Shown: in pieces, positions 1 through 64,000 of the stretch
Numbering within the stretch: the stretch's first letter is position 1
Layout: each line of letters starts with the position of its first letter
Assembly (NCBI RefSeq): GCF_033153115.1
Contig: NW_026889757.1
Span: forward strand, 5,022,001 to 5,086,000
Direction: 5' to 3'
Source of the DNA: Saccostrea echinata
Taxonomy: Eukaryota
Length of the DNA: 64,000 nucleotides
Translations under genes and position numbers: made by a program
The notes under the pieces: model-generated
Told to the model about the DNA's origin: nothing
Database searches by the model: none
The model's input: the letters and a program-made list of their open reading frames with translations, nothing else

Positions 1-57
1 AATTTAAGAATGATACTTTATTTTTCAATTTAACAAATTTCTTAAATTATATATCAG

Positions 58-3000
58 TTGGATGCACTGAAACGTACTGTTGATCGCACTGCCACTGACC
101 TAGAAGTCACAAGGTCACAAGTCTCTCAGCTGAAAAAGGATGTCCAAGAAAAAACTAACAAGTAATTAGAGATTACATGTATTTTATATCATTTTTAATA
201 TTATATATTGTATATACTTTAACGCTTGATTTATATGAATTTAATGTAATTATTTTTGCATTCAGAAATATGCTAAAAATTTTAAAACTTTTTCTAGACT
301 TCAGATGGCAAAAGATTTGAGAGAAACATTAGTAGAAAAGTTAAAAATAGCAACAGAATCCACACTGAGTGCAGAGGAACGAGCAGCTCGCATGGATGAA
401 ATGTTGGAGGAAGAAGAAAAAGTTCAGAAAGAGTATGATCAGAAACTGAAGGCACTTAGAGATCTTCAGTTCCGTAAAACCCAGGAACTTCACGAATGTA
501 AAGTATCGGAGAGAAACACAGAAGCTGAAATCCAGGTTAATTAAAGAGTAGTTAGTTAGACTGAGTTTATGTGTACCATCCCTATGAAGTTTTCTCTTAC
601 AATTGTTTTGTATTTTCTTTAAAGAACAGAAAGATGATTTTTTTCCCCCAGAAAATTTTCTGTAATAAAAGTTCTTACATAATTTCAGGGAAGTCAAGCT
701 GCTATTCGTAATCTAAACAGCAAAATATCCAAAGTGGACACAGATGCCCTCAAACAGCAGGAAATTATATACAACCAGGTACATTTTTGTTGCAAATGAA
801 GAAACTTTACAAAAGGTTAACATGATTAACAAGTTGTATGAGTAGGATTGTGGTACAGTTCATAAATCACTTGATCTTAATATAAATTGCTGGAAAGTCA
901 TGTGTTTTGTTGATATGTGAATTCTTTTTAAAAGAAAAATTATAAACACAAAGTATTTTATAAAGTGTGGCTGAGTTGAAAATTTTTATAACATTTTGCT
1001 GCTTTTTTTTCAGGACTTTGCAGTTCAACAGTTGGAAAGAAGGATCAACAGAATGCAAGGAGAAAGAAGCAATGAGGAAAAGGTTGCCCTGGAGGCCAAA
1101 ATTAAGGACCTGAATGATGATTTAGAACAGAGAAATAACACACACACACTACTGACACTGCAGCTCAAAAGACTCCAGGTTTGTTTATTTGAAAATTTTC
1201 ATATTCTGCTTTATTACCTAATTAGTATGGTAGAAGCATTAGTATTTTTTTTAATGTCAAAGATTCTTTAGAGTCAGTTGTAATGAAGTATAAGATTTGA
1301 AAAATAAATGACTTCAGTACATACAGTATTATAAGTAGTCTTTTCTTAAATTTAATTGTAAATGAACACACTTATATCAAGAAGAGAAAAAAAAACATTG
1401 CAGTTAATTCCATGGTCTGATATTTTCAGGATGACATTCGTCGTGTGAAGAGAGATCTGGAGAAGTCTGGAGCTGAGAAATGTGACCTGACGAGTAAGAT
1501 AGAGGAAATAAATCTGTACAATGACAGCTCTGAGAAAGAACTGAGGAAAATCATCAAAAACAAACAGGTCTGTTCTCAAAGTCCAAAATTTAAAATAAGA
1601 AAAGATTTTTGTATTCTAAAATAAGAAGTTCATAGGCAAGAAAGGATTCAAAAATTTTTTTTTCTTGCAGGACATGATGGTAGATCAGAATATCCTTAAA
1701 CTCGAAATCAAGAGACTAAGAGAAATGCTGAATTCCAAGGCAGATGAAGTTTTTAATCTGGAGAAGAGAAGACTACAACTGGAGACGGTAATATCACTTT
1801 ATGTTTGAAAACAAAGAGATGATACATTTTCTTGTTAGAATTTTTCTAAATTTTCAAAATATGCTTTCAATAAAATTGTAATGATGAGTATGCACAACCA
1901 AATATAATTCAAAGCTGATGGATGGGTTGAATACATTGTATTTTTTAATGGCTGAAGATTTAAGAATCTGAATTGTATGTAATTGAGCTTGTTTCTAAAG
2001 GCCATGAAAGAAAGGCGCCAGGAGATAAGTATTCATAAGGAGATGTTGGATGCACAGTACCGCGCAGCTGCAGCCGAAAGGCAGCAGATCAGTGCTGAAT
2101 TACACGAACGAATCTCAAAGATTGAAAAATTAAGAAGCAGGTCTGTTTTCTATTGTATTTGGAAGAAGGCTGTTTTAAAGCTAGCTTTGCTAGTTAAAAG
2201 GGAAACCATAAGTTGATTTTCTTACTTGTAGTCTGGTTTTGCAGAAGAATGTCATTTGGCTATGAATAATAGTTCTCCATCAAATTTAGTCAAAACTACA
2301 CAAGGTTCCCTTTCTAATGCCCACAGCTAGCATCAGGCAGCCATCTTATTTGATATTTTGGTTAAAATTGTTTATCATAATTTCCATCAGGCTATGAAAG
2401 AGAGACGACAAGAAATATTTATCCATAAAGAGATGCTAGAGGCTCAGCATCGTTCTGCGAACACAGAACGTCAACAAATAAGTGCTGAACTGCAAGAAAG
2501 AATTGCTAAGATTGATAAATTAAGGAAGAGGTTTGTCAGAGAATGGCTTAAATCCTAGCATAGCTGCATGTGTCAATCTCTCTGAAACTTCACTCAACCT
2601 TTAGTAAATCTTCTTGAACCCAAAATTCCACTCTAAACTATAACATACTAGTAAACTGTGTACATCAGCAATTTCAATTTTTTACTAAGCATTTCTCAAC
2701 TTATTTCTCTCACCCATTCCTCTTTCCTTTTACAAATGGTAGTTGAGATTAAACTTTATACTTCTGTATGGGATTTTGCAAAATAGACTTGCATGACTAA
2801 AATCCCTGTATTTTTATAACATGGAAACATCCTGTATTTTGTGTATTGAATTGCATGTCATCTCTGTTGATTCCCTCTCTCTTTCTGTAAATATGTATGT
2901 ATATCAGACTGCTAACTTATTTCTGTCTTAGTCTAGTAAAACTTATGTGAATGTATTTAGACTTTCAAAATACTTCTTGTACATGCACTAACATCTACAA

Positions 3001-5802
3001 CTTTTAGTTCTGTAATTCTGTTGTTTCAAAAGTTTTAAATTTGGTATCTATTTCAGTAGTTCTTATTTAACTTAATTAGCTTTGTTAAGATTTAAATGAG
3101 CTATATATTATCTTCATGATTATTTAAGTTATGTAAGACAATCAACAAAGTCAGGAGATGGAGATGGAGGACAGTATCAGAATTTCGTACATGTACACTT
3201 AAGTATTTGGTTTTTATGAAAGACGTACAGATATGCAATAAATAACCTGAGAAATGATCATTCAATGCTTGCCTTATCCAGATATGAAATCCTGATGGTT
3301 TCCATGGCACCACCAGAGGGAGAGGAGGAAAGATCTCAAGCCTATTATGTCATCAAGGTAAAGTATTTAGTCTCAAGTGTAGTTTTTGTGGTTTATTCCA
3401 CAGACACTTTACGTTACATATTTTTCTTATTTAAAAAAATAGAACCCAATTTCTGAAAACTTTGATTTAGGTATGCCTATGAGGTTATATTTCTTTTAAA
3501 TATGGTAAGAAAAATATGTAATGTCAACTGCCTGTGATTTATTCATTCATAAAGCTCTTGTTGAAATTTTAATTCATTTCTAACAACATGCAGTATATTT
3601 GTTAGCAAATTATCATAGTTCATTGTCAATTGGTATTTCTTGATTCTGAATATTTGATTGGGTAGGAAATTGTTTGAATATGGATATTATTGGGATCTGG
3701 ATATTGAGTGGAAGCATGTTCACATAGATATTGTTAGAATTATTATGTGTATGGATCTGAATATGGTATACATCCAGATACTTTTTTATATGAATATTAT
3801 ATGGATCTGGATGTTGTATTTAGGCTGCCCAAGAGAAGGAAGAGCTGCAGCGACAGGGAGATGATCTGGATGCTAAGATCAGAAAGGCAGAAAAAGAAAT
3901 CAGAGCCCTGGAAAACACACTTAAACTGATGAACAATCGCAATGAGACTTATAGGAAGAGCTTCAATAAAGTCACTGAATCCAGTAAATAGTTTCTATGT
4001 AGTGTAAAATCATGAAGTCTGTTTTATAATGTGTTGGAAAATTTTCACCCTGATGCTTATTTTAAATGTCTATCTTTCTCTATCATTTATTAAGTCATTG
4101 TAAAATTTTCTCATCTGTTTTGTTTACATTTGACAGATGTGTAAATTATGCAAATAGGTTTTGTATTTTTCAAATCTTTCAATATAGAAATGTATAATTT
4201 CCTTTCAATTACTTAATAATTACATGTAAGATATTGCAGTATTTATACTGTATGAGACATGTGTGATATATTTTTGGATGTTGTAGGTGATGAAATGGAG
4301 GAGAAGGCACAGCTGGAGGAACAGATGAGGGCAGTGATGGACAAGTTTAAATACAAGAGACGTCAGATCCGCGAATTACAAGAGGACTTACAGACAATGA
4401 GTAACACGCTGGACAACCTCAACAGGGATGAACAGGCATATGAAGAAATGATTGAGGAGAAAGAGGTAAGAAGTAATTCAAAAAATGACCCCTTATTAAA
4501 GGAAAAAATGTTTAAATTAAAGAGATACAGTTCAACATAGTATGCATGGCTCAGGAGCATAGAACTTAAGATATTAGAAAAAAAAAATATTAAGTATTTT
4601 TTACTTATTTTAACAGAACAAGAGGTTGCAATTGAACAAAGAGCTTGATGACCAGAGATCTAAGCTGGAAAGAGTTGCCAAGCAGGTAAATATTCTAGAA
4701 TTCTGTTTCTTACACAGGTAGGATGGGAGGTAATTCAAATAGAGTATGTTAGAGCATCTTTGTTTAGACGTGACAGTGAATGATTTTTTGTTTCTATTAC
4801 ACATTTCAGAATTCAAAGTATGCCAGAGAACTAAGATCAGCCAAGAAATCAAAAGGAGAGACAAATGAGGAGGTTTGTGTTTAATTATTCAGCAAAATAG
4901 AGTTCTTCTCATTTAAACGAAAAAATTTCTATATTTTCACATGTTAGATCTAAGTTTTGTATTATTGGTTTTGTTTTGAATGTTCTTTCAAAATTTCTTT
5001 CTACAGAAAGATTTTGATGTCCGTGAATTGCGAGAATTTAATAGACAGGCAATGCAACAGATAGGAGATGTCATACAAAAGCACCCTGACATAAGTGAAG
5101 CAGTCAACATGTATTTCTCCCAGGTTTGATTTTTTGGTCAAACTTATCAAATACAGTACATGTAGAGATCATTTTTGTAGCCATTGCATGGATGTTTAAT
5201 GAATTACTGGTAAATGCATCATCTTTGACCTAGTTTAGCATGTGATTTGGTATAATGTTCCAGGGGACATAATGACAGAAATTGAAAATCAACGTTAGAA
5301 AAATGATTTCTGATTTTTTGTATATATAGGCCAACCTACCTCCCCCGACCCCCAGTGGCCGTCAGCCAGGAAGTGCCCGTAGTAGTCTAGGGTCAGTCCG
5401 CAGTAGCTCCAGCATCAAATCTCCACCTAGTGGTAGTGGACGACCTACACCTGTACAGATCGGAGCAGACTTTGGAGGTAGACATGAATTTAGAAATCTT
5501 CTACAATAGTTATTGGAGTTCTTTTAGCATTAAAAACTTCATGGGAAAAAAAACAACTTTGAGAATTTCTAGCATCAAGTATGTTATAAAATGGTTTATC
5601 ATGTTTTTAGGGGGAAAGTAGTGGAATAAAACCTTATTTTCATTTCTGTGCAATGATAGTACATGAGGATTATGAATATGCATCAGTTAGATTTTTTTCT
5701 GATTATTTTTTAGCGGTTCGCTCCCCTGCTAGTTCACGCAGTTCCAGTTCCATGGGAAGTGTGAGGAGTTCCGGAAGCCGAGCCGGGACGGGTCGACGAT
5801 AA
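58..5802 (+). CDS. CCDC39: Coiled-coil domain-containing protein 39 (axonemal 96-nm ruler subunit); 5'-partial, ~630 C-terminal aa
   Basis: Phase-consistent GT-AG exons: 58-161, 298-535, 689-778, 1014-1178, 1430-1567, 1671-1787, [2001-2140 OR 2391-2530], 3282-3357, 3824-3983, 4287-4465, 4617-4685, 4810-4872, 5007-5123, 5330-5477, 5714-5802 (TAA). Peptides [78 protein letters not shown] recognised as CCDC39-like; Ser/Arg-rich tail; AATAAA near 5857 and 6014. Confidence 0.92.
2001..2140 (+). CDS. CCDC39: CCDC39 alternative exon A (140 nt, phase 0 to 2)
   Basis: ctaaag|GCC...AGCAG|gtctgt; encodes [46 protein letters not shown]. Confidence 0.85.
2391..2530 (+). CDS. CCDC39: CCDC39 alternative exon B (140 nt, phase 0 to 2)
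   Basis: ccatcag|GCT...AAGAG|gtttgt; encodes [46 protein letters not shown]. Confidence 0.85.
2565..2992 (+). promoter_or_regulatory. Cluster of candidate intronic splicing elements downstream of exon B
   Basis: TGCATG (Rbfox motif) at 2565, 2790 and 2852; ACTAAC (QKI/STAR motif) at 2987. Confidence 0.45.
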
Positions 5803-8413
5803 AGAACACTGTCGTCCTTATAACAAAAGTCCGTCCTGGAGAGTGACTGTGATATTAATAAACTAAATGGAAATAATTATAAATACTTTATAACTGAATG
5901 ATTTCACGGATAATGGAAAGAAAACGTATGAAAGTTGGAGAGGTAGAGAGAACAAAAGATTTCCTGTTTTTACTGTATTTTTCTGTCGTAAGTTTGCAGG
6001 TAAACTAATTCACAATAAATCTGTACATACATGTTTTTATTTTATATGTTTTACAGAAGTAAATTGTTTCATTTATTACGATTTTCTTAATCAGAATATA
6101 TTCAGGTTAAATTGAAGAATAATATACGTTTGGAATCCATGCATCAATTAAATAAGCAGAACCTGACGCAAGCTTCAGACGGCCTTGTTAATATTAACCA
6201 AGATAAAACTGTGACTCTGATGAGTTTTGGGCAGTTTCTAATAGAAAAAAAAATACTAGACACAAAAATCAATGCTTTTAAATGCCGCCAGACTTTTGTG
6301 AGAATAAAACACAAAATCCAATTAGAAAGTGATTAGGGGGACTGACAGTTTTGTGGAATTCATGGACCTTTTTTAACGGAGGGTTTTCAAATGTTGATCC
6401 AGATTATGCGATAAAGTCCTAACAAAACCCATCGCCGAGAGCACACTAGCAGGCCAATTTTACACTGGCATGAATGGCGAAAGGTGTTAGACTCGAATTC
6501 TGCTGCTCTTATTGACATGTCCTGTTCACATATTTGGAGGAAACATTCAATATAAGTCAGATTATCTCGAAAGAATTCGTTCAAGCATAGATTTAAACCT
6601 CTCCTCTATGCATCCAGTATTTATACATGTACTTCTCTGTATGCGTTGCGTGCTGGTGTTTAAATAAAATATTTGATTTTGATGTCTTTATCACTTCACA
6701 ATGGTTTGGACAAAGAATTTGTAAAGGAATACCTTTCATGAACCCAAGAAACAGAAGCGACCGAACATTAACGGACTAATACTTACAAGTGCTGGGTTTC
6801 CTCTTAATTTAGCCAGGTGAGTTTGACATGTTTAAAAGTATTTTTAAATTCTATTAGGCAAGAAGACCAAAATATTTTTCACACCTTATTTTAGTAGCAG
6901 AGGAAAGAACACCAACGAAACAAGCGTTGATATATTCATGTTAAAAAGAAGGGTAATGGAGATTAAATTTCCATATCAAGACGGGAAATGCTGAAATAAT
7001 CAGAAATAACTCCATCGGTATTTGTACAGGCAATGAATTTGAAATATAAAGTGTACCAGACATTATAACTTGTGCACGCACGTGTTGAAGAAGTATTGGC
7101 GAAATGAAATAAGTCAATATTGAGTCGAATTTTTAAAGAATTAAAAAAAATAGCTAAAGTAAATTACATGGCGTTTTGTTGAAAATATTTTGTTTGGAGG
7201 AGGAAGTTGTACACTAAAATCCTACAGGTACACGTCATATTAGTTAGAAGTGCATGAAAAAAAAATTACATAATTATATGTACGTTAACGTTATGTATGC
7301 ATTTTCTTTTCATTTACCATTAAGATATTTTTGAGTTCCAAGAAGCAAACATTATTTGCAGTCAATGATAATGTCTGTCATCTATACAATATATTTCTGA
7401 TAGTCTACAAAGATTGAACATATATTTAAACTCCCAACAAAAATGAATCTGTAAAATGTCTACAGGTGAAGGATAAAAATGAACATATTCTCTCAAAATG
7501 AATTTCTTACTTGCAAGCACTGAAAATTCTCGCTACCAAAGTGTTTTCGGTCCACTTCGCTCTCCTCACTGGAGCGAAAACTCTTTCTACAGCCGATTGT
7601 CTAATAGAAGAGAGAATCCCCCCTCCCCCTCCCCTCTCCAAAGAAATACATTTGAGTATGTTTTATTTTTTCAAAATATTTTTTGAGTCTGATTTTTTGG
7701 AGTGGGTGATAGAACCCCCCACCCCACCCCTTCTCATGAGAAATGGAAAAATTCCTAGACTCACCCTTGATTTTATTCACTCAATTACAGATATGCGTCC
7801 TAAATGTATACACGTTGTTATTTACCGAGGCATTGAAAAATATTTCACTGAAATACATGTAAAGACGACAGCAATCTCACAGTCACACATATTGTCATGT
7901 GGCTAATTTGGAGCACGGAGCACGTACTGGTCGATGGAATCCATTATTAAATTTTTATTTCAGAAAACCTAACTTTTCTGGAGACCGCTAAATCCCATCT
8001 TTCTTTAAAATGTGTTTTTTTTTAATTTAAGAAAATCTAAATTCATTAGTGGATCAAAAACAACCATGGATAATTAAGTAATTGTGCTAATCATTTATTC
8101 TATTCGTTAACAAAAGCCCCCCCCCCCCCACCCCACCCCGCGTTGGCGCGTTTTTTGTGTGTCACATTTATCTGTATTTTGTGTTTTTCCATACTGAATA
8201 CACGGATAACTTATCATGAAATGGAAATGTCTATTTACTTCTTATCATTGTTCTTTATTATAACAATAATTAATTAACCCTATAGGAAAAATAAAGTTTT
8301 GATTTGACACTTCAGTTATTAGTTACAGTGTTTATAATATTCAAAGCAAAATACAGTTCTCGAGATCCCGATTTACCGGTATTAAAACACAAAATGTCAA
8401 GTCCATAGTATAG

Positions 8414-8458
8414 ATCTCTCTCGATCTCTCTCTCTCTCTCTCTCTCGATCTCTCTCTG
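8414..8458. repeat. Interrupted (CT)n microsatellite
   Basis: tctctctcgatctctctctctctctctctctcgatctctctc. Confidence 0.85.
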
Positions 8459-11400
8459 CATTCTTATTCACGATATAGTCTTTCTGTCGTTTTTGTTTTC
8501 TTTAATAGAACAGGAAGTGCATGTATTCGCATAAAAATGACAATTCCATTTTCTTGCTTAAGGTCAGACGATACGTTCCTTAAAAATATATACATGTAAT
8601 TTTTCCCAAGAATTCGTCATTGAAGTATTTTTACTTAAAGAAGTTTCCATATACAAAATTGAGGTACCTTACCAGGCATTTGTGCAAGATGTAGGAGTAT
8701 GATATTTCTTATATAATCCTTATGGGTAATCTTTCGAATTGCTTATGTCACATTTTTGGCGTAGTTATGTTTTCAAACATATCAAAAACAATTTAGAAAT
8801 CATTAGAAATTAAAAATTATGAATAGTTTTTTTAAATAATACATGTACCTAGAAATATAAAACATATATTGGAGGAAAGTGTCATCTGACCTTAAGTGAA
8901 CACGATTCAGTTGTGTAAGATAGATGATTCCAACCGTCGTTTTTATATATAACCCAGGTAATGAGGTACATGTATAAACTTAAGTATTTGTTGTTTTGGT
9001 TGCGTTTTGTGCAGAATTTATGGAAGATTACAGTCGTGGGATACACTCATGGGAGAAGGATGTAAATTTGATTTCGTGACATACGTACGATCAATGTTGT
9101 TTGAAATCGGAACCAAACGCTCTTGTATTGTCATCATTTGGTTTTGCATAAGAAATTCTGTATTTTGTTTGTTCTACGTGTTGATTACAATAACCAAACA
9201 ACGAAATTGCTCTTTGACATGAACGTAACATGACAAGGTGACAAAGGGTTAAATGGCGACACAATTGAGTGGGTTTTAAAGATGACCGGAATCGATAAAA
9301 ACGAAATACCATCACCTCTGACGGTAAACTTATCTGACAGAATGAAATATAATATATTCGAAAGATTCGTATCAATATTTGTAATCAAGATGGGTAAACT
9401 GTTAGCTCGGAAATTAAACACAATGATTTCTCCCTATTTAGAACTGCAGGTCATTAGCATATTAATTAATTAACACAGTATGGAAACGTTAATAAAGAAA
9501 TTTCTTCTCTTTTATTTACAATACCAGGTATATGTAAACACTTTATATAGACATGCTCCCAGAATCAGTAAAAGTTAATAAGCAGAGTAATTAACGGTAA
9601 ATACTACAAAAAATCATGCGCACAAATGCAAACATACATGTAAATGAACTTATTTAATAACATCCTGCAAGGCAACGCAATTGTCAATAGAGACCAAAGC
9701 CCATTATCAATAAGGCAGATAAAATAAAACTTATGAAAAATTTAAAGTTAGTGTTCTGATTAAGTTTACCTGCATCCCATCATCGCTATAGTAAGAAGTG
9801 AGAAAGTACATGTATATGTGTTGAAATAACTATTTCATAAAAAGAGTTATGAAATATTGCTACTTTATTATTAATTCATAATACATAATATGTCGGAGGA
9901 TGAAAATGCAATTAAAGGGAGACAACCCAGACAGTGTGAACTTGTCACAGAGAATTGAATATCAATTGTCAGTAATATGGACACCACGGTAACACATATG
10001 TACTTTATACTGAAGTACGATTGTTACAAGAACTGACGTTGATTTCTTGATGTGGCCCCTGAGTGGCGATCGACTCTATAAGCTTTCAATTCCTGTGCAC
10101 GTTTGGGATCTGTTAATGACATCAATGGCTGAAAAGCATTGATCAAAAAAGCTTTCCAGATTTCAGAGTTAGACAGAAATTGATCCTTTAAAGATGTTTA
10201 GGCTCTTGTTTGTGTTTTGCCCCTGTCTTTGTGGCAAAAAATGATCAAATATTTACAACTCGTGATTTATCACAACTGTTTGGACGGGATACGCACTCGG
10301 GTGTTTTGAAGGATTGTGCACTAATAGGGAGCACTGTATGGGTGGAAATTCTGCGATAGCAGAACTAACAGTGTTCTCATTATGTACATATTTTCGGTTG
10401 ATACTATCTTTATATATTCCGAAGAGTACTCTCAGCATCAGAAAAAGAAATTGTTCGTTTGTATTGATTCTAAGAGGTAGTGTAATAATTAATTAAATCA
10501 AAATAGATATTTCAAAAAATCCTAATTACTTGAAAGTAAGACTACGCCTAAAAAAAAATCTAGGTGGCTTGGATCTTCAAAAGACCCAGATTCATGCTTA
10601 AAAAAATCAATTAACTCATTTTCACAGTATCCCAGAAAAGGCAAACATATTTTATTTCATAATTTTTTTTAACTGCATGTTTTTTTTATTTTATTTTATT
10701 TTTTTAAATATGAAATCACAGATGTTTATTCTTGTTTACAACTTTATTATATTAGCCCAACTTTTGACCTCCTATTATGATCTGGTACATGTATTGTTAT
10801 AGACCCTGAACCTGTGTGTTTTCGTATCCCATTTCAACTAACAAGAAAAATACACAGGAGCTTTTATCAAGTGTAGCTGATCTGTTTACATGACTTTAAA
10901 TTTCTTCATTTTTTTTTCATTTTTAGGGTGTGTGCTTTTTTTAAAAAAATAATTCCTTTTTCGGTATTCTTTACGATAGAGTTGCACGTCATTAACCCAC
11001 AGAGGGGTTAATCCTCAGCGAGCGTTGATCTTTCGTCATGACTTAACAGAATGTTTGAAGGAATTTGTAGCATTTGTTGTCTTAAATCTGTGTTATAACG
11101 CTTACAGAGGCGTCACAGGTAGTAACATTTTTATATACATGTAATGTCATTCTACATGCTCATAAACACTTCGCATCACAGTGGGCCATGTTCTACATCA
11201 TATTCGAAAAATATGGTTTCTGTGAGTTCGGAAACTACAGTTTGTCCCTCTGTTACTAAACAGTAAAGAATCTTTTCTTTTCAAATCTTCAAACTAATAT
11301 CTCACTTGATTATTATTAATTCTTAGTTAACTTTATCATGCTTTCTTAAATGGGGCACTACCCTCCACAAGAAGAGACCACCCCGAACCCCCACCCACCC

Positions 11401-13059
11401 CACCCCCAGTATCAAAACACGTTTGCTGCTGAGGAGAATTTTTTTTAAAAAAAAAAAATGTCACCTGTAAATATACTTCGCATTAGTCGATGAAGGGACA
11501 ATCCTGGAATGTACTGCTGCCAATCAAAATATTTTAGAGTAAAAATCCATTAACTTAAATACAATTTCAAATTTCACCTTTCATTAAAAGTTTTCTTTAA
11601 CAACAAAGTAAATGGCCCGGAGTTATTAACCATATAAAGGTCTAATTTCAGGAGTCCTTTATACACTGAAATGGAGAAGACACATCTCCCGTGTTTTGGG
11701 AAATCCTCCCCAAGGCCGGTTCAGCTACGTGTACCCGTCCACCCAACTTGGACAATGATTGATGTTCAAGGGAAGGGTTAGAAAGACATGTAATTACGTA
11801 TAATTAGATATATTCTAGGCATTCCCACATACACGAAGGTTTCCTCCCGTTCACTGGATGGACAATCCAGCATCTTTCTCTAGATCAATTTCTCAGAGGT
11901 CACAAATCTAGTAACCTGACAAGCCGTCATTAAGTGGATGCCATGGCATGTTTTGATGATTGTGAGATGTACCCTTATGACCAGGATATAGATCCATCAG
12001 CCATATTTAGCAAAGTCACTGGTACTAATTTTACATGAAGTTGTGAAAGGGGCATGAGAATTTTAAACAAGGATAATATCGTGTAAGATTTTCCCCTGGT
12101 CATATTTTATTTTTTATGTCTAATGACATTGTGAATAAGGTGGTTTAGGTTACTCAATGTCTCTCCAAATCAGCAGTGCTTTCCTTGCATTTGCTAGGCG
12201 TGAATTAATGTAAGGGGTGTACTTGTTATACGTACCAAACTTCAGTCGATTTTGCAGACTTGCAGTCATACGCTGCACTTTGAGCCCATTCAAATACATG
12301 CACATCACATAATTTTTTTTTTTTGTAAGGATGTTTAACGTTGATTATTGGTAGATTTAATATCAACCTGATTATAAAAAATATAACGTAGTCATATGAA
12401 GCATGACCAAAATATTTTGATTTTGATTAAATTCAATAAAACTAAAGATTTATGGTTAAGGGTTGTCAATATTTGATCAACTCTTTGTCATATTTACCGT
12501 AGTTGATTGTCAAAGAGACCGACATATTTATTCAATGATTGACTCCATTTGCTTTAATACAGGTACCTGTGTTAAAGTAATTACAGAAAGAAATTTCACG
12601 AAAAATGTACTGCACCTTGAAATTTTGAAATTCAATTTTCAGCTGAACATAAATTAATATTTTTTCATTTTTCCAGTGAATTATTATTTTATTCAGCAAA
12701 CTAAATCCGGGCTTACTATAAGGTGAGAAAATAGCAAGTAATTTTAGTTTTTAACACTTAGGTATATATAATTACCTGTACCAAAATGTAGAGCTGAATA
12801 TAACTGAGAATTTAAAGTCTTATCAGATCTTAACGTGTATTTTACGAACTTTTTACAAATAAGAAAAAAAAAACAGGCTTTTAACTTTTCTTAAGGACAA
12901 ACCACCCAGCTTTCTCGTCTGATTCGAGCATCCATTTAATAGACAACAAACTACTCCTTGTAAGGACGTATATATATTTATTGTACCTGTCTTCTTCAGA
13001 TTCAATTATCCCTGTCCAAATTTTCATGGTTCAGTAATATTTTTTCCACCTTACCTTTT

Positions 13060-13374
13060 CTTTCCCGTTTTCATTGTGGCAATCCTGGCCCCTGATTGGC
13101 TGTAAATCTATCGTTCAGAAGTCGTCTGCTGGCGCTTGTCATTGCAATGGACTTTATTTAGTTTTCTCTTTCAATAAAACCCCCATCAATGTTTTGCTTA
13201 TTTCGCTGTTGATTGTTTGTTTACAAGTTTTCGAGTGTTTACTGTGCGAAATGTTCTTCCTTTATCAAAAAAGCCTGTGTTATTTGCAGTCAATCGTTTG
13301 GAGTTTTTTAAAATTTTAATAAAGTGCTATCCATCCTCGGAGATAATTAACTATAACGATACACATCGGTAAGC
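13060..13374 (+). promoter_or_regulatory. Candidate promoter and non-coding first exon, possibly of the cadherin gene
   Basis: Reverse CCAAT box (ctgATTGGct, 13095-13099) in locally higher-complexity sequence, then a strong donor CG|GTAAGC at 13368/13369. The cadherin ATG exon has an acceptor at 38255, so an upstream exon is expected somewhere. Confidence 0.25.
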
Positions 13375-16300
13375 AAAGGAACTTGTGTACTTTGAATATC
13401 ACTTGTTAAATGTAATCATTTCAAGAAACTTAGTTATGGTTCTTCATTATTCAAATTATCCCTTTTTATTCGTGAAGTCTTACTCGAACGCTGTTATGCT
13501 ACTTGAGATATAATGTCCTGTACCCCACTTTTGTTTTTGTTTTTTGTTTTTATATTCCCATCCATCGTTGTTGTCACTCGACTCTGTTAATCTGACATTG
13601 ACATAGATCGAATAATCTACTATAGAAGGCAACACAGCGTGATCCTTTTCTACTTTTACAAGTCTTTCGATAGAACGATCAGAGAAACTTATTGGGCAAG
13701 ATGACTTAACAAGGAATTATCCGTGGCATACTTTAGCACCCAGCTGACCAGGGACAAAATAAAAAGTCTGATTTGGACATCTCCATAATGAACTGGCTGT
13801 TTTATTCATGGACGTGAACGGATAAATTATAACATGTAAGTATTATTGTTCAAATAGTTTTAATATATACTAATTTTCGTTGTTATATAAAGAAAATGAG
13901 ACGTTTAGATACAATTAAAACAGTAGCGTTATCTAGATTTCAAAGTAAAAGAATTTGTTTAGCATTAAACCGCAGATATAATTACCCTAAATTTGCAGTT
14001 TTCTGGGACACAAGTTATTATTCTCGATTCTTTTTTAAATGCATAAACCGGTCTACAATTGTATTCCCACGGTTCTTCTGTGGTTCATAGGAAAATTATA
14101 GTTTAAACACCCTGCCGATTGCATAATATATAAAGTAAACTTTCTGTGTAGACTCCTCTTTCACAACTTCGAAGGTTCGAGTGTTTAATTATGCATGAGA
14201 TCAGTTTTTGATTTTGACAAATAAGAAATTGGAGAGAGAAGTAAAAAAACACCTGAAGGCACAACTTGACACATTCCGGGGATAGTAAATTGATATAGAA
14301 GATAGCTATATCGTGTTCTCTAGAACTTTTATTTCACGATTTATTTGTATGCAATTTAATTAACAATTGTACAAAGGATTCTAGCTTGATTGCCTTTTTT
14401 TCTTTAAATAATTGCGATTTTGGTTACAATATCAATGCTTGAAGGATAACCATTTTTAGAGGCTGATTAACTATAGTACGATGATTTCTATTGCATATCG
14501 CGCAACTATGACATTCTATTCGAACCCTTGCAGAATGTAACAAATTTGAAAGCCGATTTGTTAAATGAAACGTATCTTCTGAATTTTAATGTCGTGTTTG
14601 ATCTGTATTATTTCTTTTTCTATTGATGAAATGAATTTACATTGTCAGTTGATATGAATTGCAGTGATTGTGGGGTTTAAAACGTACAAGCTACAAGATA
14701 TTTCCGAATTCTTACACGACCTATTTCATCTAGTCATTTAAATTGTTTTTCTATGGAATTTTGTGCAAATTCAGATAAAATTATTGACAGAGAAAACTTC
14801 ATATTAAATACCTTACTAATAACCACAATATCTGAAAGAAAATGACAGATTTTCAATACTGATCCACAATTACATTTGTAAAAAGATAAACAAGGATCGA
14901 ATCTTTCGCAAAATTTTAGAAATAATTTATGTAGATATAAATGTCCACTTTGAGTGCTTTGAGTGGTTTGGATAATCTATAATGGAAGGTCTAGCAAATT
15001 GTCCCGAGGTGTTTGTCAAAAGCGACAAGCACAAACCGGTGTAGAAATTGCAACAGAAAACTTAATCTGATAACCTTTACCAGAAGACATATAAAAATTC
15101 AAACCAGAATAAATGGCTCATGAATCCTGAATGTATTCAGTTTCTACTTTATGCATGTACCCAAGAAGAGCATAAATTAGCAATTGGTGTGGATATGATT
15201 TACACAGCGTGCAATGTTGATCTATTATTCGTATTCAGTATCACTACTTAGGATGTACATGTATAGATCTTTAAATTGTGAGTCGAATGTATAAAATATC
15301 AGGAACATGTATACAATAATACTGAATATATCAAATTCTACATAAAAAATATGTACAACACAATACCAATTATATCAAAACTCAACATAAATTATACTAA
15401 GGGGATGCATAAAGGATACTAAGCATATCAAATTCTATATTTTACAGGAAAGGTTAGAAGGTCAGACATGTTTAGCTTTCTCTTGTTTTTTCCAATAAGT
15501 TCGTGAAACAGGGAAGAGACATTATTAAGTTTTATCAAATACCCAAATAAAGTTCTGAACACTGAGTATTCAGAAGGCTAAGAGTATAGGCATGTGTTTC
15601 TCTTGGTTTTCCTATAGATGCCCTGGTTTCTGATACAGAGACATGATAAAATATGAACATTTCTGGAAGATATGATTGAGCAGGGATGACATGCAATCCC
15701 TAATGAGTTAATGTCAAACCAGTTCCAATTGATTCTTAAAGCTCTGTCAAAAATAACAAGTTGTCTGTTCGACTCTACTTCCTTCTACCATTTTCAATAA
15801 GATTAAGGCAATAAGCACTTTTTGCAGTCGTCATTATTTTCGTTTTGTTACACTGGTGTATATACATGTAGTACATGTATCTATTGCATTGTTCCCTTAT
15901 CTTACAATGTTTTTTAACATGATGATGACGATATACGTAAGGATTTGGAATGCCAAAGTATCAAGTAGAGTTGTTTTCAAAACAACATCTCTCCAAACGA
16001 ATAAAATCTATTATAAATTGAATAGCAATAAGAGCGGAGAGTATGCATAGAAACGAACGTTTATTAGAAATCCTGTTTCTACCGCATTAGCCGTTACTAT
16101 TCTTTATTTGCTGGCTAACTCTCGACTTTCACTTCTACACACAGAAAAACCAGCATCCCAGAGGACCCCTTTGTTATGTACGGTGAAATATCTTTAATTA
16201 CTCTGTTTAGGAGAACTATATCTCATTCAAGTCACAGTGATCACTTGCTGAGGCCCCTGTTTTGTATAACTTATTCGTTCATTAAAAACATTGCAATACC

Positions 16301-16683
16301 AATGAATTTGGAGAGGTCGAATAGGGACATCATCACGACAAAATTAATGAATAATCAATCAGGATTGAGAGAAATTGCTCTGTATCTTGCTTTATTGAAT
16401 CATTGGTATTAGCTTTGGGGGAAAATTACGATCCTATCTCGGCAATTCAACGTACATTGTACAGCAAAGCGCTTTGTTTCTAAAACTTGTCGCCTACATG
16501 GCTTAGTTTGCATGCACAGTAATTATAAGACAAATGTCCTAAGCATTAGAACAATTTAGTCGATTCCTCATTTCTATTTTTTTTTTTTTTTTTTTTTTTT
16601 GTCAAATTTTGTATTGATGTTAACTTTGTTTTCTAAATTTCAACATCCCTGCTATTTGTACCAGTTCAGTGATCCCTTAAACC

Positions 16684-17177
16684 AACAAGCATTCTGAGAG
16701 TATTGCATTAGCAATACTAGTCCCCTACCGGCAAGTGTAATCTGGTTCCGTTCCCGTTAAGAATTGAAAATGGCATAATTCCGTCAAAAATTAATGAAGC
16801 GGGACGAAATGCAAACTTGATCTTTAACTAATCAAGGTAAAGCCACATACCAAAAATCAGCTCAATATCTACAAGCGTTTAGAAGAAAATTGCGGAAAAC
16901 CCGTAAAAATTGAAAGGCCGTAATTCCGTCAAAAATCAACGAAGCGGAACGAAATGCAAACTTGATCTGTAACTCATCAAGATACACTCACATACCAAAA
17001 ATCAGCTCAATATCTGCAAGCGTTTAGGAAAAAAGTGCGGAAAACCAAGTGGGACAGACAGACAGAGGGACAGACAGACAGATAGACAGACAGAGGGACA
17101 GACAGACGGACAAACGGACGGACAGACTCAGAGGAAACCTATAGTCCCCTCCGGTTTCACCGGTAGGGGACTAATAA
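16684..17177 (+). mobile_element. Non-autonomous Helentron (HINE/Pearl-like), complete, 2 core repeats
   Basis: Begins AACAAG; subterminal motif tagtcccctaccgg at the 5' end and inverted in the 3' hairpin tagtcccctccggtttcaccggtaggggacta; two ~145-bp core repeats; (GACA/GGAC)n microsatellite. Confidence 0.85.
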
Positions 17178-20090
17178 GCAATCAAATGTTTCTAAAAGCT
17201 TATCAATATTTTTAGATATCTTTACAGTATTAATCAAGTATTCTTAGTGTTAATTGTTAAAGATGTTCGGTTTTTTTTCCTGGAAAGATTACCTAATAAA
17301 TTCAAATCCCCTTCGTAATTAAAACAAGACTCAGTCAAACGGTAACATTCGATTGGTTTGTCTGGTTTATTTTTCTTACTATTTTTGTATAAATTGCATA
17401 TGCACTGCCACATTGACAATTTGAGAAGCAAATTCCTTTCATCTCTTGCAATCTCCCCATTGTCCAGTTCTCATACACTCTGGCTTGTTCGTCCATATCA
17501 GACAATAGAAATCCAATGCCACTTAAGGGAGGTGTTTGTAGCAGATATCTTTCTTGGGGACACTATCCGTTCAATGATTACTAGTAACCATGGTAACATG
17601 AAATTAATAGATTAAATGATTTGGGGATCTCTTATTCTCGAGGAACTCTTGATCAAGATTTATGATAAGAAATTTTTGCAAACACTGTGATATTTATACA
17701 TCTAAACACAGCTGGGGATTTTTTTTCAGCAGTTAAAAGAAGTTAAGCTGTTTGAAGCATTTGAAAGTTGTTTGATTCTAGTTGAACATTTTAAAAATCT
17801 ATTTGGAATCTGTTGATGTAAGGTTATTTATAAAATCTGGAATTTCGGAGGAATAAATGCTCCAGATATGTTTTCTCTATAGCTTGATGGTTTATATATA
17901 TAAATGAATGGCTCAACTCTCCTATGTAAAATGAATGCGTGGCTATTTATTTGTTTGTTTTCATCATTCACTTATTTGGAGACGAAATTATAACTGAAAA
18001 TTTATATCTACTGAATTTATTTCTTTAAAAAAAAGAGAGAGAGACGACTGTATTGAACTGAGCGGTTACATACTTACACCAATTCCTATAACACGTTGAG
18101 AAATTTGTTATATATGTAAAACTGAATCTACAAATACCAAATCCCTGTCATTTTAGCTTCCTTTGCTCATATCACGTAATAATATTTTTTTTTTAATTTA
18201 CAGTCATTGAAAAAAGTAATCATATAAAATTTGTTTTATGACTTATCTGTATTCCACATGACTTGGTCAGTGCTTAAGAACATTATCAGCTATGCTTTTC
18301 TGTTGGCATAATTGTATTTCATTTAACAATAGCTGAGTAAATAGTCGGGTTTGGATGATAGCATTAATAAATAAAAATAATTACTCTTTGTAGTTGCTAC
18401 AGGAGGATAAAATCACGTTTAATTCACCTTAACAAGGGTAGGGGTTCCGCTTGTCTATTTCCGCCGGTATTGTTTAGCATGGAGATCCTAATGTAAAGGG
18501 AATTGGACTTGTAAGTGGCTCTTGATCGATTTCCCAATGACCAGGCGTTTTGGTTAAGTATACATTTTTGAGGAATTTTAACAAAAGAGTTACAAATGAT
18601 GGGTTTGAGTTTTGTCATCTGACTATCAGAGTGTATTAATTTTACTCTAAGAGTATATGATGGGGGTAACTTCTTCTTTCTGGGTTTCTGCTACAGAAGT
18701 TGGGAGAAATATTCATCACACGATTGTGACGTGAGACTTAAAAGGTTTCTCAGCAATTTCTCTCCATCAGTTGACAAACTCTTAATTGTTAATAGCGGTC
18801 TCTTAGCATTCCAACTTTCGCTCGAGATTCTCTCCCTCAAATGAATTTGACTATGGTTTATAACTGTCATTTATTTGCCGAACGGTCCTTTGAAATATTC
18901 TTTAAGATAATAGAAGAACATAACTGTAAATGTACTAAATCGAGCGACTACAAAGACAGTTTTGAAAATTTATGATAACCTGCTTGATGTGCTTGGCATT
19001 CATTTACTAATGAAAGTCACCCACTGTCACGTGTGTCGAAGACAATTTTATGAAATCCTGATAACTGACCACATAGGAAATATGACATGGCCAGATGGTT
19101 TGAGTAATGACCAGAAATGTGGACAATGGTGATATCGATTTTCCCCGATATCCTCGTCCTATCTTATCATAATTATAAAGTATTATTAAACAATAAACAC
19201 TCTTATCGCAGTATTTCTCTTGTATACTTATTCCACATATAGTCATCTTTAGACCGTTCCCTATACCATCATCACTGACCCCAACTTATATCATGCTATA
19301 TACAGTAAAGAAATTTCTTTTAAAGACAAACGTAGGTTTGTAAGATCCATCAACCTGATTTTATGATACCACACTTAGGAGCTTTTTAATCGGATTTAAA
19401 GTACCATAAACACACAACGATACGCGCTTAGACATTGCATCTTTACTTATAATGGCGGGATTATCCTCTCTACGATAGTAAACAACAGATCTATTGAAAT
19501 GAATTATACCAGGGTATTCTACCATTGATTTTAAGACTTGCAGTAAATGGCCATGGGAAATTTAAAATAAATTATACTGGAGCAGTAAATGTAAAATTTC
19601 ACTTAGTTCACGCTAGAATATTATTGAGTTTGATAGTAAAGTATTACGTTGTCGAATTTCATCAATACACATTGACAAGTAAATAAAATGTACTGTTTTA
19701 GGTCGTTCTCTGTGGAATTCGTCCCTTACACGAAATGCCAGGGCTTGTTTTATATCCCCATGAGACATCGCTTGTGTTCACTTTTAAAGACAAAGTAGGT
19801 TAAAAAAAAAATAAGATTTAGGGTGACAAATCTTTGTAGCAATGGGATTTTTGCAAGGAAAGCCCCCCCCCCCCCCTCGAATTTATGAAATTGCTGCAGT
19901 AGTGAATTGCTTTTCTCCAGTTGATGAGTTTTTTCTTTGATATGAAGTTTGCTTTACATGTACATGTATGTTGTATTTTTAATCTTAATATAAGGATTGC
20001 TTTTTCTTTTTGCCATTTATAAAGTGAATTTTAATGATCAAAGTTCCTTTGTGTTGTTTATATTATTATTTCATAAGGACTAGTCCAGGA

Positions 20091-20550
20091 ATTATTATTC
20101 CCCTTTCGAAGAAGGGAGGCGGGCATATTGCTTTGCTGCTGCCTGTAAGTCGATCGGCTGTCTAGCTGTATGTCTGTCGGTCCACCAACACTTTCCGTTC
20201 ATTTTCTTCGCAGACGTTGCACATTCTGAAATGAAATTTAGTATACAGATTTATTATAAGAATATCTAAGTCAAGATTTGTTTTGGGTGCGATTGAGCAA
20301 TTTTTGACAGAGTTATGCCCCTTGAACTTAGAAAAATTCCAATTATTTGCAGTTTCTGTTCATTTTCTTTGCAGAGGTTGCACATACTGAAATGAAAATT
20401 GGTATACAGATTTATCATAAAAATATCTAGGTCAAGTTGTGTTTTGATTACGATCGAATTATTTTTGACAGATTTATACCCCTTGGACTTAGAAAAATTC
20501 CAATTATTTAGGGGGGTGGGAGCATAAGTGTTTCACAAACATCTCTTGTT
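20091..20550 (-). mobile_element. Non-autonomous Helentron (HINE), 2 core repeats
   Basis: Minus strand starts aacaagagatgtttgtgaaacac; two ~167-bp repeats (gttcattttctt...cttagaaaaattccaattattt); degenerate GACA tract; terminal hairpin cccctttcgaagaaggg. Confidence 0.8.
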
Positions 20551-23011
20551 TAATTAAGTTTTATGTAATGAAAAAAAAAGATACTTGGCATGGGTATGTA
20601 TTTCAGTTAAAATCTGTTTATATTTACGGTAATGACTGATTTTAACTTACCGCACAAAACCCGAGCTAGGCTTTTAAGAAAATTATTTAACAATAAAAAT
20701 TGTCCTGGTTTCAGGCCATCAGGACATTGTGACACAGTATCTAACAAGGGAACACTCGGTATATAGAACCTGGTTATTAAAGTGTTTTTGAATTTGAATA
20801 AAGCAATGAATCAGATGTTTTTAAAGAATGCGTTTGAAAATGAATAATAGAAGCTCGAATACCCAGTAATTTTCTGTTATGTAATATTTTTTTCCAGCGG
20901 CTACTTTTGCAAATTAGGTAGAAATATCCCTGCAGACTTATCAAATATATTTTCAGCGGTGGTTGATTCTGGTTTCTTTCTTTCAGAAACTTAAGGTTTA
21001 TTTACTTAACCCTATTTCTTTGACATTTATCTTTTCTATCTTTTCAAAACCTGAATTACAAAGAGGCATACTCTTTCTAGAATTGCAAAGCAATAATAGC
21101 AAGTCATGTTTCTCTAAAAGGCTAATTGCATATACTGTATATGTTGCAATGTATTCTGATGCACATTAGACTTTTTTCCTCTTTGGGGCAATTTAGGTTT
21201 TTTCTTGTTTTGCAATTCCTATAATATGACTCAAGGTTGCTAATTTGTTAAAATGAAATGGGGTTTAACATTTAATTGCAAAATCGTAGTGCCAAAGACA
21301 ACAGAAATTAAGCTTGTGACAGATTACTAGTATGTTGTCACAAAAAAATGTTCTTATTGATCACAATTGGGTTGTCTGGCAATAACTCACATGCAAATGT
21401 TTAACGCCGTATCTTGGCATCTTTTTCCTTGTGCTTTGTCCGATACTTTATTGCCAAAAAATAATTATTAGGAAAATAAATCATAACGGGACATGAAATG
21501 TCCAACAGAATTAAAAATATGTTCGAACACGAAACATGTGCCTTTAATCTTTAAAGTCATCACCAATATGAAGATCAATACCCCCTCGCATTTTCTATTT
21601 TCTACAAAGTGATATTTTATGAAAGTTGTGAGATGCATGATTGATGTCAGTTTCAATTGGACTGTGCCAAAGGGACTTCCAATTATCTAAATTTAGATCG
21701 ACTGCAGGACCATAATTATTTCTTCATCAACATGGATTCATATAAGAGAAAAAGTTCACAACGGGCGCTTCATTTCTAACAAATAACTGGACAAACAAAA
21801 GAGAAAATGATAATAAACAAAAAAAATCTATACAGTATTTGCACCTTATGGACTCTTTATATGAGGGAAGTTAATCTTTTAGCTTGTATATGTAACATTG
21901 GGAAAGAGTCCAGTGGGTTATAACGCTCACCTTAGTCATACTCCTCTCTAATTGAATCTTCAAACGCTGTTCTCACTTTAGATGTTACATGTACACTTAA
22001 TACAGTTCATCTCAGTTGTGTATTACAATCTTGTTAACTATTAATATATACATTTGTGGTATCTCTCTATTATATAAACATGCAGAGAGCAAATATCTTC
22101 ATAACTGTATGAAGTTTTTCGAAGGTCATAGGTCATTACGTGACCCAATCACACAGCGCAGTAATATCTACATAAAAAGACTTACTCCACTAAGCAATAT
22201 AGCATGTTTTTCATACATAAAAATGTACAAAATACTCTAGTAAATTATAATAATCATTTTATTTACAATGTAAACGAGTATTTAATACAGTTTTTGATCG
22301 GTTTTACATAGAGAATAGAAAACTACATGTTATAAGTTCCATGTCTGAGCTGCATAGTCTCAACGTTTACCCTTATTTTTCTCGCAGACCTCTGAATGCT
22401 ATAATTTTTTTTCGTTAAACTTTACTCACAATAAATTTGAAAATCTGTTGAAAAATATCAATGTAATGCAATCACGCCACAAACAGCTGACAAACACTGC
22501 ACTTTGGAAGTTCGGTAGGCACACCTCCATCATCGAGATCGTTGTGACGTTGTCTTAACAATGTAAGCTGTCGCCAGTGTCTCCATGTCAACATCATAAA
22601 TTAATATAAATATGCCTTACTGAAATCGTAGATTTTATGGTTTTGATCAAATTTTGTACTTGATTTCAAGTTATCTGGTCCGGACAAGTGTCTCCATCCA
22701 TCCCTTTCCTACCGAAATTCCTCCAACTTTTTATTATCAAACATCGGACGTGTTTCTTGTGTTTTTTAACATCGAATATGGGTTCTCATGAATACAAAAA
22801 TTCCCAGACACCAATATGCTCACTATAATTGATCGCAAGTAGCCTTTCACAGAATATTCCCTTCAAAACAGAATCCTTTGCCAGATGAATTTGAAGCGTA
22901 ACCGCTTTTCAAGCCGATTTACACCTAGCGTAATTTGTCGAAATCTACGACGTGCGGTTAGTGCAATATTTATATTCTATTACATTCAATTGTCCATCTC
23001 AAATGTATATA

Positions 23012-23171
23012 TAAGTAATAAATAACAAGTTTAAAAACTTCAATGGGAATTGAAGTGGGTCGGTACGTGATCAAATCTTCTTAGAAGGCCTTCGGCCTTC
23101 ACAGGATTTGATCACGTGACCGACCCACTTCAATTCCCATTGAAGTTTTTAAACTTGTTATTTATTTCTTA
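23012..23171. repeat. Near-perfect 160-bp palindrome (hairpin MITE-like)
   Basis: aataaataacaagtttaaaaacttcaatgggaattgaagtgggtcggt...gaaggccttcggccttc...accgacccacttcaattcccattgaagtttttaaacttgttatttatt. Confidence 0.85.
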
Positions 23172-26100
23172 AATGACGTTTATCAGCATGATTCTATTTA
23201 GAATTTTGGGACACGATTTGTTGACAATGTTGTAATGTTTGGTAAATACACTGCATAGTGGGCAAAACAATCTATTACAAAGAAAAACACTTCGGTCTTG
23301 TTCTTTTCAAAGAGAAGCTTTGTATGCATTCTTACATTTAATTTTGTTTCTCCTGTTTTATCTTATCCTGATCCATGAAATCATGATTTTAACAAACATA
23401 ATACGAGAACTAATTCCACGAGGATGCTTGCATTTGACAAATAGTAGTCCAACTATTCTTGAGGAAAAAAGTATGTATATTATATACATGTACGTATTTA
23501 CGTTAGGTATTCATTCATTTCTCTTCACGTATCATTTGAAATAAAATAGCTAGGTTCACATCCTCATGCATTACAAACAATAAGTATCATTAACATCAGA
23601 TGATGTACGTTAAATAAGTAAAAATAAGGAAATAACCAGAGTTCGTCAATTTCCATGGGTTTGAATGTAATAAATGAATAGGCTGAATGTAAATATCAGT
23701 AAATTTCATGCTTTTAGCTCACTTGAACTGAAAACTCAAGTGTGCTTTTCTGATCACATTTTGTCCGGCGTCCGTTGTCGCATAATTTACGTTCCGGGTA
23801 ACTTAGCGTTCCGGCCGGAACGCTAAATACCTATAATATTGGTTCCGGGCTATAATAAACGTTCCGGCCCGCGTAAGTTTGGTTCCGGCCATAATAAACG
23901 TTCCGGGCATCCAAGCACCCTTTTAAAAACTTTATTTATAATTAATATTTACAAATAATTTGGATTTTTTCTTTCTCTTAACGGGTTATACGATGCAGCA
24001 GGATTTACACGTATATCGATTTAGAAGAAGTCCCAATATACGGTCTTAATACATGTACCAATACTATAATCCATGGAATTACACGTAATTATGTTGTTTC
24101 TTTGTAAACAAAAGAACGCGAAGGTGTGAAACTTGTTTACATTGATATACCCCTTCATGTTGTTTTATGACTCCCTTCTATCGATACAATGTGCATTCAT
24201 GCGAATCGCTGTATGTCACTTCCGCAATTTTAAATGAGTTTTAGGCAAAGGGCACCCCGATCAGCTGGTAATGCTAATACATGTAGATGAATTATATTTA
24301 CGATTAAAAAAATTACTGGATAATATTTTGATATCTTTATATATATTTTTTCAAACACCCATTGCGTTTTTGTAAAACCAACTATATAATTAAATCACAT
24401 TACGTGAATGAACATAATAGGAGATGTGTGGGCGACGGACTTGCAAAGGTGTGAATAAACATAAATTTCAGCGGAAAATTTATAAAGTATTTAATATGAA
24501 GAAAAGCAATTTCCTGTAATAATTCAGTAAAAAAATTTGTGGATTTTTTTTCTCGGATAAAATTTATTTTTTAAACAGTCAATGTAATGCCAGCAAAATA
24601 TGACGAACTTTAAAATTTCTAAGATCCCGATTCTAGCAAAGGTTTCAAGGTCACGGCTAAAAACTATTGAATAAAACTCAGCTCATTTTTATTTATACAG
24701 GTAAGTGCAACTTATCAGCATTTGTAATAATAATTCTGAAGAGGAAATGTAATACAGATACAGATTTGTATTTTACAATCCTGAGAAATTAATAGTATTG
24801 TTAAGCCTGCGCAAAATCCTACCCCACCCCCCCCACCCCCCCCCCACCCCCCCCCCCAACAGGGGGCAGAAAACTTAGCCCGACTGGCTAACGGAAGAGG
24901 CATAGATATAATTATATTTTACTTAACAATTTGTTGAATGTAAGTATGTATTTTAATTTCCGCTTAAATGTCCCATTTTTCGCTAAAACGTCCATTTTTC
25001 CCCGCTAAAATGTCGAACGCCGAGATTTATATACCATGTATTCAGAACTCAGTTTTCAAAAGGCATATCTGAATGATATATTATATAAATAAACGAAGTT
25101 TCAAAACAATAATTATTTGGGAAGAAGAAGAGATTATTCTGTAATTCTGTTAGAACATGTTTTCCGCTATAGAATGCAGTGGAAAATGGAAAATATCCCC
25201 CTCCCCCCGTGAAACTAAAATGCGGCGTGTAATTTTCGTCAGTTTAAAACTGCACAGCTCCATTTAAGTTAGACGAATTAGGCTTTCATCTTGTAATCTT
25301 GAAAATGAGACAGGACGTCATAATAAAATACTTAAGGAGAGTGGAATGTGTAGAATGTGTTCAAGTGAACATGCGTGGATCTAAAAATATTTCAGGGGGG
25401 GGGGGGGTGTTGAAGATGAAATGAGAGTTGTTATAATGTACGAACGAAAACTTTAACTGGGAGGGGGCAGTGGTGAAGTAGAGGATGAATACCATTTTGT
25501 TTTAAATTGCCTGCATTTTTAAAAGCTTCTATAAAAATATGTCGAGAAGTATTACTGACAGAAGACGTCTTTTTTTCAAATTTGTACAATTATTAAGTGC
25601 TCACAAGGTCCATGATCTCTGTAATTTTGGGACATATATCCATTATGCCTTTAAGTTGAGAAAAAGTTTTTTTCTTATATGATATGGTAATTCTCCATGA
25701 TATAATTATATATTACGGTTGAGTCATCTATAAAAACTACCATACAATGCCATTGTGTATTATTACATGTATGCATTGTTTGTTATTGTTGAAATGCAAT
25801 AAGATATATGTCTAAAGAAATTGATAATAATATTTTTTTAAGGCTAAAATTGAAAGATTATGTGTCAAAGACAGGGTTACATACTCACATTAAATACTGG
25901 AATTGTTTTAGATTAATAGTTAAAATCAAAGTACTGAAAGTACTGAAAGCCGGGCTTTAATATGTTCGAGTGTATTGTCTAATCCTAAATTAGTACATAT
26001 TTGAAAATCTTTCTTTCTGACCATTGATATTTAACAGGTAGAGTTTGTATGATTATAATTAACAATAACCCATCTACCAATAATTAAAATTTACGGTCCA

Positions 26101-27420
26101 GAACCCAACGTTAAGACCCCAGGATAGGACTTGGTGATATTTTTAATGAAAATACATTTATACCTTTCTAAACATTAAGCTCACAATGGTTATGCACTTT
26201 GAGTGGTTTTGCTGATTCATACAGGCACATATATAGTATCGGAGGAGCTAGGGGTGTCACCATTTTTCAAACATAAACTTTTACAATGGACAACGTACAT
26301 TGAAAGGTTGATTGACTCTTCGCAATCAAATTTAAATTGGAAGTTTCAACTCACTCTTCGTAATATAAACCAGGTATTTATCACGAGCGACGAACAGATT
26401 TACTAAAAGCAAAATGGATAGTCTAATTTTAATTAGATTGTACCCATCATTTTATTGTAGCATATTAAAAGTACGGTAATTTGGTAATGAATTAATGAAA
26501 TTCGAAATGTGAAAGTAAGTTGTAGCCCACCCCTACTCCTTCTCAAACGGAATAGGATTTTCGGGTTTGGAAATTCTCCTTTTTCTGATAATGATACTAC
26601 ATGCCTGTATTAATCAGAAAAGAAATATTCTTTATTTTTGGTCCTCTAGGAAACCAGCTGCACGAAAATTATAATTATCTAATCTTTATGACATGAATTT
26701 GAGTCTAGTTCTAGTTCCAGGTTCGGCCATAATGGTCATTGCCTGAGAAAATCATGATGTATTCAGGTCTTTATGGCTCGTACAAAGATGGCTCTTCATT
26801 CTGAACAGGAAGTTTTGAAGCAAAGACTAACCAACTTTTTCTGAAAAATTATAATGTGTTGTACTTAGATAAAGACTAATGAACATTTTTATATGTTGTT
26901 TTCTTTTAATTATATATTAACATAAACGATTTTTATTTCCCAGCACCCTTGAGAGCTTGCATGTGTTTTAAGACCAATTTTTTTTTTTTTTTTTTTTTTT
27001 TGGAATGCGCACGCACGCTCAATATACTGTAAAGCGCTTTGGGAGCACATGCGAGATGAATCCAAGGTGAGAAGTCTCGAACAAAATTTTCACATTCAAA
27101 ACATACCATTGACTTTTCACTAAAAATTTGATCTGAATTTGTAAGCATAAAAATTTTCGACGCTAAATTGATTGTTAAATGGGTATAAATAATTTATATA
27201 TTATACATAAACATATTCACATGAAATTTCTATCTTAAAGTTTACATTTTTATTTATTTATATTCCATGCTTCACAGAATATAAATCTATATCCAAGTCA
27301 TTTAAATTAATACTATTAAATTAAAATATTAACCAAATGGAATCGCATTGTTTATTTCATATTATGAAAGAAAACAAATAGTTTTGAACTTCATTTACAT
27401 CACCTTTACACAAGATCTTA

Positions 27421-27722
27421 GTCGCCCGCGTGGCGGAATGGTAAGAGCGTCTGCTCTAGAGTCGCGAAGTAAGGAGTTAATCCTTACGTCGCGGGTTCGA
27501 ATCCCACTGTGGGACGTGGAGACCGGTCCTTCCGTTGAGACCGTATAAACCGAGGGCCCGTGTCGCAATAGGTGCTTGCACGAAAAAGATCCCTCACTGC
27601 TCAATGGCCGTAAGTGCCGAGTATAGGACAAAATTTGGAGCTCTCCACCGGCAAGTGGTAGTGACTCCATATGAGTGAAAAAAATTCTCGAGAGGGACGT
27701 TAAACAACATACAAACAAACAA
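27421..27722 (+). mobile_element. Full-length tRNA-derived SINE (central domain resembles Deu/Nin)
   Basis: A box TGGCGGAATGG, B box GGTTCGAATCCC, central gagaccgtataaaccgagggcccgtgtc...aaagatccc, (CAAA)n tail, 13-bp TSD ACACAAGATCTTA at 27408-27420 and 27723-27735. Confidence 0.9.
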
Positions 27723-29393
27723 ACACAAGATCTTAACCATCATAAGGATTTTTGTTCGAAATTATTTATTAGAAAGGAAAAGTTATTTTAATTGCATTCA
27801 GGGTTATCGAAGTAATACCGTATTTTCAAACCCTTTTCTTTAAACGCATTCAAATTTTAACTTTTTTATTTGAGTAGTAATATATTGAAAACATTTCAGC
27901 ATTACCAGTATTACAACTGTAAGATTAATCTTCATGAATATTTACATACATACATCATTAGGCTAAAAAAAATTGTTTGTTTCCGGTTATACCCGACTGA
28001 CCTCCTACACATTTTTTTTTCAGAAAATTACGAGTATCCGTAACTGTCTCTTTGTTTTACGAATTCGTAATGGCGGCGCACTTGTTTGCTGCAAGTAGTC
28101 GGTGTTCGCTGTTATTTTATGCCGTTAATATAATCATAAAATCATCATCTTTTTGCAATTATTTTGAAAGGAAAAATTTAATAAATTGTCTCCTGTTAAG
28201 CCGTTTTCACAAGATCAACCCTGAAAATATCAGCAGGAATTAACACGGTATCGTACCAAATTACATCTGATAAATGACCACCGATGTTTTTAAAATCCAT
28301 TATTACATTAAATTTCTTGCCATTCAAGACACCTTAATGCTATACTGATCTTAAAAAAAACAATTACAGATATCACGACATTGTCAGTGGGCTTACTGTT
28401 TATACATGCATCACGGACGTAAATAAATATAGGTCAGACTAATTATACTATAATATCAGTAAACGAACAAAAAATGTCATACAATTTTTTTTAATTCTAC
28501 CAATAACATATGGCTAGTGAGGGGAATATATAAGTCATTTGTTTTATTTAATGTCACTAATTTAAACATTTAAGGTCACTAATTTTAACTTTTAAGAAAA
28601 CAATTAATTTTTTACAAAAAATTTTTGTCTGTCAATTGCCAAACTTTTTTTTAACAGAATGTTAAACCATATGGTTTGCTGATTTTTCTTTAGATAGATT
28701 TGAATTAGAATTTAATTAAAAAAAAAAATTCATATTGGTTTAATAATTTATGTAATTCATAGTTAAAGAAATGCACATATTTTTAGAGATATTCTTAAAG
28801 TTTCAAACAAACAATACTTTTATCGCCGACTAGATACACCAGATACACCATGTACAATTGTCAGGCGACCTAATTCAGGTATAACGCACAATTCTTTAAA
28901 CTCCAATTTACTTATCTATTTATTTGCTGAAAGACAAAATAGAGAATATAACCACTCACATAACATCGACGAAAACGATATGAAATATAGCCAACCTGTC
29001 GAAAAGCCCGCGCTTATTGAAAATAGTTCGCTTACAATATGCATTCAGTAGCGTATGTGCACAAATTGTTATATCAGGATAATAATAAAGTAAATATCTA
29101 ATTCCTCTTTCAATTTAATTCTCAAACAAAAATATTGATCAATTAACAATTCCGTAGATTGAGATGTAAAAAAAATATTTGTTTAGTATCGTCTTTCAAT
29201 GTGACTATTTTGTTTATCGGAAGCGTCTGCTTTGACGCTGTTAGGCTTTTTGTTTACTTTTCTGAACGTGCTATTTATAGTAAGGCAGTCGATCACGATG
29301 CCTACAGCCAGGACTTTGCTTTCAGCAAAGCCCGGCTAAAAAAGTTCAAACGCTTTAACGTAAACACATTAGGTATAAAGTGAGTCGTAATAA

Positions 29394-29832
29394 AAACAAA
29401 ATGCGTTTGTGAAACACTGATGCTCCCGCACGCCAGTCTTTTGTGAAGGGTAAAGTTTCTGAAGTGCAAGTTAAACTCTAAGCTCAAGGTCAAGAGATCA
29501 AAAATGTCGTTTTCCAAAAAAGGAGCTGTATCAATGAAAATACCTGTGAAATATGAAAGCCCAAGAACCAACCGTTCAAAAGTTATATATGGCCAAGGTT
29601 ATAGTTTTTAAAAAGTGGGTCAAACTCAAAGGGTCAAAATCAATGATACCCAGGGAAAGGACCCGTCACATGAAATATACATGTGAAATATAAAAGCCCT
29701 AGCATCAAATGTCAAAAGTTATGGCCAAGGTTAAATTAAAGGGTTTTTTTTAATAGTTCAAACTCCAAGGTCAAGGTCAAAATTGTTGGTATCCTAGAGA
29801 AAGTCTTGTCACTAGAAATACACCTGTGAAAT
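29394..29832 (+). mobile_element. 3'-truncated HINE, related to the element at 36448-37630
   Basis: aacaaaatgcgtttgtgaaacactgatgctcccg start; ~3 degenerate core repeats with aaagttatggccaaggttaaa and caaggtcaaggtcaaa. Confidence 0.75.
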
Positions 29833-29984
29833 TAAAATTACATATACTCTGGCTATTGTAACCTGGAACGTCTATTATAACCGTTAACTTGGTCCCGGGT
29901 TATTTTATCTTTGTTATAAAGTGGGAGAAAATGAACAGGTAACAAATAACTTTGAAATTACTCTTATATAAATATTGCATATAG

Positions 29985-30066
29985 TTGAATGCACCACAAG
30001 AAAACCATTGTCAATCGAGGCGCAGCCGAGGTTGACAATGGTTTTCGAAAGGTGAAAATTTTAAAT
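29985..30066. repeat. Short hairpin element
   Basis: gaaaaccattgtcaatcgaggcgcagccgaggttgacaatggttttc; inverted arms. Confidence 0.65.
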
Positions 30067-30259
30067 GTTAAACGCAACTACATGCAATATTTATTATATT
30101 ATACTGAATTTTTATACAAATACATGTACACATAACAGTGTTGCATGTTGCTACGCTGGAATGCGTGGCTTCATCATTCAGCGGGTAATCGTGTTTTTTA
30201 AACAAAATAATGTTTCTCGACGAATCAGTTTTAACTAATTTACATGAAAGTATAATATC

Positions 30260-31940
30260 AGAAATTGTAACCCGGAACATTATTTGTGGTTCCGGGCTAA
30301 AGTGGAAAAGAAACAACCTAGTAACAAAAGATATTTGAAAATACTCTCAGCAATTCTAACATAAACGTTAATTATGACCATAATTTTAGTTCCGGGCTAC
30401 TTTATCTTCCTAATAAAGTGGAAAAGGAACGACCTAGTAACAAAGATATTTGAAAATACTCTCAGCAATTCCAACCCGGAACGTTAATCATGACCATAAT
30501 TGTAGTTCCGGGCTACTTTATCTTCGTAATAAAGTGGAAAAGAAACAACCTAGTAACAAAGATATTTGAAAATACTCTCAGCAATTCTAACCCGGAACGT
30601 TAATTATGACCATAGTTTTGGTTCCGGGCTACTTCATCTTCGTAATAAAGTGGAAAAGAAACAACCTAGTAACAAAGATATTTGAAAATACTCTCAGCAA
30701 TTCTAACCCGGAACGTTAATTATGACCATAATTTTAGTTCCGGGCTACTTTATCTTTGTAATAAAGTGGAAAAGAAACAACCTTGCAACAAAAATATTTG
30801 AAAATACATAGCAATTCTAACCCGGAACGTTAATTATGACCATAATTTTAGTTCCGGGCTACTTTATCTTTGTAATAAAGTGGAAAAGAAACAACCTAGT
30901 AACAAAAATATTTGAAAATACATAGCAATTGTAAGCCGGAACGTTAATTATGAACATAATTTTAGTTCCGGGCTACTTTATCTTCCTAATAAAGTGGAGA
31001 AGAAACAACCTTGTAACAACGATATTTAAAAATTCTCTCAGCAATTCTAACCCGGAACGTTAATTATGATCATAATTTTAGTTCCGGGCTACTTTATCTT
31101 CGTTATAAAGTGGAAAAGAAACAACCTAGTAACAAAGATATTTGAAAATACTCTCAGCAATTCTAACCCGGAAAGTTAATTATGGCCATAATTTTGGTTC
31201 TGGGCTAGTTTATCTTCCTAATAAAGTGAAAAAGAAACAGCCTAGTAACAAATATGATTGAAAATATATAGCAATTGTAACCCGGAACGTTAATTATGAC
31301 CATAATTTTAGTTCCGGGCTACTTTATCTTTGTAATAAAGTGGAAAAGAAACAACCTTGTAACAAAAATATTTGAAAATACATAGCAATTGTAAGCCGGA
31401 ACGTTAATTATGACCATAATTTTAGTTCCGGGCTACTTTATCTTCGTTATAAAGTGGAAAAGAAACAACCTAGTAACAAAGATATTTGAAAATACTCTCA
31501 GCACTTCCAACCCAGAAAGTTAATTATGGCCATAATTTTGGTTCTGGGCTACTTTTTCTTTGTAATAAAGTGGAAAAGAAACAACCTTGTAACAGAAATA
31601 TTTGAAAATACTCTCAGCAATTCTTACCCGGAACGTTAATTATGATCATAATTTTAGTTCCGGGCTACTTCATCTTCGTTATAAAGTGGAAAAGAAACAA
31701 CCTAGTACATGTAACAAATATGTTTGAAAATACTCTCCGCAATTGTAACCTGGAACGTTAATTCTGACAATAATTATGGTTCCGGACTTTTTATCTTCGT
31801 AATAAAGTGAAACAGAAACAACTTAGTTACAAAAAAGTCTGAATTTATTTTACTATTATCTTTTTATAAGGTGGAATACAATGAACAGGAAACAAAAATG
31901 TTTGATATTAGTCTCAGAAATTGTAACCTGGAATGATAAT
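30260..31940. repeat. Tandem satellite, 114/116-bp unit, ~13-14 copies, inside the Ginger element
   Basis: Unit aacccggaacgttaattatgaccataattttagttccgggctactttatcttcgtaataaagtggaaaagaaacaacctagtaacaaagatatttgaaaatactctcagcaattct; registers at 30475, 30591, 30707, 30821, 30935, 31051, 31167, 31281, 31395, 31511, 31627, 31749. Confidence 0.95.
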
Positions 31941-33698
31941 TATTTTTAATTAAAAAAAAAATTAATTTACAATTTTACATTTTTGCAGATGCTATAATTT
32001 AAACTCCTCCCTTTTTTTTGGAGGGGGGGGGGCTCAGATAATTAACTAACAATTTTTTTAATAATTTTTATTTTTGGAGCTGTTATAACCTCCTTTTTTT
32101 CAAATTTGGGGGAGGGGGCTGAGATTTAAAAAAAATGGAGGGTGTTACATTATTGCCGCTTGCCTTTTGCCTACATGTATAATTATATGTATTTTGAATT
32201 TTTTTTCTCCACAAATTTTGATATTCATTAAACATAATGGTATGTATAAAACGATAAAGTTTTAAAGTGTCATGAAAATTGTCATTTTCTTATTGTGTTT
32301 TATGTATAAAAAACACCAAGGAATAAAAGTTATTTCCCAAATATCTTAAGGGGTGGGTGGGTAGGATATGCATCGAAGTTACAGAAAAGTCCATTTGAAA
32401 GCCTTTAAAACATAAAAAAAAAATCATTTAAAATTTGCTAAAACCTTGATTTTACTAAAATATTTGAGCTAATTCAGTTTACCTCACTGCTATTTTCAAA
32501 ATCAACATTGCTGGTCTTTACTTTTCATATTTCAACCTTGTTTTTTTTTCTTCCTACGGTCTTTAAAAAACAACAACAACATAATTTTCATTAATTACTT
32601 GTGTTTGTTCATTCTAAGGGAATAAACCATATCGTTATGTTTTATGTTTGTTTCATTGCAGAATAAACCACATATTCCTGAAATAGCCATTGTTAATTTA
32701 TCACAAAAACTATATAACTATCTTCATCAGTGAATTATATTTTTTTATGTTTGTTTATTTCTAATGGAATATAAATCATATTTTCATGCCAAGTGATAAT
32801 ATCTATGAGGATTGGAAGCCATGTATTCGAGGCTCGACATTGTGGAATTTGCAACACTTGTAATATCATTTAAACAGAGAATGCATCTCTATAAATACAT
32901 ATACCATTTTGTATTTAATTCTTTACTTTATCAGATTATAAAATTAAAATTTACTGATCAAATCTATCTTTGACATTATGCTTCTTTTTAGGGTTTTGTA
33001 ATCTCAGTCTAGTTTATCTTCTATCCTCTTTACCCTGTAAATACCAGGTCTGCGTGCATTCAAGCGAGAAATTCACACCTGACATGCACTAAATAAACAA
33101 AGGGACTTAATTTGTATGCATTAGATAAACAAAGCCTTTCTTGCGACCAAATTTTATTCGGTGTATATGTATCAGAAAGCGTATTTCACGATCTTTACTT
33201 GGACTATTTAATTCATTTATTTTTAAAAATGGCTGTAAAAAAAGGGCATGACGCCTTATAAAAAGAACATTGCGCCACATGAGAATGGCATGCCGCTGCG
33301 CCATGCTTAATACTCAAGGAAAAAACTACTTCTATGATACAGTGTAGAATGAAATCTGGCAGATATTAATTGAGAGATACCGCGATTCGAAGATTGCAGC
33401 CATGGCCGGAACCAAACTTACAGCAAAATCCGGAACCAATATTATGATTTTAAGGTTCCGGCCGGAACGCGAAGTATCCGGAACGTAAATTATGCGACAC
33501 CGTCTGACTCTCTGCCTGTAAACTTAATTTTCACATATTCAACTTATTCTCAAGAATCCCTCGGCCAGTCTCAACCAAACTTGCCACAAAGCATCATTGG
33601 GTGGAGGTGATTCAAATTTGTTTGAATAAAGGTTCACACCCTATTTCAAGGGGATATACATGTACTTAAGAATAAGTTAAATTTTGGTGGCTTCTTTT

Positions 33699-34697
33699 AA
33701 CCAGAAGTCTCTGATGAGACTGTGGCTCTACTGGTCTGTACGTATAACAAAGGAAAAGTAGCATTTGGATTTGAAACTTTGCAACATGCAGCAATAAATA
33801 GAATTAAGTATCTTAATGTAGCGTTTTGAAAGTATTTCACAGAAATTTCTATTTTTAGTAACCATGGCAACACCATTCACTGAAATCAAAAACCGATATA
33901 CACTTTTATGTATCCTAGTGTAGTCTAACTGTGTGCCAAATAAGATTGAAATCAGACCAAAACTGTAGGAGGAGTAATGTTTTAAAGGAATTTTACAGAA
34001 ATTTCTATTTTTAGTAACCATGGCAAAACCATTCATCAAAATCAAACACCAATTCATCAGATTATGTATCTTAGTATAGTCTAATTGTGTGCCAAGTTAT
34101 ATTAAAATCAGACCAAAACTGTAGGAGGAGTAACGTTTTAAAGTAATTTCACAGATATTTCTATTTTTAGAAACCATGGCAACACCGTTCATCGAAATCA
34201 AAAACCGATGCACTAAATATAATCATCTTAGTGTAGTCTACTTGTGTGCTTAAGTTATACTGAAATCAGACCAAAACTAGGAGGAGTAGCGTTTTAAATG
34301 AATTTTATAGAAATTTCTATTTTTAGCAACCATGGCAACACCGTTCATCGAAATCAAAAACCGATGCACTTAATTATATATCTTAGTGTAGTCTATTTAT
34401 ATTGAAATCACACCAAAACTGTTGGAGGAGTAGCGTTTTAAATGAATTTCAAAGAAATTTCTATTTTTGGTAATTATGGCAATACCGTTCATTGAAATCA
34501 AAAAACCAATGCACTAAATTATGTATCTTAGTGTAGTCTACTTGTGTGCTAAGTTATATTGAAATCAGACAAAAACTGAAGGAGGAGTAGTGTTTAAAAA
34601 TTGTTTACAGACAGACGGACAGACAGACATCAGACAGACAGGCGGACACATTACTATTGCATAAGCTCTTCTGGTCTCTGACCAGTAGAGCTAAAAA
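33699..34697 (+). mobile_element. HINE with ~5 core repeats of ~157 bp, nested antisense in the host HINE
   Basis: 5' subTIR gctctactggtc; 3' hairpin agctcttctggtctctgaccagtagagct; GACA microsatellite 34607-34650. Confidence 0.85.
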
Positions 34698-36447
34698 TCT
34701 CAAGAACCAGTGGGCCAAAAAAGAAACTTATTTGAAAGCTTCATAGCATAGTGTATATTCAAGTTTGTTCAAATCACGATCCATCGGGAGTTCGTTTGGG
34801 CCCCAGTTGGAGATCAATTTTTTTTTTTACATTGAAATATAACCTACATGTAGCATTAGGGGAAAATATTTTAAAAATCTTCTCAAGAAGAGCAAAGTCA
34901 GGGCCATTCACACTAATATGGAAATATCCTCAGGTAGTTTACATTCAATTTTGTTAAAATTATGATCAGGGATAGGGTGGGGCCACAATAGGAGATCAAA
35001 GTTTAACATAGGATTATATAGGAAAAAATGTTTAAAAATCCTCCTCTATAGAAGAGCAAAAGCCTTATTAGTCATGTTAATATGCAAGCATCATCGGGGT
35101 AGTTTGGATTCAAGTTTGTTTAGATCACCCCCCCCCCCCGTTATTAAGCTGAGAATACAAAAGAGGATCAGAGTTATACAAGGGAATATGTAGTAACAAG
35201 GCCACATTATCATATTAATAAGCAAAACATTCTAAGATGTATGGATTTTTTTTTTTAAATAATAAACTCTGGAGTAAGGGTTAGGCTAAATTCAGAGGTC
35301 CAAATTCTACAACATAAATGATTACTGGAGAAAAAAACCCAGAACAGCAGGGCCATTTTAGTCATATTGATACTGAAGCATCCCAATGATTGATTTTGAT
35401 TAAATCAGAGCCCACTTAGTGCTAGGTTTTTGTTAACAACAAAAGTCAAAATCTCTTTGGAATAAAAGAGGGAAAATTTTTAAAACAGTCTTACTGACAA
35501 CGAACAGTGGGGCCATAATGACTCAGGTGAGCGTTGTGGTTCGTAGAATTTTTGGTCAGTGTCAGTTTTAAAAAGCTCATTTCTTAGAAAAATATTTTAT
35601 TTCATGAAATCTTGAGGGCTTTTGTGATCCATGGGGGATTTTTGAACAGAGTGGAATCTAACTAAATGAGGATGCTAACAAGCCTAGGCTTTAAGTTGCT
35701 GTTTCTAAAAGTCATCCCCATATAAAAGTGAAACCAAGACAGGGACCTAATTCTGGACCATATGTATAAATTTAATAAACATAAATGTACATGTAGAGTT
35801 GATAAAGTTTCTTTCAAACAGTTTTGACAAATTGCGTCTTTCTTGATTTTTTTTAGATAATTAGGAGTTTTCTCGATTTTATTTTCATATAATCCTAATA
35901 ATTTTTGTGTACGAACCTACACTGTGGCTCCACAGAGATCCCGGAAATCGTGAAGGAACGGATTTGAATTTACAACCCTAAAGAATTGTTTGATATAAGT
36001 TTTCATACGAAGTTATCTTTTATTATGCATCCACCTTATCTCCAATGATCAAAATTTAAAAATAAAGTTTTATTTAAAAATGAACTTAACAAGCAGTGGC
36101 CTATCTGTTCTTCTTGAACAGAGGATTTCGAAGAATTTCTACTATTTTATTTTCATATATACAAAACACTGAACCACTGAACACTTAGTGACGCGACAAC
36201 TTCGTCTCTATAGGGCCTTGGATTAAAAAAAAAATGCTCAAATATTCTATAGAAAATTTCGTCAGAAAAACTGACCGATTTATTCTTTAGATGAAGACTT
36301 AAACGGAATCTTATTTTCACTAGTTTTTAATTACCTTCTCAAAAGACCGTTATCCTTCATTGTTCTCACCCACGAGAAAAAATCAGAAATGAAAAAAAAA
36401 ATGTTAACAGAAGGATATCAGATGGGCAACAAACAATATTAGAAAAT

Positions 36448-37630
36448 AACAAGATGTGTTTGTGAAACACTGATGCCCCCGTATGGCAGCTTATGGCGAA
36501 GGTTAAAGTTTCTCAAATGCAAGTCAAAATCCAGGCCAAAAGATAAAAAATGTTGATACCCAAAGAAAGATCTTGTCTCGAGGAATACACCTGTGAAATT
36601 TGAAAGACCTAGATACAACTGCTCAAAGGTTATGGCGAAGGTTAAAGTTTTTTAAATAAAAGTCAAGGTCAAGGTCAAAGTGGTTGGTATCCAAAGGAAG
36701 GTCTTGTCAGAAGGATTACATATGTGAATTATGAAAGCCCTAGCACCAACCATTCAAAAGTTATGGCCAAGGTTAAAGTTTTTCAAAAGTAGGTCAAACT
36801 CCTAGGTCAAGGTCAAAGGGTCAAAGTGGTTGGTATCCAAAGGAAGGTCTTGTCACAAGGATTACATATGTGAATTATGAAAGCCCTAGCACCATCCATT
36901 CAAAAGTTATGGCCAAGGTTAAAGTTTTTCAAAAGTAGGTCAAACTCCTAGGTCAAGGTCAAAAGGTCAAAGTGGTTGGTATTCAAAGGAAGGTCTTGTC
37001 ACAAGGATTACATATGTGAAGTATGAAAGCCTTAGCACCAACCTTTCGAAAGTTATGGCCAAGGTTTAAGTTTTTCAGAAGTAGGTCAAACTACTAGGTC
37101 AAGGTCAAAGGGTCAAAGCGGTTGATATCCAGAGGAAGGTCTTGTCACAAGAAATACACATGTGAAGTTTGAAACCCTAAGCACCAACTGTTCAAAAGTT
37201 ATGGCCAAGGTTAAAGTTTTTCAAAAGTAGGTCAAACTCCTAGGTCAAGGTCAAAAGGTCAAAGTGGTTGGTATCCAAAGGAAGGCCTTGTCACAAAGAA
37301 TACACATGTGAAGTTTGAAACCCCAAGCACCAACTGTTCAGAAGTTATGGCCAAGGTTAAAGTCTCATAAAATTTTGCAAAAGTGGGTCAAACTCCAAGG
37401 TCAAGGTCAAAAGGTCAAATATGATGGTACCCAAAGAAAGATCTTGTCACAAGGAATACACATGTGAAATATGAAAGTAATTGCTCCAACCAATCAAAAG
37501 TTATGGGCAAGGTTAAAGTTGACAACAGACAGACAGACAAACAGACAAACGGACAAACAGATAAACAGACAAACAGACAGACAGGACAAAAACAATATAC
37601 CCCCGGGATCTTTCGATCCGGGGGCATAAA
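36448..37630 (+). mobile_element. Complete HINE with ~7 core repeats of ~146 bp
   Basis: aacaagatgtgtttgtgaaacactgatgccccc start; repeats with aaagttatggccaaggttaaag; (GACA/AACA)n 37525-37585; 3' hairpin ccccgggatctttcgatccggggg. Confidence 0.9.
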
Positions 37631-38283
37631 AATACTTGAACTTTCAGGTCAGCTAAGCTTTTAACAAAAAACGGATGTCGTTTTTTCTGCTTTGTGTATT
37701 CAATCTGCATTTTCTTGCGGCTATTGCACTTTTTCCGATGATCATACTTGAAGATCTAACAATTTAAAATACTTCTTTGTAAATATGTAAAAGAGGTAAA
37801 CCAAGGCCGTTATCAATTAAGAGTCCCAAAACACGCAACACACCACCACTGGAAGAAGAATTCCACACCGGATTTTAAACAAATTTCCATTGATTGTAAA
37901 CTGGCTATGACCCTATAAGGGCATTATATCTGCCTGTTCTCTATTCACACGACGTCAACTGCAAGATTCTAATGCTATTAAGATGTAAAGATAACTATAA
38001 TATCTTGTTTACAATCGTTGTCCTGTTTTCGAATATTTAATGGTGAATTTTTAAGTTTTGGGGACAACGAACCTAAAAATTACAAATTTTGCATAAGGAA
38101 GATTGCATCTAAATTATGGTAATTGCTATGACAGTTTATCTATAGAAAAAGTCTATTCAACATTTTCGAAATTATTACGGCAACAGTATGATTTAGCTAG
38201 AATATGAATTTGAATTTGCTTCAAATGTTATTAAAATAAGAAGGTTTTGTTTCAGAGTTGGAATTTTTATGTAAAGAGAAAAT

Positions 38284-41200
38284 ATGAAGAATGCCAAGAA
38301 GTTTCTGCTTTGTTTGTTGGTTCGGCTAAAGTTTGTTGTCGCAATAGTTGGTAAGTCTCGAATGTTGTTTTTCTTCTAATTATCAAGCAATGATTCTACA
38401 ACAGTTTGTGAAATACTTAAAAGTGCTCCTTTAAAGAAACATAAAGTTATTGAATCATAAAGGACCATTAACCATCAAACAACGACTCTACGTCTTTAAA
38501 GAAACGTGAAGTTACTAAACCAACTTTAATTGGTTGATAGGAGTACATCTTCTCTTATCTGCTTTCCCTGATGTTTAGGGAATCTTGGTAATGCTTTTGA
38601 TAAAGAAAATGCACTTTCTGTTCGTACATTTACGATTTTGAGTCAAAAGTTAGAATATTTATTTAAAAAAAAAATATGTTTTATAATAAACGGTAGACAT
38701 CCTCTGCAGATTTGTCAGTGTTTATATAACCTTTAACCCACAAGGCAAAAATCAAAGACGGGAAATCGATCGTCAAAATCAATTATTTATCAAATCAAAT
38801 CTACACTTTGGACAAATCTGGACTTTACGCAGATTAGATGTCATCCGTCAAAAGATTTTTTCCCTATTGATTCCGATACACAGGGAGGCATGGTTTGGAC
38901 TTGTTAAGGCTTCATCACGCTAGATTAAGCGGGTCTTTCTGACGACCATAACGTCACATTTGTCTTCATTAGGTCGATCGTCTGCCGCTCTGAAAGAGAT
39001 CGTCTGGTCATCTATTCATTCGGACCAAAATCAATCGTAAAATTGTTTCTATTAGTTTATATGGCCTTTGAGAACTTATGATTAAGTTTTCGCTAGACTG
39101 CTAACCAGTCAAAAATCTAAAGGGAATAGCTACCAGTATATTTGTATTCACTTCCACAAATGAAAATGAAAATATCTCTATTCAATGCAATAATTTTAGC
39201 AGGCTAAGATTTTCTAACAAAGATAACGATTAAATTGCACCGTCAAAGTCCCACAAAACATTATCACACACGCTAATATAATTAATTACTTAATCGGCAA
39301 AGGTATAAAATATTGCACATAAAAATTGTGACGGTTAATTGTTATGATTATGTTTAATGGTGCCACGGCATCAAAGAAGAAGATAAACGCAGGTTTTACA
39401 TGTAATTGATGAATGATTCACAAATCAAAAATCCACAAACATTCCGATTTAAAGATACAATCGATTTTTAAACAAAAAAAGTTATGAATGTGTCCTTTCT
39501 GACACATTCTATTTTGTCTATTCAAATCTGCAAATAGTTAAACATGAATATCTGCAAATACAGTCAACAGTCATATTGCAGATTTTAATTGACAACATAA
39601 GATATGTCAGAAAGGACAAAGTAAACTGTTTCATTTCTTAGAGATTTTGTGAAAATCCATGTATTTGATACATTTTAAGAACAATATACGTGTAATGACA
39701 GAAAACTTTTGAAGAAGGAATGCTAAAGTCCCATTTTAATTATGCACTATATCAACTTATGAATTAAAGGATATGTTTTATATACTGATAAATTTTCAAT
39801 AGCATTTAGATTAAATTCGACACCTTTTGGCAAAACTGTCTATATTTCAGCTCTTAGTTCATGTTTTACAAGTATTTGAACTTTGTAGATCCATGTGCTT
39901 TTTCCGGACAATTTGAATACGACTTTTTCATAGCAGGAATACCAGAAAACCAACCAGTGGGTAAGTTAACTGTGTTATTCAAGTGTCATTCCATAAATTT
40001 TATTCAAAATTAAATTTTGATAGGCAAGAGGGCGTACAAGACCACTAGGACAATCCCACGCTCTAAGACAATATATTTCTAAATTTTTAGAGTTCATGGA
40101 AAAGTTAATTTTTCAAAAATACGGTGTCAGTAAGATCACCTTTCACACATTTGATTCATTTATTTTATTGAATAACTTTTTGATTGATAATTTGTCTTTT
40201 GAAGTTGACAGTCAGCATATACAGTAGAAAATGGGAATTTTGGACCCGTAAAAATGAATATGAATGGACCAAATTTTCATTCTACATTAACTTTTAAATG
40301 TCGGAAAAATAAATGTGAAATCTATCTTTAAATGAAGTCTGAGTCCATTATATATGAAAATCGAATATTTCTGGGAAATTCAACAATTAAACTCGTTCAT
40401 TGAAACCACATTGACTTAGTGGTTGACACGTTGAACACTGCAGTTTACCGTGATCTTTGGAGAGAGTTCGAATCATAGGTGAGACTCCACATACCATAGA
40501 AATGATAGAAAAATGAATTCCTCGCAGTAAGTATTTCAATGAAATAAAGGAATCAAATACACAAAAGATGATTTTGAAAACACAATTTTTGAAAAATGTA
40601 ACTTTTCCATGTACATTTATAATAAAGAAATATCTTGTCTCAGAGTAGAGGATTGTCCTCGCCTTATGCGCCTCAATTCTTTGTGGAAAGACACAAGACA
40701 TTTAGCCTGTGTAAAAAATGTATATGAGGATTTTTCTAGTTGAAAATTAAACCTTAATCGTTGTTTAAGAATTACCAGGGTATTGTTCGTATCTTTCAAT
40801 TTATTGCATGTCGGCTCGAAATTCAAAACAATGCATGAATAGAACATAATGTACACCAAATATACTCAGGGAACAATACTATTTAAAGAGTCTTCTGCAA
40901 CTCATAAACGTGATTATCCAACAGTGTCACTAATCATTCCAAGCCTTTAATAAATGTAGACATCAGTTAAATTTACAAAACCGTGTTAAACAGCTGCTTT
41001 TAAACAGATATTGTCCATAATTTTATCTTTTTGACAATGGAAGACAAGCTAAATATATGTATGATTGATGTAAATTAAAATTATTTTCTCGAGAAAGTTC
41101 TCTCATTTTTTAATGACACACACACGGGGGTATCATGCACTGCACGAGATTGAGAGGTTTTATTTCTTTAAAATTTTGGTAAAGGGGGGAAAGAAGGAAA

Positions 41201-44200
41201 AAAACCAAAATAGTTAACCTCAATGTTTTCTTGCTCTATTGTGCAAATATGCACAATGCTTCTGTTCTGTATCCAACATTTATATTATTTTCAGGGTCCA
41301 TAATAGGAATACTGCCTCTTACCGGAGGCCAGGATGAGGTCAGTCTGACCCAGACCTCGAATCCTTACCTTCATCTTGACGTAGATTCCCGAAACATATC
41401 TCTCATAAAGGAGCTTGACACGGACAAAGACGATAATGGCGCCAAATTGATGTCCGATGTTATCCTACAAGTCATCTGTGTACCGAAGGGTACCACGAGA
41501 AAAGTAAGGGTAAAAGCTCTCTCAGACATGTGAAATTTGTGATTTTCCTTACAGATATTTTTTAAGAAAAAGATACATGAAAAAAAAAACGCCGCACTTC
41601 TTAATTTTTATGGCATTTACATGTATCTATAAACGTTATATATATATTGTCTTGTATTTATTTGTCTTCTTGCGCAATGAAATAGCAGAATATTTCACTG
41701 TAAGTGCAGACTGTGTACCAATCCACTGATCTGCTCATATACTGTTATTATAATTAAATTGATATATTTTTTCACAAAGAAAAATTATTGGATAATGATA
41801 CTAGTATCATTTGAATGCTTGAAACCTTAAATATACAGATTAATAGGTATAGAAAATGTATAAAACAAGTGTAAATCTTAACACAAAACGAGCTTAATGC
41901 CTAATTAAATGTGAGGTATAACTGAAAAGGAGGGAGGCAAGCACCAGTATACAAATTCTTGTACATATGTCTCCTTTTGTTTTAAAAAAAAAAAATATGA
42001 ACATATTTTTCAGAGTTCACTTACAGTCAGAGTTCTGATAGAAGACGTCAATGAACACAGACCAACATTTCCCAAAAATCACTACATCATAGATTTACCA
42101 GAGGTAAAATTCACAATCATAGATTTACCAGAGGTAAAATTCACAGAGGTAAAATTCACAATCATAGATTTACCAGAGGTAAAATTCACAATCATAGATT
42201 TACCAGAGGTAAAACTCACTACATCATAGATTTACCAGATGTATACTTACCTAGCAAACATCTATAGCATAAAGATACAAAATCAAAACACTAACAAGAA
42301 ATTATGTGCAATAAAGCACGAAAATAATTGAAATTCTGTCATTGCTATTCATTCATTTTGAATTGTTCCCCTTTCTTCCTTACATAGGACACCCCAGTAG
42401 AAACTGTTGTGTTTAATCAGGTCAGAGTGACAGATAAGGATGGATCGGGCTCGGGAAATGATCTTATCCATTTCAGCATACTCCCTGGTTCCTATTCGGT
42501 ATACACCTATTCATCTGTTACCTTTCTTCTGTAAAATCTATACGTAATAGTTAGAGGTTGGGGATACGTCATAAAAACGTTAAATATACAATTATATTTA
42601 ATTTTACAGGAGTATTTTGATATACATATCTTGAGAACTGAGGTCACGTTGAAAAAACAGCTCGATTATGAGACAGTACATTCCATGACAATAGAAATAG
42701 AGGCGAAGGTGAGAAAAAGTCTTGGATGATTATCTTTAGCTTTGTATACCAACCTATCAATACAGATCATCAGTATTGTTAGATCAGTTTGTTCATCAGT
42801 AAAATAAATGTACTGAAATTGTTTAACCCACACACGTCCTCAAAAAAAAATACTGGATTAAAAATTCCATTTTGTGTTTTAAAATGATATGCTCTTAATT
42901 TTTTGTGTTTATTCCGACAGGATGTACTTGACAAAAATTATGGAGTCATGATTTATAGATTTTCGAGTATTTAGTACATGTAACATTTAAAGGTGCTTGG
43001 ACACAGATTTGAAGTTAACATTTTCTCAAATTTTCTGTATAATTTCATGACTTATATGTTGCTATAGCATTTCATACTAAAATATAATAAAAATCTTATT
43101 TCATCTCGAAGTTATTAAAACTTCGAATTTCTGGACGCGTTGGATTGACACATCCTTGCGCTTTCGCATATTTTAATTTTATTCTTAATACTTAAGAAAA
43201 GTGGCAATTTTGTTGTGTATTAATGAAAAATATTAAAACTATTACCCAGAAAATTCAGAGTAGAAATGTTCGAAAGCAAAACCCACTCACAGTATTGTAA
43301 GTCCGTGCTCAGTGGTGTGTGCAGAGTTTAACAATTGAACACACCTGGTGAATCGTAAACATTAACAATAACAGAGCTCGTGCCTTGTTTACAAAAACAG
43401 TTTACGTTTCACGGGTGTGTTCAATTTGTTAAACTCTGTACACATCACAGAGCACGGACTCACAATACTGGTGAGTTGGTTTTGCTTTCGAACATTTCTA
43501 CTCTGAATTTTCTGGATTACAGATGTAATATTTTTCATTAATACATAACAAAATCGCTTCTTTTCTTAAATATTAAGGATAAAATTAAAATTTGTGTAAG
43601 TGCAAAGATGTGTTAATCAAACGCGTCCCGGAATTCGTAGTTCCAATAATTTCCAGATAAAATAAGTTTTTAATTATATTTTCGTGTGAAATGCTATTGC
43701 AATATATAAGTCGTGATATTATACAGAAAATTTGAGAAAATATTAAGTTCAAATCTGTGTCTAAGCACCTTTAAAGCAAATTTTAGAATATTTTCCTACA
43801 ATTCACACTAATGGCATTTGCACAGAGAAAAGTTAATCCTGTGTTACAGGTTCTTACTTGACAATGTTACTTCTACATGTACATGTACATGATGTGTTTT
43901 TTTTTCTACCTGTAAGGATAATCCACAAAAAGGTGAACCTCTCAGCTCTAAAGCCGTCCTCACTTTTAACATACTGGATGTAGATGACCTCAATCCGACC
44001 TTCACACATGACACCTATTCTGTTAGAATGGACGCAGACACTCTCCCTGTAAATAAGAATTCCCTTTTATTGTATTCAGATATCACACTATCTACTTAAT
44101 TAATATCTGGTATATTCGTTTGAAAAAAGTAACAAAAATAAATAAATATTTCATTATGAACACGTATAAATCTTTGTGTTTCTGTTAGGGTAGCTTAGTT

Positions 44201-47200
44201 CCAGTAATGCCTCCTATTAGAGCCTACGATGGAGACAGTTTGAACGCTTCCTTAAAATATGAACTTGTTGGTAAGTAACGGACATATTAACTTGATTTGG
44301 GAAAAGTCAAACTGAACTTACATCAAATCTATAAACAAATCTGTTTGATTAAGAATATCATGTAAATGATTTTTGCTACAAATTATATAAGTATTCCTAA
44401 TTTCTTTTCAGATCCGCAGAACCGCTTTGTTATAGACACCACGACTGCCGATGTAAGCGTCAATGCTAAACTATCGGACGGGAAATCAACTCTAGTTTTA
44501 AAGGTCTATAATTTGACTAAATTGTCTTACCTTTATTTCAAAGTTCTTACAGAGAAATGGGTTGAGACTTGTTTTAAGTGGAGCAATTTCCAATATGCCA
44601 ACATGAAAATAAAAACATGCTAAAATCATCCGAAAATTAAAAAAGAAATATTTGGAATAGCAAGAGAGTGAAATCAAACTCATAATTTAGGACCAGGCTT
44701 TTTGACATCATAGAAAATTAACTGCTTCTTCTATAAAAATGGAACTCGTAAATTTTCATATAGATCTTGTGATTGGTTATCTACAAAAAGTACTTTGTTA
44801 AAAATTATTCTGATTCTACACACAAATACTATGAAGATGTTATTAAAAAGATGCTGGAGTTTCTTATTATAATATCTATGTTATGCAGTCTTTGGAGACC
44901 AATTATTTTAACAATCTGTCGGAATTTCAATTAGCCCTTTATTGTGCTCCTTTATTAGCTGACTGTTTTCATATTCTTTAAAGCATAATTTGTTAAAAAA
45001 CAGCTTTTACATGAAAAGAACAGAACTCTCGCTGTGGCTTTCAATTCAACATTTAGATGTATCGACGACATTTTATCAAGTAACAATAGTTGGTTTTATT
45101 CATGAATGTCAACTTGATATACAATTGACATGTACATGTATCCTAGTGAACTCGAAATAGAAACCACAGAGCCCCCTTGCCTCTGTTTCATGCTTGAATG
45201 TTTTACTGACTCTACAATGGAGAAGATTAACAACTAAATTAAAGACAGCAGGATGAGTTCAGCTTTTCCTATTGAACTTTTCAACTTTCCCTATTGATGT
45301 AGTAAAATTCCGCAATTACCTGTATATAGTAATGATTCAGTAAGAAGTTAAGTTTTTAACGATATGTATCTCGTTTAAAATCAGCATTTTGTAAATTTTC
45401 TGGTTGTTATATAATGATCTTGCAAACACAACCTATCTTAGTAGTATTGAAACTGACATGTTTCCAACTAATTGTTAGCCCATTGCTTTTATATCAATTT
45501 TACAATGGAATACCCCGTTTTCCTGATAAACACAGCGGATTCACGGCGGGTCTGACCAATCAACAGGGGATGCTTAGTTCTCCTAGGCGCACCTGATCTC
45601 TGGTGTTTCCAGGAGTCCTTTTTTCTTTTTTCTTTTTTTATAAAAAAGCCTTATTCGTATACTTTTCTGGATATATGAGATTGATCACTGTTCGCTATCT
45701 TCACCTTTTACTTTATATAAATGTACGTGTGTATATCAAATTTGCTGTTTTAGGCAACACAAAGAGATAATCCTATAAGACAGGGCATAGCATTGCTACA
45801 GCTTACCATCATCGGTCAAGGTAACAGTTTGGGACCTTCTTTTGCCCAGCCTCGTTATCATGCTAGTGTATCTGAAAACGAGGCTGTAGGAACAACTGTA
45901 ATCACTATCACGGTTACAGACCACAATCAGGTATACGGGAACATCAAAGTCATCAACATTTTTCCTATTGAATTGTAACGTTATTAACCGAGAATAAATT
46001 GTCATATAAATGTTATTTTTAAATTTTGTACCTTTTAGTGGACGTCGTTACGTTACTCCATTGGAATACAGGCAACACACTTCACTGTCAATAATAAGTA
46101 AGCAACTCTAAAATTAATCTTGATACAACATGAGGTTTACATTAGTATTAAACACAATGATAACTTTAATTGTCTGATTAAATCAAATGCATTAACAAAA
46201 TTAATATTGTCTTTTAGATAAGCCTGTATTATTCATTTGATCATATATATGTTTGCAGTGGTGATATCATACTTAAAAAGAAAGTTGATTATGAAGAACA
46301 AAGCCAGTTTGTCTTCAATTTAACGGCTGCGGATGAGTTCTATGTGAGTAGTTATGTCTCCTAACATCACTGGTGAAAAATATATATCTATAATTCAATT
46401 TGTGAAATATTCATATATTTTTGGCAGTCGGCTTGGACAACAATAACAATTACGGTAACCAATGTCAACGATAATGGACCACAAATATCGGAAAGGGAGA
46501 TAACCGTGAATGCTGAGAGGGTAAAAGGATCTCAGATAACCATTATAAAGGTAACAAATTTGAAGCCATATTCAATATTTATTTTTTTGTGATATTCTTA
46601 TGTCCGCTTTTCGCTCTGTTTTCCCATAATTTGAAAATGCATGTGCCTCTCTTTAAATTGAAGTACATGCATGTACAAAGCAATTACCTAAGTCCACTTC
46701 TCTCAATGTAGCCCTGGTCTTCATTAGGCTACAATTATAATGTATTGTTGAATGTAAATGATAAAAGTCATATCGACTTTAATATTCTTAGAATTACATG
46801 TAAAAATATATTAAATTTAATTCACCATTAGAGAAAGTTACACTCTTGAATGTTTACATTGTTTTATTTTTTGCGTGTTCACAAATAAGAGTAGAGGCCT
46901 TCCAAATCAATACAATTATGTCCTATCACGAAGAGGTTAAATTATACGGCGATTTTTGTATGTTTGATCAGGGGGTACCTCTTTTGATCCGTAGCTTTGT
47001 TCTCATTGTAGGCCGTGGACAAAGATCCAAACACATCACTGACGTTTTCAGTCGTAACCCATAAAAGGTAACATAACTATTTTGATAGTAACTAAGTATA
47101 TAATTTCATATAAATCATAGTATTATCAAAAAAGAGTTTGTGCTACTATAAAATTTTGTTTTGTATAGTTTTTCTTGCTTTATACTATGAAACTTTCATT

Positions 47201-50200
47201 TTGATTGTTACATCCACTCAAACTCACCGAGAGAATAACATGACAAAACGACAATTTGATTATCTGTGTTTTTCTAATGTTCTTTTTTCTGCTTCTTTTG
47301 TGGTTTTATTGATGTACTGTTCATTTAATTTAAAGAAGAAGAATATAATTAAAGTTTAACAATATTTAACAATATTTTTCTTTCCGTCCAATTTTACATG
47401 TACCAAATAACATGAGCATTAATATGTGTTATATAATTTGTAACTTCAGTATTGTTTTGACTTGTGTGTAACTTTTAAAAATGAGAATTTATTGATAAAA
47501 GGAGTAAAAATAATTCATTTTATTAAGAATTTGTGTTATAATGTGTTTACACTTCAGGATGAATAAAACCGTGAATGACAAGGAAAGGTCACAAGGAATT
47601 CTATTGGTCAGGGTGTTGCAAATTAATTCAGCAACACGCACACCGGTGTTTGCATAATTTGTTCATGATTAAGCTAGATTGATAATACACTCAACCAAAT
47701 TGAGTTGCCTTTCTTAATGGAGGGTTTTATGAAAACTCTTTTTTTCATGTCAATTTCTTTCTTTCTTTTAAAGAACAATTGACATAAGATAACAATTTGA
47801 AAGTCATTGCCTAAAAAATTTTTAGATGGTTTTTAATAAATTATTTTTATACAGAAACTTGCATAGCTTATAAAACTCATGTATTTTTTTTTCAGCCTGT
47901 TTGCTGTATCACAGGAAGGGGTCGTTTCACTTACAGGAAGTGAGAATGACTATGTAAGGGATGAATACGTCGTTGTGATAAGTGTCAAAGATAACGGATC
48001 TCCCCAGCTTGAATCTGTTGCCGTGGTAACAGTCGCCTTTCCAGCTAGAGTTATAAAGGATACCAGAGCTCTGGACATGGCCTCTAGCAATGATCTCGTT
48101 GCGATAATTTTAGGAATTGTAGCAGCCATACTTCTATTTGTCATAATATTTCTTATCATATACATCATCCGCAGGTATTATATTTGACTATTTCATTAAA
48201 AAAACATGTTGCATCTCTTCCCATATTAACATTCTATTTAATATCGATTTTAATTTTTTATATATATAATATTTGTGGAAATACATGTATGGGGGTTGAT
48301 ATAGAAGTAATGTGCTACGAAATCGAAAGAAATAGGAAGTGAACAACACAATTTCATATGATAATACCTTAATGTTTTGTGACTAGCAGGTATATATAAT
48401 ACTTTTAAAAATATAATAATAAGCAGAAAGTTTGGTTGCATATTTCGCCACACTACAACAAGGACGTGTTTATGACCTACTTTATGGACTCCATTTAGTA
48501 AGTCCATAAAGTTATGAATTCAAAATATTTCACTAGCATTGTCATTTACATCTTTTTCATATTTACTACCAACGTGCGCCTTTTTACTTAATTGTTTTAT
48601 TAAAATAGCATTTTAACGGTTCCAAAGAGCCTGCTTTGCGCAAGTGTTCTGGTGTAGATGACGTTAAAGGCTGACGGATTCTCCACTCACTTTCTTCTTT
48701 GCTTTAATCCATGTATTTTTTGACCTTCTTTAAAATTACAAAGATATTTTTAGTCACTTTTTATATCAATAAATGTGAAAATATATGACGTCATGTTGTG
48801 GCGTTTAATCAGGTATCAACCTTTCCCTCTTGTTACCTAATAGGCAAAAGAGCATTAACTTTTTATTATTTTAGATGATTTGATATTGAATTTTAAAGGT
48901 CGACTGTACAAATTAAGAAAAGTAAAGTAAATATAAACGCCTGACTTCCTGTTATATTTACATTTAAGAGGTACGACATATTTCTGCATTTAAATAGGCA
49001 ACGGTCACAATATATTTTTAGCACTAGTGACATTAGTTTTTTTTTTTCAACCCTCATATATGATAAAACCATTGACTTTAAGGCTAAAAAATTGCATAAT
49101 TGTTTTCAGACGACAGTTTGTAGAGGAACAACTTGACCGAGCAAAAATACGACAAGGCATGGATCCTCGGGGGTTAACATATCAGCGAGGGGATCCATCC
49201 CCGGACCCGTCTTCTAAAATAGACATTAATTTTGACGGTGATTTAGAGGAGGCCTCTGATATAGACAGTCATACTACAATACAACAAAATCCTCTAAATT
49301 TTAGACTTCCTGCCGCTCGTCAGAACGGCGAAATACAGATAGAGACTGCTGTCATCCCGTATGATGACAATTTTGAATATCAGAATCATATGAGAACTTT
49401 CCACGTGGAGGAAATCAGTAGTAACAGTGACACTAGTGATAGCACTGGCGACAGTCATAAGGTGTTAATGGAAAAACACAAAAGGAGTCTGAGAGTAAAT
49501 GCAAATTCATTATCGTGGGCGGGGTCAAATCCGCCATCTTCAACATTTGGATCAGATGTAAGTACAGTTAACTACTGGTGTTTTAAGCACAAGTCTCTTT
49601 ATTTAAATATTTGAAACAAATTAAGATACGAAAGAATTAACTAAACACATTGGAATATATTCATGTATTTTTGCAGAAAAAATTAATGATGACCTATTAT
49701 CGCTGTCAATAGGTAAATGCATGTGAATCGTGAAATTAGACTGCCTCATTTTGATTTAATGCGAGTAATTTTTTTTTAATCTGCTATTTTTGGTTTTTGC
49801 ATTTNNNNNNNNNNNNNNNNNNNNNNNNNNNNNNNNNNNNNNNNNNNNNNNNNNNNNNNNNNNNNNNNNNNNNNNNNNNNNNNNNNNNNNNNNNNNNNNN
49901 NNNNNNNNNNNNNNNNNNNNNNNNNNNNNNNNNTGATAAATTTTTAATATAACTGTTCGAAGTTTTAAAAATTACTTTTGAAAACAACTAAGTTTTAATT
50001 TACATTTTAGTTTGCACAATATATCATTTAACTATATAAACCTTTTTAACACTTTGGAACTGATTAAATGGCTAAATGACGAAACGGCAAATAATGAATA
50101 TTTTCCACATATATGCAGTATTTAACTAATAAAGACTGTTTTTTGGTTGTCTCTTTTCAGATCATAGTCCCGGAGGAACAGGTCACAAAAGAGAAGCCAG

Positions 50201-50220
50201 AAATTACTGTTTATTTCTGA
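38284..50220 (+). CDS. Cadherin-related single-pass membrane protein, ~746 aa: putative signal peptide, ~5 EC repeats, TM, non-classical tail ending ITVYF
   Basis: 17 phase-consistent exons: 38284-38350, 39889-39960, 41295-41503, 42014-42103, 42388-42498, 42610-42708, 43917-44048, 44189-44270, 44412-44503, 45754-45930, 46039-46097, 46259-46343, 46428-46550, 47012-47067, 47896-48174, 49110-49557, 50161-50220. Ca-binding motifs PEN, DVNEHRP, DKD, LDYE, DVDDLNP, VDYE, NVNDNGP, DNGSP; TM VAIILGIVAAILLFVIIFLIIYII. Confidence 0.88.
39430..39655. mobile_element. Degenerate palindromic MITE relic in a cadherin intron
   Basis: tgtcctttctgacacattct (39491) is inverted at agatatgtcagaaaggaca (39600); weaker outer arms. 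Confidence 0.4.
42086..42240 (+). repeat. 30-bp tandem repeat spanning the cadherin exon 4 splice donor
   Basis: Unit atcatagatttaccagagGTaaaattcaca, ~5 copies, one shortened to 15 bp. Confidence 0.95.
42991..43770. mobile_element. 780-bp foldback MITE, Kolobok-like
   Basis: TTAA TSD at 42987-42990 and 43771-43774; termini AGGTGCTT...AAGCACCT; imperfect inverted arms of ~350 bp. RR..YY ends with TTAA fit Kolobok rather than piggyBac (CC..GG). Confidence 0.8.
44640..45710 (+). mobile_element. Decayed Penelope-like retroelement (RT pseudogene and 3' end) in a cadherin intron
   Basis: Frameshifted remnants of VGIPMG-CAPLLAD (44918-44965), FRxIDDILS (45052-45078) and YPSELEI; 3' motif cacggcgggtctgaccaatcaacaggggatgctt...gagattgatcactgttcgctatcttcacc. 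Confidence 0.75.
49805..49933. other. Assembly gap
   Basis: Run of N. Confidence 1.
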
Positions 50221-51315
50221 CACGCCTTGTGCAATATATCATATAATTAACAATTCAGATGGCAATGGCAACATATTGCTGATATTTGCTGGGAACACTG
50301 CATCTGATTATCAAATAGTTTTATTATTGAAAATCATGTAATACTTCGTGGAATATTCATAAAATATCAAAAATATGTTAGAAATAAAAAAGAATATACA
50401 TGAAACTTCTTGAAATTATAACTTAAGCGAGAGAATATCCGCAAGTAACGTACGAGTATAAGCAGAAATTTTAACAAGGATTCAATTTTGTAAGTTTTAG
50501 TGAGGGTTTAAGATCGCTTTTATGGAATATATATCGCTAACAATTCATTTCAATGGTTTCCGTTATCTTTCTAGGCATCATAAAATCATCATGAAATTAC
50601 TTCTCGCTAAAATTTGCTTTGGTTAAAATTTCAACGTGTACAGTATTTAAAATGTTGCGTACTTTACTGTGGAATCAGTTGTTTTAAGACAACATATCTT
50701 GTTAAAGAAAGCTTTAATTTGGTAGTTTTTGACTGGGAGGCTGGCCGGTTAAGAGATTACCCTCCCCCTCCCCCCCCCCCCAAAAAAAAAACATTGTTAT
50801 TGTTGTTTGTTTGATTTTAATGGCGCGTAAAAAGTAGTGCATATTTTTCTTGAAAATAATATATGCAGACAAAACAAGCCTTGAAATTTCGATGTACATG
50901 TATCGGTTTGAGTGTAATACAGAGAGAGCATTAACAAACAGAAAAAAAATTCAATGGTAAACATTATTTATGCATAAACAATTTAGAAATTCAAGAATTG
51001 GAATAAATAAGACCCGAATACGAGCGAAAGAAAGTTCCTGAATGCAAAGTCTGACTGTGATTAAAAAACAAAAAATGCAAAAAGAGAAGAAAAAATATGA
51101 CGTAATTTATTGCTCGATTTTAATTTTATTTTTCAAGAGCTGATTGTGTAGCATATCATCATTACAATAACCGAAAAAAAAAAAACAACAACAAAATAAA
51201 ATAATTCATTTTGTGAAGAGAATGTACATGTAGTTTGCAGTTTATCCAGTTTTCCGTAAAAATATTTTTCTCTACTAATTAAATAAGTACATCTACATGT
51301 TAGTATCTTTACCTG

Positions 51316-51453
51316 NNNNNNNNNNNNNNNNNNNNNNNNNNNNNNNNNNNNNNNNNNNNNNNNNNNNNNNNNNNNNNNNNNNNNNNNNNNNNNNNNNNNN
51401 NNNNNNNNNNNNNNNNNNNNNNNNNNNNNNNNNNNNNNNNNNNNNNNNNNNNN
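51316..51453. other. Assembly gap
   Basis: Run of N; the minus strand reads CAG|GTAAAG on leaving the gap, so an exon may be hidden here. Confidence 1.
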
Positions 51454-51508
51454 ATATATTGAATATGTAAGATTTCAGTTACTTTTAGTGCAATAAAGTA
51501 TGTTATTA

Positions 51509-52875
51509 TCATGTCACTGTTATAACCTTTTCATCCATGCGCGTGTCTTTCAGGATGATATTGTTTAATACACATTTTATGCTTGCATTTGACATTCCAG
51601 TTGGTGCTTCTGGTGCAAGCAGAAATGTCCAATGCAAAAGAACGGAACAATCGTCATATAAACCACCGTATTCAGTTACATTAGGATACGCATACTCTGT
51701 ATCGCCTTGATGATTTGTTTCAATGCTAACTTCGTAAACATCTCTTCCTGAGCGCGATGTACAATTAATTTGGATTTCATCTCCTTCATTGTAGGATTTC
51801 TTGTCGTCTATGGTAACATTGTGCATTGGTGCTAAAAAAGAGAGAATAACTGATTACTTAACAAATCTTATACTATATAATTAAGGACATATACATGTAC
51901 TCAATTACTTTCATAAATTTGTTTATTACTTGATTACCTTGTATGTTTATTTCACCACCCACTGTCCGTAAACCAGATTCATGTACAAGAGAGCAAGCAA
52001 ATACTCTACTTGTATAACATAGACTGATATTAATCTTTTCCAAAGATACGTTCAATTTCACTGCCACCATATCCGAATTCTCAAGATGAAAATATGGTAC
52101 AAAAGGTTGAATAAATTCTGGAAACAATTCAGTTAAATTTTTATGTAATATTCCAACTTTCTTGGAATCAAGGGAAAACTCAAATGTGGACCATGAGACG
52201 TTTTGCACAGAGATATTGCAGACAGTAATTCCGATGTACTTTATCCCAGCTAGAAGTATCAGAGTATCACCTTTTTGTGTAGCTAAAAATAAAATTTTAT
52301 TATTCTTTTTATTTCCATCATCTGCAATGATTTACAATGAATATTTCAATCAATATAAATGTTAAGTTACATTTACAATAAAAAATAAGATAAAGATACT
52401 GAAAAAATGGTTTGCTGCTACATTCTTCACAGACTAAACATTAGGTGTTTAAAACAAGAACATCTTTAAATGACACAATTCTAAGATAATTTTAGACAGT
52501 TACTTAATTATATAAAAACCATCATGTCGTGAGTTAATATATAATTCCAAATTTAATGTATTTGAATTATGTTAACATAAGGAAAATTGCTACATACAAT
52601 AGAAAATTTCATTCTATCTTTATTCTAATCTTGCGCACGTACCTTGCTCACTTTGATGAGGCTCTCTGTTACCTGTTTGTAGTGTATTCACTGTCATTGT
52701 CGTCATTGTCACATTCTTCTGTACTTGAGCTGTTGGTGTGACCGTATTTGAAGAACCTATATTCTCCACATCTAATGTCTGAGTGACAGTCACTGATGCA
52801 CTACTTCTTTCTACTGTGCTTGCTTCTACTTTAAATAGAAAATTAATAAAGAGTGTTGACTTTTTAAAAGCAATT

Positions 52876-52916
<41 letters not shown>

Positions 52917-55900
52917 TTTGGGAATGGGAAGCAGATCTATTTTATTTCTGATAGCTTTTCCTGCTCGTGTACCTGAAGAAATTATACCTTTAATATCTGT
53001 CGTATCGTTTTGGGAGGATGCAGTATTAATAGATGACATCACGGATTTCAATGTTGACGACATCTCTTTAGATGTAGCCACTGATGATGTTGTTAAATTA
53101 CCGGTATTTGTAAGTGTGACAGATCCAGTTGAATTTGTAATTTCCATGACGTTAGTTCTGGTTTTTGATGATTCCCCTGAAAAAGTTGTCATTGACGTCG
53201 TCGAGTAATTTGTTGATTTGTTTTTATCTACAGTAGATGTTGCTTCTGTACTTGTTGAGATCGTTGCTTCAAATCTCTGCGTCTGTGCTTCAGTGCTTAA
53301 TTCTGTTGAAGTAATTGTAGACACTGTCGTAACAGATGTTTCACTTGATGAAGGCCTAGTGGATATATCAGTCGATGTTAAATTTGACCCATCGACCGAT
53401 GAAAAATAAACTGTAGATGTTGTAGTTTCAATATCTTTGTTCGTTGTATTTGGCATATTTGTCATTGACGTTTGCTTCTCTGAACTTGTAATTTCTTCTT
53501 CGTTAGATGTTGTTTCTACCATGATAGTTGTTGAGACTGTCGATATATTTGTAGGAGACGATACTGTAGATATTGGTGTTGAATTTGTATCTGACGAATC
53601 AGTGTCCCGAAGTGTTACTGTAAATGGAGAAGTTATTGTAGAACTTTCCGAACTCTTTTGTAACTCAGTGCGTGTTGGTTCTGATGTCGACGACTCATCC
53701 AATATTTCTGGCGTATTTAATGTTGCGGATGAGTTTTGCGGTGATTGTATAAACACTGTGGTTTGAATGCCCTCTGATGTGGATGTTATTCCTGTAATCG
53801 TGTCTGTTGACGTTGATAGTTGAACTTCTGTCGTTGATAACGTTGATGTAAGTGTCTCGGTCATTTCTAGAGTTGTTTGCATAATAGCAGATTTTGTTGT
53901 CTCACTTGATGTGGAATCAAAAATCCCTTCAGATAATGAAGTGGTTTTCTCTGTAGAAGGCTTTCTTGTTAGCAACAATGCTGGATTTGATGTTGATGTA
54001 TGGATTTTTTCTAGAGTAGTAGTTATTCCAGTCATATATGATGTTGAGGTCTCTACTGTTGATGGTTTTTCTGTTGATTCAATGGTTGTTTCCATTACGG
54101 AAGTTGCTGTTGTCTCAATAGATGAGGAATTATAGATCTCTGTAGAGGATGATGTTGATATATCTGTCGCAGTCTGTGTTGAAAGTACTGATGTCGGATT
54201 AGTTAGAGTATTAGTAGTTTCAAGACTTGTTTCATTAGCGGCTGATGTTGTTGCCGCACTTGGTGTTGAACTTGCAATTCCTGTTGTTGATGGAATGAAT
54301 TGTTCTGTAGCAGTCTCCGTAGACATTTGCAATGTTTGATTTGTTATCGTGTCTACATATGGTGTTTCTGTGGAAGACCTTTGTGTACTTGACACTAAGG
54401 TCCCTGTAGATGATTCAGAAGAACTAAAAACATTTGTTGTAATGTGAGTCAACGGTTCTGTTGGACTTACTGATTGTTCTGTGATTTCTGTGGCATTTAT
54501 GGTTTCAAAAGTGGCAGATCCAATGGTTGTTGATACATTTGATAATTCCATTGTAAAATTTGATTGATCGGTAGATGTAAAATTTACAGATGTTGATTGT
54601 GTAGTTAAAGTTATTGATGTTTCTGTGGAAGAACTTTCTGTACTGGACTCTAAAATAGCTGTGGAAGAATCAGAGGAATTAAAAAAGAACGTTGTACTTC
54701 CCGTCAACGCTTTGGTAGCACTTGTTGATTGTTCTATGGATTTAGTGGCATTTAAGGTGATAGATTCCAAGGCAGTTGAGGATGTATTTGATAATTCGAC
54801 TGTAAAATTTGATTGGTCAGAAGATGTAAAGTTTACAATTGTTGATTGTGTAGTTAAAGTTGTTGATGTTTCTGTAGAACTTTCTGTACTGGACTCTAAA
54901 ATTCCTGTGGAAGAATCAGAGGAATTAAACGTTGTACTTTGCGTCATGGCTTCGGTAGCACTTGTTGATTGTTCTATGGGTTTAGTGGCATTTAAGGTGG
55001 TGGATTCCAAGGCTGTTGTGGATGCATTTGATAATTCGACTGTAAAATTTGATTGGGCAGTAGTTATAAGGTTTACAAATGTTGTGTGTGTAGATGAAGT
55101 TTTTGATGTTTCTGTAGAGGAACTTTCTGTACTTGTCCCTAAAAACCCGGTATAGGAGTGGGATGAACTAAAAACATTCGCTGTACTTTGCATCAGTGGT
55201 ACAGTGGTACTTGTTGATTGTTCTACGGTTTTAGTGTCATTTGTGGTATCAAAAGTCGTAGTTTCCAAGGCTGTTGTGGATGCATTTGAGAATTCGGTTG
55301 TAAAAATTGTTTGGTCGGTAGATGTACGATTTACAAATGCTGATTGTGTAGTTAAAGGTATTGATATTTCCGTGGAAGAACGTTCTGTACTTGTCTCTAA
55401 ATTACCACTGTAGGAATCGGACGAGCTAAAAACATTCGTTGTATTTTGCGTCGGTACAGTTGTACTTGTTGATTGTTCTACGGGTTCGGTAACATTTTTG
55501 GATTCAAAAGTGGTAGACTCCAATGCTGTTGTGGATGCATTTGAGAATTCGGTTGTGAAATTGGATTGATCGGCTGTTGTACGGCTTGTAGATGTTGATT
55601 GTGTAGTTGAAAGTGTTGATGTTGACTGTGTGGATTGAACATAAGGATAACTCTTTTCATTAAATGTTTTTGTTTCTACATAAGAAACTTTAAAAGAGTT
55701 AAGATCAATTTGTATTGCTGAACTACTTTGTTGATAAGAACTTCCATTAACTATGGAATCTTCGATTATTGTGACGGTCAGAATTTTCTCGGCGGTAAAA
55801 ACCATTTCAAAGAAGACTACAACACTTCCATTTCTGCAAAACAAATAAATTAAATTAAAAAAAAATAATTCAACATGCAGCATCTTTGCAAATAAAATTT

Positions 55901-57726
55901 AATGTTCATCAAACTACCAGTAATCTGCTGTTATACATGATCGATTCTGGAGATTTTTGGCACTTACTTTAGTTCCTTAACATTGCATTCTCTATACGCC
56001 TGCGAGACATTTGTTCCTTGTATTATATTCTTCATCTAAACAATTATACAATATTCGTATTTGAAGAGATAAAATCAGTTGTAAAATAAATCAGATCAAG
56101 ATAGAAACAAAAAAATGTAACTATTAATTAGTATCTATGTTTAAATCAATATTCATCCAACATGTTTGAATTAACCCACCTCAGAGCAGAATATTGCGCT
56201 GAAGTTTTTAAATTCTTTGGAGTTCGGATCTTTAAACTGTTCCACATAGGACTGATTAACGGTCATGGTACTGTCGGCAACATCTGTATAAAAAGAATAT
56301 GAATTATTCAACATGTATGAAATTAGTACAAGCGATCTATAATATATCTATATGGTCCTTTATTTCTCAACACACACTCACAGTATGTTTTAAACGTTGT
56401 TTCTTCATCTGAAATAAAACAAAAATAAATGTTATTCCCTTGCAACATTTTTTTTTTTATCTAATTAAGCCATGATTTTTTTTAAAAAAAATTCTAAATT
56501 TTAAAATTGTCAGCAAACAGTAGAATAAAGATTGATTAACCTTGTACAATAATGAACACAATGACGGGAGTAACCACTAGGCATATCAAAGCAATGCCCC
56601 CGAGAATATAAAAGACAGTCTTGCGCAGTATGTTTGTTTCTGGGTCGTAGAAACTTGTGGAATCTCGGTCACTCTCCGGTTGAAACTCTCTAGTTTGTAA
56701 AGGATACTTTGTATTCAAACGTAGACTTGCCTAGGTAGATGTATAAGTAGAAGAAAGATTTGATAAAATTTAAACACTTCAAGCAATATGTATATATATT
56801 TATATATATATAATCCGTTTTAATTAAAGGAGCTATAGCCTGTTTAATATTTCATTTTACATGTTTACTCCTTTGTATCAATGATTGAGACGTCACAGTA
56901 TATGGTTTTTGCGTTAAAAGTGATGGTCAAATAAAGTAGATTCACATATGAAACAGTAAAACATGTGACTAAAACAATCTCCCATTTGCTTGTGGTTGGA
57001 TCTGCTTTTTATCCAGCTCGTGGTTGTGTTTTCTATCCCCTCGCCAAGGCTGGGGGATAAAAAAAAAACACCACTTGTCATATTCAACCAATACCATGGG
57101 ATATCCTGCATATATTACTCATATTACCCATAATCATATACTGTAATATATCATTTTCCATTGCTCTCTTTAATAAACATGTACGACAAATATATTGAAA
57201 TAAAACAATAATGTTTTACGATTTTTTTTTCATCTTATTTGAAAAGAAGTTTATAAACACTAGTTAATGAACTAGTTACTTCATATGTACTTACTCGGAA
57301 GGACTGGCGGTCTAAATAATTTCTCTTGAAGGTACCCCCCAGAATCTTATCCATCCATTCTCCGGATTCTGCAAACGTCTCTCCGTGCCAGCCATTCTGA
57401 CTTCCAAACTCATCAAAGTGGAACGATCCCCCAGCAGGATCAAAGAACACGCTCTCTCCAATGTCCCTTTTTGATGACTTCCCGAGATAGGTGTCTTTCC
57501 CAAAATTAACTTCACTTTCCGATTCAGAGTCATTATTGTTGTCCTGTTCCTTCGGAGATCCGAAACCCCTCCCCTCTCTTGAGATTCGCTCAGAATTCCT
57601 AGGTATTGTTTGAGATTCGACAATCGATTCTGGTATTGTCCATATTTTGCTTTTATCGTCTGTCCTACAAACTTCGTAACGGCTACTTTTCGGTATCTTT
57701 GAAGGATAAAACCATTCCCGTGACAT
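51509..57726 (-). CDS. Type II membrane mucin-like protein, ~1500 aa: cytoplasmic N-terminus, TM, SEA domain, Ser/Thr stalk, two Ig-like domains
   Basis: Phase-consistent exons 57726-57295, 56730-56541 (TM VFYILGGIALICLVVTPVIVFIIV), 56408-56382, 56283-56180 (FKDPNSKEFKNFSAIFCSE), 56035-55968, 55833-52973 (KNGSVVVFFEM, then S/T-rich), 52828-52673, 52282-51938, 51831-51509. The last two exons follow phase-1 introns, are ~110 aa, look beta-rich and have paired Cys. Confidence 0.8.
54350..55575 (-). repeat. About five degenerate ~80-aa coding repeats in the mucin stalk
   Basis: Recurring DQSNFTxExSNxSTTALESxT...EQSTS...SSDSSTGxLExSTExSSTE. Confidence 0.85.
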
Positions 57727-58176
57727 TGTAATTAGAAAACTGTCAAAATAAAGGAATTAAATATCGAATTTTGACCGGTTCTTTATAACAATCGATATCA
57801 AAAAGTTGAATAATAAACAATCGATCATGTACGGAAGTACACTTGTTGTGTTAGCAAAGACTCAAAGATTTAAATGCAATGCAATGGCGATAGTTATGCA
57901 ATGCATTCAAATAATGAGAACTTTAAATATCTTCTTCTTTTTTTTTTTGAAGATAGTTCCGAATCGTAGGGCAAAATGATTTGATTGCTTGTAAATTCAT
58001 ACATGAAACTTTGAGTCAATAGAAATATAAAGACACAGATTTAAAGACCCCTTTATACATCTGATTTAATACTTGTATTTGATAGAAACTCCTCTATCAT
58101 AAGAATGGCTAAAAAAATCTATAGCTAATCCGTTGTATTGAATAACTCAAAGACTTCTTTTTTTATTACACAGCAA

Positions 58177-58219
58177 GAATTCACCCACGACCTTCCGATC
58201 ACGGAGCAAGCGCTCTACC
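58177..58219 (-). mobile_element. tRNA-derived SINE head fragment
   Basis: Reverse complement ggtagagcgcttgctccgtgatcggaaggtcgtgggtgaattc; A/B-box-like. Confidence 0.5.
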
Positions 58220-58690
58220 CGAAATAAAACGCACCACAGAGTCTGTCACATCTGATTCATATTTGGATGTTTTACCGACTGTAGACGATAAGGGTCAACT
58301 TGCAATTAAAGTCCATGACAAACGGGATGACTTCAGCTTTTCCACAGTCAATTTTCCTTATTTTTGTAGTAATAGGTATTTCNNNNNNNNNNNNNNNNNN
58401 NNNNNNNNNNNNNNNNNNNNNNNNNNNNNNNNNNNNNNNNNNNNNNNNNNNNNNNNNNNNNNNNNNNNNNNNNNNNNNNNNNNNNNNNNNNNNNNNNNNN
58501 NNNNNNNNNNNNNNNNNNNNNNNNNNNNNNNNNNTAAAGTCCTATAGCTTATCATTGAAACGGTGAAGATAGCGGACAGTGATCGATCTCAAAAATCTAT
58601 AAATAATTTTGTGAAGAGGGCATAAAAAGGACACCCGAAAAAAAAAACAGAGGTGGTATCGGATGTCTAGGAGGAGTAAGCATGCCGCAG
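58220..58690. mobile_element. Penelope-like fragments in opposite orientations either side of a gap
   Basis: + strand 58221-58375 encodes EIKRTTESVTSDSYLDVL...DKRDDFSFSTVNFPYFCSN (PLE RT thumb-like); 58555-58690 is the reverse complement of the 3' motif seen at 45560-45705. Confidence 0.7.
58383..58534. other. Assembly gap
   Basis: Run of N. Confidence 1.
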
Positions 58691-59789
58691 AAGGATAAAA
58701 CGTACGCTCAACTAGGACCTTAGGTCACCGGCTCAGTTCACAACTATCAAACCTGTTTACTCCGCGACAAAATATAGTGCATTGCAACCGTAAAGTGAAA
58801 ATAGAATAAATCGCACTACTGTGAAGCCTTTACAGTGTAAAACAACAAACAGAAAATCTATTTTTGTCAAAGGAATAATCATCTGATATGAGGAAAGATA
58901 CAGGGGGAGCAACATTGACTGCAATATATTATAAAATATAAGTTATACAGCAATGGATTACGTTGGGGACCTGTGGTCTCCCTAATGATATTATTATTCC
59001 ATGTAAGGCAACAGTATTTATTTAAAACAGTACCTAACCTCTGATCTCCTTATTAATATATCAGGGTAGGCGACCTCCTGTCTCTGCATTCGCAGATCTA
59101 ACAGGCAGGGGGAGGAGGTACATTGTAGGTCTTGGCCCCCCACCCCGCTCGGACTCTTCACTTTTCTTAAAGAAAATGGAATAATTATTTGGTAATAAAT
59201 TATATTAGGTGCCCTTTGGTCTCCCTTTTGAGGTCATACCTCAATAGGCGACCTTATTAGTTTAACACTCTAGTAAACCTCTGGTTAATATTAATCTTAC
59301 AGAGTAGATGTATGCCCAGTCTTGCAAGGATGGGGGGCTGAAGTTCTCCTCCCCTTTCCCTGGAATTTACACTTATCAAATTCATAAACGAATCAAAACT
59401 ACTAGTATATTTTCCAAAATAATAAACTTAAAAAACATGGACCCATTGTCAATTGCTTGTGGGATACATATACTGTATATGAAGGAAAAGTGTGTCTAAT
59501 GTCATCCCTCATCCAATTACATAAATTTAGAGAATTAATTTGGAGAAATTGTGAAATTGTTTGCTTGTAAAAAAAAATCAGGGTTTCAATTTTTGTTTGG
59601 AGTGAATTTGAAAAATAATTCTTCACATGCCACATTTTTTAAATTGTCTTCTTATAACTTCAAGTGACCTCATTTTCCTAATAATGAACAATGTAAGATT
59701 ACCTCTGGTCTACTGAATCATATACCACTTCGTCTGACCTCTGATATCCTTATTGATGTACAATATAAGACAAACTCATGTTTCCATAT

Positions 59790-61760
59790 TCTTTATGTAG
59801 GGAGCAGAGGAAACATAAAGTTTATATGAATAGGGAGACCATAGGTCCCCTTATATTGTACATCATTAGGAGGACCAAAGATCACATTGTATTGTACATC
59901 AAAAGAAAGACAAGAGGTCCCCTTATATCCTACATCTATAGGGAGACCAGAGGACACCTTATATTGTACATAATTAGGGGGACCAGAGGTCACCTTATAT
60001 CCAACATTAATAGGGAGACCAGAGGTCCCTCATATCCTACATCTTTAGGGAGACAAGAGGAAACCTTGTATTGTACATTAATAGGGAAACCAGGGATCAT
60101 TTGTACATCAACAGGGAGACCAAAGGTCCCCTTATATCCTACATCAGCAGGGAGACCAGAGGACACTTTATATATTACATCAATAGGGAGACCAGAGGTC
60201 CCCTATATCCTACATCAACAGGGAGACCAGAGGTCCCCTTATATCCTACATCCATAGGGAGACCAGAGGACACCTTGTATTGTACATTAATAGGGAAACC
60301 AGGGATCATTTGTACATCAACAGGTAGACCAAAGGTCCCCTTTTATCCTACATCAGTAGGGAGATCAGAGGACACTTTATATATTACATCAATAGGGAGA
60401 CCAGAGATCACCTTATATTGTACATTAGTAGGGAGACCACAGGTCCCCTTATACCCTACATCAGTAGGGAGGCCAGAAGACACCCTATATTGTACATCAA
60501 TAGGGAAACCAGAGATCACTTATATTGTACATTAATAGGGAGACCAAAGGTCCCCTTATATCATCATTAGTTGGGAGACCAGAGGACACCTTATATTGTA
60601 AATCAATATGGAAACCAGAGGACATCTATTTTACATCAAGAGGGAGACCAGAAGTCACCTTATATTGTACATTAGTTGGGAGACCAGAAGTCACATTATA
60701 TTGTACATGAATACGGAGACCTGGGGTCCCCTTATTTTGTTAATCATTGGGGAGACCATATTTTACATAAAAGTGTTAATGAATACGGAGATTAGAGGTC
60801 ATCTTATGGTGTACATTATTCAGAGACCAGAGGTCACATAAAGTTGTGTATGATTATGTAGACCAGAGAACATCTTATATTGTTCATTATTTGCAGACCA
60901 CATAAGGCTGTATATAATATGAATATGGAGACCAGAGGTCCTCATATGGTGTACTTCATTAGGGTGACCAGAGGTCCCCTTATATTGTACATCCTTGGGA
61001 GACCAGAAGTCACCTTATATTTTACATAAATAGGGAAATCAAAGGTCACCTAATATTGTACATCAATAGGGAGATCAGGGGTCACCTTATATTGTACATC
61101 AATAGGGAGACTAGAGGTCACCTTATATCGTACATAAATACGGAGACCAGAGGACACCTTATAGTGTACATCATAAGGGATTCCAAAGGTCACTTTAAAT
61201 TATACATCAATAGGGAGACCAGAGGTCACCTAATATTATACATCAATAGGGAGACCAGGGGCCACCCAATATTGTACATAAATACGGAAACCAGAGGACA
61301 CCCAATACTGTACATAAATACGGAGGCCAGAGGACACCTTATAGTGTACATCATAAGGGATTCCAAAGGTCACTTTAAATTGTACATCAATAGGGAGACC
61401 AGAGGTTACCTAATATTATATATCAATAGGGAGACCAGGGGTCACCCAATATTGTACATCAATAGGGAGACCAGAGGTCACCTTATGTTGTATATCAGTA
61501 GGCTTATGTTGTACTTCATTGTGGAGACCAAAGGTAACCTTATGTTGATCATTAGAGAGACCAGAGGTCACATAGAGTTTATACAAATGCCAAGACCAGA
61601 GGTCCTCTTATATAAAACATAATTAGGGAGACAATGCAGAGGTCACGTAAAGTTGTGAATGAATACGGAGACCAGAGGTCTCCATATATTGTACATTACA
61701 GTGTTATAGGGAGACCAGATATCACAAAAAGTTTATATGGATGCAGAGATCAGGCTTCTA
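59790..61760 (+). repeat. 36-bp minisatellite array, forward orientation (~50 units)
   Basis: Consensus tagggagaccagaggtcaccttatattgtacatcaa. Confidence 0.95.
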
Positions 61761-61949
61761 CGATACTATACTCTGTTTAACTAAAAGACAACTCAAAAAC
61801 AAAATAAAGGCAATAATTATGGAAATAAGCTTCTGAACATTTAATCATGTGAAGAAAAAATTACTTCTTTCACTATATAATTTCTCATATCTTACATAAA
61901 CAAAGATTGCAACAGTTCTTTTATATCATAACACAAATAAAGATTATGA

Positions 61950-62372
61950 AATATGTGGCGATAACGAACAGTATTCGAGCTCAAAAGTCCATTAAACATT
62001 ACAAAATAGGAGCGGAGCAAACACGGACCTCCTAAATATCAGAGGTGGGATCAGGTGCAATGGAGGAGTGGGCATCCCATGCCGACCGGTCACACCCGCC
62101 GTGTGCTCCTTATCATGTTCGGGAAAAACGGAAAAATCCGTGGACAACTCAGTGTGTGAATAATGGGCTAACAATCAGTTTGAAAAAAGTCAGTCAGCAT
62201 TTGACTTAATTGCCAACAAGGTCATTGTATCGACCATAGAACTTACGAAATGATAACTTTAAACGAGACAGATGATATTCTTGCTTCATCAACTTCTTTG
62301 TCAATAACGTACCTCGTCTTAAAAATTGTTCATACGTAGAACATGCTCTTCCGTATTGCATCAACTGAGAGA
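61950..62372 (-). mobile_element. Penelope-like retroelement 3' fragment
   Basis: ORF 62206-62397 ISQLMQYGRACSTYEQFLRRGTLLTKKLMKQEY..SRLKLSFRKFYGRYNDLV (PLE C-terminal region), followed by cacggcgggtgtgaccggtcggcatgggatgc...cacctgatcccacctctg. Confidence 0.8.
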
Positions 62373-62439
62373 TATCATTATGGAGACCAGAGATCAACTT
62401 ATAAAGTACATTAATAGGGAAACAAGATGTTCAATATAA

Positions 62440-63590
62440 AGTAATCTCTGGTCTCCCTATTCATGTACAATATACAATATTAGGTGATCTCTGGTCTCCC
62501 TAATTATGTACAAAATAAGGTGTCCACTGGTCTCCCTATTGATGTACAATATAAGGTGACCTCTAGTCCCCCTAATTATGTACAATATAAGGTGACCTCT
62601 GGTCTCCCTATCGATGTACAAAGTAAGTTACCTCTGGTCTCCCTAATTCTTTACAATATAAGGTGTCCTCTGGTCTCCGTATTTATGTACAATATAAGGT
62701 GACCTCTAGTCTCCCTATTGATGTACAAAATAAGTGATCTCTTGTCTCCCTATTGATGTACAATATAAGGTGAACTCTAGTCTCCCTATTGATGTATATA
62801 ATAAAGTGACCTCTTGTCTCCCTATTGATGTACAATATACAATATAAGGTGACCTCTTGTCTCCCTATTGATGTACAATATAAAGTGACCTCTGATCTCT
62901 CATTATGTACAATATAGGGTGTCCTCTGGTCTCCCTTATTATGTACAATATACGGTGACCTCTCGTCTTCCAATTGATGAACAATATAAGGTAACATTTG
63001 GTCTTCCTATTAATTACAATATAAGGTGTCCTATGGTCCATATATTGATGTACAAAATAAGTGATTTCTGGTCACCCTATTGATATACAATATAAGGTGA
63101 CCTCTGGTCTCCCTATTGATGTTCAATATAAGGTGACCTCTGGTCTCCCTATTGATGCACAATATAAGGTGATCTGTGGTCTCCCTAATTATGTAAAATA
63201 TAAGGTGACCACTGGTCTCCCTATTGATGTTCAAAATGAGTTACCTCTGGTTTCCCTATTGATGTATAAAATAAGTGATCTCTGGTCTCCCTAATTCTGT
63301 ACAATATAAAGTGTCCTCTGGTCTCCCTATTGATGTACATAATAAGTGACCTCTGGTCTCCCTATTGATGTATAATATAAAGTGACCTCTGGTCTCCCTA
63401 TTGATGTACCATATACAATAGTGATCTTTGGTCTCCCTAATTATGTTCAATATAAAGTGACCCCTGGTCTCCCTATTGATATACAATAAATGGTGATCTC
63501 TGGTCTCCCTAATAATGTAAACTATTAGTTGAATACTGGTCTCTTGATGAAAAATATAAGGAGTCCTTTGATCTCCGTATTGATGTACAT
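62440..63590 (-). repeat. Same 36-bp minisatellite, reverse orientation (~31 units)
   Basis: Forward strand reads ttgatgtacaatataaggtgacctctggtctcccta. Confidence 0.95.
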
Positions 63591-63876
63591 GTTTTAATGT
63601 TTAAAGCCATACCTTCACGCCTCTGTTAATCTATATAAAGTTATTAATATAATTGTATTGGAGTAAGACAGAGAAAGCTGTTGTTTTTTTTTAAATAAAA
63701 TTCAATCAAAATATAGGGTGACCTGAGGTCACCATATTGATACAGATGAATTTATTTTTGTGCCTTTAATGCCTGAAGAGTTCATATAATGTTTTATTAC
63801 TACGCAAAATGACGAACTATTTGCGGGTGACCCGAGGTCCTAGTTGAGCGTACGTTTTATCCTCCTTGTTGACCGG

Positions 63877-64000
63877 TGTCGCATAATATTTGGTCCGCCT
63901 TGTTTAAAGGTCCGGGGGACCTAATACGATAACATATAAGGTCCGGCCTGCCTCTATAATAAAAGGTCCGCTCTCGGTTTAATATACAGATTTTTCTCCT
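63877..64000. mobile_element. Left end of a second Ginger1-like element, running out of the window
   Basis: CCGG immediately followed by TGTCGCATAAT (identical to the first 11 nt of the TIR at 23776); subterminal GGTCCG repeated four times. Confidence 0.65.

What the first reader, a model, noticed from the sequence alone, without database searches (positions are those of the whole stretch)
2001..2530. Obligately mutually exclusive duplicated exon in CCDC39: two versions of the axonemal ruler
Seen: two 140-nt exons with identical phases (0 to 2) and intact AG/GT sites. 36 of 46 residues are identical, yet 20 of those 36 codons differ synonymously and the flanking introns are not similar, which indicates an old duplication with both copies under purifying selection. 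Including both gives AG|G CTA TGA (stop at 2395); skipping both gives ACG|ATA TGA; so only A-or-B transcripts are in frame. Established: CCDC39/CCDC40 set the 96-nm axonemal repeat and ruler length matters. Inference: an equal-length swap changes ten residues (e.g. YRAAAA vs HRSANT) without changing ruler length, and could give different cilia (sperm, gill, larval, sensory) different dynein/N-DRC docking surfaces. I do not know of such an exon pair being described for CCDC39, but cannot search.
Basis: partly seen in the sequence, partly recalled or inferred. Interest (0 to 1): 0.8.

Follow-up and report, generated by a model that had tools for sequence, protein, structure and literature searches.

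The report
Alternative exon pair in oyster CCDC39
An oyster gene for CCDC39, one half of the "ruler" that spaces the motors along a beating cilium, has two either/or versions of one 46-residue segment; the pair is real and shared by six oyster species, but public gene models already show it and its purpose is untested.

Summary
Exons A (2001-2140) and B (2391-2530) are both 140 nt, in the same phase, with AG/GT sites. They share 36 of 46 residues, with 20 synonymous codon differences, and their flanking introns are unrelated. The gene is CCDC39, and the exon matches human residues 595-639. Synonymous sites are saturated and dN is 0.14. Using both exons or neither gives an immediate stop.

RefSeq already models two equal-length isoforms (X1/X2) in six oysters: Ostrea edulis, Saccostrea cucullata, S. 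echinata, Crassostrea virginica, C. angulata and Magallana gigas. Within each species the isoforms differ only in this exon. The window's A and B peptides are identical to S. echinata X2 and X1.

A and B each form a well-supported clade. This fits one duplication before these oyster genera split. Annotated proteins of scallops, mussels and clams show only one version.

B evolves at the gene's average rate; A is among the fastest 5% of segments. A 2.3-kb C. virginica mRNA contig carries B.

In four RNA contig sets of this species, A dominates. B's donor joint appears once, at about 5% depth. B's acceptor joint was not seen.

Verdict: a genuine tandem-duplicated mutually exclusive exon pair, catalogued but undiscussed. 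Any cilium-type-specific function is conjecture.

The parts
1672..1787 (+). Constitutive CCDC39 exon upstream of the pair; it ends in phase 0 (…LQLET)
   Evidence: Joints 1564>1668 and 1787>2001 in all four runs; translation.
2001..2140 (+). Exon A, 140 nt (46 codons + 2 nt). It is the version in S. echinata isoform X2 and the dominant form in the four runs laid.
   Evidence: Joints 1787>2001 and 2140>3282 in all four runs at contig depth 83-535. Identical to the XP_061171424.1 segment. PDB match to CCDC39 residues 595-639, E 3e-9.
2141..2390 (+). Intron between A and B, 250 nt. It is long enough that steric hindrance cannot enforce exclusivity. It is retained in minor contigs.
   Evidence: Contigs spanning 2111-2424 (X3) and 2111-2528 (X4) at depth 3.8-15. 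Read-through from A hits a stop at 2214-2216.
2391..2530 (+). Exon B, 140 nt. It is the version in S. echinata isoform X1 and the minor form in the four runs laid.
   Evidence: Joint 2530>3282 in run X4, one contig at depth 15. Identical to the XP_061171423.1 segment. B-type exon spliced into a C. virginica mRNA contig.
2531..3281 (+). Intron downstream of B, 751 nt. It is covered at low depth in RNA contigs, unlike the other introns.
   Evidence: Contigs 2403-2907 and 2913-3308 at depth 3-8 in X1-X3. The introns whose depth bins I checked (1282-1422, 1846-1986, 3538-3819, 4102-4242) are at depth 0.
3282..3358 (+). Constitutive downstream exon; its first base completes the split codon (R) that begins with the last two bases of A or B, and it then encodes [25 protein letters not shown]
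   Evidence: joints into 3282 and 3358>3825.

Best explanation
This is a tandem-duplicated pair of mutually exclusive exons in the oyster CCDC39 gene (the window is most likely Saccostrea echinata). One ancestral 140-nt exon was duplicated before the six sampled oyster genera diverged. Each mature mRNA carries A or B, never both and never neither, because 140 is not a multiple of three and either error gives a stop within two codons. Such transcripts are expected to be cleared by nonsense-mediated decay. The result is two CCDC39 proteins of identical length that differ at ten of 46 residues in one roughly 7-nm stretch of the CCDC39/CCDC40 coiled coil. Shown: the anatomy, the frame logic, conservation of both copies in six species, use of A in this species, use of B's donor in this species, and a B-form mRNA in C. 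virginica. Inferred: the differences lie mostly on the outer face of the coiled coil (9 of 10 at non-core heptad positions), so the swap would alter what docks there rather than pairing with CCDC40 or ruler length; and the two forms serve different ciliated cell types or stages. B keeps the gene's normal rate of change, whereas A evolves about 2.5 times faster.
For: Anatomy and frames. Gene identity: exon A matches CCDC39 chains 9fqr_Iw and 8j07_h1 (residues 595-639; E 3e-9 and 2e-7), a Tetrahymena chain and Chlamydomonas FAP59. Another exon matches residues 352-423. Pfam PF24161 is the top family for both A and B. Age and selection: dS saturated, dN 0.14, and 0 of 200,000 random-substitution trials as conservative. 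Conservation: X1/X2 pairs of equal length in six oysters differ only at residues about 600-643. A clade support is 98/93, B clade 97/92, A+B sister 92/49. Among the six oysters B has 4 variable columns, against a gene mean of 4.1 per 46 residues, and A has 10, in the top 5%. Expression: joints 1787>2001 and 2140>3282 in all four runs, and joint 2530>3282 in X4. P0079 is a 763-aa open frame on a 2341-nt contig with the B exon between LQLET and RYEILMV, and it is 761/763 identical to C. virginica XP_022289236.2. Two polymorphisms seen in exon A (2060 C>T, 2072 A>G) are both synonymous by my reading of the codons. Only two copies exist in the genome. Heptad assignment.
Against: In the four RNA contig sets of this species, exon B depth is 4-15 against 75-290 for A. 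The B acceptor joint (1787>2391) was not seen. The only B donor joint sits on a contig that also retains the A-B intron, which is an unproductive form. The tissues of those runs are unknown. Contigs drop rare variants, so this neither proves nor excludes a B-rich tissue. RefSeq isoforms are automatic models. Absence of the pair outside oysters rests on annotated proteins only, not on their DNA. The heptad register is a single-register guess over a segment that may contain a stutter.
Confidence: 0.88

Rival explanations
1. Both exons are used, but the two proteins are functionally equivalent. After duplication the copies were partitioned by splicing regulation, for example by tissue or stage, and each is kept only because it is the sole version expressed somewhere. 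This is subfunctionalisation without a new docking property.
For: All core hydrophobic positions are identical. The ten differences are mostly conservative or at surface positions. No residue-level contact data could be obtained here.
Against: Both copies changed the otherwise almost invariant ...[DE][21 protein letters not shown] motif, each in its own fixed way (A: IEKL[RK]S; B: ELQERIA, NTE). Those states were then held across the six species. That pattern looks like divergence followed by constraint rather than drift.
Confidence: 0.3
2. Exon B is a rarely used, largely unproductive alternative in this species. It would be splicing noise or a decay-coupled regulatory exon rather than a source of a second protein.
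For: B is at most about 5% of A in four runs. The only B joint is on an intron-retaining contig with a premature stop. The intron holding B is the only one with residual coverage.
Against: A noise or poison exon would not keep 46 codons intact and at the gene's average protein conservation across six species while synonymous sites saturate. A full B-form mRNA contig exists in C. virginica.
Confidence: 0.07
3. The two copies are allelic haplotypes or an assembly duplication placed in tandem.
For: None beyond the tandem arrangement.
Against: Nucleotide identity is 71% with saturated synonymous sites, and the flanks are unrelated. RNA contigs span 2111-2528 continuously across both exons. The same two versions occur as isoforms of one gene in six species.
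Confidence: 0.01

Closest known systems
RefSeq isoform pairs of oyster CCDC39: S. echinata XP_061171423.1/XP_061171424.1, M. gigas XP_011428427.3/XP_011428428.3, C. virginica XP_022289237.2/XP_022289236.2, O. edulis XP_048746440.2/XP_048746441.2, and the C. angulata and S. cucullata pairs
   Same: They are the same thing: two equal-length proteins that differ only in this 46-residue exon. The window's A and B peptides are identical to the S. echinata pair.
   Different: They are automatic gene models without comment. In the library searched, no paper discusses the pair, its age, its unequal rates or its function.
Tandem-duplicated mutually exclusive exons in general, such as the human cases catalogued in PMC5740500, PMC8373072 and PMC9741552, ATE1 exons 7a/7b (PMC7797038) and SCN alpha exons 5a/5b (PMC12772994)
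   Same: Adjacent homologous exons of equal length and phase, an ancient origin, both under purifying selection, and isoforms that differ by a homologous substitution.
   Different: The gene is different. CCDC39 does not appear in the main text of the human catalogue I checked, and the pair is seen only in oysters among annotated animals here. No competing RNA structure of the ATE1 type could be shown. Here the frame rule (140 nt = 3n+2) is enough to remove wrong combinations.
CCDC39/CCDC40 (FAP59/FAP172) 96-nm molecular ruler
   Same: The gene is the orthologue. The exon aligns to human 595-639, Chlamydomonas FAP59 606-649 and Tetrahymena 655-698.
   Different: In the organisms studied so far, as far as I found, one ruler protein is described per gene. 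Oysters encode two versions of one segment. Duplicating ruler segments in Chlamydomonas changes repeat length and adds docking sites (summarised in PMC6678824). The oyster swap keeps the length and changes only side chains.

Membership tests
CCDC39 / FAP59 orthologue | Sequence homology to CCDC39 along the coiled coil | tested here: met
   Exon A against PDB CCDC39 chains, E 3e-9 and 2e-7, colinear at 595-639. Exon 308-541 at residues 352-423, E 4e-7. A and B peptides are identical to RefSeq 'CCDC39-like' isoforms of S. echinata.
CCDC39 / FAP59 orthologue | Pfam PF24161 at gathering score | tested here: inconclusive
Single exons score 20.4 and 17 bits against a cut-off of 27, because they cover 45 of 925 profile positions. 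The full-length oyster proteins carry PF24161.
Tandem-duplicated mutually exclusive exons | Adjacent homologous exons of the same length and phase with intact splice sites | tested here: met
Tandem-duplicated mutually exclusive exons | Each exon is spliced to both constitutive neighbours in mature mRNA | tested here: inconclusive
   A: both joints seen in four runs. B in this species: donor joint 2530>3282 seen once, acceptor joint not seen. B in C. virginica: a spliced mRNA contig. RefSeq B-form models exist in six species.
Tandem-duplicated mutually exclusive exons | No mature mRNA with both exons or with neither | tested here: met
   No 2140>2391 or 1787>3282 joint in four runs; this is limited because contigs drop rare forms. 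Both combinations give a stop within two codons.
Tandem-duplicated mutually exclusive exons | Both copies conserved under purifying selection | tested here: met
Exclusivity by steric hindrance (intron too short) | Intron between the exons shorter than about 60 nt | tested here: not met
   The intron is 250 nt.
Exclusivity by U2/U12 splice-site incompatibility | One U12-type intron (donor like /ATATCCTT or /GTATCCTT) | tested here: not met
   All four sites are ordinary GT-AG with donors GTCTGT, GTTTGT and GTAATA.
Exclusivity by competing RNA structures (docking site and selectors) | A conserved intronic element complementary to one element beside each exon | tested here: inconclusive
   The best inverted repeats are 21-26 nt at 73-77% complementarity in AT-rich introns, and none pairs one site with both exons. 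Conservation could not be tested because orthologous DNA could not be fetched.

The most novel reading that the evidence does not exclude
Oysters build two kinds of 96-nm ruler. The fast-evolving A segment and the slowly evolving B segment would be used in different axonemes, for example sperm flagella versus gill or larval cilia. The ten swapped, mostly surface residues would change which inner-arm dynein, radial-spoke base or N-DRC component docks at that point. That would be cell-type-specific tuning of the axonemal repeat by alternative splicing of the ruler itself.
Probability: 0.25. Interest if true: 0.7.

Novelty: new member of a known kind. Interest (0 to 1): 0.4.

Why it matters
CCDC39/CCDC40 is usually treated as a single, invariant scaffold that fixes where dyneins, radial spokes and the N-DRC sit. 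Oysters have kept two versions of one ruler segment across six species in four genera. That gives a natural experiment: the same length with different side chains at one address of the 96-nm repeat. If the two forms are split between sperm and somatic cilia, comparing their axonemes would show what docks at that address and how waveform is tuned. As it stands, the pair is one more conserved mutually exclusive exon pair in a genome where earlier notes of this scan report several others. It is already present in RefSeq models.

Tried and rejected
- **Orthologous DNA:** I therefore have no codon-level dN/dS per copy across species, no test for hidden second copies in Pinctada, mussels or scallops, and no check for conserved intronic elements.
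- **Short-query protein searches:** the representative and word searches with the 46-residue exon returned mostly genomic or unspliced open frames. No short B fragment joined to its neighbouring exons was found.
- **Full-length word search around the exon:** only two oyster clusters turned up, so there were no further independent B-form transcripts.
- **Literature:** no paper describes a CCDC39 mutually exclusive exon. None of the texts I could read gives residue-level contacts of CCDC39 595-640, so the variable residues were not mapped onto the cryo-EM models.
- I stopped that step, which was a check of further window exons against the oyster proteins. The species assignment therefore rests on the A and B peptides alone.
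- **Rejected explanations:** haplotype or assembly artefact, steric hindrance, and U12 incompatibility.

Full report
**What is in the sequence**

The window was read at 1500-3600. Two 140-nt segments, A (2001-2140) and B (2391-2530), are each preceded by AG and followed by GT. Both translate in the same frame without stops. The upstream exon ends at 1787 in phase 0, and the downstream exon starts at 3282.

- The two segments share 99 of 140 bases and 36 of 46 residues.
- Of the 36 identical residues, 20 use different codons. Differences by codon position are 10/3/28.
- The repeat finder reports the similarity from 1999 to 2146, so it stops at the exon borders. The flanking 30-100 nt are 25-40% identical, which is the random level.
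- Joining A to B gives AGG CTA TGA. Joining 1787 to 3282 gives ATA TGA. Only A-alone or B-alone transcripts stay in frame.

**Gene identity**

Exon A matches CCDC39 chains in solved axoneme structures:
- 9fqr_Iw, E 3e-9, and 8j07_h1, E 2e-7, both colinear at residues 595-639;
- a Tetrahymena chain (8tek_N);
- Chlamydomonas FAP59 (7ju4_A).

Another exon (308-541) matches residues 352-423. PF24161 (CCDC39) is the top Pfam family for both A and B. It scores below the gathering cut-off because one exon covers only 45 of 925 profile positions.

**More than chance, and old**

Nei-Gojobori counting gives 26.5 synonymous differences on 26.3 synonymous sites, which is saturated, and dN is 0.14. When 41 substitutions are placed at random on A, the mean is 26 residue changes. 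None of 200,000 trials gave 10 or fewer changes without a stop.

So the two copies have been kept as coding sequence for most of the time since the duplication. The whole assembly (923 Mb) holds only these two copies. That result, together with RNA contigs running continuously from A through the intron into B, excludes a haplotype or assembly artefact.

**Relatives**

A phmmer search of exon B against 1.84 billion representatives and a word search returned many short open frames from genomic or unspliced contigs. Two groups stand out:
- a B-like group with 0-3 residue changes (P0001 and P0063 and their cluster members);
- an A-like group (the P0007 cluster).

[quoted passage not shown] Its 90% cluster holds X1 and X2 isoforms of equal length for six species: Ostrea edulis, Saccostrea cucullata, S. 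echinata, Crassostrea virginica, C. angulata and Magallana gigas.

In every species the two isoforms differ only between residues about 600 and 643, which is exactly this exon. The window's A and B peptides are identical to the S. echinata segments (X2 = A, XP_061171424.1; X1 = B, XP_061171423.1). They differ from the S. cucullata A version at two positions. The window is therefore most likely S. echinata.

**Age and range of the duplication**

A maximum-likelihood tree was built from the 46-residue segment of 34 proteins.
- The six A exons form one clade (support 98/93).
- The six B exons form another (97/92).
- The two clades are sisters (92/49), nested among other bivalves.

This fits one duplication before the sampled oyster genera split. 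With only 46 columns, the deeper forks are weak.

RefSeq proteins of four scallops, four Mytilus species, Mya and Ruditapes carry no isoform pair of this kind. Dreissena's many isoform accessions share a single protein sequence. Pinctada, Tegillarca, Solemya and the unionids have one model each. This is absence from annotation, not from DNA.

**Unequal rates**

Between oyster genera the rest of the protein is 95-96% identical. Across the six species exon B has 4 variable columns, which equals the gene's mean of 4.1 per 46-residue window. Exon A has 10, placing it in the top 5% of windows.

Both copies departed from the motif that is almost invariant across lophotrochozoans (…[DE][21 protein letters not shown]). 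A changed to …[20 protein letters not shown][RK]S. B changed to …[14 protein letters not shown][AS]KIDKLRK. Each then held its own state.

**Use in RNA**

That share is close to my rough estimate of the exon fraction of the query (about 0.29). I laid four of them, from three samples, on 1000-5200. They are spliced, so they are RNA.

All four show 1787>2001 and 2140>3282 on contigs of depth 83-535. Exon B behaves differently:
- Its depth is 4-15.
- It lies on low-depth contigs that run on into the downstream intron (2403-2907) or come from the A-B intron (2111-2424).
- Only run X4 has a joint 2530>3282. That is one contig at depth 15, against 322 for 2140>3282. The same contig retains the A-B intron, which gives a stop at 2214-2216.
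- The joints 1787>2391, 2140>2391 and 1787>3282 were not seen.

The intron that holds B has residual coverage, while the four intron depth bins I checked (1282-1422, 1846-1986, 3538-3819, 4102-4242) read 0. Two polymorphisms in exon A (2060 C>T, 2072 A>G) are synonymous.

The tissues are not given, and contigs drop rare forms. The result therefore says that A is used at least about 20 times more than B in those samples, not that B is unused.

Independent evidence for B comes from P0079. It is a 763-residue open frame filling a 2341-nt public contig, with the B-type exon between …LQLET and RYEILMV…. It is 761/763 identical to C. virginica XP_022289236.2. That is a mature B-form mRNA.

**Mechanism of exclusivity**

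- Steric hindrance is ruled out: the intron between A and B is 250 nt.
- U2/U12 incompatibility is ruled out: all sites are ordinary GT-AG.
- No docking/selector pair was found. The best inverted repeats are 21-26 nt at 73-77% complementarity in AT-rich sequence, and none links one site to both exons. Their conservation could not be tested.
- The frame rule certainly applies: 140 = 3n+2, so double inclusion or double skipping ends in a stop within two codons. I infer that nonsense-mediated decay removes those products.

**What the swap changes**

Hydrophobic conservation over 131 CCDC39 proteins gives one best heptad register. Under that register, nine of the ten A/B differences fall at b, c, e or f positions and one (Y/H) at an a position. 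The core is unchanged.

This fits a change of outer surface rather than of pairing with CCDC40 or of length. It is a rough assignment and not a structure.

The review PMC6678824 summarises tagging and duplication experiments in Chlamydomonas. Duplicating the C-terminal part of the ruler adds N-DRC, RS2 and dyneins c and e. The oyster exon lies at 63-68% of the protein, so it may lie in or near that part; I could not check which residues were duplicated. None of the texts I could read gives residue-level contacts. I therefore do not name a partner.

**Novelty**

Mutually exclusive tandem exons are a well-known kind (PMC5740500, PMC9741552, PMC7797038). This instance is already present in RefSeq as X1/X2 in six species, including the window's own. 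M. gigas also has older versions of the same accessions (XP_011428427.1/.2, XP_011428428.1) and a UniProt entry, K1QZ54.

I found no paper that mentions a CCDC39 exon pair, and CCDC39 is absent from the main text of the human catalogue. Earlier notes of this scan report several other conserved pairs of this kind in the same genome. The case is real and tidy but not exceptional.

What is new here:
- the dating of the duplication to before the sampled oyster genera split;
- the unequal rates, with B conservative and A fast;
- the strong A bias in four runs of this species.

**Limits**

Noticed in passing
window 2141-3281: The intron that contains exon B has residual RNA coverage (depth 3-15) in all four runs, while the four other intron depth bins I checked (1282-1422, 1846-1986, 3538-3819, 4102-4242) read 0. 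In three runs the low-depth contigs start inside exon B (2403-2416) and run on into the downstream intron. This may reflect slow or regulated splicing around the alternative exon.
   Followed up: partly
window 1000-5200: Contigs downstream of the A/B choice (from 3282 on) have 1.4-3 times the depth of the contigs upstream of it in all four runs (for example 244 vs 83 in X1). This is probably 3' bias, but it could hide another upstream variant.
   Followed up: no
window 2001-2140 vs 2391-2530: Synonymous differences between A and B (26.5 on 26.3 sites) exceed the roughly 75% expected at saturation. A uses more G/C-ending codons than B. This could be small-sample noise, different codon preference, or selection against sequence similarity between the neighbouring exons.
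   Followed up: no
P0001 cluster (Magallana-type exon B open frames): Thirteen variants of the B open frame from more than 300 public contigs keep the 45 exon residues almost invariant. The third intron-encoded residue after the donor takes eight different values. This contrast between exon and intron is in line with constraint on B.
   Followed up: partly
window 54001-56000: A 2-kb stretch has a strong GC skew (+0.28) and a negative AT skew (-0.165), unlike the rest of the window.
   Followed up: no
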